Origin: Thermoplasmata archaeon
GTDB lineage: Archaea; Thermoplasmatota; Thermoplasmata; Thermoplasmatales; ARK-15
Assembly: GCA_049967255.1 (NCBI GenBank)
Contig: JBMFTB010000004.1
Coordinates: 1-47,669, forward strand
DNA: 47,669 nucleotides
Direction: 5' to 3'
Translations under genes and position numbers: made by a program
Notes under the pieces: model-generated
The model's database searches: none
Told to the model about the DNA's origin: nothing
What the model saw: the letters and a program-made list of their open reading frames with translations, nothing else
In this document: in pieces, positions 1-47,669 of the stretch
Layout: the number at the start of each line of letters is the position of its first letter
Position numbering within the stretch: the stretch's first letter is position 1

Positions 1-238
1 GGAGAAAAAAGTAAAGGGAGAGGACAAATTGCCAATAGCATCGATACGTAGGAATATAAGAATTTCGAAAAAAAGATCGATAGTAGAGAGACCATATGCA
101 GTGATAAAGAGCGTATTTCATGGAGGTCATGTATTAGTAACAACAGTAATCAGAGTACGTGTAAAGGCAATGTTCATGTGTTTAGCGCATAATCTAAACA
201 TTCTTTTGTCAATGCAAAAACGGGGATTGATAGCGTAA
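1..238 (+). mobile_element. IS5-family transposase, C-terminal part (runs off left edge)
   Basis: Frame open from the window edge (EKKVKGEDKLPIAS...). 'KRSIVERPYAVIK...RVRVKAMFMCLAHNL' resembles the C-terminal DDE (R..IE..F) region of archaeal IS5 transposases. Confidence 0.75.
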
Positions 239-401
239 GCTATGAAAAAATCAACGAAAAAACATGAAAAATAATAAAAAGTAAATGAAAAACATAGTAA
301 AAATGGAGCAAATAACTTGTTTTTTATGATTTAAAAATGTTCAATTGTAAAATAGGGAGGTCATGATAAAATTTAATAATGTTTTTAGATATTATCATAA
401 T

Positions 402-824
402 ATGAAATTTTTGCTTGCATTTGATGGATCTTCAGGTTCAGTTGCAGCAGCAGAATTTCTTAAAAAAATATTGAAGGAAGGTGATGATGTCACAGGATTG
501 TACATCATTAATAATATTGAAGTACCCTTTAAAGTAGAACTTTTCGAAGGCACGAGAAACTTTGAGACAGTGGAAAGTTTTATTTTTTATTTAAGGGATC
601 TTTTTAAAGCCATATTTGAGGGAAAGAATTTTAAATTTGCCTACAAAATAGAACAGAAAGAAAACATTTCTAAAATAATATTAAATTTTGCCATAGAAAA
701 TGGTTTTGAAATGATCGTTACAGGCACGAGAAAACTAAAGGGGTTGGAGAAGCTTATTCTAGGGAGTGTTAGCCAGGGGTTAATAACAGAAAGTACTATA
801 CCTGTTCTTGTCGTTCCACCTTAA
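402..824 (+). CDS. Universal stress protein (UspA family)
   Basis: N-terminal 'FLLAFDGSSGS' and C-terminal 'MIVTGTRKLKGLEKLILGSVSQGLI...PVLVVP'. Start moved from 363 to the ATG at 402. Confidence 0.9.
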   Translation: MKFLLAFDGSSGSVAAAEFLKKILKEGDDVTGLYIINNIEVPFKVELFEGTRNFETVESFIFYLRDLFKAIFEGKNFKFAYKIEQKENISKIILNFAIENGFEMIVTGTRKLKGLEKLILGSVSQGLITESTIPVLVVPP

Positions 825-1438
825 ATCAATTTTACCCTCATCCCTTCTATTTTAAATCTTCCAGATTCAATTATTTTTATGGCCTCAATTAAAGCCATAT
901 GTTCGAATGGAAGTATTCTTTCTGCAAGGGTTTCTGGTGTATCATCATCTAAAACTTGAACGCACCTCTGAACTATAATTGGGCCATGGTCAATCTCAGG
1001 TCTTACAAAATGCACTGTACAACCAGAGAATTTGGAACCAGAATTCAATACTGCCTCATGAACATGTTCGCCATAGAATCCCTTGCCACCAAAACATGGA
1101 AGCAGAGCAGGATGTATATTGATTATTCTATCCGGAAATTCGTCTATGAATTTTTTTGTTAAAATTTTAAGATAACCTGCTAGAACTACGAGTTCCACAT
1201 TATAATCCTTCAATATATTCACAATCTCAGAATCGTATGTTTCTGGATCCTTGTTCTTTGATTGTATATAAATTGCAGGAATACCATGGTTTCTGGCCCT
1301 TTCCAACGCAAAAGCATCTTTTTTGTTTGATATAACCACAACTACCTTTGATTTAATATCACCCCTGATCTGGGCATCAATTATTGATTGAAGATTTGTT
1401 CCCCTACCTGAAACAAGAACACCTATATTCATAAGCAT
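821..1438 (-). CDS. purN: Phosphoribosylglycinamide formyltransferase
   Basis: 'VLVSGRGTNLQ', 'LAGYLKIL', 'INIHPALLP', 'GCTVHFV...DHGPII'. Confidence 0.95.
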   Translation of the reverse strand: MLMNIGVLVSGRGTNLQSIIDAQIRGDIKSKVVVVISNKKDAFALERARNHGIPAIYIQSKNKDPETYDSEIVNILKDYNVELVVLAGYLKILTKKFIDEFPDRIINIHPALLPCFGGKGFYGEHVHEAVLNSGSKFSGCTVHFVRPEIDHGPIIVQRCVQVLDDDTPETLAERILPFEHMALIEAIKIIESGRFKIEGMRVKLI

Positions 1439-1452
1439 TAATTTAGTTTTGA

Positions 1453-2460
1453 CTATATATCTTTTCCTACCTGATCTACAAAATTAATTCTGTCTATTGA
1501 ATAAGGATAATAGCTCTTTATGTCCAGTGCAATTTCCATTTCTTCAGGTGTAAGTACCGGTTTTTCATAGAGGAAATTATCATCCATGGCTATCCTAGGA
1601 CAGGCGGTATTGATATATGCATCAAAATTCAAATTCATTAGTTTCTGAGGTGAGATTTCATTCATTAAAATTATGTATGCTTTTTTACCATTATTCTGAA
1701 TTTTTTCTTTAATTTTCTTTGCCAATGATATCCTGTACTGTCCGATTTTTGTTGATACGAGAATACCAACAGTTTTTGAGCCTCTGAAACGCTCTATCTG
1801 TATATATCTTGATTTGAGTATTTTATCCTGTTCAATTTTTGTTATATTTCCTGATACAGGCTCAACTGCATATGTATCCTTATTTGTTGATAAAGCGATT
1901 CCTTCAGCATGAAATTCACCATCGGCTAGAACAATAAAGCAATCAACGTTGTTCTGAATTTTTTCAGCCGCACTAAAATCACAGCCAAGAACCTGACCGG
2001 AATAAAACAGACGGTCATCACCTTTAGAGATTATGGCTTCAATTCCTTTATTATTTAAGATTTCTGAAATATCATTTAATAATGGTACATATTGAACTGT
2101 TGCTAGTAAACCAATCCTTTTGCATTTCAGTTTCTGGATAGATTTTATTAGGTTTTCATTTAAAACAATCTTTCTTTTCAATTCTATGAAAAATGTTTTT
2201 TTAAAATAATTTAAATTTGGTATGGGTGCATGACCAAAATGCAATATGGCATCCACATTTATATTAAAATTATATGTATCACAAGAACCATAAACATTTT
2301 CACCTGAATAGTACGTTATAAAATTTTTTAAATTTTCATCAATTTCCGGAATGAATTGTTTTAAGCCTTCAGGTAATTCGATCAATAATATCTTTGCATT
2401 AATGCTCTTTAAATCCTTTTTTATAGATTCCCAGTCTATTTGAAAATAATCGCTCATCAT
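1453..2460 (-). CDS. dph2: Diphthamide biosynthesis radical-SAM enzyme Dph2
   Basis: 'LPEGLK', 'YGSCD', 'HFGH', 'GQVLGCD', 'TACPRIAMDD' (three Fe-S Cys). Confidence 0.93.
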   Translation of the reverse strand: MMSDYFQIDWESIKKDLKSINAKILLIELPEGLKQFIPEIDENLKNFITYYSGENVYGSCDTYNFNINVDAILHFGHAPIPNLNYFKKTFFIELKRKIVLNENLIKSIQKLKCKRIGLLATVQYVPLLNDISEILNNKGIEAIISKGDDRLFYSGQVLGCDFSAAEKIQNNVDCFIVLADGEFHAEGIALSTNKDTYAVEPVSGNITKIEQDKILKSRYIQIERFRGSKTVGILVSTKIGQYRISLAKKIKEKIQNNGKKAYIILMNEISPQKLMNLNFDAYINTACPRIAMDDNFLYEKPVLTPEEMEIALDIKSYYPYSIDRINFVDQVGKDI

Positions 2461-2611
2461 GCTTTAAAGATAATTTTACATTTCTTATTATTTTTTCTTA
2501 TAACCTTTTTACCTACATATAAAATATTTAAAGAGGCTTTTTAAAAATATTATTGCAAGATTTTCAATTCTTTTGAATAAATACATTACTTTCTAAGTTT
2601 CAAAAAAAAAA

Positions 2612-3415
2612 TTAAAGTGATTTTAATTCATTATAAAGCTGGTTGGAAAGAGCCTGCTGAAATTCTTCTTCGAAAATTTTTCCGTAAAGCTCCTCGAATA
2701 CTTTTTCCCTTTCTGTTTTAATTCTTAATACTATATCCATAATTTTTTGGGCTACATTGTAGTTTATTTCTTCAAGTACATCTGAAAATTTCATTTTTCT
2801 GTTTTTTTCCATATGTATGAACTCTGAATTCTTAATTACTGTTGGCTTTTTATTTAATTTTAGTATATCATCAATTTCCTTTCTTGGGCTAATTGACCTG
2901 TTTTCAAAAGAGAATGGCATAACAAGCACTGGAAAAACAGGAATCATAGGATATCTTGAATTGATAAGTTTTAAGGCTTCTTTTATACCACCTGTACCCA
3001 TTCCACCACCTAGGGCAGCAACAAGGATTATTGCATCTGCTTTTCTCAGATTTATGGATATTTTACCTGTTAAAGAACTGAATATTTCCTCGAAATTATC
3101 ATCTATGAGCTTTTCTCCAACCTCTACGAAACCTTCAGTATCCTGATGTGTTCCAAGAACTGAATTCGTAATAAGTATTGTTTTAACAAATGGATATGAT
3201 TCTAGTTCTAATTCCTGCTTTGTATTAATGTAGACCGTTAGTACATTTGAGAAATCTTCTTGGTCTGGGCCATTTTTGTATATGGAAAGCAATCTTTCAA
3301 AAGACTCAAGGAAATGGGCTCCAGCACCTCCAAAAGCAATGACAGGTATATAGGGGGGATCTAGCCAGTCTTTCATCATTCCTTTGAAAATTTTTCCTTT
3401 TTCATCTTCTATCAT
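2612..3415 (-). CDS. Divergent FtsZ/tubulin-superfamily protein, GTPase N-domain only
   Basis: T1 'AFGGAG', 'INT', T4 'ALGGGMGTGG', T5 'PFSFE'. No T7 loop or C-terminal domain. SD AGGTGAT precedes the ATG at 3415. Confidence 0.8.
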   Translation of the reverse strand: MIEDEKGKIFKGMMKDWLDPPYIPVIAFGGAGAHFLESFERLLSIYKNGPDQEDFSNVLTVYINTKQELELESYPFVKTILITNSVLGTHQDTEGFVEVGEKLIDDNFEEIFSSLTGKISINLRKADAIILVAALGGGMGTGGIKEALKLINSRYPMIPVFPVLVMPFSFENRSISPRKEIDDILKLNKKPTVIKNSEFIHMEKNRKMKFSDVLEEINYNVAQKIMDIVLRIKTEREKVFEELYGKIFEEEFQQALSNQLYNELKSL

Positions 3416-3833
3416 ATGTATCACCTTTTTCCCTTTTTATCCTGCTGGTTGCCCTATCCTTCTGATAGTTTTTATAATTGTCTATTAGCTTGTCAATAGA
3501 AGCATAACCCTGCATCATCGTTGACAATTCCTCGCTTATTTTATTAGTCTGGGCTGCCTTTTCGAGAAAGAAATTTATCGCTTCGTCCAGATTTATGAAT
3601 AAATTCTCTTCCACAAGATCGCTGAAAATGTCTTTTATTCTTTTATTCAGTCTTATTGTTACAAGATCTTCGTCTAATTGCTGCCCTTTTTCCATCATTT
3701 CTAGCTGCTTCATAGTAGCGTATCTGATAAAGTCTGATCTTGTTTTAAATTCTGGGTGTCTAACTAGAAAATCATCTATGTTATCCAACTCCACCTGACT
3801 GATTCTCAAAGATATTTTTGTGTCTGTTTTCAT
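3402..3833 (-). CDS. Ribbon-helix-helix (CopG/Arc/MetJ, CdrS-like) regulator with apparent tandem RHH domains
   Basis: 'KISLRIS...IDDFL...FKTRSDFIRYA' plus a second 'LVTIRLNKRIKDIFSDLVEENLFINLDEAI'. GGAGG SD upstream; overlaps the FtsZ-like gene start. Confidence 0.8.
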   Translation of the reverse strand: MKTDTKISLRISQVELDNIDDFLVRHPEFKTRSDFIRYATMKQLEMMEKGQQLDEDLVTIRLNKRIKDIFSDLVEENLFINLDEAINFFLEKAAQTNKISEELSTMMQGYASIDKLIDNYKNYQKDRATSRIKREKGDTYDRR

Positions 3834-4136
3834 TATTTAACATCCTCCTTGGATAGGACCAGTGGTTCGAGTTGAAGTTATGCTTTTTTTAATATATAAA
3901 AATTTCTACTAAAATACCATATTTAAATTATTATTACTCCTTTATTTTTAATACCTTATTTCTTTTAAATTCTTTATATGAAATATTTTGATTATAAAAC
4001 TATGATAAATCATATGTCATACATTGGAATACATAATAAATATTCCAAAAGGAAACAAAGTATTACCTTCGTATTCCATTTGTTCTACTAATGAGAAAAG
4101 GAAAAATTATATGTTACCTTTGCCTTTATGATTTAA

Positions 4137-4222
4137 GCCGGGGTAGCCGAGCTGGCCAAGGCGCAGGCCTGGAGAGCCTGTTCTCCGAAAGGGGAGCGGG
4201 AGTTCAAATCTCCCCCCCGGCG
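4137..4222 (+). tRNA. tRNA-Ser(GGA)
   Basis: Acceptor GCCGGGG/CCCCGGC, anticodon arm CAGGC-CT-GGA-GA-GCCTG, long variable arm, T-arm GGGAG-TTCAAAT-CTCCC. No encoded CCA. Confidence 0.96.
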
Positions 4223-4363
4223 CTTAAATTAGTGAAAAATATTTAAAATTAAAATTGTTTATACCATATTCCAAAGAAACGTTTTTCAATATTATTCTGT
4301 TTTAGTTCTAAAGTTAGATTAATAATAATAGGGATTGTTTAAAATATTTATTAATAATGTAAG

Positions 4364-4438
4364 TGGGCTTGCCCGGATTTGAACCGGAGTCTTCGGCTCC
4401 CGAAGCCGAAAGGATAGACCAATCTACCCCACAAGCCC
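4364..4438 (-). tRNA. tRNA-Pro(CGG)
   Basis: Reverse complement GGGCTTG...TCGGC-TT-CGG-GA-GCCGA...CCGG-TTCAAAT-CCGG-GCAAGCCC-A. Confidence 0.95.
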
Positions 4439-4459
4439 TAATTTTTGATAATAATAAAT

Positions 4460-6370
4460 TCAAGATAAATTTTCTCTCAGTTCAACAACCATTCCTTTTT
4501 TCAAAGTAAGAGCCTCATCCCTGGAGAAAAATGTCCTGCCAACACCAATTAATTCATCATTTTCATTTACAACCAATGTTTCATCCATCGGTCTCAATTC
4601 CGGATCCATATCAACTATGAACCTGGCAAATACATTTTTACCCTTTCTATTGAATTCTTCACTTTCAGGTGTAACAACAGTCCTGAGCCCAGGGAATTTC
4701 AGGCCATTATGCAAAAGTCTAGCACCCTCTATCTTAAGAGTGAAAAATCCATCATTCCTCATTGAAAGAATATGTTTGCCATTAAGGAAAATATTTCTTA
4801 TCATCCCCGTATTTTTACTCTTTACAATAGTTATTTCTCCATTTAAAAGTACATCTGAGGCACCAAAACCGAACTGATAATCCGCTACAGCTTTTATTCT
4901 CAAAATATCCAGGTTCCTTGTCTCTTGCTCCTGAACAAATTCCTTTTCGCTTGTCAAATTTTCTGGTACATTTTTTAACCATGATATGAGTATATCAAAA
5001 TCAAGCGAATCAACTATTTTTTCAAGATTTTCAATGCAATATGTTTCATTTGGCAATGGTGATTGCACAATTGGATAAATAAAAAGCAATTCATATGGGA
5101 CATAACCGAATGGTGTTTTAACCAGGAAATGTGAATCCAGTGTCTTGATAAACTTCATTGCCCTATCCATGTTTTTCCAGTCAATAACTATGCATGATTT
5201 TCTTTTATACTTATAATTCCTAATTATTCTTTTTTCAAGCGTTGAAACCATGGGTCTTTTTAATGACTCCGCACCTGTATAATAGAATGGGTGTGTCCTG
5301 CTTAGACTTTCAAATTTTTCAAGTTTCTCACCGTATTTATAAAGTTCAAGCAGACCCTGGTAAAGGTATGGATGGGATCTGCACCTTTCTTCAGCATATT
5401 CCCAGATGCTGCCTTCAAAAATTGCACCCTTTACCCTTTCTAATTCTTGAACAGTAACATAAAGGTTGTGCCTTGAAATGATAGAAAATCTTTCATTTTT
5501 ATCCATTTGCTTTATTTCGTCCAGATCATACCTGTCAAGATATGGGCTAGGATATGGCACATATTTTAAATCAGAAAGATATCTTGTACTGTCCGGGAAT
5601 ATTATTCTATCGTCCCTTGCATATTTCACATATGATGATGAATCAAAAAAGTCCATGCCCATTAAAGCGGCAATTGCAAAAATCATTGGATGTCCTGCGC
5701 CAAATAGATGTACTGGTTTACCGTAATCAATGTTCAATTTTGATGGCATTACGATATTAACGATATCCGAATATTTGTAAGATTCAAGTAATGGCACTAC
5801 ACCACCTATCGGGTAATAATCTAGATTTAAGGAGTTCATCAACCTTGCAGATTTTTCCCTTAAATCAGGAAAAAGAGATCCTTGAATGGGTCCTGCAACG
5901 TACGTATCACCCAAGATCTCCCTTGCACACTTAGCCCTTTCATATGTAGCGTTTATTGCATTTTCAGCTTCATTGTAAGAGAATTCGGGTTCGGAGAATA
6001 TGTCAAGTATTGTTGCAATATCAGTTCCCATGTCTTTCTGGAACTTTAAAATCTCAACAGGATCTAAATCAACATCTCCGTAAACGTGGCTTTGAAATGT
6101 TCCAGAATCTGTCATTATAATACCATCAAAGTTCAAGAGTTTATGAAGACCCTCCTTTAATGCCTTTTCCCTTAATAGAGCATCTTTCTTTATGATATAA
6201 GAATTTGTTATCAGTGCATCAATATGGAATTTATTTTTTAATTCATCAGGAGGTATAACAATAATATTTGGGTTTATGACAGGCATGAGTGCAGGTGTTT
6301 CAACCTGCTTACCGTGTACCTCAAACCTGCCTATTCTCGAAAGCCCATCTCTGTGCAAAACCTCAAACAT
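4460..6370 (-). CDS. tgtA: Archaeosine tRNA-guanine(15) transglycosylase with C-terminal PUA domain
   Basis: 'ETPALMPVINP', 'MTDSGTFQ', 'PIGGVVPLLE', 'HLFGAGHP', 'DFFDSSSY', PUA domain at the C-terminus. Confidence 0.95.
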   Translation of the reverse strand: MFEVLHRDGLSRIGRFEVHGKQVETPALMPVINPNIIVIPPDELKNKFHIDALITNSYIIKKDALLREKALKEGLHKLLNFDGIIMTDSGTFQSHVYGDVDLDPVEILKFQKDMGTDIATILDIFSEPEFSYNEAENAINATYERAKCAREILGDTYVAGPIQGSLFPDLREKSARLMNSLNLDYYPIGGVVPLLESYKYSDIVNIVMPSKLNIDYGKPVHLFGAGHPMIFAIAALMGMDFFDSSSYVKYARDDRIIFPDSTRYLSDLKYVPYPSPYLDRYDLDEIKQMDKNERFSIISRHNLYVTVQELERVKGAIFEGSIWEYAEERCRSHPYLYQGLLELYKYGEKLEKFESLSRTHPFYYTGAESLKRPMVSTLEKRIIRNYKYKRKSCIVIDWKNMDRAMKFIKTLDSHFLVKTPFGYVPYELLFIYPIVQSPLPNETYCIENLEKIVDSLDFDILISWLKNVPENLTSEKEFVQEQETRNLDILRIKAVADYQFGFGASDVLLNGEITIVKSKNTGMIRNIFLNGKHILSMRNDGFFTLKIEGARLLHNGLKFPGLRTVVTPESEEFNRKGKNVFARFIVDMDPELRPMDETLVVNENDELIGVGRTFFSRDEALTLKKGMVVELRENLS

Positions 6371-6374
6371 TTTT

Positions 6375-7376
6375 TTATTTGTTAAGAACTTTCTTTAGTT
6401 CCTCTATGAATACTGGTATCACCTCGTGGAGATCACCGACTATGCCAAAATCAGCTATGTTGAAAATGGGTGCATTCGGATCCTTGTTAATAGCCACTAT
6501 GATCTTCGAATCTTTCATACCCACGATATGTTGTATTGTTCCTGATATGCCACATGCTATGTAAAGATCAGGTGAAACTGTTATACCACTCTGGCCCACC
6601 TGTGCGGATTTTGGCATCCAGCCAAGGTCTACAGCAACCCTTGATGCACCAACTGCTCCGCCTAAAAGATCCGCTAACTGTCTCAAAAGTTCAAAACCTT
6701 CCTTCGAACCTACACCTCTCCCACCTGAAACAATTACCTTTGCCTCATCTATCTTTTTAGCACCTGTAACGGTGGTTTTAATAATTTCTTTTATCACTGT
6801 CCTTAAATTTACATTGCTGAAATCTGGTTCTTCCCTGATAATTTCCCCGTTCCTTGATGTATCTGGATCCCTAGCTTTGAAAACATTAGGTCTTACAGTA
6901 GCAATCTGGGGTCTGTGGTTAGGGGTGAAAATTTCACCCATGATATTCCCGCCATAAGCAGGCCTGATCTGGATGAACCTTCCATTCTTTATTGCAAGAT
7001 CCGTGCAGTCTGCTGTCATTCCTGTTTGCAATGATGCAGCTATCCTTGGTCCATACTCCCTTCCCGTATGTGTTGCAGGAATAAGAACGATCTCTGGCTT
7101 AAGCCTGTCTATGAACTTTGCCAGAACTGCACTATAAACCTCAGCAATGTAAGGATCGAACATTTTATTATCTAACACATAAACCTTATCAGCACCGTAA
7201 TAGATTGGTTCCTTTGCCATTTCATTAATGTTGTTTCCTATAAGAACTGTTGAAAGACTTGTGTTAAGTGTATCAGCAAGCTCCCTTGCCTTTGTAATTA
7301 GTTGGAACGTTACAGGCCTAATTTTACCATCATAAATTTCACCAATAACCAGAATACCCTTGTAATCGCTGATCAT
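6375..7376 (-). CDS. etfA: Electron transfer flavoprotein alpha subunit
   Basis: 'IVSGGRG', 'QVGQSG', 'LYIACGISGTIQHIVG', 'AINKDPNAPIF'. Confidence 0.95.
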   Translation of the reverse strand: MISDYKGILVIGEIYDGKIRPVTFQLITKARELADTLNTSLSTVLIGNNINEMAKEPIYYGADKVYVLDNKMFDPYIAEVYSAVLAKFIDRLKPEIVLIPATHTGREYGPRIAASLQTGMTADCTDLAIKNGRFIQIRPAYGGNIMGEIFTPNHRPQIATVRPNVFKARDPDTSRNGEIIREEPDFSNVNLRTVIKEIIKTTVTGAKKIDEAKVIVSGGRGVGSKEGFELLRQLADLLGGAVGASRVAVDLGWMPKSAQVGQSGITVSPDLYIACGISGTIQHIVGMKDSKIIVAINKDPNAPIFNIADFGIVGDLHEVIPVFIEELKKVLNK

Positions 7377-8161
7377 GAGATCACCTTCTTTTCCTTTAAA
7401 ACATCAATGATCTTTTTAACTGCCTCATGGTAATCCCCTGTGAAAATTTCACCCCTAGATCTTTTTGGAGGAGGATACATTTTTAGTACCCTAGTTGGGG
7501 AACCGTTAAGGCCAAACCTGCTTTTATCACCATCTATATCGTCTGCCTTGAACCAGATATATGGCTTGTTCTTTGCTTTAATAATACCACTCATACTTGG
7601 ATTTGAATATTCAAATGTTGTTGGGGGAATGCATGCCAGTAATGCAGGCAATTTTACCTCAACCATTCTATAACCATCTTCCATCAAGCTTTTTACAAGT
7701 GCTTTATCACCATCTATGCTTTCTACCTTTTCAACATAGCTTACGTGTGGCAAACCAAGAAACTGAGCCACCTGTGGACCGATATGTCCAGTATCACCAT
7801 CTGTGGCCTGATTTCCAGCCATTATCAGATCAAATTCGCCTACCTTTTTTATCGCCAGGCTGAGTGCATATGATGTAGCAAGTGTATCAGATCCGCCAAA
7901 CGCACGGTCTGATATGTGGTAAGCCTTGTCTGCACCTAGGGCAAGACATTTCTGCAGTGCTGATTTTGCCTGCTCTGGTGCCAATGTCATCACTGATACT
8001 TCTCCGCCATACTTCTCCCTTATCCTGAGCGCTTCTTCAACAGCAAACTGATCAAAAGCATTCAGTATGCTCTGTAAACCCTCTCTTATCATCACCCCAT
8101 TTTCATTGAACTTAACTTCACTTGTGTCAGGCACCTGTTTCACTAAAACAAGTATTTTCAT
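7373..8161 (-). CDS. etfB: Electron transfer flavoprotein beta subunit
   Basis: 'VKQVPDT', 'GGSDTLAT', 'GNQATDGDTGHIGP'. Start probably the ATG at 8161. Confidence 0.95.
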   Translation of the reverse strand: MKILVLVKQVPDTSEVKFNENGVMIREGLQSILNAFDQFAVEEALRIREKYGGEVSVMTLAPEQAKSALQKCLALGADKAYHISDRAFGGSDTLATSYALSLAIKKVGEFDLIMAGNQATDGDTGHIGPQVAQFLGLPHVSYVEKVESIDGDKALVKSLMEDGYRMVEVKLPALLACIPPTTFEYSNPSMSGIIKAKNKPYIWFKADDIDGDKSRFGLNGSPTRVLKMYPPPKRSRGEIFTGDYHEAVKKIIDVLKEKKVIS

Positions 8162-8175
8162 TAAAACCACCGTTT

Positions 8176-9372
8176 TTACTTGTATGATGTATATTCCTTG
8201 CCGAGCAGTTCCCTTGAAACTATAACACGCATGATTTCCTTGCTACCCTCTGCCCAAGCGAATGACCTTATTGCTCTCCATGCTGCCTGATCAACACATT
8301 CCCTCGTATAACCAAATGCTCCCTGCCATTGCATTACCTCATCTATTGCCTGCGTAGACCACTCACTTGCAAACATTTTTGCCATTGCAATCGCCTTACT
8401 CACTTCAAATCTCGTTGCCTGCTTCTGCCCTTCCCTGTCATATGTCCATAATGCCCAGTAGGATCCAAGCCTTAAGAAACTGAGCTTTGTATAATGCTCG
8501 GCTAGCCTGAATTGTAAAGCCTCAAATTTTGCAAGGGGCATGCCAAATGCATTCCTTTCCTTAAGGTATTTTTCTCCCCTTTCCAGTGATTTAAGGCCTG
8601 CACCAGCACATATTACTGCTATGAGACCCCTAGCATATTCATATCCCTCATGGACTATATAAAAACCTCTTCCCTCCTGACCAACTATGTAATGCTTTGG
8701 AATTGTAACATTATCTATGGTGAATCCACCTGTTGATATACCTTCCCTGCCAAGATCGTCAACATATGTTGGAATTATTCCTTTTGATTGAAGTGGTAGG
8801 TAGAACATTGTCATTCCCTTTGCACCTAGTTCAGGGAACTGTTTGGCTATTGTTATATGACCTCCACCTCTTGTGTATGCTTCTCTAACACCGCTTATAT
8901 ACATCTTCTCTCCATTCACAACATATTTGTCTCCTTCCTTTTTAATTGTTGTTCTTGTTCCTAGAACATCAGACCCTGCATCGGATTCAGTAGTTGCTAT
9001 TCCCAAAAACCATTTCCCTTTTGTAACATTGGGCAATATTTCTTGTTTTGCTTCTTCAGTACCATATTTATCAAAAACATGGCCCCAGGATGCTTGAACA
9101 AGATAAAAAACAGGTATAGAGCCAGTAGGATCTGCCCTTGCAAGCTCTTCAGCAATAATACCCGCAGTAACGGCATCAAAGCCCTGACCACCGTATTTTG
9201 TCGAAACAGTTGGTGCAATAAGGCCAAGATCAGCCATACCCTGAATTACATCTTCAGGAATCTGCTTTGTTTTTTCCATTTCCATTGCGATTGGAGCAAT
9301 CTTTTTTTGTGCAAAATCCCTTACACTTTCCCTTATCATATCCTGTTCTTCTGAAAAGGTAAAATCTAGCAT
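8176..9372 (-). CDS. Acyl-CoA dehydrogenase
   Basis: 'TESDAGSD', 'NGEKMYIS', 'R.AFG.PL..FEALQF.LA', 'GAFGY', 'EGSKEIMR'. Operonic with etfBA. Confidence 0.93.
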   Translation of the reverse strand: MLDFTFSEEQDMIRESVRDFAQKKIAPIAMEMEKTKQIPEDVIQGMADLGLIAPTVSTKYGGQGFDAVTAGIIAEELARADPTGSIPVFYLVQASWGHVFDKYGTEEAKQEILPNVTKGKWFLGIATTESDAGSDVLGTRTTIKKEGDKYVVNGEKMYISGVREAYTRGGGHITIAKQFPELGAKGMTMFYLPLQSKGIIPTYVDDLGREGISTGGFTIDNVTIPKHYIVGQEGRGFYIVHEGYEYARGLIAVICAGAGLKSLERGEKYLKERNAFGMPLAKFEALQFRLAEHYTKLSFLRLGSYWALWTYDREGQKQATRFEVSKAIAMAKMFASEWSTQAIDEVMQWQGAFGYTRECVDQAAWRAIRSFAWAEGSKEIMRVIVSRELLGKEYTSYK

Positions 9373-9600
9373 TGTATCACCTTGAATGGTAAATGGATTA
9401 GTTTATTTAATAGTTTCTTGGAAAAATTCGTAAAAAAATTTTATATTTTCGTCTAGAAAGAGACAATTCCATTGCTTAAACATCTGATATTTACTGATTA
9501 TATAAAATCATGAATTCCCCTGAATAACCTGAGGTAACTGGCTCATAAAAGATTTATATATAAATATAAAAAAATAAATAGTTTATGCCATGAAAAGATT

Positions 9601-9999
9601 TTATAGGGGCACAAACTTGTACCCATATTCTATTATACCTGAATCACTTTCCTCCCTTATTCTTCTGAAGACGGCTTTAACAGGCATACCTATTTTTACT
9701 TCATCATACTCTATGTCCGTTAATTGCCCTGTAATTTTCGGCCCATCATCCATTTCAACCAATACCATTATGTATGGCTTAATAGATTTAAAATCAGGTA
9801 TGTCCTGGCGCACAAGTGTATATGAATAAATCTTTCCCGTCGGCTTTAATTCATGTTTTCTCATTTTCCCAACAGAATCCCTGTGGCAGTATGGGCATAC
9901 GTCTCTAGGTGGGAAATAGACCCTTCCACAGGATGGGCACTTTGTTCCAACAAGCCTATATCTTTGCTCGAATTCCCTCCAGAACCTGGGTATTGTCAT
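9601..9999 (-). CDS. DUF35 Zn-ribbon/OB-fold protein (thiolase-HMGS scaffold)
   Basis: 'CPSCG...PPRDVCPYC', OB-fold 'GKIYSYT', 'YGYKF'. Overlaps the thiolase stop. Confidence 0.93.
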   Translation of the reverse strand: MTIPRFWREFEQRYRLVGTKCPSCGRVYFPPRDVCPYCHRDSVGKMRKHELKPTGKIYSYTLVRQDIPDFKSIKPYIMVLVEMDDGPKITGQLTDIEYDEVKIGMPVKAVFRRIREESDSGIIEYGYKFVPL

Positions 10000-11168
10000 T
10001 TTACCACCTCCATTATGTGAACTATTGATGATCCACCTGAACCACCTATGTTTAATGTGAGTGCATTTTTTGGATCAGGAACCTGCCTTTTATCAGCCTC
10101 TTTCCTTAACTGTAATGTGGCTTCTACAATCTGACCTACGCCTGTTGCACCCACTGGATGTCCTTTAGCCTTAAGGCCACCTGATGGGTTTATTGGTAAT
10201 CTGCTATCCAAGTTCCCATAACCCTCTTCTAGATATTTACCAGCAGTTCCCTTTCTGAAAAAGCCCAGATCCTCAAGGGCTATTAAACCAAATATGGAAT
10301 ATGCATCATGGATTTCAACCAGTGAAATATCCTTAGGCTCAAGCCCAGCCATCTTATAAGCCTTTCTTGCAGCTTCTACAGTTGAATCAAACCTTGTAAT
10401 GTTTTCTCTGCTTTGAAGAGCGATGTAATCGGATGCAACTGATGATGCCTTTACCTTAACAATTCCGTCCTTGCGCCATTTTTTCGCATTTTCCATCGTT
10501 GTAAGAATAACAGCAGATGCACCGTCTGATACAGGGGCGCAATCAAGCATTGTCAAAGGGTCTGCAACCATTGTAGATTTTAAAACATCCTCTACCTTTA
10601 TTATATTTTTGAATTGAGCATATGGATTAAGTGAACCGTGTTTGTGTGAAAGAACTGGCATAAGAGCAATCTGTTCCCTTTTTGTGTTGTATTCAACCAT
10701 ATACCTCCTTGCCATTAAACCAGCCAGTGATGCAAGTGTTGCACCATTGAACAATTCCCATTCCCTGTCAACTTCACCGGAAAGAACCTCTGTAATTTCT
10801 TCCATAGATACATCCGTCAATTTTTCCACTCCACCTACAAGTACAGTATCATAATTCCCAGATGCAACTGCCAAGAATCCTTCGTGGAAAGCAGCTGCAC
10901 CACTTGCACTTCCATTCTCGATCCTTATTGCAGGTATCCTATTGATTGCAAGTCCTGTAAAATCAGCAAGCAATGGACCAATATGATCCTGGAACGTTGT
11001 GGATCCAGCGCTCATATTTCCGCCATATATGGCTTCAATATCCTTGGAATAAATACCTGCATCCTCTATGGCCTTCAATCCTGCTTCAACCGCAAGTGCC
11101 CTTAATGATTTTTCCCAGTGCTCTCCAAATTTTGTCTGCCCAACACCAACGATTACAACATCCCTCAT
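9996..11168 (-). CDS. Archaeal SCP2-type thiolase homolog (catalytic Cys replaced)
   Basis: 'GVGQTKFGE', 'DCAPVSDGA', 'INPSGGLKAKGHPVGATG'. Nucleophile motif reads ENGSASG and the HDCF motif reads HDAY. Confidence 0.88.
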   Translation of the reverse strand: MRDVVIVGVGQTKFGEHWEKSLRALAVEAGLKAIEDAGIYSKDIEAIYGGNMSAGSTTFQDHIGPLLADFTGLAINRIPAIRIENGSASGAAAFHEGFLAVASGNYDTVLVGGVEKLTDVSMEEITEVLSGEVDREWELFNGATLASLAGLMARRYMVEYNTKREQIALMPVLSHKHGSLNPYAQFKNIIKVEDVLKSTMVADPLTMLDCAPVSDGASAVILTTMENAKKWRKDGIVKVKASSVASDYIALQSRENITRFDSTVEAARKAYKMAGLEPKDISLVEIHDAYSIFGLIALEDLGFFRKGTAGKYLEEGYGNLDSRLPINPSGGLKAKGHPVGATGVGQIVEATLQLRKEADKRQVPDPKNALTLNIGGSGGSSIVHIMEVVK

Positions 11169-11170
11169 CT

Positions 11171-12211
11171 TTACTCACCCATCTTTATCTTTCTTTTGAA
11201 TTTTGCGTAATACGCATAATCAATGAATTTAGACCTTTCAATCTGGGACCAGACTGATTGCGCATTTTCCTTTTTATAATTTTCAATTTCTTTGGTTATT
11301 TCAATATGAAATGCATCGCTTCCTGCACCAGATCCAAATGAAACAGCAAGAATCCTGTCGCCTGGTTTGCTTATATCGAGAATTGCAGAGAGACCGGTTA
11401 TCATTGAGCCCGAATATGTGTTTCCTATGTAAGGTACTATCAACCCCTGCTTAATCTGGGATTCTTTGAATCCAAGCGTTTTTGCAGCTCTGGATGGGAA
11501 TTTTCCATTGGGCTGATGGAATACCGCATAGGTATAATCTTCAGGCTTTGTTTTCATTATTTCCATCATTTTTCTAGATGCATCAAGCACATGGCGGAAA
11601 TATGCAGGTTCACCAGTGAATCTACCACCATGCCTTGGATAATCCTGACCCTCTCTTCTCCAAAAATCAGGCGTGTCTGTGGTTATTGAATATGTTGCTT
11701 TTATTTCAGCAATGACGTTCTCATTGCCAATTACAAATGCTGTGCCACCCGCTGCAGCTGAATATTCAAGTGCATCCCCTGGTGCACCCTGGCTTGTATC
11801 TGCGCCAATTGCAACACCTTCTTTAATCATTCCACTCTTTACCATACCCATTACTGTTTGCATTGCAGCTGTACCTGCTTTGCATGCAAATTCATAATCA
11901 GCTGCTGTTATTTCAGGTGCAAAACCTGTGGCTTCTGCAACTATTGTTGCCGTAGGTTTAACAGCGTAAGGATGTGATTCAGAGCCAACATAAATCGCGC
12001 CGACACCTGAAGGCTTTTTTCTAGCCATTGCATTTCTCAAAGATTCAACAGATATTGTTGCTGTGTCTTCATCTGGGCCTGGTACGCTTTTGCTGTAAAT
12101 GTATAGGCCATTCTTTATATCTTCAGGATCCTCACCCCATACCCTTGCAATCTCTTCTACCTTGATTCTAAATCTTGGGATGTAGGATCCATAGGTCACT
12201 ATACCAACCAT
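11171..12211 (-). CDS. Hydroxymethylglutaryl-CoA synthase (archaeal type)
   Basis: '[11 protein letters not shown]', 'EFACKAGT', 'DTPDFWRR', 'FHQPNGKFP', 'GNTYSGS', 'SFGSGAGSD'. Confidence 0.95.
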
Positions 12212-12303
12212 TGTTTCACCTTCTTTTGTATTACAAAAAATAATAGTATATAACCTTAACTATTGTTAAAGTTTATCTTCGGCAATTAACTAATAAAAAT
12301 TAT

Positions 12304-12591
12304 TTATTTATCTTCCACTATGAACCCCATGTCTTGAAGAATCTTCTTTACCCGTTCTCTATGATCGCCCTGCAGTTCTATTTTTTCATCTTTAAATGTT
12401 CCACCTGCAGCAACACTATGTTTTAACTCCTTTGCAAGTTCTTTAAGATCTACTGAAGAATCAAAACCTTCTATCACAGTCATTGTTTTTCCATATCTTC
12501 TGCGATCCGTATAAACTCTTAGAACCTGCTGCGTTGCCAGTTCATCAAAATTTGTTAATTCTTTCGGAAGACCGGTACTACTCTTTTTCAT
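12304..12591 (-). CDS. Translation initiation factor aIF1 (SUI1/YciH)
   Basis: 'RRYGKTMTVIEG', 'LAKELK...AAGGTFKD.KIELQGDHR'. Confidence 0.93.
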   Translation of the reverse strand: MKKSSTGLPKELTNFDELATQQVLRVYTDRRRYGKTMTVIEGFDSSVDLKELAKELKHSVAAGGTFKDEKIELQGDHRERVKKILQDMGFIVEDK

Positions 12592-12710
12592 TCCAATTCA
12601 ATTATAAACAATTGTAGTATTTATAATTTTTCTTTTAACTTTTTATGATGTTTTGAAGTGCTTTTCCTAAAAAATTTTTTATATTCAATCACATTATGAA
12701 GTAAGGAGAG

Positions 12711-13088
12711 ATGAAAGGATTATATAAAAATGGAAAACATCTATGGATGTATAATTTCATAATAGTAATTGCTTCACTATTATCATCCATAATTATCTTT
12801 TTAGTTTCATTCAACATGCTTAATGGCGTTTTACCTGCAAATTCATATCCTAATGGTTCATCCGTTATTTTTAAAGAAACTGGTTTACCAGCGAATACAA
12901 CATGGAATGTAACCTTTAATGGCACAACCAAAAATTCTAATTCAAGCGCTATAATATTCATTTCCCCAAATGGTAGCTATAATTTTACTGTTGGTATTTT
13001 AAATAATTATGTCCCTGATCCATCTTGCGGAAATCTAATTATTGATGGTTCAAATGTTGTGGTTAATATTACCTTCAAGAGAATATAA
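12711..13088 (+). CDS. Small membrane-anchored/secreted protein with one thermopsin-type beta repeat
   Basis: N-terminal hydrophobic helix, then 'VIFKETGLPANTTWNVTFNG...PNGSYNFTV', with many NxS/T sequons. Confidence 0.7.
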   Translation: MKGLYKNGKHLWMYNFIIVIASLLSSIIIFLVSFNMLNGVLPANSYPNGSSVIFKETGLPANTTWNVTFNGTTKNSNSSAIIFISPNGSYNFTVGILNNYVPDPSCGNLIIDGSNVVVNITFKRI

Positions 13089-13106
13089 AAAAATTTAATC
13101 ATAAAA

Positions 13107-13191
13107 TGCGGAGGGAGGGATTTGAACCCTCGCATCCCTGCGGAACCAGACCCTCAATCTGGCGCCTTTGACCAGTCTCGACAACCTCCGC
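13107..13191 (-). tRNA. tRNA-Leu(GAG)
   Basis: Reverse complement GCGGAGG...CCAGA-TT-GAG-GG-TCTGG, long variable arm, GAGGG-TTCAAAT-CCCTC-CCTCCGC-A. Confidence 0.96.
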
Positions 13192-13219
13192 TTGGTTCCG
13201 GATATGTAGAAACATATAT

Positions 13220-16051
13220 TTAATTTTGTTTTTCGCATATGTTCCTTAAATTGCATTTTTCACAATTGATCTTTTTGTATGAAAAAATTCCTTCCTCTAT
13301 GTTTTTTATTGTTTCCATAATGATTTTTTCCGTATTAGAGATTTCGTCCATACTGAATGCATGCTCAATATATTTACCACTCCTTAAATAGATTAAAATT
13401 ACTTTATCTGGTAATCTGCCAAACCTCTTTAAAAATGCGTATGCATATATGCCCATCTGTAACATATCAAAATCATCTTCGTTTCCTGTTTTATAATCGA
13501 TTATTATTGAATGCTCTCCAAGCGATAAAAGATCGTATCTCACATTCAGGATTGTATGATCTATTTTTACCTTTAAAGAATATTCTCTGAAAATTTTATT
13601 TTCAGGGTCGTGAACAATTTCCCAAAATGGTGTATCTTTTAGGAATTTAATATAATCATAAAAAATCTCAGGCCATAGACTTTCTTCAAAATCTGCATTT
13701 TCCATAAATGCATGGAATGCTTCACCAAACTTCATATTTTCATTTCTGTCAATATTCCCAACCATTTTTTTCAAATAATAATATCTAGGGCAAAATGCAT
13801 ATTCCTTGATTCCTGTGGCACTTATATACGGCAGTTTCACACTTTCTTTTTTCATTTGCAATAACATCATTGCATTAGTTTCTTTTTTCTTATAGTAATT
13901 TTCTAATTCTTTAAGAATTCCAAGTGCCTTTTTTCTGTACTGCATTAGCTTTTCACTATCCATATTTTTCAGAATAAAATCTGAAAAATTCTTTTCCTTT
14001 TCATTTGCTTTCTCTGGTAAAGAAAAAATTAGGTATTGTTTTGCCCTGGTAAATGCTACGTATAATATTCTCAAATTTTCCTGCAGCCTTCTCCTTGATA
14101 TTTCTTCCTCAACCCTCCTGCCCATTTTTTCATTCATAAGTTCTTCAATCTCTATGTAAATGCCAAGTTCCCTGTCAAAATATACATTCTCACTATTTCT
14201 TCTGAACTCTGACTGCAAATCTGCAATGAACACTATGGGGAATTCAAGACCTTTACTGGCATGTATTGTCATCAATCTAACACTATTTTCTTTCAATTCG
14301 AATGTGGGTAATGCTGATATCTTTTCATTTTGCATAATACCTTCTAACTTTTCCATAAAAATGCTCATTGGAAGTATTTTTTCATCCTCAATTTCCCTGA
14401 CAAGATCAATGAATCTGTATATATTCAAGTACCTTTGAACACCATTTGAATCTTTCAAGACGTTAACATCGTAACCTGTTCTTTTAAGAAATTCAATTAC
14501 TATCCTTTCTTTCCTCAGATTTAACATATTTGACAAATATCTCATATCGTTTAGAAAATCAACCACATTTTCTTCTTTATCTGAATTTATATCTTTTCCA
14601 TAAACTATGGAAAGTATTTCTGCCACTTCAAAATCTTTGATTTTTTTCCATCTGGACGTGTTTAAAATATCAAAAACATTTACCAATATTTTTATTTCTT
14701 CTGTCTGAAAGAAATTCTCCTTATCAATGAAAGTGAATTTGATACACCTTTGCCTCAGTGCATCTGCATAAAAACCCATATAGTATTTTGATCTGAATAG
14801 AATTGCAATATCACCCATTTCAACATTGCGCAGCGATCCATCTTTTTCCCTTATTTTTCCATTTTTTAAAAAGTATATGATTGCTTTTGCAAAATTTTCT
14901 GCCTCGATCTTATGCCTCTCCCTTGCAATTAAATCTTCACCCTTGATTATAAATACACCACCTTCGTTGAATTCCTTTTCCATAGGAATAATTCTTATAT
15001 ATTTTACCATGGGCAGGTTTTCAGAAAATATTTTAATAAATAATTCATTAACAAAATCTATAATCTCTGGAACAGACCTGAAATTTTCATTCATCTCAAC
15101 CTGCTTAAAATTACCACTTTTTACATTTTTTATTGTTTCAACGGGCGTAGCATCTCGCCATTCATAAATGCTCTGGAAAAAATCGCCAGCAAATATCTGT
15201 CTCGAATTTCTTGAAATTTTATTTATTATTTCTTGCTGTATGAAACTCGTATCTTGGTATTCATCAACAATAACATATTCGAAATTCTTAAATTCTTTAA
15301 TATTATCATCGTTCAACGCCTGGTTTGCATAATACAAAATATCATCATATGAGAGAATACCAAGCCTTTTTTTCTTCATTTCCAAGCTATTGTAAAATTC
15401 AGTAAATATCCTTATTATTGGCTCTATAAGATATTCATTTGCCTCATTCTCATCCTGGTAATCCTTTGATGTTTCCCTTATCTTTGATACTGTTGTTTTT
15501 AAATCCCAGCCCATTACCTTTGTTTTATCATAAAGAATGAAAATTATATCGTTTAATGATAATTCATTTCTACCAATCCTTATTGGATTTAGATATTCTG
15601 TTAGCTTATCAATTTCATCTTTTTCAAGGGAATTTATTATTTCTCTATAAGTTGAATTTTTTAAGTCCATATTTAGGTATTCATCGCCAGCCCTGTAATC
15701 AGGATCAATACCCATTTTTACTGATACATTCTTTAATATTTTATTGGCAAAGCTATGTATGGTTGATATATAATTTAATGGCCCTATATAATCGTATTTT
15801 TCTTCAAGTTTTTCTCTTATACGTTCCTTTATTTCTGTGGAAGCATCATCCGTAAATGTAATAACGAGAATTTTATCAAGAACCCTAGAAATATCATGAT
15901 ATTTTTTTAAAAGTGAATCTATAATGCTCAAATACGTGCATACCAGAACAGTTGTTTTACCTGACCCTGCTACAGCAAATGCTGAAATATTTGTATTTTC
16001 CGCGTTAACTATGACATCCTTCTGCTTGTCCGTTAGATTGTCGCAATTCAT
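13220..16051 (-). CDS. AddA-like UvrD/SF1A helicase with C-terminal PD-(D/E)XK nuclease
   Basis: Walker A 'AVAGSGKT', 'ITFT', 'STIHSFA', 'DEYQDT', 'GDFFQSIYEWR', 'MTIHASKGLEFP', 'LYVAFTRAK'. Nuclease 'RYDLL..IIDYKTG..QMGIY'. Confidence 0.88.
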   Translation of the reverse strand: MNCDNLTDKQKDVIVNAENTNISAFAVAGSGKTTVLVCTYLSIIDSLLKKYHDISRVLDKILVITFTDDASTEIKERIREKLEEKYDYIGPLNYISTIHSFANKILKNVSVKMGIDPDYRAGDEYLNMDLKNSTYREIINSLEKDEIDKLTEYLNPIRIGRNELSLNDIIFILYDKTKVMGWDLKTTVSKIRETSKDYQDENEANEYLIEPIIRIFTEFYNSLEMKKKRLGILSYDDILYYANQALNDDNIKEFKNFEYVIVDEYQDTSFIQQEIINKISRNSRQIFAGDFFQSIYEWRDATPVETIKNVKSGNFKQVEMNENFRSVPEIIDFVNELFIKIFSENLPMVKYIRIIPMEKEFNEGGVFIIKGEDLIARERHKIEAENFAKAIIYFLKNGKIREKDGSLRNVEMGDIAILFRSKYYMGFYADALRQRCIKFTFIDKENFFQTEEIKILVNVFDILNTSRWKKIKDFEVAEILSIVYGKDINSDKEENVVDFLNDMRYLSNMLNLRKERIVIEFLKRTGYDVNVLKDSNGVQRYLNIYRFIDLVREIEDEKILPMSIFMEKLEGIMQNEKISALPTFELKENSVRLMTIHASKGLEFPIVFIADLQSEFRRNSENVYFDRELGIYIEIEELMNEKMGRRVEEEISRRRLQENLRILYVAFTRAKQYLIFSLPEKANEKEKNFSDFILKNMDSEKLMQYRKKALGILKELENYYKKKETNAMMLLQMKKESVKLPYISATGIKEYAFCPRYYYLKKMVGNIDRNENMKFGEAFHAFMENADFEESLWPEIFYDYIKFLKDTPFWEIVHDPENKIFREYSLKVKIDHTILNVRYDLLSLGEHSIIIDYKTGNEDDFDMLQMGIYAYAFLKRFGRLPDKVILIYLRSGKYIEHAFSMDEISNTEKIIMETIKNIEEGIFSYKKINCEKCNLRNICEKQN

Positions 16052-18558
16052 ATAAAATCACCCCTGCAAAGGAACCTGAACTCACAGTTATGGCATATAT
16101 TTTCCTGATCAGTCAATGGAAATTCACAATTCTTTATACCATTTATTATTTCAGTTATCCTTTTTTCTATAACACTTTTGAAAGTATCATTCCATACATT
16201 ATTTTTTATATAATTTACCCATCCAGGCGTCCTTGCTCTGAAATTCTTTGTATAGAGGTAAAGCCACTTTTTCTGTTTTCTGAACTTTGTTCTGATTGGA
16301 AAATAAAGTGCAACAAATGATTGTGGATTAAAATTTTTTTCAAGCCATAAAATATAAATGGGTAGGCTTAAATCCCTCTCACCTTTTCTCATGTCATTTT
16401 CATCGGCGATAAAAAGACCACGCACATGGCTCAGGGATGAATATTTGTAATCTATCAGCACATAGGTGTTTTCAACTCTGTCGATCCTGTCTATCCTTCC
16501 AGTTATCTTTGTTCCAGAAAAATACATTGAAAATTCTTTTTCCCTTTCAAGAACATTCCTGTTCGGGTCTATATTCAAATCATTTTTTATAGATTTTATT
16601 GCATCTCTTTTTATTGTTTCTAAATGTATTAAAAATTCTCTATCATTTGAAATACTCATTTTATTTATAATATCCTCAATTTCTTTTTTAAGAGAAATTT
16701 CTCTGTTGTTTAACAATTTTTGAAGTTCAGAAAGGTTTTGATGTTTACTATAAAATTCTTTCAAGATATCATGGATGATTGTGCCCATATGAGGTGGTGA
16801 GAACGGCTTTACGGGTACTTCAAGCTCCAATATGTATCTAAAATAAAATTTTCTAGGGCAAGCATTGTAAGTTGTTATATGCGACGGGGTTAATTCCATT
16901 TTCACAATTTTTTCTTTTACTGAATCATTGCATTTTATTTTGATTTCCTTATTAGATGGTAATACACCTTGGACAGCTAGACTAATATCTAAATCCTTTT
17001 TGCTGTAGGCAACATCACCAAATACTAATGATGATGCAGTATGCGTTTCCCTCTTTATATTCAAATTAAACTCTTTTTCGAATTTTTTAATAAAATAGCT
17101 CTCTAAATACCTCTTTCCATCAACATCAAGATACGGATATGTAATCAATATTTTTTTTGAACTGGAAACGGATGAAATGAATCTATAGAACTCAGATTTT
17201 TCATGCAAGTATTGGTTTTTATAATAAAGTTCATTTTTATTATAAATTTCTGTAAAAATGATATTATTTTGATAAGGTCTTGGAAAATATCCATCACGCA
17301 TTCCGCCAATGATGGTATATTTAGGCTTTCTAAGCGATATATTTCCCATGTCTATTATCTGAACTGCATTCAGATTTTCTAAATTTCTACCAAAGGTTGA
17401 AGTTGCTAAAAAGGATATTAGAAAATCCCTATAATCAATATAACTCTCATTAAGATATGGACGTAATATTTTCATTTCATTCTTAAACTCATTTATACCA
17501 CGTACAAGCTTGTCCATTCCTAGCAAAAACTCCTCTTTATTATTTTCATTAGTAATGTTCATTAAAATATCATAACAGATATCTATAAATTTTTCAAGAT
17601 CGTTATTTTCTGCATTTTTACCTAGATTTTCTATTAACGCATTAGATAAAGGCAATTCAATTAATTTTACCCTCGATTCTTGAAAATATGGAATTGAATA
17701 ATCACTGAAAATTTCTTCTATAAAATTATCATACTGTTTTGCATCCGGAAAAGCAATAATAAAATCAGAAAATTTATAGCCTTGGTGAATCTTGTTAAGT
17801 ATAAAATTTGCTATGTATTTAATTTCCCTTCTTTCATCAGGTAATGACTCCAGAACAATCTCTTCAGGAATTGAAATTTCTTCTGATTCAATATCATCAG
17901 GATCAATTCTCTTAAGAAATACCTCTGATGTTTCACTATCCAGGGGTTGAATCAAAAATATTATATTGTATTTATTTTTAAAATAGTCTATAAATTTCTT
18001 TAACTCTGGACCTATATAATAAAAGCAGCAAAATAATATATTTTTAAAATTTTTTTCTTCAATATTATTTTTTATTATTTCAATAATTTTTATTTTTGGA
18101 TAAAAATACATAATTCTATTTTCTACATTTATTCCACTTTCCAATTTATCCATTATTTTAGAGAAATTTGAATCAAAAAGTTCATAAAATTTTGATTCTA
18201 ATAATTTTTTATTCACACTTAAAAGATTCTCCTTAATTTCCCAATACTCTGATAAAAGTTCTGTAATAAAATGTTCATTTTCGTGGAGATCCCTGAAGTA
18301 ATTTAGACCCATAATGGACAAATGTGCAATCTGCCTTTCCAGAAATCGTGGAAGAATAGATATGTTTTGCTCTGAAATTTCTTTTGCTAAGGTAAAGATT
18401 GTATATATGTTTGCTGGAATTTCTTTTATTTCATCATCTTGTAATAAAGATATTTCAAAATTTCTTTGAATAATGAAATCAGGAAATATTATTGCATCAT
18501 AATTTTTATAATTCTTTTTGAGAAATTCAAGCGGATCACTGAATATTACCTTCAGCAT
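16048..18558 (-). CDS. AddB-like inactivated helicase fold with Fe-S PD-(D/E)XK nuclease
   Basis: No Walker A. 'LTPSHITTYNACPRKFY', 'GTIIHDIL', 'GRIDRID...IDYK', C-terminal 'CHNCEFRFLC'. ATGA overlap with the AddA-like gene. Confidence 0.82.
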   Translation of the reverse strand: MLKVIFSDPLEFLKKNYKNYDAIIFPDFIIQRNFEISLLQDDEIKEIPANIYTIFTLAKEISEQNISILPRFLERQIAHLSIMGLNYFRDLHENEHFITELLSEYWEIKENLLSVNKKLLESKFYELFDSNFSKIMDKLESGINVENRIMYFYPKIKIIEIIKNNIEEKNFKNILFCCFYYIGPELKKFIDYFKNKYNIIFLIQPLDSETSEVFLKRIDPDDIESEEISIPEEIVLESLPDERREIKYIANFILNKIHQGYKFSDFIIAFPDAKQYDNFIEEIFSDYSIPYFQESRVKLIELPLSNALIENLGKNAENNDLEKFIDICYDILMNITNENNKEEFLLGMDKLVRGINEFKNEMKILRPYLNESYIDYRDFLISFLATSTFGRNLENLNAVQIIDMGNISLRKPKYTIIGGMRDGYFPRPYQNNIIFTEIYNKNELYYKNQYLHEKSEFYRFISSVSSSKKILITYPYLDVDGKRYLESYFIKKFEKEFNLNIKRETHTASSLVFGDVAYSKKDLDISLAVQGVLPSNKEIKIKCNDSVKEKIVKMELTPSHITTYNACPRKFYFRYILELEVPVKPFSPPHMGTIIHDILKEFYSKHQNLSELQKLLNNREISLKKEIEDIINKMSISNDREFLIHLETIKRDAIKSIKNDLNIDPNRNVLEREKEFSMYFSGTKITGRIDRIDRVENTYVLIDYKYSSLSHVRGLFIADENDMRKGERDLSLPIYILWLEKNFNPQSFVALYFPIRTKFRKQKKWLYLYTKNFRARTPGWVNYIKNNVWNDTFKSVIEKRITEIINGIKNCEFPLTDQENICHNCEFRFLCRGDFI

Positions 18559-18652
18559 CTTTTTTCAGATTAATTAAAGATTGATATAAATATTTTGAAA
18601 AAATTTTTAGAAAGATTTATAAGGTATTGAAAATTTAGGAAATTGAGACTTT

Positions 18653-18753
18653 AAAATAGTCATCCCTGATCATAATGAATCTCAATCTCAATATTCATCA
18701 AATAATAATAATGTTCGATGAGGCTTTGAGGCGAGTGAAGAGATGACTATTTT
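18653..18753 (+). promoter_or_regulatory. Candidate structured 5' leader of dnaG
   Basis: 12-bp perfect inverted repeat AAAATAGTCATC/GATGACTATTTT enclosing further pairings, downstream of TATA-like TTTATAAG (18616). Confidence 0.45.
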
Positions 18754-18765
18754 TGAAAAAAGAAG

Positions 18766-19998
18766 GTGATATATATGAATATAGATCCAAATGCGGCAAA
18801 GTACCTCATCAAAGCAAAGATTTCAGCTGATGGTGTTGTTGAAAAACCTGACGTTGTTGGTGCAATCTTTGGTCAAACTGAGGGTCTTCTAGGAGAGGAA
18901 CTGGACCTTAGGGATCTCCAAAAAAGTGGAAGAATAGGAAGAATAGAAGTTGAAATAGATTCAAAAAAGGGAAAGTCTGAGGGAATAGTATACATACCCT
19001 CGAGCCTGGATCAGGTTGAGACTGCAATACTAGCAGCATCCCTTGAAACTATAGAAAGGGTTGGCCCCTGCAAAGCAGGTTTTGAAGTCCTTTCAATAGA
19101 AGATATAAGATTAACAAAAAGGCAGAAGGTTATTGAGAGGGCAAAGGAACTGCTTGAAAGCCTTTTATCCCAGGGTAAAAATTTGAGTGAAGATCTCATC
19201 CAGGTAGTAAGGGAAACAATAGAAAAACAGGAAATAATAACATATGGAGAAGACAGGCTTCCTGCTGGTCCTGCTGTACCAACTTCAGATGCAATTATTG
19301 TAGTTGAAGGAAGGTCAGATGTGCTAAATCTATTGAAATACGGCATAAAAAATGCAATTGCAGTTGAAGGGACAAACATACCAAAGACGATCGTTGATCT
19401 AACAAAGGAGAGGGTTGTGACATGCTTTTTAGACGGAGACAGAGGTGGAGACCTTATTCTTAAAGAGCTTTTACAAGTGGCTGAAATAGATTTTGTTGCA
19501 AGAGCTCCTCCGGGTAGGGAAGTTGAAGAATTAACCTATAAGCAGATTGTAAAAGCTTTAAGGAATAAGATGACTGTTGAACAATATCTTGCCACCCATG
19601 GCATGAACGATGAACTTGAAAGATTGATAAAAAACGAGGAATCGATGCCAGAACATTCTAAGCCGGTCCAGGAACAGGTCCAAAACGATTCACCCCAGGT
19701 AGAGGAAACAACTGAAGAAAAAAAGAAGGATGATCTTCTTTTAGATGCATTTGAAAAAAAGGTCGCATTTATAACGAATGAAAATGGAAACATTCATGAA
19801 ACAATACCTTTAAATGAGCTTTTTGACAAGTTATCAACAGCCCAGATCAATGGAAAGACGTTAATAACAGGAGGAATTATATCGCAGAGGCTCGTGGACA
19901 TAGCATTTGAAAAGGGCATAGAAGAGATCTATGGAATGAAGATATTAAATGTTTCAAAGAAACCTGCAAATATGAAGCTTATTGTAAAAAACATTTAA
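18766..19998 (+). CDS. dnaG: Archaeal DnaG-like primase / exosome-associated protein
   Basis: 'DGVVEKPDVVGAIFGQTEGLLG', TOPRIM 'IVVEGRSDV', 'FLDGDRGG'. True start may be the ATG at 18775. Confidence 0.96.
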   Translation: MIYMNIDPNAAKYLIKAKISADGVVEKPDVVGAIFGQTEGLLGEELDLRDLQKSGRIGRIEVEIDSKKGKSEGIVYIPSSLDQVETAILAASLETIERVGPCKAGFEVLSIEDIRLTKRQKVIERAKELLESLLSQGKNLSEDLIQVVRETIEKQEIITYGEDRLPAGPAVPTSDAIIVVEGRSDVLNLLKYGIKNAIAVEGTNIPKTIVDLTKERVVTCFLDGDRGGDLILKELLQVAEIDFVARAPPGREVEELTYKQIVKALRNKMTVEQYLATHGMNDELERLIKNEESMPEHSKPVQEQVQNDSPQVEETTEEKKKDDLLLDAFEKKVAFITNENGNIHETIPLNELFDKLSTAQINGKTLITGGIISQRLVDIAFEKGIEEIYGMKILNVSKKPANMKLIVKNI

Positions 19999-20065
19999 TA
20001 CCAATTTTTTTATTTTTAGGATCGAGATCTTTATATACAAAATTATTATATAGAATATAATTTGA

Positions 20066-21109
20066 TTGGTGGTTATAATGGATGAAAATAATGTTACGCC
20101 AGAAGAACTCGAGCTTATTGAGTTATTGAAATCATTGAAAACGAAGATTAAGATTGTAGGCTGTGGTGGTGCAGGTTCAAACACTATATCAAGGATCATT
20201 GATGAAGGTATTTCGGATGTTGAGCTTATAGCAATGAATACAGATGCACCTCATTTATATATGACAAGGGCACAGAAAAAAGTTCTCTTGGGAAAAAGGT
20301 CAACAAGGGGCCTGGGTGCAGGTGCCCAACCTGAAATAGGCCAGAAAGCTGCACTCGAATCTGAGGAAGATATTAAAAAGGTTTTAGAGGGAAGCGATAT
20401 CGTATTCATTACTGCGGGTCTTGGCGGAGGTACGGGTACAGGTTCAGCAAATGTTGTTGCAAAAATAGCAAAAGAGATAGGGGCTCTTACAGTTGCAATT
20501 GTTACATTACCTTTTAGTTCAGAGGGGAGATTCAGGTTTGATAATGCCATGTGGGGTCTTGAAAAACTTCTAAAGGAAGCTGATACTGTTATTGTTATTT
20601 TGAATGATAAGCTATTAAAGTTAGTGCCCAGATTACCATTAAACAAGGCGTTTAGGGTTGCGGATGAGGTTCTTGTAAGGGCCATAAAGGGTATTTCTGA
20701 AATGATTACAAAACCAGGATTGATTAACCTGGATTACAATGATCTTAAAACAACAATGAAAGAGAGTGGCTTGGCCGTAATTGGATTAGGTGAAAGTGAT
20801 GGTGAAAAAAGAGCTGAAACAGCAACAGAAATGGCAATAAAATCACCGCTCATAGACATTGACATATCAGGTGCAAGGGGTGCACTAATAGATGTAATAG
20901 GCGGCGATGACATGACCGTTGAAGAGGCGCACAGGGTAGTACAGATTGTAGAACAGAACCTTGCAAAGGATGCAAGGATTATATGGGGCGCATCTGTAAG
21001 GCCTGACTTCAAAAGGGAAATGAGCGTAATGGTTGTTTTAACGGGCATAAAAGGGATACCGAAATACGCATTCACGGACCAGGGTATTAAAATTGATATA
21101 GTTAAATGA
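20066..21109 (+). CDS. ftsZ: Cell division protein FtsZ (canonical, FtsZ1 locus)
   Basis: 'GCGGAGSN', 'GLGAGA.P', 'GLGGGTGTG', T7 'INLDYND', C-terminal domain. Conserved ftsZ-secE-spt5 order. Confidence 0.97.
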   Translation: MVVIMDENNVTPEELELIELLKSLKTKIKIVGCGGAGSNTISRIIDEGISDVELIAMNTDAPHLYMTRAQKKVLLGKRSTRGLGAGAQPEIGQKAALESEEDIKKVLEGSDIVFITAGLGGGTGTGSANVVAKIAKEIGALTVAIVTLPFSSEGRFRFDNAMWGLEKLLKEADTVIVILNDKLLKLVPRLPLNKAFRVADEVLVRAIKGISEMITKPGLINLDYNDLKTTMKESGLAVIGLGESDGEKRAETATEMAIKSPLIDIDISGARGALIDVIGGDDMTVEEAHRVVQIVEQNLAKDARIIWGASVRPDFKREMSVMVVLTGIKGIPKYAFTDQGIKIDIVK

Positions 21110-21110
21110 T

Positions 21111-21347
21111 ATGAGGTTCATGCTTATGGGATTAGTTGACAGATTCCAGGATATTCAGGAATGGGTTGAAGACAGGGTATCGCAGATAGGTAAGGGGAAG
21201 TATTCGAGAGTACTGAAGATGGCTAGAAAGCCAACGAGCGAAGAGTACATAAGGGTGGTGGAAATAACTGCCTTTGGGATAGCCCTGATTGGTGTAATTG
21301 GTTTTATCATATATCTTTTGATGGCAGTTGTATTTACGGTACCCTAG
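21111..21347 (+). CDS. secE: Protein translocase SecE/Sec61gamma
   Basis: 'YSRVLKMARKPTSEEY' plus TM 'GIALIGVIGFIIYL'. Confidence 0.93.
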   Translation: MRFMLMGLVDRFQDIQEWVEDRVSQIGKGKYSRVLKMARKPTSEEYIRVVEITAFGIALIGVIGFIIYLLMAVVFTVP

Positions 21348-21358
21348 GAGGATAAAGA

Positions 21359-22276
21359 ATGATAGATAGTGATAATTTAACAAACTCAATGAAAATAGCA
21401 GAAAAAGAAAAAAACAAATTCTGGATGAAATGTTCTCCTGAAACCATTAATATTTCTGCCGGTAGATTTGCAACAATTGAAGTGACTATAGATTCTGGTT
21501 CATCAAAAAATGAAAATGTTCAATTAAGGTTAAATTTCGAGTTCAATTTAAAGGATCCAGAACTTGAATGGATCATTACATCCGAAGGTCTGGAAAATAA
21601 AAAAGTAAAGGTGGAGGAGATTTCGGAGCTCTTAATACCATCAAAAAACAAGCAGATATCAGGCATTTTTAACATACCCGGTGGAAAACCATACATTTTC
21701 AAGATTAACATATTGACACCAAAAAGCTCTGTAATTAATGATTCAGCCAAAGTGACAATAGAATCCATTTTAGACGCTGACCCAAGCAAGCATGATGCTT
21801 GCAGCATATCAATTAATTTGGTAGCAACCATAGTTGCATTAAAAACACAGGTAGGAAAAGAGGTAGAGGTTGCAAGGGATCTAGGTAATAAAATAAGGCA
21901 GAACAAGGTGGATTATGTATTTTCAATCCTTGTACCTGGTGAAACATCAAAACTGAATGGATATGTATTCGTTGAAACAATTCAGCCGGACAGAATACTT
22001 TCATTCATAAAAAATGTTAAAGGCATTAAAGGGGTAGTGAAGGGGGAAATGAATATTTCAGAAATAATGCATTATCTTACTCCAAAGGCTGCTGTGGAAA
22101 CACTGCAGGTAGGTAATTATGTTGAGCTAGTTGATGGCCCTTTTAAGGGTGAAAAAGGTAGGATAATGGAAATAGATGCTGCAAATGATAAAATAGTAGT
22201 TGAACTTACAGAATCACTTGTTCCCATACCAATAACTGTGAAAGCAAGTTCAGTAAGGGTAATTGAAAAGGAGTGA
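21359..22276 (+). CDS. spt5: Transcription elongation factor Spt5/NusG with long N-terminal extension
   Basis: NGN 'ALKTQVGKE...GYVFVE', KOW '[15 protein letters not shown]'. About 156 extra N-terminal residues. Confidence 0.9.
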
Positions 22277-22283
22277 TAAAAAT

Positions 22284-22757
22284 ATGGTACAAAGTTTAGA
22301 AATACTTGTAGAAGGCGGAAAGGCAACACCTGGGCCACCGTTAGGTCCAGCACTTGGTCCACTCGGGCTTAACATTGGCCAGGTGGTGAAAGAAATAAAT
22401 GAAAAAACAAAAAATTATGAAGGCATGCAGGTTCCTGTTAAACTGACCGTTGATCCTAAAACAAAGCAGTATACAATAACAATTGGAACTCCGCCCGTGA
22501 GTGCATTGATAAAAAAAGAGCTTGGCATTGAAAAGGGTTCAGGTTCACCAAAGGCAACGAAGGTGGGAGACCTTAATATGAACCAGGTAAAAAAGATTGC
22601 AAGCATGAAAATCCAGGATTCACTTTCACCCAATCTCAGAGCCATGGTCATGGAGGTCCTTGGATCCTGTGTATCGATGGGTGTAACTGTGGAAGGGTCT
22701 GACCCTAAGGAAATCCAAAAGAAGATTGAAAACGGTGAAATAAGTATTGAGGATTGA
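22284..22757 (+). CDS. rpl11: 50S ribosomal protein L11
   Basis: '[19 protein letters not shown]'. Start at ATG 22284. Confidence 0.97.
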
Positions 22758-22795
22758 AAAGTTTAAATACACCTTTCCTTTAAAGAAAAAAGGCA

Positions 22796-22832
22796 CTGTA
22801 GGAGAGCTAAATGCTCGCAGGACTACAGGAGG
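22796..22832 (+). promoter_or_regulatory. Probable L1 autoregulatory mRNA site
   Basis: CTGTAG/CTACAG stem, asymmetric purine-rich internal loop, GAGC/GCTC stem, abutting the GGAGG SD of rpl1. TATA-like TTTAAATA at 22762. Confidence 0.7.
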
Positions 22833-22843
22833 CACGGGTTTAA

Positions 22844-23485
22844 ATGGATAAAGATATATACGAAGCTGTTAAAAAGGCGCTCGATGAATCCAAGAAGAGG
22901 AATTTCAAAGAGAGTGTTGATCTAGCTTTTAATTTAAAGTATGTGGATCTTTCAGATCCTAAAAAGAGGATTAATGAGGAAATTCTTCTGCCACATGGAA
23001 GGGGTAGACCTATAAAGGTTGTTGTTTTTGCATCCGGTGACACAGCCCTAAAGGCCAAAAATGTTGCAGATCTCGTCATTACCCCTGAAGAACTTGACAA
23101 ACTGGCTGAAGATAAAAGGAGAGCTAAGAAACTTGCAAACCAGTATGATTTCTTTCTAGCCGAAGCAGGCCTTATGACAAAAATTGGAAAACTGCTAGGT
23201 GTTGTTCTTGGCCCCAGGGGAAAAATGCCAAAACCAATACCGCCAGGATCTGACCCAGCAAACATTATACAGAGTCTTAAAAGAACAGTAAGGGCAAGAA
23301 GTAAAGAACGAAGAACCTTTCATGTACCTGTTGGCACGAGGGACATGAAACCAGAGGATATTGCAGAAAACATTGAAGAAGTGCTAAAGAAAATCACTGG
23401 AAAACTAGAGAAAGGAGCAGGGAATATTGACAGCGTTTATGTAAAGACTACCATGGGCCCTTCATACAAACTGGAGGTGAAGTAA
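22844..23485 (+). CDS. rpl1: 50S ribosomal protein L1
   Basis: 'RNFKESVDL', 'LGPRGKMPKP', 'YVKTTMGP'. Confidence 0.97.
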   Translation: MDKDIYEAVKKALDESKKRNFKESVDLAFNLKYVDLSDPKKRINEEILLPHGRGRPIKVVVFASGDTALKAKNVADLVITPEELDKLAEDKRRAKKLANQYDFFLAEAGLMTKIGKLLGVVLGPRGKMPKPIPPGSDPANIIQSLKRTVRARSKERRTFHVPVGTRDMKPEDIAENIEEVLKKITGKLEKGAGNIDSVYVKTTMGPSYKLEVK

Positions 23486-23486
23486 A

Positions 23487-24332
23487 TTGGTTTCAAAGGC
23501 AAACGAAAAGGAAGTAAGTGATCTCATGGCATTGATTGAAGGCAGTAATGTAATAGGCGTTGTTGGCATCCATGGAATTCCTGGTACTCAAATAAACAAC
23601 ATAAGAAGAGCATTGAGAGGTTCTGCAAGGCTTGTTATTAGCAAGAACACGCTTATGTCCATAGCATTGCAGAACATGGATGCTAAAAAGAAGAACATAA
23701 AAGATCTTTCTTCCTATATAAAGGATCAGAGCGCACTGATCCTTAGCAATGAAGATCCATTTAAACTTGCAAAGATAGTTGAAAAATCAAGAACAAATGC
23801 CTCACCAAAGGGTGGTGAAATAGCCCCGGATGACATAACTGTTCCTGCGGGTGAGACAGATTTCAAACCCGGTCCAATAGTAAGTGATCTGCAAAAGATA
23901 GGTATTCCAGCATCTATTGAAAAGGGCAAGGTTGTAATTAAAAAGGACACAGTGGTTGTTAAAAAAGGTGAAAAAATAAGCAAGGACGTTGCACAGATGC
24001 TTTCAAAGCTGGACATAAGACCAATACCTGTTGGAATAGAAATCAGGGCATTCTATGAGAAAGAATACATATATGGAAAAGAAGCTCTGCAGATTGATCC
24101 TGAAAAGGTTATGAATGATCTGAAGGAGTCCATAATGCAGGCATTCAACCTTTCAATAAATGTAAAGTATTTCACAAAGTTCACTACGCCCGTATTCCTA
24201 GCTCAAGCGTACATGGATGCGCTTTCACTGGGTGTTAATGTGAACTACTTTACGCCAGAAACAATAAAGCATCTGCTTGCAAAAGCAAACTTGCAGGCGA
24301 TGTCCATAAAAGGAAAAATTGGAGATATATAA
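23487..24332 (+). CDS. rplP0: 50S ribosomal protein P0 (uL10)
   Basis: 'SKNTLM..AL', '[20 protein letters not shown]'. TTG start. Confidence 0.95.
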
Positions 24333-24351
24333 AGTAAAAGGAGGTAAAAAT

Positions 24352-24657
24352 ATGGAATATGTATATAGTGTACTGATCCTTCATTCAATGGGTCAGAAGA
24401 TTACAGAAGACAGTGTGGAGAACATAATAAAGGCTGCAGGCGGAGAACCTGACAAGGCAAAGATAAAGGCACTTATTTCTTCGCTTGAAGGCGTAAACAT
24501 AGATGAGGCGATAAAGGCAACAGCATTTACACCAGCAGCAGCACCACAAGCAACTGAACAACCCAAGGAAGAGAAGAAGGAAGAGAAAAAGGAAAAGAAA
24601 GAAGAAAAGAAGGAAGAAGAAGAGGCAATGGCAGGTCTAGGTGCTCTGTTCGGATAA
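24352..24657 (+). CDS. rpl12: 50S ribosomal protein P1/L12
   Basis: '[11 protein letters not shown]', acidic hinge, 'AGLGALFG' C-terminus. GGAGG SD. Confidence 0.97.
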
Positions 24658-24683
24658 AAATTTAAATTTTTTTTCTGATTTTT

Positions 24684-24836
24684 ATGGATCTGGTAAGCTA
24701 CATAGGATTGCTTGTGATGTACGCTGTCCCAGCTGCAATGATAGTTTTATCTCTGACAGTTATTAATAATATTCTTCTTCTTATGGTAGCATTAACGTGG
24801 CTGGGTACTTCATTATTCATCCATTATGTTCAGTGA
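24684..24836 (+). CDS. Putative 50-aa two-helix membrane protein (not in ORF track)
   Basis: Hand translation MDLVSYIGLLVMYAVPAAMIVLSLTVINNILLLMVALTWLGTSLFIHYVQ*. Fills the rpl12-coaBC gap. Confidence 0.55.
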   Translation: MDLVSYIGLLVMYAVPAAMIVLSLTVINNILLLMVALTWLGTSLFIHYVQ

Positions 24837-25998
24837 ATCCGGAATAAAATTCCATTATTTTTAATGCCACATTTGATTTCTTTCCAGATAACTCTTTTAC
24901 ATTATTTTTTTCAACTATCAATATTTTTGTAGTATCAAATTTTACATCGCGCATATCGTTTGCAATGACAAATCTTAAGGAATAATTTTCTATCATTTTC
25001 CTTGATTCATCAACCAATTTTTCATAACCGAATTCCGCCTTAAAAGCGATTGTATCCCCATTGAATCTCTCTCTTAAAACTTTGATGAATTTAGTTGTTG
25101 GTTTTAGATGTATTTCTGTTTCATTATCACTCTTAATCTTTCCATCAAATTTATTTGTTTTAAAATCTGATATTGCAGCAGGTAAAAAAATTGCATCGTA
25201 ATCAAGCATTCCATCAATCATAGAAAGAAGATCATCAATCGTTCTGAATTTTTCTGTTTTTATATAGCTTGGAGGCTCTACTTCAGACCTACCCAACAAA
25301 AGTTTTACATCAGCACCATAAAAAAATGCTGCCTTAGCAAGTTCTACAGAAGTAAAGCCAGATGACTTGTTTGTAATAACCCTTATATCGTCAATGGGTT
25401 CTTCTGTTGCTCCACCTATAATTAGAATTTTTTTGTTAATTTTTTTATTCAACGATCTTATTGTATATGCAACGATTGTATCCAAATCTGGTAATTTTGC
25501 CTTGCCCTCCTCCATTTTTGGATCAATAAATATTACTCCAAATTGCTTTAGTTTTTTTATATTTTCAACTATTATGGGATTTTTGTACATTGTTTCGCTC
25601 ATTGCAGGTGCAATAAGAATGGGTTTTGATCCAAGAAATGTTAATGCAAATAGAGAAACTGTTGTATCACCTATGCCATTTGCAATCTTTGAAATGGTGT
25701 TAGCAGAACAAGGGGAAATGAGGAGCATATCACTCTCCTTTTCAAGGACCACATGTTCCGTGAGTCCAGTAATTTGATCAATGGGTTTTTTCCCAGTAGC
25801 ATACTCGATGGATGTTGGTGTAATGATATTTTTTGCATCCTCGGTCATTACAGGAATAATATCTGCACCGTACCTGATGAGTTCCCTGGATACCTTTACC
25901 ATTTCCTCAGCAGATACTGAACCTGTTATGCCAAGAACTATTTTTTTCCCTAAAAGTAAATCACCCTTAACATTTCTAATACTTTTTACAGGATCCAT
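24817..25998 (-). CDS. coaBC: Bifunctional phosphopantothenoylcysteine decarboxylase/synthetase
   Basis: 'LGITGSVSA', 'PCSANTISKIANGIGD', 'APAM', 'T.EPIDDIRVITNKSSG', 'AAISDF', 'AFKAE'. Confidence 0.94.
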   Translation of the reverse strand: MDPVKSIRNVKGDLLLGKKIVLGITGSVSAEEMVKVSRELIRYGADIIPVMTEDAKNIITPTSIEYATGKKPIDQITGLTEHVVLEKESDMLLISPCSANTISKIANGIGDTTVSLFALTFLGSKPILIAPAMSETMYKNPIIVENIKKLKQFGVIFIDPKMEEGKAKLPDLDTIVAYTIRSLNKKINKKILIIGGATEEPIDDIRVITNKSSGFTSVELAKAAFFYGADVKLLLGRSEVEPPSYIKTEKFRTIDDLLSMIDGMLDYDAIFLPAAISDFKTNKFDGKIKSDNETEIHLKPTTKFIKVLRERFNGDTIAFKAEFGYEKLVDESRKMIENYSLRFVIANDMRDVKFDTTKILIVEKNNVKELSGKKSNVALKIMEFYSGFTEHNG

Positions 25999-26082
25999 AT
26001 TTTTTGTAACAATTTCAATTTATTTAACTTTTTCAAATTTTTAAAGAAGAAATTAAATATTTTTTATTATGTACTATGTCAT

Positions 26083-26976
26083 ATGGTTATGGTCCAAATT
26101 GCAGGAATCAAGCTGAAAAATCCATTAATGCTTGCCAGTGGCATAATGGATGAGCAGGGAGATTCTATGGTAAGAGCTGCGGAATATGGTGCTGGAGGTG
26201 TTGTAACAAAATCCATAGGCATGGATGAAAGGGAAGGTTATAAAAACCCGGTTATTGTTGAATTGGAAACAGGAATTATAAATGCTATAGGCCTTGCAAA
26301 TCCAGGAATAGAGAATTTTAAGGAAGAGATAGAGGTTGTTCTAAAAAAAGGTATACCTGTAATAGGTTCCATATTTGGCAAGGAAGAAGATTTTCCCATA
26401 CTTGCAAAAAGGATGGAAGAATTTGGCGTAAATGGTATTGAACTTAATCTCTCCTGCCCGCATGTAAAGGGATTTGGATCTGAGATAGGACAGGATCCAG
26501 AACTTGTTGAAGAAATAATTTCTGAAATAAAGAAAAAGGTAAACATTCCTGTTTTTGCCAAATTAACACCGAATATAACGGACATAGTAAAAATAGCGAA
26601 AAGTGCAGAAAAAGCAGATGCTCTTGTTTTAATAAATACAGTTAAGGCAATAGGAATTGACATCTATGCAAAGAGAGCAGTACTTTCAAACATTGTTGGT
26701 GGATATTCAGGTCCTGGAATAAAACCCATAGGTTTGAGGGCAGTTTACGATGTAAGGAAGGAAATGGACAAACCCATTGTTGGTGTGGGTGGCATAACCA
26801 CATGGAAAGATGCTGTTGAATACATACTTGCTGGTGCAAATGCGCTTCAAATAGGTACAGCAATATACTACAGAGGATTCTCAATATTTGAGGAAATAAA
26901 TAAGGGAATTGAAAATTATATGGTTACTGAAGGCTTTAATACAATAGAGGAATTTTCTGGACTGGCGGTGAAATGA
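26083..26976 (+). CDS. pyrD: Dihydroorotate dehydrogenase, family 1B catalytic subunit
   Basis: 'NAIGLANPG', 'ELNLSCPHV', 'AKLTPN', 'GGYSGPGIKPIGL'. Confidence 0.95.
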   Translation: MVMVQIAGIKLKNPLMLASGIMDEQGDSMVRAAEYGAGGVVTKSIGMDEREGYKNPVIVELETGIINAIGLANPGIENFKEEIEVVLKKGIPVIGSIFGKEEDFPILAKRMEEFGVNGIELNLSCPHVKGFGSEIGQDPELVEEIISEIKKKVNIPVFAKLTPNITDIVKIAKSAEKADALVLINTVKAIGIDIYAKRAVLSNIVGGYSGPGIKPIGLRAVYDVRKEMDKPIVGVGGITTWKDAVEYILAGANALQIGTAIYYRGFSIFEEINKGIENYMVTEGFNTIEEFSGLAVK

Positions 26977-27719
26977 TGTACAGAATGGTTACAATAGATG
27001 AAAAGATAATGGAAAACAAAAATGTTTATACAATTTTGTTCAGGGATGATTCTAATATTAGGCCCGGTCAATTTGCAATGATATGGATACCAGGTATTGA
27101 TGAAATACCAATGAGTTTCTCATATACTGGCGAGAAAAAAGGTTTTACATTTAAGATCATCGGGGATGGTACAAGGGCACTTTCAATGCTTAAAGAAGGA
27201 GATAGGTTATTTTACAGAGGACCGTACGGCAAATATTATTTTGAGGAGGGTAAAAAGGCAATTTTTATAGCTGGTGGGACAGGCATTTCATCCCTTGCAC
27301 CATTCATAGAAAAATCGGAGTTTGAGGAAAAATTTGTTTTAATTGGCGCTAAATCTTCAGAAGATCTATATTTTATTGAAAGGCTTAAAAGTTATTCACT
27401 AATGATTTTTACCGAAGATGGATCAATGGGCAAAAAAGGCATGGTTATGGATGGCATGGACTACTTTGATTTTGATACAATATATGCCTGTGGGCCAGAA
27501 CGGATGATTAGGTCCATAGTTGATAGAAAAAAGGAAAAAAATATTCAGGCAAGTTTAGAAAGATACATGAAATGTGGCATAGGTATTTGTGATTCTTGTT
27601 CTATAAACGGTTTCAGGGTATGCGTAGATGGTCCCGTTTTCGGAAAAAGCGATCTTTTAAAAATGAAAGACCTTGGTGAAAATTACAGATCCCCATCCGG
27701 TAAATTAATAAAAAAATAA
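26973..27719 (+). CDS. pyrK: Dihydroorotate dehydrogenase electron transfer subunit
   Basis: 'PGQFAMIW', 'RGPYG', 'AGGTG', 'ACGPE', 'MKCGIGICDSC...VC.DGPVF'. Confidence 0.93.
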   Translation: MMYRMVTIDEKIMENKNVYTILFRDDSNIRPGQFAMIWIPGIDEIPMSFSYTGEKKGFTFKIIGDGTRALSMLKEGDRLFYRGPYGKYYFEEGKKAIFIAGGTGISSLAPFIEKSEFEEKFVLIGAKSSEDLYFIERLKSYSLMIFTEDGSMGKKGMVMDGMDYFDFDTIYACGPERMIRSIVDRKKEKNIQASLERYMKCGIGICDSCSINGFRVCVDGPVFGKSDLLKMKDLGENYRSPSGKLIKK

Positions 27720-27881
27720 ATAGACCGAGGAATGCTGTAAAGTATATATTCCATGCGTTTTCGGAGATGTATCCACTTTTCCATACCCCAGAGATAGAGT
27801 GCTTTAGTATGGCTATGACTGGGAAAGATCCAAAGCCTATCATTTCAGCTGGAAGTACCACACCAATCCATATCCATTAAT

Positions 27882-28272
27882 CCTAAACTCTCGTATTTTT
27901 AGGCACATAATCAGCTGAAATGTTTAAAGATTCCATGATCTCCCTCTGCTCTTTCGTTATTTCTGAAGTTACTTCTTTTCCATTTGCCAATGCTATTTTC
28001 CTTATCTTGCTCAATTCAAGCAGGAGCTTCTCTACAGAATATTTCTTTGATAATTTGCCATCATGCATCATTTTCAGAAGCTTGTGCCTTAAAATTAATG
28101 CTATGAAATTTATGAAAAGTAATCCGTTCAAAGATTCAATGCTCTGCACCCTTATTGGCTTTGCTCCTAAATAGCTCTTCAGCGATAGAAACATCTTCTC
28201 TATGCTGTCCCTTTCCCTGTACCATATAAGTGTCTCATCTGGCTTATAATTGCCTTTGTATCTGAGGAGTAT
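27882..28272 (-). mobile_element. IS1634-family remnant (3' part of transposase and right end)
   Basis: Frame extends upstream to 'WYRERDSIEKMF' (DDE Glu), then 'GLLFINFIALIL', 'SVEKLLLELSKI', ending 'PKNTRV*' within terminal CCTAAACT. 5' part missing. Confidence 0.75.
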
Positions 28273-28320
28273 CTCACTAAATAATTTTGGGTATTAGTGA
28301 CAAATAAGATCGAAGATTAT

Positions 28321-29478
28321 TTATTCAAGGATCTTGCTCCACATTTCATTTGCCAGTTTTCCATCATATTTGAAGTTTTTTATTGAATTTTTAGCATCTT
28401 CTCTCCTAGCCCTATGCTCTTCCAGAAAATTGTTTATTTTATCAATCAAAATTTCCTTCAGTTCTCCAGTAAGCATATTTCCGGATTTATATTCTTCTTC
28501 AATTTTTCTCAATTTTTGATCATCCGGTTCGAAGAAAAGTTTCAACCATTGAAAAGAAACATCCACATCAGGATTCCCACCTAATTTTCTGTGAAGCTCA
28601 ACTGTAGCTTGGCCTCCAGAAAATGCATATTTCATTATTTTTTTTCTTACTGTTTTAAGATCATCGAATAAATATATTGCAGTTTCTGGTTGTGAAGCGC
28701 TCATTTTTCCTTCTGGGCCAGTCAAAGGAGGAAGAAATTTATTGTGAATGGCTGCGGCTTTAAAGTACCCAAAACCTTCTGCCAAATCTCTCTGTATTCT
28801 CCAGTAAGGATCTTGATCTATAGCTGCAGGTATAAGGCATCTTTTTTTCTCAAAAAATGTTGGAACCACCTGCAAAGCAGGATAAAAAATCATTCCAATG
28901 TTTGTTTCATTTTTGAAGCCAAACACTGCTTTTACGAGAGAAAAATTTATTTTTTTTGCTATTTTTATTGTAATGGGATAAATATTTTTAATGTATTCCG
29001 TATCCTGAAATATGAATGTTTTATCTGGATTAAATCCTAGAGCTATAATATCCAGTGCATTTTCATAGGACCATTTCCTTGAATCATCAAGTTTAAATTT
29101 TTCATCATAAAGAAATTTTTCATCATCTGTAAGCTCTATGTATACATTAGCATTAAATTTATCCTGTATCCATTTTGTCATTACAAATGGAATTATATGT
29201 CCAATATGCATTGGACCACTTGGTCCCCTACCCGTATAAAGAAAAAATCCTTTATTTTTTTCATAATCGTTTAAAACCTTATCTAAATCCCTGTGCGAAA
29301 AAAATACATTTCTTCTAATGAGAATGTTTGAATCCCCTGCATCATTTTCAAATCTCCTTTTCAATTCTTCTGTAAGCGGTTCTGTTCCAAATTTTTTGAT
29401 TAGTTTATCATAATCAACTTTCCCTGTAACAGTCCATGGTGTAACTGAAAAATTTGAATCTTTTGTCATGTTCTCCAC
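28321..29478 (-). CDS. trpS: Tryptophanyl-tRNA synthetase
   Basis: 'LYTGRGPS.MHIGH', 'AIDQDPYWR', 'KMSAS', 'YAFSGGQ'. Confidence 0.97.
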   Translation of the reverse strand: MENMTKDSNFSVTPWTVTGKVDYDKLIKKFGTEPLTEELKRRFENDAGDSNILIRRNVFFSHRDLDKVLNDYEKNKGFFLYTGRGPSGPMHIGHIIPFVMTKWIQDKFNANVYIELTDDEKFLYDEKFKLDDSRKWSYENALDIIALGFNPDKTFIFQDTEYIKNIYPITIKIAKKINFSLVKAVFGFKNETNIGMIFYPALQVVPTFFEKKRCLIPAAIDQDPYWRIQRDLAEGFGYFKAAAIHNKFLPPLTGPEGKMSASQPETAIYLFDDLKTVRKKIMKYAFSGGQATVELHRKLGGNPDVDVSFQWLKLFFEPDDQKLRKIEEEYKSGNMLTGELKEILIDKINNFLEEHRARREDAKNSIKNFKYDGKLANEMWSKILE

Positions 29479-29564
29479 ATTCCATAATAAATTGAGTTAA
29501 TAAATTTTAAGTTTTGTCAAAATATAAATATTAAAATTGATTATTATACTATGGAAGTGAGATT

Positions 29565-30749
29565 ATGAAGATTAAGGATGGTATATATTATGTAGGTTTG
29601 CAGGACAAGGCCATTAGGAATTTTGATGGAATTTTGAACATAGAAAATGGAACGAGTTATAATAGTTATATTTTGATTGGAAACAAGAAATCTGCTCTAA
29701 TCGATCTTGCACCAAAAGAGTATGCAGAGAAGTTAATATCTAATATTGAAAAAATAATAGAATTAAAAAAAATTGATTATATAGTTCTTAACAACACTGA
29801 ACCTGCACATTCAGGTGCCCTTCCAATAATTCTTGAAAGAACAGAAGCAAAAGTTATAATCTCAAAACACGCATTTATGATGCTAAAAGAGATTATGCAT
29901 AAAAATATAGATCCAGTTTTAATACCTGATAAGGGGGATAGCATTTCCCTTGGAAATAAAACGCTTGAATTCATATATGCCCCATATGTTTACTGGCCAG
30001 ATACTATGTTTACATATGTTAAAGAGGATAGAACAATATTCACTGGAAATTTTCTAGGTTCGCACTTTTCAAGTGATAAGATATTTAATGATGAATTAGA
30101 ATTCAAAAAGGAATTTATAGAATACTATAAGACATTTATGAGGCCATTTAAAGATTATGTTCTAGACGCAATAAATAAAATTGAAAAGAAAGAAATTGAT
30201 ATAATTGCACCAGGTCATGGCCCGATTCTCAGAAAAGAACCTATGAAATATTTAGAAATATATAGAGATCTTTCATTGGCAAAGAAAAGGGAGAAGAAAA
30301 AAGCAGTAATATTTTTTGCAACATCATACGGTGGAACAAGAAAAATTGCAGAAAAGATAGGAGAAGGTCTCGTTGAAAACAATGTTGAAGTTGAATTGTT
30401 CGATTTAAACAAAATACAGATTAATGATGAAATAATTGACAAAATAGAAGAATCTGATGCATTGATTGTTGGATCAAATACGGTGAATGGAGATGCCATG
30501 AAAAATGTATGGTTTTTACTTGCATCCTTAAGTACCATTAATTTAAGGAACAAGATTGGATTTGCATTTGGAACATATGCATGGAGTGGAGAAGCAGCAA
30601 GACTGATTGAAAACAGGATGAGGGATTTGAGATTAAAAGTTCCAGAAGAGCATTTCAGGGCACTTATGATACCTACAGATGATGATTATTACGAAGCAAA
30701 AGAGGTAGGAAAAAGGCTTGCAGATGTATTAAATTACAGGGTAATATAA
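29565..30749 (+). CDS. Flavodiiron (FprA-type) protein homolog with degenerate diiron site
   Basis: MBL domain 'GTSYNSY', 'WPDTMFTY', 'IAPGHGP'. Flavodoxin domain 'SYGGT', 'FGTYAWSGEA'. Confidence 0.85.
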   Translation: MKIKDGIYYVGLQDKAIRNFDGILNIENGTSYNSYILIGNKKSALIDLAPKEYAEKLISNIEKIIELKKIDYIVLNNTEPAHSGALPIILERTEAKVIISKHAFMMLKEIMHKNIDPVLIPDKGDSISLGNKTLEFIYAPYVYWPDTMFTYVKEDRTIFTGNFLGSHFSSDKIFNDELEFKKEFIEYYKTFMRPFKDYVLDAINKIEKKEIDIIAPGHGPILRKEPMKYLEIYRDLSLAKKREKKKAVIFFATSYGGTRKIAEKIGEGLVENNVEVELFDLNKIQINDEIIDKIEESDALIVGSNTVNGDAMKNVWFLLASLSTINLRNKIGFAFGTYAWSGEAARLIENRMRDLRLKVPEEHFRALMIPTDDDYYEAKEVGKRLADVLNYRVI

Positions 30750-30785
30750 ACATAATTTAAATAGTCTTTTAATTATACAGAAAAT

Positions 30786-31727
30786 GTGAAGGAGTTGGAA
30801 AGTAGAGTATTAGATGCAGTTGAAAAGGGAAGCAAGACCCAGAGGCAGTTAAGGAAGGAACTTAATATTTCAAAGTCATATTTATCCGAAACATTGGCCA
30901 AGATGGAGGAAAAGGGTTTAATAATCAAGGAAAAGGTAAGTGAAAGGACAGTTTTGATAAGCATAAACAGAGAAAAAATAATTAAAATTGGAATTTTAAA
31001 AGCTACAGAATATGCATCAATTTTTTTAACAATAAACGATTTAAAAGATTTTAGAATTAAGCTTATATCATTTAACAATGCACTTGAAGAAATGAAATCA
31101 CTGGTGGCGGGTGAAATCGATATTGCCTGTTCACCTATAATCACAGGTTTTATCTTTCATTTGATGGATGATAGAATTGTGGTATTATCTGCCTGTGCAA
31201 GAGGTGGTTCAGGAATTGTTTATGAAAAAAAGGAAGGTACAATAGGTTCAACCATGCTTTCAACAATGGATATTCAATCAAGAATATTTATGAAAGAATT
31301 TAAGGGCATTAAATATTTTCTTTCCCCTGAAGAAATGGTTGAGAGTTTCAGAAGAAAGGAAATTCAGGCAATATCCATATGGGAACCATACCTATCTTTT
31401 TTTAATGACAAGAAAAAAATTTACCCCGGGAGGGAAGATCCATGCTGTGGATTTCTATTGTTCAGGGACAGGATTAACAAATCAATAAAAATACTTTATA
31501 GGAAATTTCTTGAAAACTCAAGAAATCTTAGGGATGGAAAGAGGATTGAAGAAGCTGCAGAATCTATGTCTGAATTTTTTAAAATTGACAAAAACATAAT
31601 TATACAAAGCATGAATAGTTATGATTTTTGTAATGATCTTGATGAAAACAATATTTTAAAAATCATGGAAAAATTTGGTATAAATGTTAATATGCGACTT
31701 GTAAACAGTTACCTAAACAAAAATTAA
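30786..31727 (+). CDS. Winged-HTH regulator fused to SsuA/THI5-like (type II periplasmic-binding fold) domain
   Basis: 'TQRQLRKELNISKSYLSETLAKMEEKGLI', then 'GEIDIA', 'IQAISIWEPY', 'PCCG'. No signal peptide. Confidence 0.72.
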   Translation: MKELESRVLDAVEKGSKTQRQLRKELNISKSYLSETLAKMEEKGLIIKEKVSERTVLISINREKIIKIGILKATEYASIFLTINDLKDFRIKLISFNNALEEMKSLVAGEIDIACSPIITGFIFHLMDDRIVVLSACARGGSGIVYEKKEGTIGSTMLSTMDIQSRIFMKEFKGIKYFLSPEEMVESFRRKEIQAISIWEPYLSFFNDKKKIYPGREDPCCGFLLFRDRINKSIKILYRKFLENSRNLRDGKRIEEAAESMSEFFKIDKNIIIQSMNSYDFCNDLDENNILKIMEKFGINVNMRLVNSYLNKN

Positions 31728-31733
31728 ATAATA

Positions 31734-31747
31734 CGAACACATGTTCG
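31734..31747. promoter_or_regulatory. Palindromic operator candidate CGAACA-CA-TGTTCG
   Basis: Perfect 6-bp inverted repeat between TATA-like TTAAATAA (31724) and the permease ATG (31752). Confidence 0.45.
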
Positions 31748-31751
31748 ATCT

Positions 31752-33026
31752 ATGTACAAGGATGGAATTGAGCAGGTGCCAAAGGAATACAGGAAAGGCT
31801 CTCCATTCAACCAGTTTACTTTATGGTTTGCGGCCAATTTAACACTTGCGGATTTTGCAATAGGTTTTATACCCCTATTTTTTAATTTAAGTATATACTA
31901 TTCTTTTTTAGGTATTATTCTTGGGACATTGCTTGGCTCATTGGTTGTTGCAACTTTTTCCACAATGGGACCTGGGAAGGGTAAAACACAGATGATGATA
32001 TCAGGAGATACATTCAAGAGATCAAATTTTATTTTTTCATTTTTTCAGGGGATAAGTTCTCTTGGATGGTTTACAGTAAATTTGATTCTTGGAACTCTCG
32101 CAATTTTAACAATTTTCAGGACACATTTTATACCAATTATAATAATTTACGGGACCATTCAGGTTTTAATAGCATACTTTGGTCACGACTATATTCATAA
32201 GCTTGAAAAATATTTCAGCATATTTTTAGGACTTATGTTTCTTTACATTACAATATTTGGAAATCTTGCATTCAAGATATCATATGTTCAGGAGAACAAC
32301 CCTGTAGGTCTTGGTGTATTGCTCGCTTCTGCCTTTGCATACATGGCCTCCTGGGCCCCATACGCATCAGATTATTCTAGGTATCTCCCAGAAAGCACTC
32401 AGAGATCAAAGGTTCTATTATATTCATTTCTCGGTTCATTTATATCAACAATATGGATTGAAATACTTGGATTTCTCGTTGCTGTAAAGACTATGGATAC
32501 AAATTCCATGCTTGCTGCCTATCAGGTGTCAGGTTACTTAGGCATTCTCGTTTCAATAGCCCTTGTGTTTGGCGGTATTGGAACAAACTCGATCAACATT
32601 TATTCATCATCCCTTTCATTCAATGCTGTATTCAAGAAAAGAAACAGGATGAATATTCTGATTACAGGTGCCATAGTTTCATTCATTGTAGCAATGATTG
32701 GTTTTTATAATTTCTATTCATTTTATGAGGATTTTCTATACTTGCTTGATTACTGGATAATGCCCTGGGCTGGCGTGGTCGTTGCAGATTACCTATTTAT
32801 TAAAAATGGTAATTCAAAGCTTTCAATAATATCTTTTTCAATGGGATTAGCTCTAAGCATCCCTTTCATGAATCCAGGCATTCTATTCGCTGGACCCATT
32901 TCAAATTATCTCGGTGGCGTTGATATAAGTTATTTCATTTCCTTTGTTGTTTCATTCATATCTTACATTTCATTATCAAGAAAATTCAAGCCTTTGCAAC
33001 AATCTTTATCACATCCCCATCCTTGA
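31752..33026 (+). CDS. Purine-cytosine permease (NCS1 family)
   Basis: 'FTLWFAANL', 'GWFTVN', 'SWAPYASDYSRYLP', 'NIYSSSL'. About 12 hydrophobic segments. Confidence 0.9.
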   Translation: MYKDGIEQVPKEYRKGSPFNQFTLWFAANLTLADFAIGFIPLFFNLSIYYSFLGIILGTLLGSLVVATFSTMGPGKGKTQMMISGDTFKRSNFIFSFFQGISSLGWFTVNLILGTLAILTIFRTHFIPIIIIYGTIQVLIAYFGHDYIHKLEKYFSIFLGLMFLYITIFGNLAFKISYVQENNPVGLGVLLASAFAYMASWAPYASDYSRYLPESTQRSKVLLYSFLGSFISTIWIEILGFLVAVKTMDTNSMLAAYQVSGYLGILVSIALVFGGIGTNSINIYSSSLSFNAVFKKRNRMNILITGAIVSFIVAMIGFYNFYSFYEDFLYLLDYWIMPWAGVVVADYLFIKNGNSKLSIISFSMGLALSIPFMNPGILFAGPISNYLGGVDISYFISFVVSFISYISLSRKFKPLQQSLSHPHP

Positions 33027-34182
33027 GCAAATAATCCTTTCCAACAATTATCTTTTTTTTGCCATCTATTGCCCTAATAAAATTTTCACCAAGGTCAGAA
33101 TGAACCTTGAAAGCAAGATCAAGTGCAGTTGAACCTTCCGGCATTAAATATACATCAGGAAGGATATTTCCAGATTTGTCTATCCAATGGGTTTCATCTT
33201 CCACAGGATATACTGAGATCATATGGAGTTGATCAAAGACAGCCGATTCAAGGACCTTTTGTACACCTGTGCCACCATTTTCTTCCATAAAAATTCTTAT
33301 CTTTTCAAGAGCCTTTTTCTGATTTTCATTCAGTTTTGTTTCATCAACGATCTTGAAATATGTGTCACCCGGTCTATATTTTATTAAACCTGCTTTTGTT
33401 GCCCTTACAAGTGCAAGCTCATAATCAGCCGATATGGGAATTACGGGATATTTTACCCTCCCCTTCAATTTTTCAACATTGTCCCTGTCAGCAATGTCCG
33501 CCTTATTGGCCGCAATTACAAATGGTTTGGATATTTTTAAAATTTCCGTTCCTACAGATAGAAAATCATTTTCACCCCATTCTTCAACAGGTCCGAATGA
33601 TGCATTTTCAAGTGCCTTTTCAATCTGATTTTCATCTATGCCAAGACCTGAAAGCTGTTGTGAAAGAAGTGTTTCAAGTTTTGTACCCTCGGTACCAACC
33701 CTTCTTGCAACCTTTTTCCAGTTTCTTGAAAGTATATTCGCCATCCAGAATGCAATTTCCTTTTCAACAAATTCAACATCTTCAAACGGATCATTGGAGT
33801 TTTTATCTACATTATTACCCTCCTTATCCGTGGAGCCAGAAACATCAACAACATGAATCAATGCATCAGCATTTCTAAGATTATCAAGAAACCTATTACC
33901 CAACCCTTTTCCCTTGTGTGCTTCAGGTACAAGGCCAGCCACATCCATGATACTTACCGGTATCATCCTAATTCCTTCCATACAAACTGAATTTTTTGGA
34001 TTACAATTTTTACCTAATATAATGTGCGGGCATGTTTTTCTTACATATGCAGTACCAATATTAGGATTTATTGTTGTAAATGGATAATTTGCAATTTCAA
34101 CAATATGCTGCGTTATTGCTGAAAAAAATGTTGACTTTCCAACATTTGGTTTTCCTATTACACCTATTAAAATTTTCACCAC
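32986..34182 (-). CDS. ychF: YchF/OLA1 family ATPase/GTPase with TGS domain
   Basis: 'GKPNVGKST', 'ANYPFTTI.PN', 'DVAGLVP', 'ANKAD', C-terminal TGS. Confidence 0.93.
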   Translation of the reverse strand: MVKILIGVIGKPNVGKSTFFSAITQHIVEIANYPFTTINPNIGTAYVRKTCPHIILGKNCNPKNSVCMEGIRMIPVSIMDVAGLVPEAHKGKGLGNRFLDNLRNADALIHVVDVSGSTDKEGNNVDKNSNDPFEDVEFVEKEIAFWMANILSRNWKKVARRVGTEGTKLETLLSQQLSGLGIDENQIEKALENASFGPVEEWGENDFLSVGTEILKISKPFVIAANKADIADRDNVEKLKGRVKYPVIPISADYELALVRATKAGLIKYRPGDTYFKIVDETKLNENQKKALEKIRIFMEENGGTGVQKVLESAVFDQLHMISVYPVEDETHWIDKSGNILPDVYLMPEGSTALDLAFKVHSDLGENFIRAIDGKKKIIVGKDYLLKDGDVIKIVAKA

Positions 34183-34607
34183 CTCACAAGAACTTTGGCC
34201 AATTGCTTGCCCTTAGGGCAATTTATATCTTCAACATATTTCTCAATTTTTATTTTTGTTCCTTCCCTTAATCCTGGTATATTACAAAGATCATAATATT
34301 TACAGTACATTTCATTGCAAACATCATTTTCTGTGGTTATGCTACTACCTTCAATTGCAACTTTTTTATTTATTGCCATTGGAACAGGTATTTCTTCGAC
34401 CTCAACAGTTACAACTTTATTCAAATCGTGTATTTTACACTGATGTTCTTTGTCTCTAACATTAGTTATCCTATAATATTTTCCACTTTCAAGCATGAAA
34501 CAAATATTCTTTAGTGGACAATCTCTGCAGTCTATTATATTACCAAGAAACTGAAATTCTAGACCCTGTTTTGCCATTCTTTTGCCTACCAAAGCAATAA
34601 GAACCAA
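34176..34607 (-). CDS. UPF0179 family archaeal protein
   Basis: 'LVGKRMAK.G.EF.F...CRDCPLKNIC', 'C.IH', 'CPKG'. Confidence 0.8.
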   Translation of the reverse strand: MVLIALVGKRMAKQGLEFQFLGNIIDCRDCPLKNICFMLESGKYYRITNVRDKEHQCKIHDLNKVVTVEVEEIPVPMAINKKVAIEGSSITTENDVCNEMYCKYYDLCNIPGLREGTKIKIEKYVEDINCPKGKQLAKVLVRW

Positions 34608-34609
34608 AT

Positions 34610-35662
34610 CTATATCACCTCTGTTGCCTTTAGCGCTTTTTCAGCAGCCTCGGGTGATATACCGTTCTCACCGAGTATTGTGTATCTTTCCCTTACTTTA
34701 TGAGAAATAGTTAGTGCTTTAATCGCTTCTTCATTTGTTAAACCTATTTCTTTTGCCTTTGTAGGAGCGCCCATTATTCTAAGTGCATCCCTAATTTTCT
34801 TCCAATCCTGGCCCTGCAAAAAGCTCATTACTATTGTTCCAACACCAGCAATTTCGCCGTGCAAAGCCTTACCTGGTGCTATTGTTTCTACAGCGTGTGT
34901 GAATAGGTGTTCGCTTCCGCTTGCTGGTCTTGAAGACCCTGCCAGGCTCATAGCCATGCCTGAGGAAATGATAGCTTTTACAACAACCCAAACGGACTCC
35001 TCATCATTCGGTTTCAATGTTGGAGCATAATTGATCATTTCTTCAGCCGTATATTTTGAAATAGCATACGCGGAACTTGAGAATTCCTCCCCCTTTAATT
35101 TGTATGCAAGTTCCCAATCCCTAACAGCTGTATAATTGGCTATTACATCTGCCGCACCTGCAATTAAATATCTGTATGGCGCCTTTACTATAATAGATGT
35201 ATCAGCAATAATTGATATAGGAACAGATGCTTCAGAGGACACAGTATTCAGTCCATCTTTTATTGTTGCCCTAGGGCTAGCAACACCATCATGAGATGCT
35301 GATGTTGGTACAGAAATGAATGGCAGAGATATATCAAATGCTGCCTTTTTTGCTATATCAATTTTTGTACCTCCACCTACTCCTATGATCAGATTAAATC
35401 TCTTCTTTGCTGCTCTTTTTTTAACAAGCTCCACATTTTCTACAGTAGCATCACCTGTAAGGAAAATTTCAACCTTGTAATCCTTTTTCAGAATTCTTTC
35501 AACTGTTTTTCCTGCCACTTCCGATGTTTTCGGGCCTGTTACAATAAGGATCTTGCCTTTTATCTTTAGATCCCTTAAAACATCACCTATTTTTTCCAGT
35601 GCCCCATGGCCCGCGAGAATGATCCTTGGTAATTCCATCTTTTTAAGTTTGTTAAAGTCCAT
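34610..35662 (-). CDS. egsA: sn-glycerol-1-phosphate dehydrogenase
   Basis: 'GVGGGTKIDIAK', 'PTSASHDGVASP', 'SSRPASGSEHLF.H', 'LHGE', 'RERYTILG'. Confidence 0.96.
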   Translation of the reverse strand: MDFNKLKKMELPRIILAGHGALEKIGDVLRDLKIKGKILIVTGPKTSEVAGKTVERILKKDYKVEIFLTGDATVENVELVKKRAAKKRFNLIIGVGGGTKIDIAKKAAFDISLPFISVPTSASHDGVASPRATIKDGLNTVSSEASVPISIIADTSIIVKAPYRYLIAGAADVIANYTAVRDWELAYKLKGEEFSSSAYAISKYTAEEMINYAPTLKPNDEESVWVVVKAIISSGMAMSLAGSSRPASGSEHLFTHAVETIAPGKALHGEIAGVGTIVMSFLQGQDWKKIRDALRIMGAPTKAKEIGLTNEEAIKALTISHKVRERYTILGENGISPEAAEKALKATEVI

Positions 35663-35768
35663 TGTGTTTTATTGAAAAAAATACGAGTTATTAATTCTTT
35701 CTTCAAATTTTCAATTTTTTTAAAATTAAAAGTAAATATAAAATAGTATATTGCATTATAAAAGTATT

Positions 35769-37214
35769 ATGGAATTAAGCAGGAACGAAAAGATCCTTTT
35801 AAAAACATTAAAAGATCTTGGTGGGAAAGCAAAAGTAAATGAACTTGTTGATAAAATTAAGCTTTCGCTTGTGGAAATAATGAATGCTGCATCCTGGCTT
35901 AAGATGAAAGGTGCATTGAAAATAAATGAAAGTTTAATTTCTAAATATGCTATCAGTGATGAGGGTAAAAGGGCTTTGGAATTGGGTCTTCCTGAGAAAA
36001 GGTTATTCAATATCATTAAAGAAAAAGGGCCATTGAGCATTGATCAGCTTAAAGAAATTTTAGGAAAGGATGTTGTTTCATTAGCCATTGCCCATCTTAA
36101 AAATAAGGGAATTGAAATTAAAGATGGTAAAATATACATTTTGGATGAGAATAAGGTCATTGATACAATAGCAGAAACAGAGATGTATTTAAAAAACATT
36201 GATAAAATAAGTAATGAAAAAATAAATCAGCTTTTGAAGAGAAACCTGGTAGAAAAGAAAGAAAAAGTGGAAAGAGAACTTATACTCACGGCAATCGGGC
36301 TTGGAATAAGCGATGAAGAACTCAAAGTAGGGGAAGAAATCACGCAAATTTCACCAGAGGATATACAGACAGGGGTATGGAGAAATAAGGAAATAAGAAA
36401 ATATGACATTAGGATGTTTGCCCCATACCCTGAAATGGGTAGGAAACACCCTTTGAGTGAATTTATAGAAAAGGTAAGGAGGATATTCTTGAGTATGGGC
36501 TTTAGGGAAATTTATGGAAAATATGTTGTAAGCGCGTTCTGGAATATGGATGCCCTTTACATACCACAGGATCATCCAGCCAGGGATATGCAGGATACTT
36601 TTTACATAGATGGGGTATTTGATCTACCACCATACTTTGAAAAAATAAAAAGGGTTCATGAAAATGGTGATGGAATTTCAAGGGGATGGAAATATTTATG
36701 GCAGGAGGAGGCATCAAGAAAGGCTCTTTTAAGAACGCACACCACTGTTAATTCAGTGAAGTATCTTTATGACAACAGGAATGAAAGTACCATAAGGGTA
36801 TTCACAATAGGTAGAGTTTTCAGAAGAGAAAATATGGATCCAACGCATCTTCCTGAGTTTCATCAGATTGAAGGTATAATGATGGAGAGAGGAAGCAATT
36901 TTTCTATGTTGTTAGGAACGCTTTCAGAATTTTATTCCAGTCTCGGATTCAAGCAGATAAAATTCAAGCCATCATACTTTCCTTATACAGAACCAAGTCT
37001 TGAAATACATGTTCTAAAGGATGGAAATTGGCTAGAGCTAGGTGGTGCAGGTATATTCAGGCCTGAGGTTACAGAACCAATGGGTATAAAAGGAAAAGTT
37101 CTTGCTTGGGGTCTTGGTCTTGAAAGATTGGCAATGCTATACTATGGAATTCAAGACATCAGAGATCTTTACATAGCAGATCTAGAACAGCTCAGATCAT
37201 TGCCTGTACTTTAA
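35769..37214 (+). CDS. pheS: Phenylalanyl-tRNA synthetase alpha subunit
   Basis: 'FWNMDAL..PQDHPARDMQDTFY', 'LLRTHTT', 'FRRE..D.THLPEFHQIEG', 'YFPYTEPS', 'AWGLGLERL'. Confidence 0.97.
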   Translation: MELSRNEKILLKTLKDLGGKAKVNELVDKIKLSLVEIMNAASWLKMKGALKINESLISKYAISDEGKRALELGLPEKRLFNIIKEKGPLSIDQLKEILGKDVVSLAIAHLKNKGIEIKDGKIYILDENKVIDTIAETEMYLKNIDKISNEKINQLLKRNLVEKKEKVERELILTAIGLGISDEELKVGEEITQISPEDIQTGVWRNKEIRKYDIRMFAPYPEMGRKHPLSEFIEKVRRIFLSMGFREIYGKYVVSAFWNMDALYIPQDHPARDMQDTFYIDGVFDLPPYFEKIKRVHENGDGISRGWKYLWQEEASRKALLRTHTTVNSVKYLYDNRNESTIRVFTIGRVFRRENMDPTHLPEFHQIEGIMMERGSNFSMLLGTLSEFYSSLGFKQIKFKPSYFPYTEPSLEIHVLKDGNWLELGGAGIFRPEVTEPMGIKGKVLAWGLGLERLAMLYYGIQDIRDLYIADLEQLRSLPVL

Positions 37215-37334
37215 ATAGCAGTTGGTACAAATACCAAGAGAGCTAATGTAATGATCATTGCACACGGGCCGACCACAAAGTTTACATGTGTGAGATGCAG
37301 GTTTGCCACATATGTAACATAGTCCCAAAATCAT
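37197..37334 (-). CDS. 45-aa Cys-rich zinc-finger microprotein (not in ORF track)
   Basis: Hand translation MILGLCYICGKPASHTCKLCGRPVCNDHYISSLGICTNCYLKYRQ*. ATGA overlap with the queC stop; GGAGG SD. Confidence 0.8.
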   Translation of the reverse strand: MILGLCYICGKPASHTCKLCGRPVCNDHYISSLGICTNCYLKYRQ

Positions 37335-38041
37335 TTCCTTCCCTCCAAATATTTCTTGTAAAATTCTGGATAATGTTCATATTCTATAGGATCAACTGAT
37401 GAAGCATCCATGAACCCTTTCAGTCTTAATATACAAGAATCGCATCTGCCACAGGCTTTTTCCTCACCCCTATAGCATGACCATGTTAATTCATATGGCA
37501 CCTTCAAATCTAAACCCTTCTTTATTATCTCACCCTTTGTCATATTTATCAGAGGAGCTACTATCTGAATAGGCTTTCCCTCTACGCCTACCTTTGTGGC
37601 CAGTTTAGAAAGTTTGTTAAATTCTTCAATGTATTCCGGTCTGCAATCAGGATAACCTGAATAATCAAGGGTATTGACACCTATAAATATCTTTTCAGCT
37701 CCAATGGTCTCTGCATATGAAAGTGCAATCGAAAGGAAAATTGTGTTCCTTGCCGGAACATATGTTATAGGTATTTCTGTACCTATTTCATCATAATTTT
37801 CCCTTAATGGAACAGAAAAATTATCTGTTAAGGCGCTTCCACCTATGCTTTTCAAATCAATTTTTATTGTCTTTAGCTTAAGACCATAATGTTTTGATAC
37901 CTTTTTAGCACTTTCTATTTCCTTTTTATGCCTCTGGCCATATAGGAAAGTAATTGGATATACATCATAACCCATTGATATTGCAATTGCAAGGGCGGTA
38001 GTACTGTCAAGCCCTCCTGATAGAAGAGCAACAGCCTTCAT
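37331..38041 (-). CDS. queC: 7-cyano-7-deazaguanine synthase
   Basis: 'LLSGGLDS', 'YGQRH', 'TYVPARNTIFL', 'GYPDCRPEY', 'TWSCY...CGRCDSC'. Start at ATG 38041. Confidence 0.96.
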   Translation of the reverse strand: MKAVALLSGGLDSTTALAIAISMGYDVYPITFLYGQRHKKEIESAKKVSKHYGLKLKTIKIDLKSIGGSALTDNFSVPLRENYDEIGTEIPITYVPARNTIFLSIALSYAETIGAEKIFIGVNTLDYSGYPDCRPEYIEEFNKLSKLATKVGVEGKPIQIVAPLINMTKGEIIKKGLDLKVPYELTWSCYRGEEKACGRCDSCILRLKGFMDASSVDPIEYEHYPEFYKKYLEGRK

Positions 38042-38517
38042 CTTGCAATTACCACCTCCGTGCATGCACCTTGGCCCATGCCCTCATCAAGGCAAAGCTC
38101 AATTCTTTTTATGTTTTCAGGTATTTTTAATTTTTTTAAGAGTTTATCAAGGATATATTTTGATAATTCTTCAGCTGTTGCCACTTCAACATCAACATAA
38201 TATACATCTTCAACGGGGAATATGTATTCCTTATCATCAAAAGATACCATCACCCTCGCCTCAATTTCTTCAACGGACATAATGCTAGATTTTTTTGGAA
38301 CTAGGACATGGTGATCCAATTCCTCAACGATGGATCTTAAGGCATTTTTTAATTCAATAAAATCTATTACCATATGATCTTCATTCATATCACCATCTAT
38401 TCTTATCCTAATGCCATAATCGTGTCCATGGAGCCTTGAACATTTTCCATGATATGGTATAAAATGTGATGCTGAAAATTTAATGTTTACCTCCCATCCA
38501 TTTATTTCAAGAATCAT
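38038..38517 (-). CDS. queD: 6-carboxytetrahydropterin synthase
   Basis: 'FSASHF...KCSRLHGHDY', 'DFIELK', 'LDH', 'TAEEL'. Operonic with queC. Confidence 0.88.
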   Translation of the reverse strand: MILEINGWEVNIKFSASHFIPYHGKCSRLHGHDYGIRIRIDGDMNEDHMVIDFIELKNALRSIVEELDHHVLVPKKSSIMSVEEIEARVMVSFDDKEYIFPVEDVYYVDVEVATAEELSKYILDKLLKKLKIPENIKRIELCLDEGMGQGACTEVVIAR

Positions 38518-38600
38518 ATGTCATTGAATTGCTAAGTGAATATAAATTTTTTTAATACACCTCAAGAAAATTTAATTAATGTCTATAATATGTTTTTATT

Positions 38601-40952
38601 ATGGAATATAAGTTAAGGATATTATCCGGTTCTTACGACAGATCGGACGAAAAAAACGTAGTCATGGAACTTTTCGGTAAGACCGATAATGATAAAAGTA
38701 TAGTAATAAGGTATAAAAATTTCAGGCCCTATTTTTATATTGTTGAACCGCCTGAAGATTTGATAAATACGCTAAAAAACGATCCTGAAATAATATCTAT
38801 AGATGATAAGGATCTATGGGTTTCTGGACAAATAAAAAAATGTAAGAAGGTAGTACTTCACGGACCATGGAAGGTTCCAAATTACAGGAAGATTGCACAG
38901 GAAAAATGTCAGGTTCTAGCTGCAGATATTCCTTTCCACCACAGATTTATGTATGATCTTGATATTGGTTCTTGTGTAGTTGTAAAAGGAAAAGAGATTA
39001 AGAATAACAGATATAATGTGGATATTGTTATTGATGCAGAAACAATAACAAACGTGGATCCATTTATGCCCGATTTAAAAATTTTATCACTTGATATTGA
39101 AAATTCTATAAAGGAAAAGAAAATTTATACTGTAGGTATTGCAATATACCACAATGGTGAAATCAAAACAAGGTCTATTTTAGGCAATGATAATGAATCC
39201 ATAATAAGGGAGCTTGAAAAAATTATCATATCAGAGGACCCTGATGTTATAACAGGTTACAACATAGATGGTTATGATCTTCCATATATAATAGATCTTG
39301 CAAGGGATTTGAAAATGGGCTTTCATATTGGTAGGGATGGATCTGAACCTATGAGGATTATGGGCCAATTCTGGCGTGTGCATGGAAGAATTGTTGCTGA
39401 TGCATGGTGGAATGTAAAAAGGGAATTGAAACCAAAACAGGAAACATTAAATGCTGTAGCAAAGGAACTATTGGGTGAAGAAAAGCTTGATGTTGATAGG
39501 TCAAAAATGGACGATGAATGGTTAAGAGACAGGGAAAAGGTTGTTGAATATTGTGTTAACGATGCTGTACTTGCTTTGAAGATTTTATTAAAAATAGAAG
39601 TTCTGAGAAAATACCAGGATCTGTCAACCGTTTCAAAATTGCCCATGGATGATGTTATGAATTCAGGTGCATCTACATTGATAGATTCCATCCTGATAAG
39701 GGAAGCGGATAGGAATAACATTGGAGTTCCCCTTATGATGTCCCAGGAAGAAGAGGAAAGAATAGAGGGTGGATATGTACATACAATTGAGCCAGGTCTA
39801 TACCATTGGGTATGTGTTTTAGATTTTAAATCAATGTACCCTTCAATAATAATAAAGTATAATATATGTTTCACAACAATTAGTAAGGATGGAACAATTG
39901 TTAGTCCATCCGGCGTAAGATTCCTTTCAAAGGATGTTAAGGAGGGACTTGTTCCTAAGATATTGAATAACTTAATGAATCAAAGGGATGAAATAAAGAA
40001 AAAGATGAAAAGTGCAGAAGGTGAAATGAAAAGGTATTACAATGGTCTCCAGCAGGCTATAAAAATTTTGATGAATTCTTTTTACGGTGTTTTTGCCTCA
40101 TCATTTTACAGGTTCACAAACAAAGAAATAGGGTCCAGCATTACTGCGTTTGCAAGGGAAACAGTTAAAAGTATAATAAAGGATTTGGAAGAAAAAGGTA
40201 TCAAAGTAGTTTATGGAGATACAGATAGTGTTTTTTTCCTTTCTCCCAAACCAAATCTTGAAGAAAGTATAAAATTCGGGAATGAAATTGCAGATGAAAT
40301 ATCAAAAAAAGAGGATCTAATTTTTGAATTTCAGCAGATTCTTGAACCATTTTTTTCCCATGGTGCAAAGAAAAGGTATGTAGGGAAAGTTGTTTATCCT
40401 GTTGAGGAGAGTGGCGAAATAGTTGTTAGGGGTTATGAGACAAGGAGGACAGATAGTTTTGATTTACAGAGCGAGATTTTAATGGAAATATTCCATCTAA
40501 TACTAGATGGAAAACTTGACGAGGCAAAGAAAAGATCCAAGGAAGTGATAGATCAGGTTAAAAAGGGAAATGTCCCCATAGAAAAGCTTGTCATTTCCAG
40601 AAGCGTAAGAGACACAAAGGAATATAAGAATCCGGATTCTATGCCAAATGTCCAGGCAGCAAAAAAAATGCAGGAGCTAGGATATGAGTTCATTCCGGGT
40701 ATGAAAGTTTCATGGATTGTTGTAAACGACAGAAAAAGTCCACAGGAAGTTGAACCTTATATAAGTGGAAGGGTATTTACAAAAAAACCAGATTATGAAT
40801 ACTATGCTAGGAGGCTTGCAGAAACACTTTCAAGAATAACTGAGGTATTTGAGCTGGATCAAAATGCCTTAATTACAGGAAAGAAACAAACAACCCTTTT
40901 TGATAATGAAAAAAAGAAAACAAAAAAGGGGACGCTTGAAGATTTTCTTTAA
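38601..40952 (+). CDS. polB: Family B DNA polymerase
   Basis: Exonuclease 'DIE', 'GYNIDGYD'. Polymerase 'DFKSMYPS', 'KILMNSFYG', 'YGDTDS', 'KKRY'. No intein. Confidence 0.97.
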   Translation: MEYKLRILSGSYDRSDEKNVVMELFGKTDNDKSIVIRYKNFRPYFYIVEPPEDLINTLKNDPEIISIDDKDLWVSGQIKKCKKVVLHGPWKVPNYRKIAQEKCQVLAADIPFHHRFMYDLDIGSCVVVKGKEIKNNRYNVDIVIDAETITNVDPFMPDLKILSLDIENSIKEKKIYTVGIAIYHNGEIKTRSILGNDNESIIRELEKIIISEDPDVITGYNIDGYDLPYIIDLARDLKMGFHIGRDGSEPMRIMGQFWRVHGRIVADAWWNVKRELKPKQETLNAVAKELLGEEKLDVDRSKMDDEWLRDREKVVEYCVNDAVLALKILLKIEVLRKYQDLSTVSKLPMDDVMNSGASTLIDSILIREADRNNIGVPLMMSQEEEERIEGGYVHTIEPGLYHWVCVLDFKSMYPSIIIKYNICFTTISKDGTIVSPSGVRFLSKDVKEGLVPKILNNLMNQRDEIKKKMKSAEGEMKRYYNGLQQAIKILMNSFYGVFASSFYRFTNKEIGSSITAFARETVKSIIKDLEEKGIKVVYGDTDSVFFLSPKPNLEESIKFGNEIADEISKKEDLIFEFQQILEPFFSHGAKKRYVGKVVYPVEESGEIVVRGYETRRTDSFDLQSEILMEIFHLILDGKLDEAKKRSKEVIDQVKKGNVPIEKLVISRSVRDTKEYKNPDSMPNVQAAKKMQELGYEFIPGMKVSWIVVNDRKSPQEVEPYISGRVFTKKPDYEYYARRLAETLSRITEVFELDQNALITGKKQTTLFDNEKKKTKKGTLEDFL

Positions 40953-40953
40953 A

Positions 40954-41655
40954 TCATTCCGATTGCAAGGAATGCATAAGAATTATTATATCAGAAGCAT
41001 CTTCGGCGCTATCACTAATTTCATCTATTCTATGAATTATGTTTTCAATCTGAAGGATGGTGAAAACTTCAAGCTCCTTTTCCATTTTATGAAGATCTTT
41101 AAGCATTTTTAACTTTATGTCATCAATTTTTTGTTCCAAATCTGATATAGAGTGACATATATCAACAGTATTTTTTTCATCATTGAAAAGGCTTTTAGTT
41201 GCATCATATAAAAGGTCAGTAGTACGAATGGTATCTTCCAGGTAGTTCTTGAAATTTATATCCTTAAGGAAATTTACACCAGGCAATGGCATGGGTCTTA
41301 TGTAAATTGCCCTGACTGTTTGAATAATTTTCTCCATAACACGTTCAATGCTTTCAGTGAGTGTAACAAATATATATTTGTCAGTGGGGAAAAGGATACC
41401 CTTGTACAAATTCAATTCATTTTCCTTTGAGATTGCAATCACATCACTTCTAATGTTTTCAATCTTTTTTGTTACCTCATCAAGTTTGTCATAATTAAGG
41501 TTAAGCAGATAATCATATACTTCAATTAAAAATCTTGAACCATCCTTAACTTTTTCAGTTTGAAGCACATAATTTTCTAGTATTTTCAAATCATTTTTTT
41601 TCTTGAATATGCGCATATTTAATGATAATAATTCTATATCAATAAATTTTTTCAT
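40954..41655 (-). CDS. DUF47/PhoU-like phosphate transport regulator
   Basis: Helical repeat with 'LEQKIDDIK' and 'IDEISDSAEDASD'. True start may be 41616. Confidence 0.7.
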   Translation of the reverse strand: MKKFIDIELLSLNMRIFKKKNDLKILENYVLQTEKVKDGSRFLIEVYDYLLNLNYDKLDEVTKKIENIRSDVIAISKENELNLYKGILFPTDKYIFVTLTESIERVMEKIIQTVRAIYIRPMPLPGVNFLKDINFKNYLEDTIRTTDLLYDATKSLFNDEKNTVDICHSISDLEQKIDDIKLKMLKDLHKMEKELEVFTILQIENIIHRIDEISDSAEDASDIIILMHSLQSE

Positions 41656-41725
41656 AGGATGTTAGGAAAAAATTCGAAGAAAAAATTATAACCTGTTATT
41701 ACAATATGCCTTTACTGATGTTCCA

Positions 41726-42307
41726 ATGGATCAGAAAGAAATATGTAAAACTCTTCGCGAAGCTATCATTGAAATACTTAATCAGGAGGAAATGAGCATT
41801 TCCTCTATTTCAAAGAGGCTTGAAAAGGAAGGAATCAAGATTCACAGGTTAATACTTACAGGTTATTTGCAGGCACTAAGGGACATGAATATTCTGAAGG
41901 AAAAGGAGATTCAGCCATCAAAAATTTACGCTGTCCTGAAGATTGAGGAAAAGAACATTTATGAAATAATGAGTGAATTCATTTCTGAACATCCTGAATC
42001 AGGAGATCTTTGTGTTTTTGTCTTAAATAAATTATTCAAAAGACCAATATTGAAATATGAAATTGATAGGTGTAATGCATCCAAGCCTGAATTTGCGGAA
42101 AGAGTTTATGGCGATGATAGAAAAGGTGCGATAGAGGTCTTTGAATCCATGGGTATACCTGTTAGCAAGAACATGCCTGCTTATATTCCAAAAAAGGATT
42201 ACAACGAAGAATTTATGGAAATATTAACACAAATGGTGATAAAGACATTCAACATCCAGAAATATACAATCAATAAAAAAACGCAGCTAAAGCTTGACTC
42301 TATATGA
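41726..42307 (+). CDS. Hypothetical protein with N-terminal winged-HTH
   Basis: 'MSISSISKRL...HRLILTGYLQALRDMNIL.EKEI.PSKIY'. Confidence 0.65.
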   Translation: MDQKEICKTLREAIIEILNQEEMSISSISKRLEKEGIKIHRLILTGYLQALRDMNILKEKEIQPSKIYAVLKIEEKNIYEIMSEFISEHPESGDLCVFVLNKLFKRPILKYEIDRCNASKPEFAERVYGDDRKGAIEVFESMGIPVSKNMPAYIPKKDYNEEFMEILTQMVIKTFNIQKYTINKKTQLKLDSI

Positions 42308-43529
42308 TTATGCCGTAACCTATTAATCTCCATCTATTTTGTATTCTTCTCCCGATTGCTATCCTTTGCTTAGATTCTGCAATAACAGGGTATTTTAAGG
42401 TTATGTCGACAGAATCCGTCCTTGCACTTTTTACATTTCCAACCGTTGTTGTTGTACCTACGCTTAACATTAAAGCCTCTCCCGTTCTTATTCTATCCAC
42501 CCTAATTTCTTCAGTATGACCTACAACATAGTCCAGCAAATGCACATCTATTGTTAGTTCACTCTGGAGTTCCGGTAATGTCCCAGGCTTTCCTGCCATT
42601 CTTCCTATGAGTCCATCCGCCTTTGTCAACGCAGGATCAAGCTTTGTTCCTATGGCCACAAGCCCTCCAGGTTTTACCTCTTCCCAGCTCCTTCCACCTG
42701 AAAACAATGATACAACATCAGCATAGATAGGTTCCCAAACAACCTTTCTTCCCTTTGTTATCTGAAAGCCTGGTGAAATTTCTATTTCATCCCCTATCCT
42801 GAATTTTCCCTGTATAAGAGATCCTCCTATAACCCCTCCTTGAAGTTTATCAGGCGGTGTGCCCGGTTTGTTAACATCAAACGATCTTGCAATATACATC
42901 CTTGCTGGTTTTGTTGGGTCAAATTCTGGTGTTTCTATTACCTTTTCAATTGCTTCAATGAGTACATCTATATTTGCATCATGATGTGCACTAACTGGTA
43001 TAATAGGTGCATTTTCTGCAATTGTACCCTTTACAAATTCTTTTATTTCATTATAATTTTCTTTTGCCCTTTCATCCGTGACAAGATCTATTTTGTTCTG
43101 GACAATAACAATTTGAGAAACGCCTACAATTTCAAGAGCTTTTAAATGTTCCCTTGTTTGAGGCCTAGGGCATTTTTGATTTGCGGCAATAAGTAAAAGT
43201 GCACCATTCATTATTGCCGCTCCTGAAAGCATGGTTGCCATCAATGTTTCATGGCCTGGGGAATCAACGAAAGAAACAACCCTCTTTAGTTCCAGATCAC
43301 CATCACATTTTAAATTTGCAGATGAAACGTATCTCTCTTTTCCATTCTCCCTACAAATGTAAAAAGCAGCATCGGCATAACCAAGCTTTATTGAAACCCC
43401 CCTTTTTATCTCTTCGCTGTATGTATCTGTCCATGTTCCAGTTAGAGCCTTTGTCAATGTTGTCTTACCATGGTCAACATGTCCTACCATTCCGATGTTT
43501 ACTTCAGGTTGTTTAGGCATTACAGTCAT
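42300..43529 (-). CDS. eif2g: Translation initiation factor aIF-2 gamma
   Basis: 'QPEVNIGMVGHVDHGKTTL', 'DSPGHE', 'QNKID', 'RWRLIGYG'. Confidence 0.97.
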   Translation of the reverse strand: MTVMPKQPEVNIGMVGHVDHGKTTLTKALTGTWTDTYSEEIKRGVSIKLGYADAAFYICRENGKERYVSSANLKCDGDLELKRVVSFVDSPGHETLMATMLSGAAIMNGALLLIAANQKCPRPQTREHLKALEIVGVSQIVIVQNKIDLVTDERAKENYNEIKEFVKGTIAENAPIIPVSAHHDANIDVLIEAIEKVIETPEFDPTKPARMYIARSFDVNKPGTPPDKLQGGVIGGSLIQGKFRIGDEIEISPGFQITKGRKVVWEPIYADVVSLFSGGRSWEEVKPGGLVAIGTKLDPALTKADGLIGRMAGKPGTLPELQSELTIDVHLLDYVVGHTEEIRVDRIRTGEALMLSVGTTTTVGNVKSARTDSVDITLKYPVIAESKQRIAIGRRIQNRWRLIGYGIII

Positions 43530-43930
43530 GCTTTTCCTTCATTGCTCTCATTTTTTTCTAATGGTGCTTGGCCATATTCAATAACCATTGTATTTATCTG
43601 GACTATTTCAGGAGTAATCGTATTTCCCCTTAACAACTTTTTTTTCCTCATTCCCTTCCTTTTTGGATGAAAACCGAATCCTTCTGCTAATAAAACTGCT
43701 TTTCTTACACCACCCGGTATTGATGGTGACATTGGAAAACCATCCTTATCAGTACCGCCGGTGATTTTTAGTTTATATCCATCCATTTGAAAAATGGAAC
43801 CATCTATAATATCTCCTATTTTTTTCCCAATAAGTGCATCCGAATTCTGCTCTTCCAGGTCCTTCTGGAAGCTTTTACCAGTTTTTGGATCCGAGATAAC
43901 AATCTTGAAAGATACCATACCTAATAACAC
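43526..43930 (-). CDS. rps6e: 30S ribosomal protein S6e
   Basis: 'ISDPKTGKS', 'KITGGTDKDGFPM', 'RGNTI...VQIN'. True start may be the ATG at 43918. Confidence 0.95.
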   Translation of the reverse strand: MLLGMVSFKIVISDPKTGKSFQKDLEEQNSDALIGKKIGDIIDGSIFQMDGYKLKITGGTDKDGFPMSPSIPGGVRKAVLLAEGFGFHPKRKGMRKKKLLRGNTITPEIVQINTMVIEYGQAPLEKNESNEGKA

Positions 43931-43976
43931 CTTTTGCTTTACCTTATATAATATCCAAATATTTTAACATTATTGA

Positions 43977-44447
43977 TTAGAGACCCATGGACAAAACTAC
44001 GTTATTGTTGTAGATAATCATCAATTTAAATTGGCTCAGTTCCTGTGCTGTTAAATTATTAAAATAAATAATATCGCCTCCATCCAGCAAATGGTTATGG
44101 TTCATATCGTAAATTTTTATACTGAAATTTATTGAATTATAGGATCCTTTTATGATTGAAACGTTTTTGAACATATTCAAAGTATAGGAGAAAATGTATG
44201 AATTTGAGCTCAACTCTATGGTAAACGGAGTGCCTATAGAACCGTGCGTTATAATTACACTAACATTATCCCCATTTTCATTTAGCATTCCAAAAAGATA
44301 ATTATTTGAGCTATTAACCCTGTTAATAGACATAATATTGAAAGCGTAAAAAAGAACCATTATTGTTAATAAAAATGTAATTAGGATCATTAAAATATTT
44401 GCAATTACACTGCTTACTCCCCATTCTTTTTTCAGATGTTTATACAC
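43977..44447 (-). CDS. Archaeal type IV pilin-like protein (class III signal peptide)
   Basis: 'KKEWG|VSSVIANILMILIT' matches the PibD-type cleavage site and hydrophobic N-helix. Confidence 0.75.
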   Translation of the reverse strand: MYKHLKKEWGVSSVIANILMILITFLLTIMVLFYAFNIMSINRVNSSNNYLFGMLNENGDNVSVIITHGSIGTPFTIELSSNSYIFSYTLNMFKNVSIIKGSYNSINFSIKIYDMNHNHLLDGGDIIYFNNLTAQELSQFKLMIIYNNNVVLSMGL

Positions 44448-44535
44448 ACTTCTAGATTATTAATCCATTATTTATATTCTTTGTAAGTCAATTTTAAATA
44501 ATTAATATGCATTATCAAACATATCGGTGATCTAA

Positions 44536-46149
44536 ATGAAGACAGAAATACCATATCCTCAAAATGAGCCAGTACTCTCCTTTTCAAAGGGAAGTGAAGA
44601 AAGAGAAAAAGTAAAGGAAGAAATGGATAAGATTTTAAACGATTATGTGGAAATTCCTCTAATCATAGGTGGAAAAGAAATAAAAACTGATGATTCAGGA
44701 AAATGCATATTGCCCCATGAAAAGGATCAATCAATAGGAACCTATTACAAAGCAGGAAAGGAAGAAGCAGACCTTGCAATTGAAAAGGCATTAGAAGCCA
44801 GAGAAAAATGGGCTGAAATGCCATGGGATCATAGACTTTCGATATTTCTAAAGGCTGCTGAATTATTATCAAAGAAATACAGGTATATGATGGATGCTGC
44901 CGTTATGCTTGTTCACTCAAAAAATCCCTATCAGGCAGAAATAGATATAGCAGAGTTAATAGATTTCTGGAGATTCAATCCCTATTACGCACAGGAAATT
45001 TTTGAGGACCAACCCTATTCCTCGACTGGAACTCTCAACCGAATGGATTACAGGCCCTTAGAAGGGTTTGTTTTTGCAATTCCGCCATTCAATTTTCTTT
45101 CCATTGATGGCAATTTGCCCACGGCTCCCGCTATGATGGGGAATGTTGTGATCTGGAAACCACCATCACAAGTTGTATATTCAAATTACTTATTATACAA
45201 GATATTAAAAGAAGCAGGCCTGCCTGATGGCATAATAAATTTTCTACCTGGAGATTCTTCAAAAATGGGTGATTACATATTAAAGAATTCAAATCTTGCA
45301 GGTTTACATTTTACGGGATCAACAATAACTTTGCAGCATCTTTTTAGAGTGATAGGTGAAAATATTCAGAACTACAAAGTTTATCCAAGAATTGTAGGTG
45401 AAAGTGGTGGAAAGGATTTTGTTTTTGTCCATCAATCAGCTGATGTTAAGGAAACAGAGGTAGCATTGTTGAGAGGGGCGTTTGAATATCAAGGGCAGAA
45501 ATGTTCAGCAGCGTCAAGGGCATATATACCGGAATCCCTTTGGAATCAAATAGTTACTGAAATGATTAACGATCTTAAAACAATAAAGATGGGTCCTCCA
45601 ACGGATTATTCAAATTTCATAAATGCTGTAATTGATTCATCATCTTTTAAAAAAATAAGCTATTATATTGATATTGCAAAAAAATCCGATAAGGCGGAAA
45701 TTATATACGGTGGTAAATGTGATGATTCAAAGGGTTTTTTTGTAGAACCAACAATAATAAAGGTAAAAGATCCACAATTTATTACTATGAGAGATGAAAT
45801 TTTTGGCCCTGTGCTTTCCTTATACATGTATAAGGATGAAAAGTTCCCTGAAGTACTGGATATTTGCAACAAAACATCCATATATGGTCTAACAGGATCA
45901 ATATTTGCTAGAGATAGGGAAGCAATAATATTTGCAGAGAAAAAGCTAAGGGATGCAGCTGGTAATTTTTACATTAATGATAAGCCAACGGGTGCAGTTG
46001 TGAACCAACAGCCCTTTGGTGGTTCAAGGGGATCAGGTACAAACGATAAAGCAGGAAGCAAATGGAACCTTATAAGATGGGTAACGCCAAGGGCGATAAA
46101 GGAGAATTTCAATCCTCCTAGGGATTATAAATACGCATTCCTTTCATAA
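44536..46149 (+). CDS. pruA: Delta-1-pyrroline-5-carboxylate dehydrogenase
   Basis: 'ELIDFWRFN', 'PFNF', 'FTGS', 'GESGGKDF', 'FEYQGQKCSAASR', 'FYINDKPTGAVV.QQPFGGSR.SGTNDK'. Confidence 0.93.
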   Translation: MKTEIPYPQNEPVLSFSKGSEEREKVKEEMDKILNDYVEIPLIIGGKEIKTDDSGKCILPHEKDQSIGTYYKAGKEEADLAIEKALEAREKWAEMPWDHRLSIFLKAAELLSKKYRYMMDAAVMLVHSKNPYQAEIDIAELIDFWRFNPYYAQEIFEDQPYSSTGTLNRMDYRPLEGFVFAIPPFNFLSIDGNLPTAPAMMGNVVIWKPPSQVVYSNYLLYKILKEAGLPDGIINFLPGDSSKMGDYILKNSNLAGLHFTGSTITLQHLFRVIGENIQNYKVYPRIVGESGGKDFVFVHQSADVKETEVALLRGAFEYQGQKCSAASRAYIPESLWNQIVTEMINDLKTIKMGPPTDYSNFINAVIDSSSFKKISYYIDIAKKSDKAEIIYGGKCDDSKGFFVEPTIIKVKDPQFITMRDEIFGPVLSLYMYKDEKFPEVLDICNKTSIYGLTGSIFARDREAIIFAEKKLRDAAGNFYINDKPTGAVVNQQPFGGSRGSGTNDKAGSKWNLIRWVTPRAIKENFNPPRDYKYAFLS

Positions 46150-46152
46150 TTT

Positions 46153-46290
46153 GTGAGCTACTCCTCAGCTGAAGCATCGGAGCTTCCTGATTCATAGACC
46201 GACCTCTGCCTGTACGGATATATCCCATACAAGCCCGATGTAGCGATCTCCACAGGCGTAGATTCGGACTGCACCAGCCCTACTTTTATC
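46153..46290 (-). ncRNA. Predicted TnpB omegaRNA scaffold (approximate 5' boundary)
   Basis: GC-richer hairpin-forming sequence overlapping the tnpB 3' end and ending in TCAC, as known for TnpB right ends. Confidence 0.55.
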
Positions 46291-46718
46291 AATCCTATTT
46301 TCTTTATATTTTTTGATGCATTGAGATCCCTATCCATTATCAATCCACAGACATTGCAGTGGTATATCCTATCGGACAGTTTGAGATCATGTTTTATGTT
46401 ACCGCATTTAGAACATATCTTAGATGATGGTTCGAATCTGCCTATTTCAATGATGTTCTTACCATATTTTATAGCCTTCCATTCAACCTTTTCTTTAAAG
46501 GCATAGAAGGATACATCACCTATGCTCTTCGCTATATGATGATTCTGCATCATCCCCTGAACATTCAGGTCCTCCATGATGATGGTATCGTACTGCTTGG
46601 CTATCGCAGTCGATACCTTATCCAGGAAGGCCTCCCTCATGTTCCTTAGCTTCCTGTATTTCTTCTGCAATTTCAATATCTGTTTTCTCCTGTTATTCTT
46701 AATCTTTATGTGTTGCGG
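46153..46718 (-). mobile_element. tnpB: IS200/IS605-type TnpB remnant with intact right end
   Basis: RuvC-II 'IIMEDL', Zn finger 'CSKC...CNVC', RuvC-III 'DRDLNA'. Right end ...GAGGAGTAGCTCAC ends at 46153; 5' part cut at the IS21 end. Confidence 0.88.
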
Positions 46719-47032
46719 TGTAAATGGCAGTTAAATTTTCCCCATTTTCGGCAGTTTAAAATTCCCCATATATGGCAATTTAAATTCCCCCACCCATTTA
46801 CCCATATTGGAGGTGTGGAAATTTGTTATCCCAGGAGGATTGGCTTATGATTCGTGAATTATATGACCATGGAATGAGCATATCTGAAATCTCAAGAAGA
46901 TTGAACATTGACAGAAAGACCGCTAGGAAATATGCTAAGAGTAATGAAATTCCCAGATACCCTAAAAGAAATAAAAAGCAATCAAAAATAGATCCATACG
47001 TCAATGAAATAAAGGATATGATCAATACATAT
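46719..47032 (+). mobile_element. istA: IS21-family left end plus truncated istA (HTH only)
   Basis: Terminal TG, three 24-bp-period repeats, then ORF at 46823 'IRELYDHGMSISEISRRLNIDRKTARKY...SKIDPY'. Homology appears to end near 47032. Confidence 0.85.
46726..46795 (+). repeat. Three direct repeats GGCA(G/A)TT..A.TTCCCCA (IS21 transposase-binding sites)
   Basis: Copies start at 46726, 46750 and 46774. Confidence 0.85.
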
Positions 47033-47606
47033 GTAAATTTTCAAGCTGGCTTTTTTCAATCTACATTATTACCATCTCCCTTATATTTTTATCGGAGATA
47101 TTGAGCTTGCCTGTTTCCCTCACACACACATACACATATAAGCGCTTTTCGTGCATTCTGATAATTCAGTGTGCCGGAGAGAAACCTTGCACTCAAATAC
47201 AAGATGATTTCATCAATCGATCCTAAGCAATTCAGCAAGCCATATCTCTTATGATCATTCATTCAGATTCATCCATTTTAATTCTGTCAAGGATTCAATT
47301 TCGTATTTCCAATCCTTTCCTGTCTTCAACATATGATAGATCATCCTTAACAGCTTTCGCATTGTTAATACATAAGCCTTTTTCCCGGATTTCTTTCTCT
47401 CTTTTTCATAATGATAATATTTACTTATTGGTTCGTTATACCTCATAACTGTTGTTACTGCAATCGACAGTGCCCATCTGGCTGTACTTGCACCTTCTTT
47501 TGACATGCGTCCCCTCTGTGTTATGCTTGATGAATCCCTATTTGATGGTACTATGCCAAAGAAACTTGCTAATTTTCCCTCATTTTCAAACCTATTTATT
47601 TCCTGA
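47033..47606 (-). mobile_element. IS110-family remnant (C-terminal transposase plus ~220-nt non-coding right end)
   Basis: Frame 47255-47605 reads 'INRFENEGKLASFFGIVPSNRDSSSITQRGRMSKEG..ARWAL...KKAYVLTMRKLLRMIYHML', typical of the IS110 Tnp domain. Confidence 0.85.
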
Positions 47607-47669
47607 CCTTAACTCCGATTTTTAGGGAATATATTTGTTCCTAATTTTTCATCCAGTTCTCTTACTTTT
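47607..47669 (-). mobile_element. IS1634-family right end inserted in the IS110 transposase (runs off window)
   Basis: Reverse complement encodes KVRELDEKLGTNIFPKNRS*. Terminal CCTTAACTC resembles CCTAAACTC at 27882. Confidence 0.7.

Follow-up and report, generated by a model that had tools for sequence, protein, structure and literature searches.

A short FtsZ-family protein and its RHH partner gene: a conserved two-gene unit in Thermoplasmata and a possible modulator of FtsZ assembly

What is known of FtsZ-based division in archaea comes from a few model species, with little knowledge of its regulators. A two-gene unit in the genome of a hot-spring archaeon, present in addition to the normal cell-division genes, raises the question of what role an FtsZ-family protein might play once it is reduced to its nucleotide-binding domain and placed behind the gene for a ribbon-helix-helix (RHH) DNA-binding protein. 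The unit lies near one end of a 47,669-nucleotide stretch of DNA from a Thermoplasmata archaeon (GenBank assembly GCA_049967255.1, contig JBMFTB010000004.1, forward strand), hereafter the window. A preliminary description of this locus, made from the letters and reading frames, proposed a tandem-RHH regulator coupled to a truncated FtsZ that may have replaced FtsZ2. Both open reading frames are as that description gave them, on the reverse strand at 2612..3424 (270 aa from a GTG) and 3402..3833 (143 aa). We refer to the product of the downstream gene as half-FtsZ. The unit comprises the following features, in the order of transcription:

3834..3990, reverse strand: conserved upstream region, putative promoter/operator/leader (sequence and alignment of orthologous upstream regions)
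3900-3893, reverse strand: TATA-like box of archaeal type, TTTATATA, upstream of the RHH gene (sequence)
3848-3844, reverse strand: GGAGG, 10 nt 5' of the RHH ATG (sequence)
3402..3833, reverse strand: RHH gene, 143 aa (reading frame, family matches, AF2 model)
2612..3415/3424, reverse strand: half-FtsZ gene, 267 aa (ATG 3415) or 270 aa (GTG 3424) (reading frame, Pfam, AF2, Foldseek, alignment)
2602..2611, reverse strand: 10-T run, where the two-gene unit likely ends in an oligo-T terminator of archaeal type (sequence)

For half-FtsZ, the ATG at 3415 appears the more likely start because it is preceded by GGTGA and because the closest homologues are 267 aa long and begin with MIE; from this start, the gene overlaps the RHH stop codon (TGA, 3404-3402) by 14 nt. 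Archaeal transcription terminates at oligo-T tracts, and the 10-T run lies directly 3' of the half-FtsZ stop codon. At the other end of the unit, the region upstream of the RHH gene has a mean column identity of 76% with four orthologous upstream regions from genomes whose dS is saturated, and it contains the conserved blocks TGGTATTTT, CATAACTT and CTGGTCCTATCC. A scan for sigma-70 promoters and hairpin terminators, models that are not meaningful for an archaeon, returned nothing beyond shuffled sequences.

RNA libraries of related strains, 95-99% alike to the window, contain contigs from three runs that lie on 2624-3848. One RNA-library contig of 1043 nt spans the junction between the two genes, which hints weakly at a single transcript, although contigs cannot prove it. 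The RNA contigs leave 2400-2585 and 3888-4250 uncovered, and a DNA run covers both intervals. Contig ends in the three RNA runs fall at 3844-3848, two of them with adapter letters; such edges could at best hint weakly at where transcripts end. No break interrupts the half-FtsZ frame in independent contigs of either DNA or RNA, and a DNA contig of a related strain carries an in-frame 3-nt deletion at 2800.

Half-FtsZ consists of an N-terminal helix, a tubulin/FtsZ GTPase domain that includes T1-T6 and H7, and a long C-terminal helix. All motifs previously named are present, namely FGGAGA (T1), GGGMGTGG (T4), PFSFE (T5) and the H7-like helix INYNVAQKIMDIV; the three loop motifs and all nucleotide-loop residues are invariant across 11 close homologues. 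The HMM and structure searches that the preliminary description called for confirm the domain. More specifically, residues 26-192 match Pfam PF00091 with an E-value of 7.8e-12 and 46.3 bits (cut-off 33), and the AF2 model (pLDDT 87, pTM 0.85) retrieves CetZ2 (4b45) in Foldseek with an E-value of 3.5e-11, followed by FtsZ structures, at a probability of 1.00. Half-FtsZ is a member of the Tubulin/FtsZ superfamily, which is marked by the G-box GGGTG(S/T)G and loops T1-T6, with a similarity well beyond chance.

Beyond this domain, the protein departs from FtsZ. It has no match to FtsZ_C (PF12327), a domain present in seven other genes of the genome. Aligned with full-length FtsZs, it ends after H7 without a T7 loop, and residues 213-269 of the AF2 model form a single long helix. 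An FtsZ cut down to its nucleotide-binding domain with a helical tail, as originally proposed, is therefore what Pfam, AF2, Foldseek and alignment all describe. Against TIGR00065, the equivalog model of canonical FtsZ, half-FtsZ scores 25.9 bits, far below the cut-off of 295.2, and the window's own ftsZ at 20066 scores 412.9. No match to the Tubulin_2/TubZ family was found in half-FtsZ. In canonical archaeal FtsZ, a GID-type motif in the C-terminal tail binds SepF (Pende et al., 2021, PMC8178401); this motif is absent from the half-FtsZ tail, which ends in ...EEEFQQALSNQLYNELKSL, and SepF is present in the genome. In BLASTP, pairwise comparisons of half-FtsZ with the genome's own FtsZs, and of its two RHH proteins with each other, are insignificant or marginal, so that kinship within the genome is visible by profiles only.

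The upstream gene product is probably a CdrS-like RHH protein in tandem form. Its first unit (residues 4-49) is CdrS/aCcr1-like, matching RHH_8 with 20.1 bits and the CdrS model (NF058555) with 15.8 bits, both below curated cut-offs. Among 20 orthologues, 18 match the CdrS model (best E-value 2.9e-7, all under the 100-bit cut-off), 8 match the aCcr1 model and 3 weakly match the ParR model. Judged by these sequence models, the protein is related to CdrS and is not a CdrS equivalog (15.8 bits against a cut-off of 100). Of the two RHH-like units previously proposed, the first is borne out by these family matches, and the second (about residues 57-100) is hinted at by a RelB/DinJ match to residues 57-126 (E-value 0.0011, below the curated cut-off) and by the AF2 model, which predicts a second extended-segment/helix/helix unit. 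Predicted helices span residues 13-25, 32-52, 64-75, 82-95 and 98-137, and the C-terminal part is a long helix with a basic tail. A Foldseek search of this model against the PDB gave nothing at E<=0.001, its weak top rows being RHH proteins (NikR, ParD, Arc); with the alignment profile, the best match among PDB sequences is the HicB3 RHH (E-value 0.003).

Could the short gene be an accident of this genome? A phmmer comparison places RHH and half-FtsZ next to each other in 21 of 29 relatives' loci. When pairing is defined as an RHH match with an FtsZ-family frame of at most 351 aa directly downstream, at least 57 of the 71 genomes in the class sample carry the pair (43 among the matches listed, G073 and 13 fetched loci), and all of the fetched short proteins that were scanned (11/11) contain the Tubulin domain only. 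Half-FtsZ homologues are 257-267 aa long with identities down to 44%, and a short form of similar length occurs in every family examined. The short form was not seen among 51 genomes of the phylum's other classes, where all matching frames (E<=1e-25) are at least 338 aa long save one 247-aa frame at a contig end. A search for related loci with an 11-sequence alignment yielded 12 loci, all from MAGs assigned to Thermoplasmata, Thermoplasmatota, Aciduliprofundum or Methanobacteriota. Neighbouring genes, compared by homology with the window's frames at 821-1438, 1453-2460 and 4460-6370, are conserved across loci, and, depending on the family, the two genes overlap or lie up to about 340 nt apart. 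Downstream of half-FtsZ, none of 20 loci, the window among them, shows a convincing small hydrophobic reading frame. The locus lies on the chromosome and shows vertical conservation. No relative turned up when viral contigs were scanned; a viral link, raised by mostly viral ESM Atlas clusters of short tubulin-domain proteins (score 0.91; of 100 shuffled proteins, 4-10 score as high), was dropped for this reason.

Both genes are under purifying selection. For G009 and G014, the sole pair of genomes with unsaturated dS, dN/dS is 0.14 for half-FtsZ and 0.06 for the RHH gene, and dN is far below dS for the remaining pairs. The truncation and its RHH linkage are thus conserved class-wide, and the preliminary description's own counter-scenario, a full-length FtsZ2 at this locus in close relatives, does not hold: the short form is conserved throughout the class. 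That half-FtsZ is a recent truncation, a pseudogene or an assembly artefact of ftsZ2, or a replacement for FtsZ2, is hardly credible on these data. Solely gene length and divergent sequence (25.9 bits against a TIGR00065 cut-off of 295) speak for it, against a similar short form in every family examined, purifying selection, intact frames in independent DNA and RNA contigs and, for replacement, an RHH-linked full-length FtsZ in the same genome. We are confident that the two genes form a real, ancient and selected operon of FtsZ-family origin.

The claim that half-FtsZ had replaced FtsZ2 must be abandoned. The genome (G000) holds seven full-length, two-domain FtsZ genes, and one of them, a 345-aa FtsZ on contig C9, has a 118-aa tandem-RHH gene directly upstream, which is the FtsZ2-type arrangement. 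Such a tandem-RHH and full-length FtsZ module coexists with the half-FtsZ module in many relatives. Besides the C9 type, the full-length paralogues of the genome include a ribosomal-cluster type (C4) and the C1 and C11 types. As an observation apart, a search for Snf7/ESCRT-III gave no match in G000, which is uninformative because the control hardly picks it up in Sulfolobus either.

Because the C9 FtsZ has its own tandem-RHH gene, the half-FtsZ pair looks like an old paralogous copy of a cdrS-ftsZ2-type module. In a tree of these proteins, a split with a bootstrap of 100 separates the canonical FtsZ cluster from every RHH-linked form, whether short or long; inner nodes have bootstraps of 32-55, and the grouping of half-FtsZ with RHH-linked full-length forms may be long-branch attraction. 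Since the tree took in no named FtsZ1, FtsZ2 or CetZ references, we infer FtsZ2 orthology from synteny alone. Short forms of the more canonical kind share a G-T-x-G-D type of T3 loop with the full-length RHH-linked forms. Most likely, an archaeal RHH-ftsZ2 ('cdrS-ftsZ2') module would have been duplicated, and one copy would then have lost its T7 loop and C-terminal domain, the other surviving in this genome as the full-length RHH-linked FtsZ.

What might such a protein do? The phyletic pattern provides natural experiments on its partner needs: alongside an RHH-linked full-length FtsZ the protein has intact motifs, where that module was not found it has decayed (family f7), and it is kept in genomes without FtsZ_C (family f11). 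Among f7 genomes, the RHH-linked full-length FtsZ was not found in G021, G024, G027, G030, G033, G036 and G039, and the partner of the RHH protein has lost its GTP motifs or become unrecognisable. The fold is kept in some f7 genomes with degenerate motifs (GNAG, GFGGSF), and GTP binding is therefore not universally required. The RHH gene persists even where its partner decays. Conversely, five f11 genomes, each 99% complete, keep the pair (two as loci, three by adjacent matches) with no detectable FtsZ_C domain; besides half-FtsZ, G087 and G094 each have only an RHH-linked paralogue of 282-311 aa. Half-FtsZ therefore cannot solely cap canonical FtsZ.

We hypothesize that half-FtsZ is a division-linked modulator of FtsZ assembly, a reading to which we give not quite an even chance; that it acts specifically by capping filament ends is a plausible though less likely refinement. 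The RHH protein would regulate transcription of both genes through the conserved upstream region. GTP-bound half-FtsZ would dock onto the T7 face of a full-length FtsZ, in all likelihood the FtsZ2-type sister, with the nucleotide ('top') face as the only one it can offer. Without a T7 face of its own, docked half-FtsZ could not be extended and would end or poison the growing filament end, its GTP being hydrolysable only in the docked state. The outcome would be a brake on division-ring assembly that depends on dose and GTP. FtsZ filaments grow where the T7 loop is exposed; new subunits dock at this end with the top face, which carries the GTP, and FtsZ mutants of the bottom face are toxic (PMC8936486). 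Capping fits this published polarity and is strained by the f11 genomes without FtsZ_C.

These same genomes are compatible with roles off the FtsZ filament. Half-FtsZ could be a GTP-sensing partner of the RHH protein: by binding to the RHH protein, perhaps to the long C-terminal helix of the latter, it would switch DNA binding in a nucleotide-dependent way, so that division or other genes would be transcribed according to the GTP level. Throughout the class the two genes lie side by side, with overlapping frames in the lineage of the window, the RHH gene outlives its partner as a core component would, half-FtsZ is kept in f11 without any canonical FtsZ, and long C-terminal helices are confidently predicted on both proteins. 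We nevertheless consider this reading unlikely, given that the gene spacing varies from overlap to about 340 nt across families and that haloarchaeal CdrS is a transcription factor with no need for FtsZ2 binding reported in the available sections of the work on it. In the usual layout of partition systems, a small DNA-binding adaptor, of the RHH or another type, precedes a cytomotive NTPase, and the order of the two genes matches this layout. Accordingly, half-FtsZ might instead assemble by a non-canonical interface, for example its long C-terminal helix, as an autonomous cytoskeletal or DNA-positioning system of the TubR/TubZ or FtsZl1 kind, with the RHH protein as DNA-bound adaptor for chromosome or nucleoid positioning. 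The weak ParR matches, the persistence in f11 and the precedent of FtsZl1, a GTPase domain without canonical C-domain for which novel assembly was suggested (PMC2875224), would agree with this. Such a system is improbable, however, for a chromosomal, vertically conserved locus with conserved neighbours: upstream there is no iteron- or centromere-like array, only two-copy matches of 9-14 nt in AT-rich DNA, Tubulin_2/TubZ matches and relatives in viral contigs were not found, the best family matches of the RHH protein are cell-cycle regulators, and a protein without a T7 loop has no known route to polymerisation-coupled GTP hydrolysis.

A more speculative extension of the modulator reading, on which we would place little weight, is that half-FtsZ is a natural 'half subunit' under the control of a dedicated CdrS-like regulator, which would set its level. 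It would either cap the FtsZ2-type paralogue in a GTP-loaded form or be the obligate partner of that paralogue in a heterodimer. Division in f11 would then use a split or hetero-assembled FtsZ, half-FtsZ providing the nucleotide face and the compact RHH-linked paralogue of 282-311 aa the opposing face; if true, this would be unlike any system described. More generally, a class-wide FtsZ paralogue under selection that keeps the GTP pocket and lacks the polymerising, GTPase-activating half would either serve as a built-in modulator or put the tubulin fold to a new use. Through the CdrS-like regulator that accompanies it, the pair extends the cdrS-ftsZ2 paradigm and offers a testable prediction on the control of archaeal filament ends. 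No published description of the half-FtsZ/RHH module was found in the literature; a list of cdrS-ftsZ2 loci in 93 genomes (Darnell et al., 2020) may include Thermoplasmata.

The closest known system is the cdrS-ftsZ2 operon of Halobacteria and other Euryarchaeota (Darnell et al., 2020, PMC7439475; Liao et al., 2021, PMC8406309), and ftsZ2 is also described as occurring 'frequently with parD' (Pende et al., 2021, PMC8178401). The likeness noted at the outset stands: a small RHH gene with CdrS-model matches lies directly upstream of an FtsZ-family gene, apparently co-expressed with it, in a chromosomal, vertically inherited unit. By contrast, the RHH protein here is doubled, at about 140 aa against the 61 positions of the CdrS model, and scores under the 100-bit cut-off; its partner lacks the T7 loop, C-terminal domain and C-terminal tail and is not a full-length FtsZ2; and the pair is a paralogous second module, the RHH/full-length FtsZ pair being separate in the genome.

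Among bacteria, FtsZ1 and FtsZ3 of Agrobacterium (Hyphomicrobiales; Aubry et al., 2026, PMC13732431) are likewise shortened, anciently retained paralogues beside an essential full-length FtsZ, and continuously expressed FtsZ1 inhibits division, which sets a precedent for regulation or poisoning by a paralogue; they differ in being bacterial and of independent origin, with no dedicated RHH partner reported in the available sections of that study. FtsZl1 (Makarova and Koonin, 2010, PMC2875224) also combines an FtsZ-like GTPase domain with an S6-T7 region and C-terminal domain unlike those of canonical FtsZ, and its authors doubted canonical filament formation. As described there, however, it is about 1000 aa long with coiled-coil and alpha-helical C-domain, lies beside vWA, OmpA-family and GTPase genes without an RHH partner, and has another phyletic spread.

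Type III partition systems (TubZ/TubR) are defined by a TubZ-type tubulin (Tubulin_2/TubZ_C), an iterated-repeat centromere and a plasmid or phage context, whereas half-FtsZ has no Tubulin_2 match, upstream repeat array or viral relatives and lies in conserved chromosomal synteny. The best single sequence and fold match of the GTPase domain is CetZ2 of Haloferax volcanii (4b45; phmmer E-value 1.1e-7, Foldseek E-value 3.5e-11, TM 0.60 on the query), with canonical FtsZ structures scoring nearly equally (E-value 1e-10). The CetZ2 chain has 334-349 residues, however, of which only 214 columns align to the half-FtsZ model; half-FtsZ has no C-terminal domain of any kind, the CetZ type included, and in the tree, which included no CetZ reference, it falls with FtsZ-type paralogues of the same genomes. 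The effect proposed for half-FtsZ, a block of one filament end at a sub-stoichiometric dose, is that of protein cappers of FtsZ filaments, among them MciZ (PMC8936486) and, reportedly, MipZ. Whereas these cappers are unrelated small proteins or ParA-like ATPases, the cap proposed here would be half a subunit of the polymer itself.

The module is formed by two minus-strand genes, an RHH (ribbon-helix-helix) gene followed by the gene of a short, GTPase-domain-only FtsZ-family protein (half-FtsZ). Its features and flanks are as follows:

3402–3833, minus strand: RHH ORF, 143 aa, by ORF call; overlaps the half-FtsZ ORF
2612–3424, minus strand: half-FtsZ ORF, 270 aa from GTG, by ORF call
Directly 3' of the half-FtsZ stop codon, minus strand: run of ten T, from the sequence
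3848–3844, minus strand: GGAGG upstream of the RHH gene, from the sequence
3900–3893, minus strand: TATA-like TTTATATA upstream of the RHH gene, from the sequence
3834–3990, upstream of the RHH gene: conserved non-coding blocks TGGTATTTT, GAAATTTTTATATAT, CATAACTT and CTGGTCCTATCC, from alignment
4137–4223, plus strand: tRNA-Ser, farther upstream
4363–4438, minus strand: tRNA-Pro, farther upstream

Judged from sequence, half-FtsZ more likely starts at the ATG at 3415 than at the GTG at 3424, because GGTGA precedes this ATG and the closest homologues, at 267 aa, start at the equivalent Met; counted from there, the two genes overlap by 14 nt, RHH stop codon included. The 160 nt upstream of the RHH gene have a mean identity of 76% across five genomes in which synonymous sites are saturated. 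Within the conserved upstream region (3834–3990), a 12-nt direct repeat, AATACC(A/T)TATTT, occurs at 3913 and 3950, and the region could be an operator or a leader. The module has no fixed downstream border, since a related strain's DNA contig carries 128 other letters in place of 41 nt in the intergenic stretch past the operon (2500–2542), and two congeners (G002 and G003) have a 254-aa gene between half-FtsZ and the next conserved neighbor. At none of 20 loci, that of the window included, does a convincing ORF for a tiny membrane protein lie downstream of half-FtsZ.

The preliminary description had read the downstream protein as an FtsZ cut down to its GTP-binding domain, with T1, T4, T5 and H7 kept and T7 absent. 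This description is correct on the following evidence. Pfam assigns no domain other than Tubulin/FtsZ GTPase (residues 26–192; 46.3 bits, cut-off 33), and on the FtsZ equivalog model the protein reaches 25.9 bits, far under the cut-off of 295. A confident AF2 model from a 37-sequence family alignment (pLDDT 87, pTM 0.85) comprises an N-terminal helix, a Rossmann-like core and a single long helix at residues 213–269; Foldseek matches it to CetZ2 at the top (4b45, E 3.5e-11) and to many FtsZ structures, over about 205–250 aligned columns. Aligned with full-length FtsZs, half-FtsZ retains T1, T4 (GGGMGTGG), T5 (PFSFE..R), the T6 Asn and H7, has a modified T3 (HQDTEGFVEVGE), and is divergent past H7, without T7 loop, C-terminal domain or GID-type tail. 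The nearest ESM Atlas neighbors (score 0.91) include clusters of 229–236 aa annotated 'Tubulin/FtsZ GTPase domain (fragment)', mostly viral; a viral-contig scan with the family alignment returned no relative.

For the upstream gene, two RHH-like units had been proposed, and both can be kept at different strengths. The window protein has sub-threshold matches only, to RHH_8 (20.1 bits), the CdrS model NF058555 (15.8 bits) and, over residues 57–126, RelB/DinJ (E 0.0011). Of 20 orthologues, the CdrS model recovers 18 (best E 2.9e-7), RHH_8 13, RHH_1 10 and the aCcr1 cell-cycle regulator model eight. In the AF2 model (pLDDT 82.8 but pTM 0.39), a 40-residue helix comes after two units that each consist of an extended segment and two helices; a fold search with this model gave no significant match. 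On these grounds, unit 1, which carries the CdrS and RHH_8 matches, is solid and unit 2, to which RelB/DinJ and the AF2 model point, is plausible; the protein is probably a doubled CdrS-like regulator.

The module is a real, conserved variant of the archaeal RHH-FtsZ module. Among 1.84 billion representatives, 36 proteins match half-FtsZ at E<=0.001, most of them 190–290 aa long. In the source genome and 40 relatives, the RHH gene was found in 40 of 41, with a short FtsZ-type frame adjoining. By phmmer, both genes are adjacent at 21 of 29 loci; at the other eight (family f7 of the class and one f2 genome), the RHH gene is followed by an ORF of 157–257 aa. The family profile picks up four of these eight ORFs (E 5e-14 to 7e-20), three of them f7 ORFs with degenerate G-box and T1 (GNAG, GFGGSF), and does not recognize the remaining four.

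Across the class sample, the RHH profile matches all 71 genomes, and at least 57 pair the RHH gene with a directly downstream FtsZ-family frame: at least 43 among the matches listed (best 150 of 206 and best 150 of 369; open frames of up to 329 aa), G073 by adjacent matches, and 13 from fetched loci (proteins of 253–351 aa). All 11 fetched partner proteins scanned have the Tubulin domain only, including the 424-aa partner in G082, a genome left out of the 57. Also outside are G021 and G024, where the RHH gene has no recognizable partner, G041, G093 and G102, which are ambiguous through long open frames or contig ends, and eight genomes beyond the matches listed or the loci covered. Among 51 genomes from the phylum's other classes, matches at E<=1e-25, a threshold that more divergent short forms could escape, are all frames of at least 338 aa, save one of 247 aa at a contig end. 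A recent truncation, which the preliminary description had raised against its own reading, is not what we find: the short form is class-wide, with homologues of 257–267 aa down to 44% identity.

Selection was assessed with G009 and G014, the only pair with unsaturated dS (0.41–0.55), where dN/dS is 0.14 for half-FtsZ and 0.06 for the RHH gene; in the remaining pairs dS is saturated and dN far lower. RNA-library contigs from three hot-spring metatranscriptome runs under three study codes, 95–99% alike, cover 2624–3848, and one of 1043 nt (2820–3848) crosses the RHH/half-FtsZ junction; they come from related strains and as contigs cannot establish a single transcript. A related strain's DNA run has an in-frame 3-nt deletion at 2800.

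The source genome (96% complete, 193 contigs, 1.5 Mb) also encodes seven FtsZs with both Tubulin and FtsZ_C domains, listed here with two further FtsZ-related ORFs (C numbers are its contigs):

C1 52486–53601: two-domain FtsZ gene
C11 542–1708: two-domain FtsZ gene
C32 360–1520: two-domain FtsZ gene
C60 1019–2185: two-domain FtsZ gene
C15 7764–8861: two-domain FtsZ gene
C9 16168–17205: two-domain FtsZ gene
Window 20066–21109: two-domain FtsZ gene
C47 518–1333 (locus L048): member of a conserved paralogue type of 260–307 aa, with an overlapping 127-aa gene at 138–521
C11 79–444: ORF of 121 aa at the contig edge, a short way upstream of the C11 ftsZ, that matches FtsZ_C only (46.6 bits)

The window ftsZ is followed by Spt5, L11, L1, L10 and L12, a neighborhood described as ftsZ1-type in the available part of Pende 2021 (PMC8178401). 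The 345-aa C9 FtsZ has a 118-aa tandem-RHH gene upstream that overlaps its start, an ftsZ2-type context in the parts available of Darnell 2020 (PMC7439475) and Pende 2021 (PMC8178401). RHH-linked short and full-length forms coexist in G019, G026, G008, G072, G092 and many other genomes. The C11, C32 and C60 FtsZs (386–388 aa) lie very near one another in the tree (branch lengths of 0.04–0.08) yet have different gene contexts, reflecting either a recent triplication or an assembly that mixes strains. The C11 79–444 ORF is either part of another FtsZ gene that the contig end interrupts or a remnant. The C47 type, with relatives in G019 (L072), G072 (L073) and G092 (L070), carries an SPW(L/F/I)D motif in its short C-terminal region. 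In the C47 copy, both T1 and the G-box have degenerated; Pfam finds FtsZ_C in the G072 and G092 copies and the Tubulin domain only in C47 and G019.

A maximum-likelihood tree (LG+G4+F) was built from 197 columns of 40 GTPase domains, without named FtsZ1, FtsZ2 or CetZ references. With bootstrap 100 it separates short-branched canonical FtsZs from a cluster that unites every RHH-linked form, whether short or long, with two further divergent types of paralogue. Nodes within this cluster have support of 32–55, and long-branch attraction may have grouped its short and long forms. More canonical short forms in other families score 112–138 bits on PF00091 and share the T3 pattern G-T-x-G-D with RHH-linked full-length forms. 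The simplest history, as read from these sequences, would be an early duplication of an RHH-ftsZ2-type pair in the class, after which one copy would have lost the T7 loop and C-terminal domain.

Half-FtsZ conserves the nucleotide pocket and 'top' face, lacks the 'bottom' face, and is linked to a CdrS-like regulator in a genome with full-length FtsZs and SepF. According to the available excerpts of PMC8936486, FtsZ has a complete GTPase site only once the neighboring subunit contributes its T7 loop, filaments grow at the T7-exposing end, where incoming subunits dock via their GTP-bound top face, and bottom-face mutants are toxic. We hypothesize that half-FtsZ, at a level set by the RHH protein, would dock on the growing end of a full-length FtsZ filament and block extension; able to dock yet not extendable, it would cap or poison the filament. 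Half-FtsZ may quite possibly be a division-linked modulator of FtsZ assembly, and that it is specifically a filament capper is a more doubtful proposal. Family f7, the sole family whose searched genomes (G021, G024, G027, G030, G033, G036, G039) have no RHH-linked full-length FtsZ, weakly favors this modulator or capper reading, and as a single lineage it counts as one observation.

Against the same reading stand five 99%-complete f11 genomes (G087, G094, G101, G065, G073; loci L052, L053, L057, L058) that keep the pair without any detectable FtsZ_C, two of them with SepF, and also the persistence of the fold in some f7 genomes without GTP motifs. The tubulin family of G087 and G094 consists solely of the RHH-linked half-FtsZ (235–237 aa) and of another RHH-linked protein, 282–311 aa long, which lacks a canonical T7 motif. 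That the module is an autonomous system resembling TubZ/TubR or FtsZl1 is improbable. That half-FtsZ is a GTP switch for the RHH protein is unlikely too, if slightly less so. In f7 (L013–L017, L020, L021) the RHH gene is kept though its partner is without GTP motifs or unrecognizable, and in G021 and G024 it is present with no tubulin-family gene at all; because it persists beside a decayed or missing partner, the RHH protein seems to function independently of half-FtsZ. That half-FtsZ replaced FtsZ2, as had been suggested, is contradicted by the C9 pair and the seven two-domain genes, and either such a replacement or a pseudogene is very hard to credit.

In the literature searched, we found no account of a Thermoplasmata FtsZ reduced to its GTPase domain and paired with an RHH protein, though Darnell 2020 may list such loci uncommented in its supplementary tables; this form of the archaeal RHH-FtsZ module is apparently undescribed. 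Among described systems, cdrS-ftsZ2 comes closest, and the closest functional precedent, from the accessible part of PMC13732431, is provided by the truncated FtsZ paralogues of Hyphomicrobiales.
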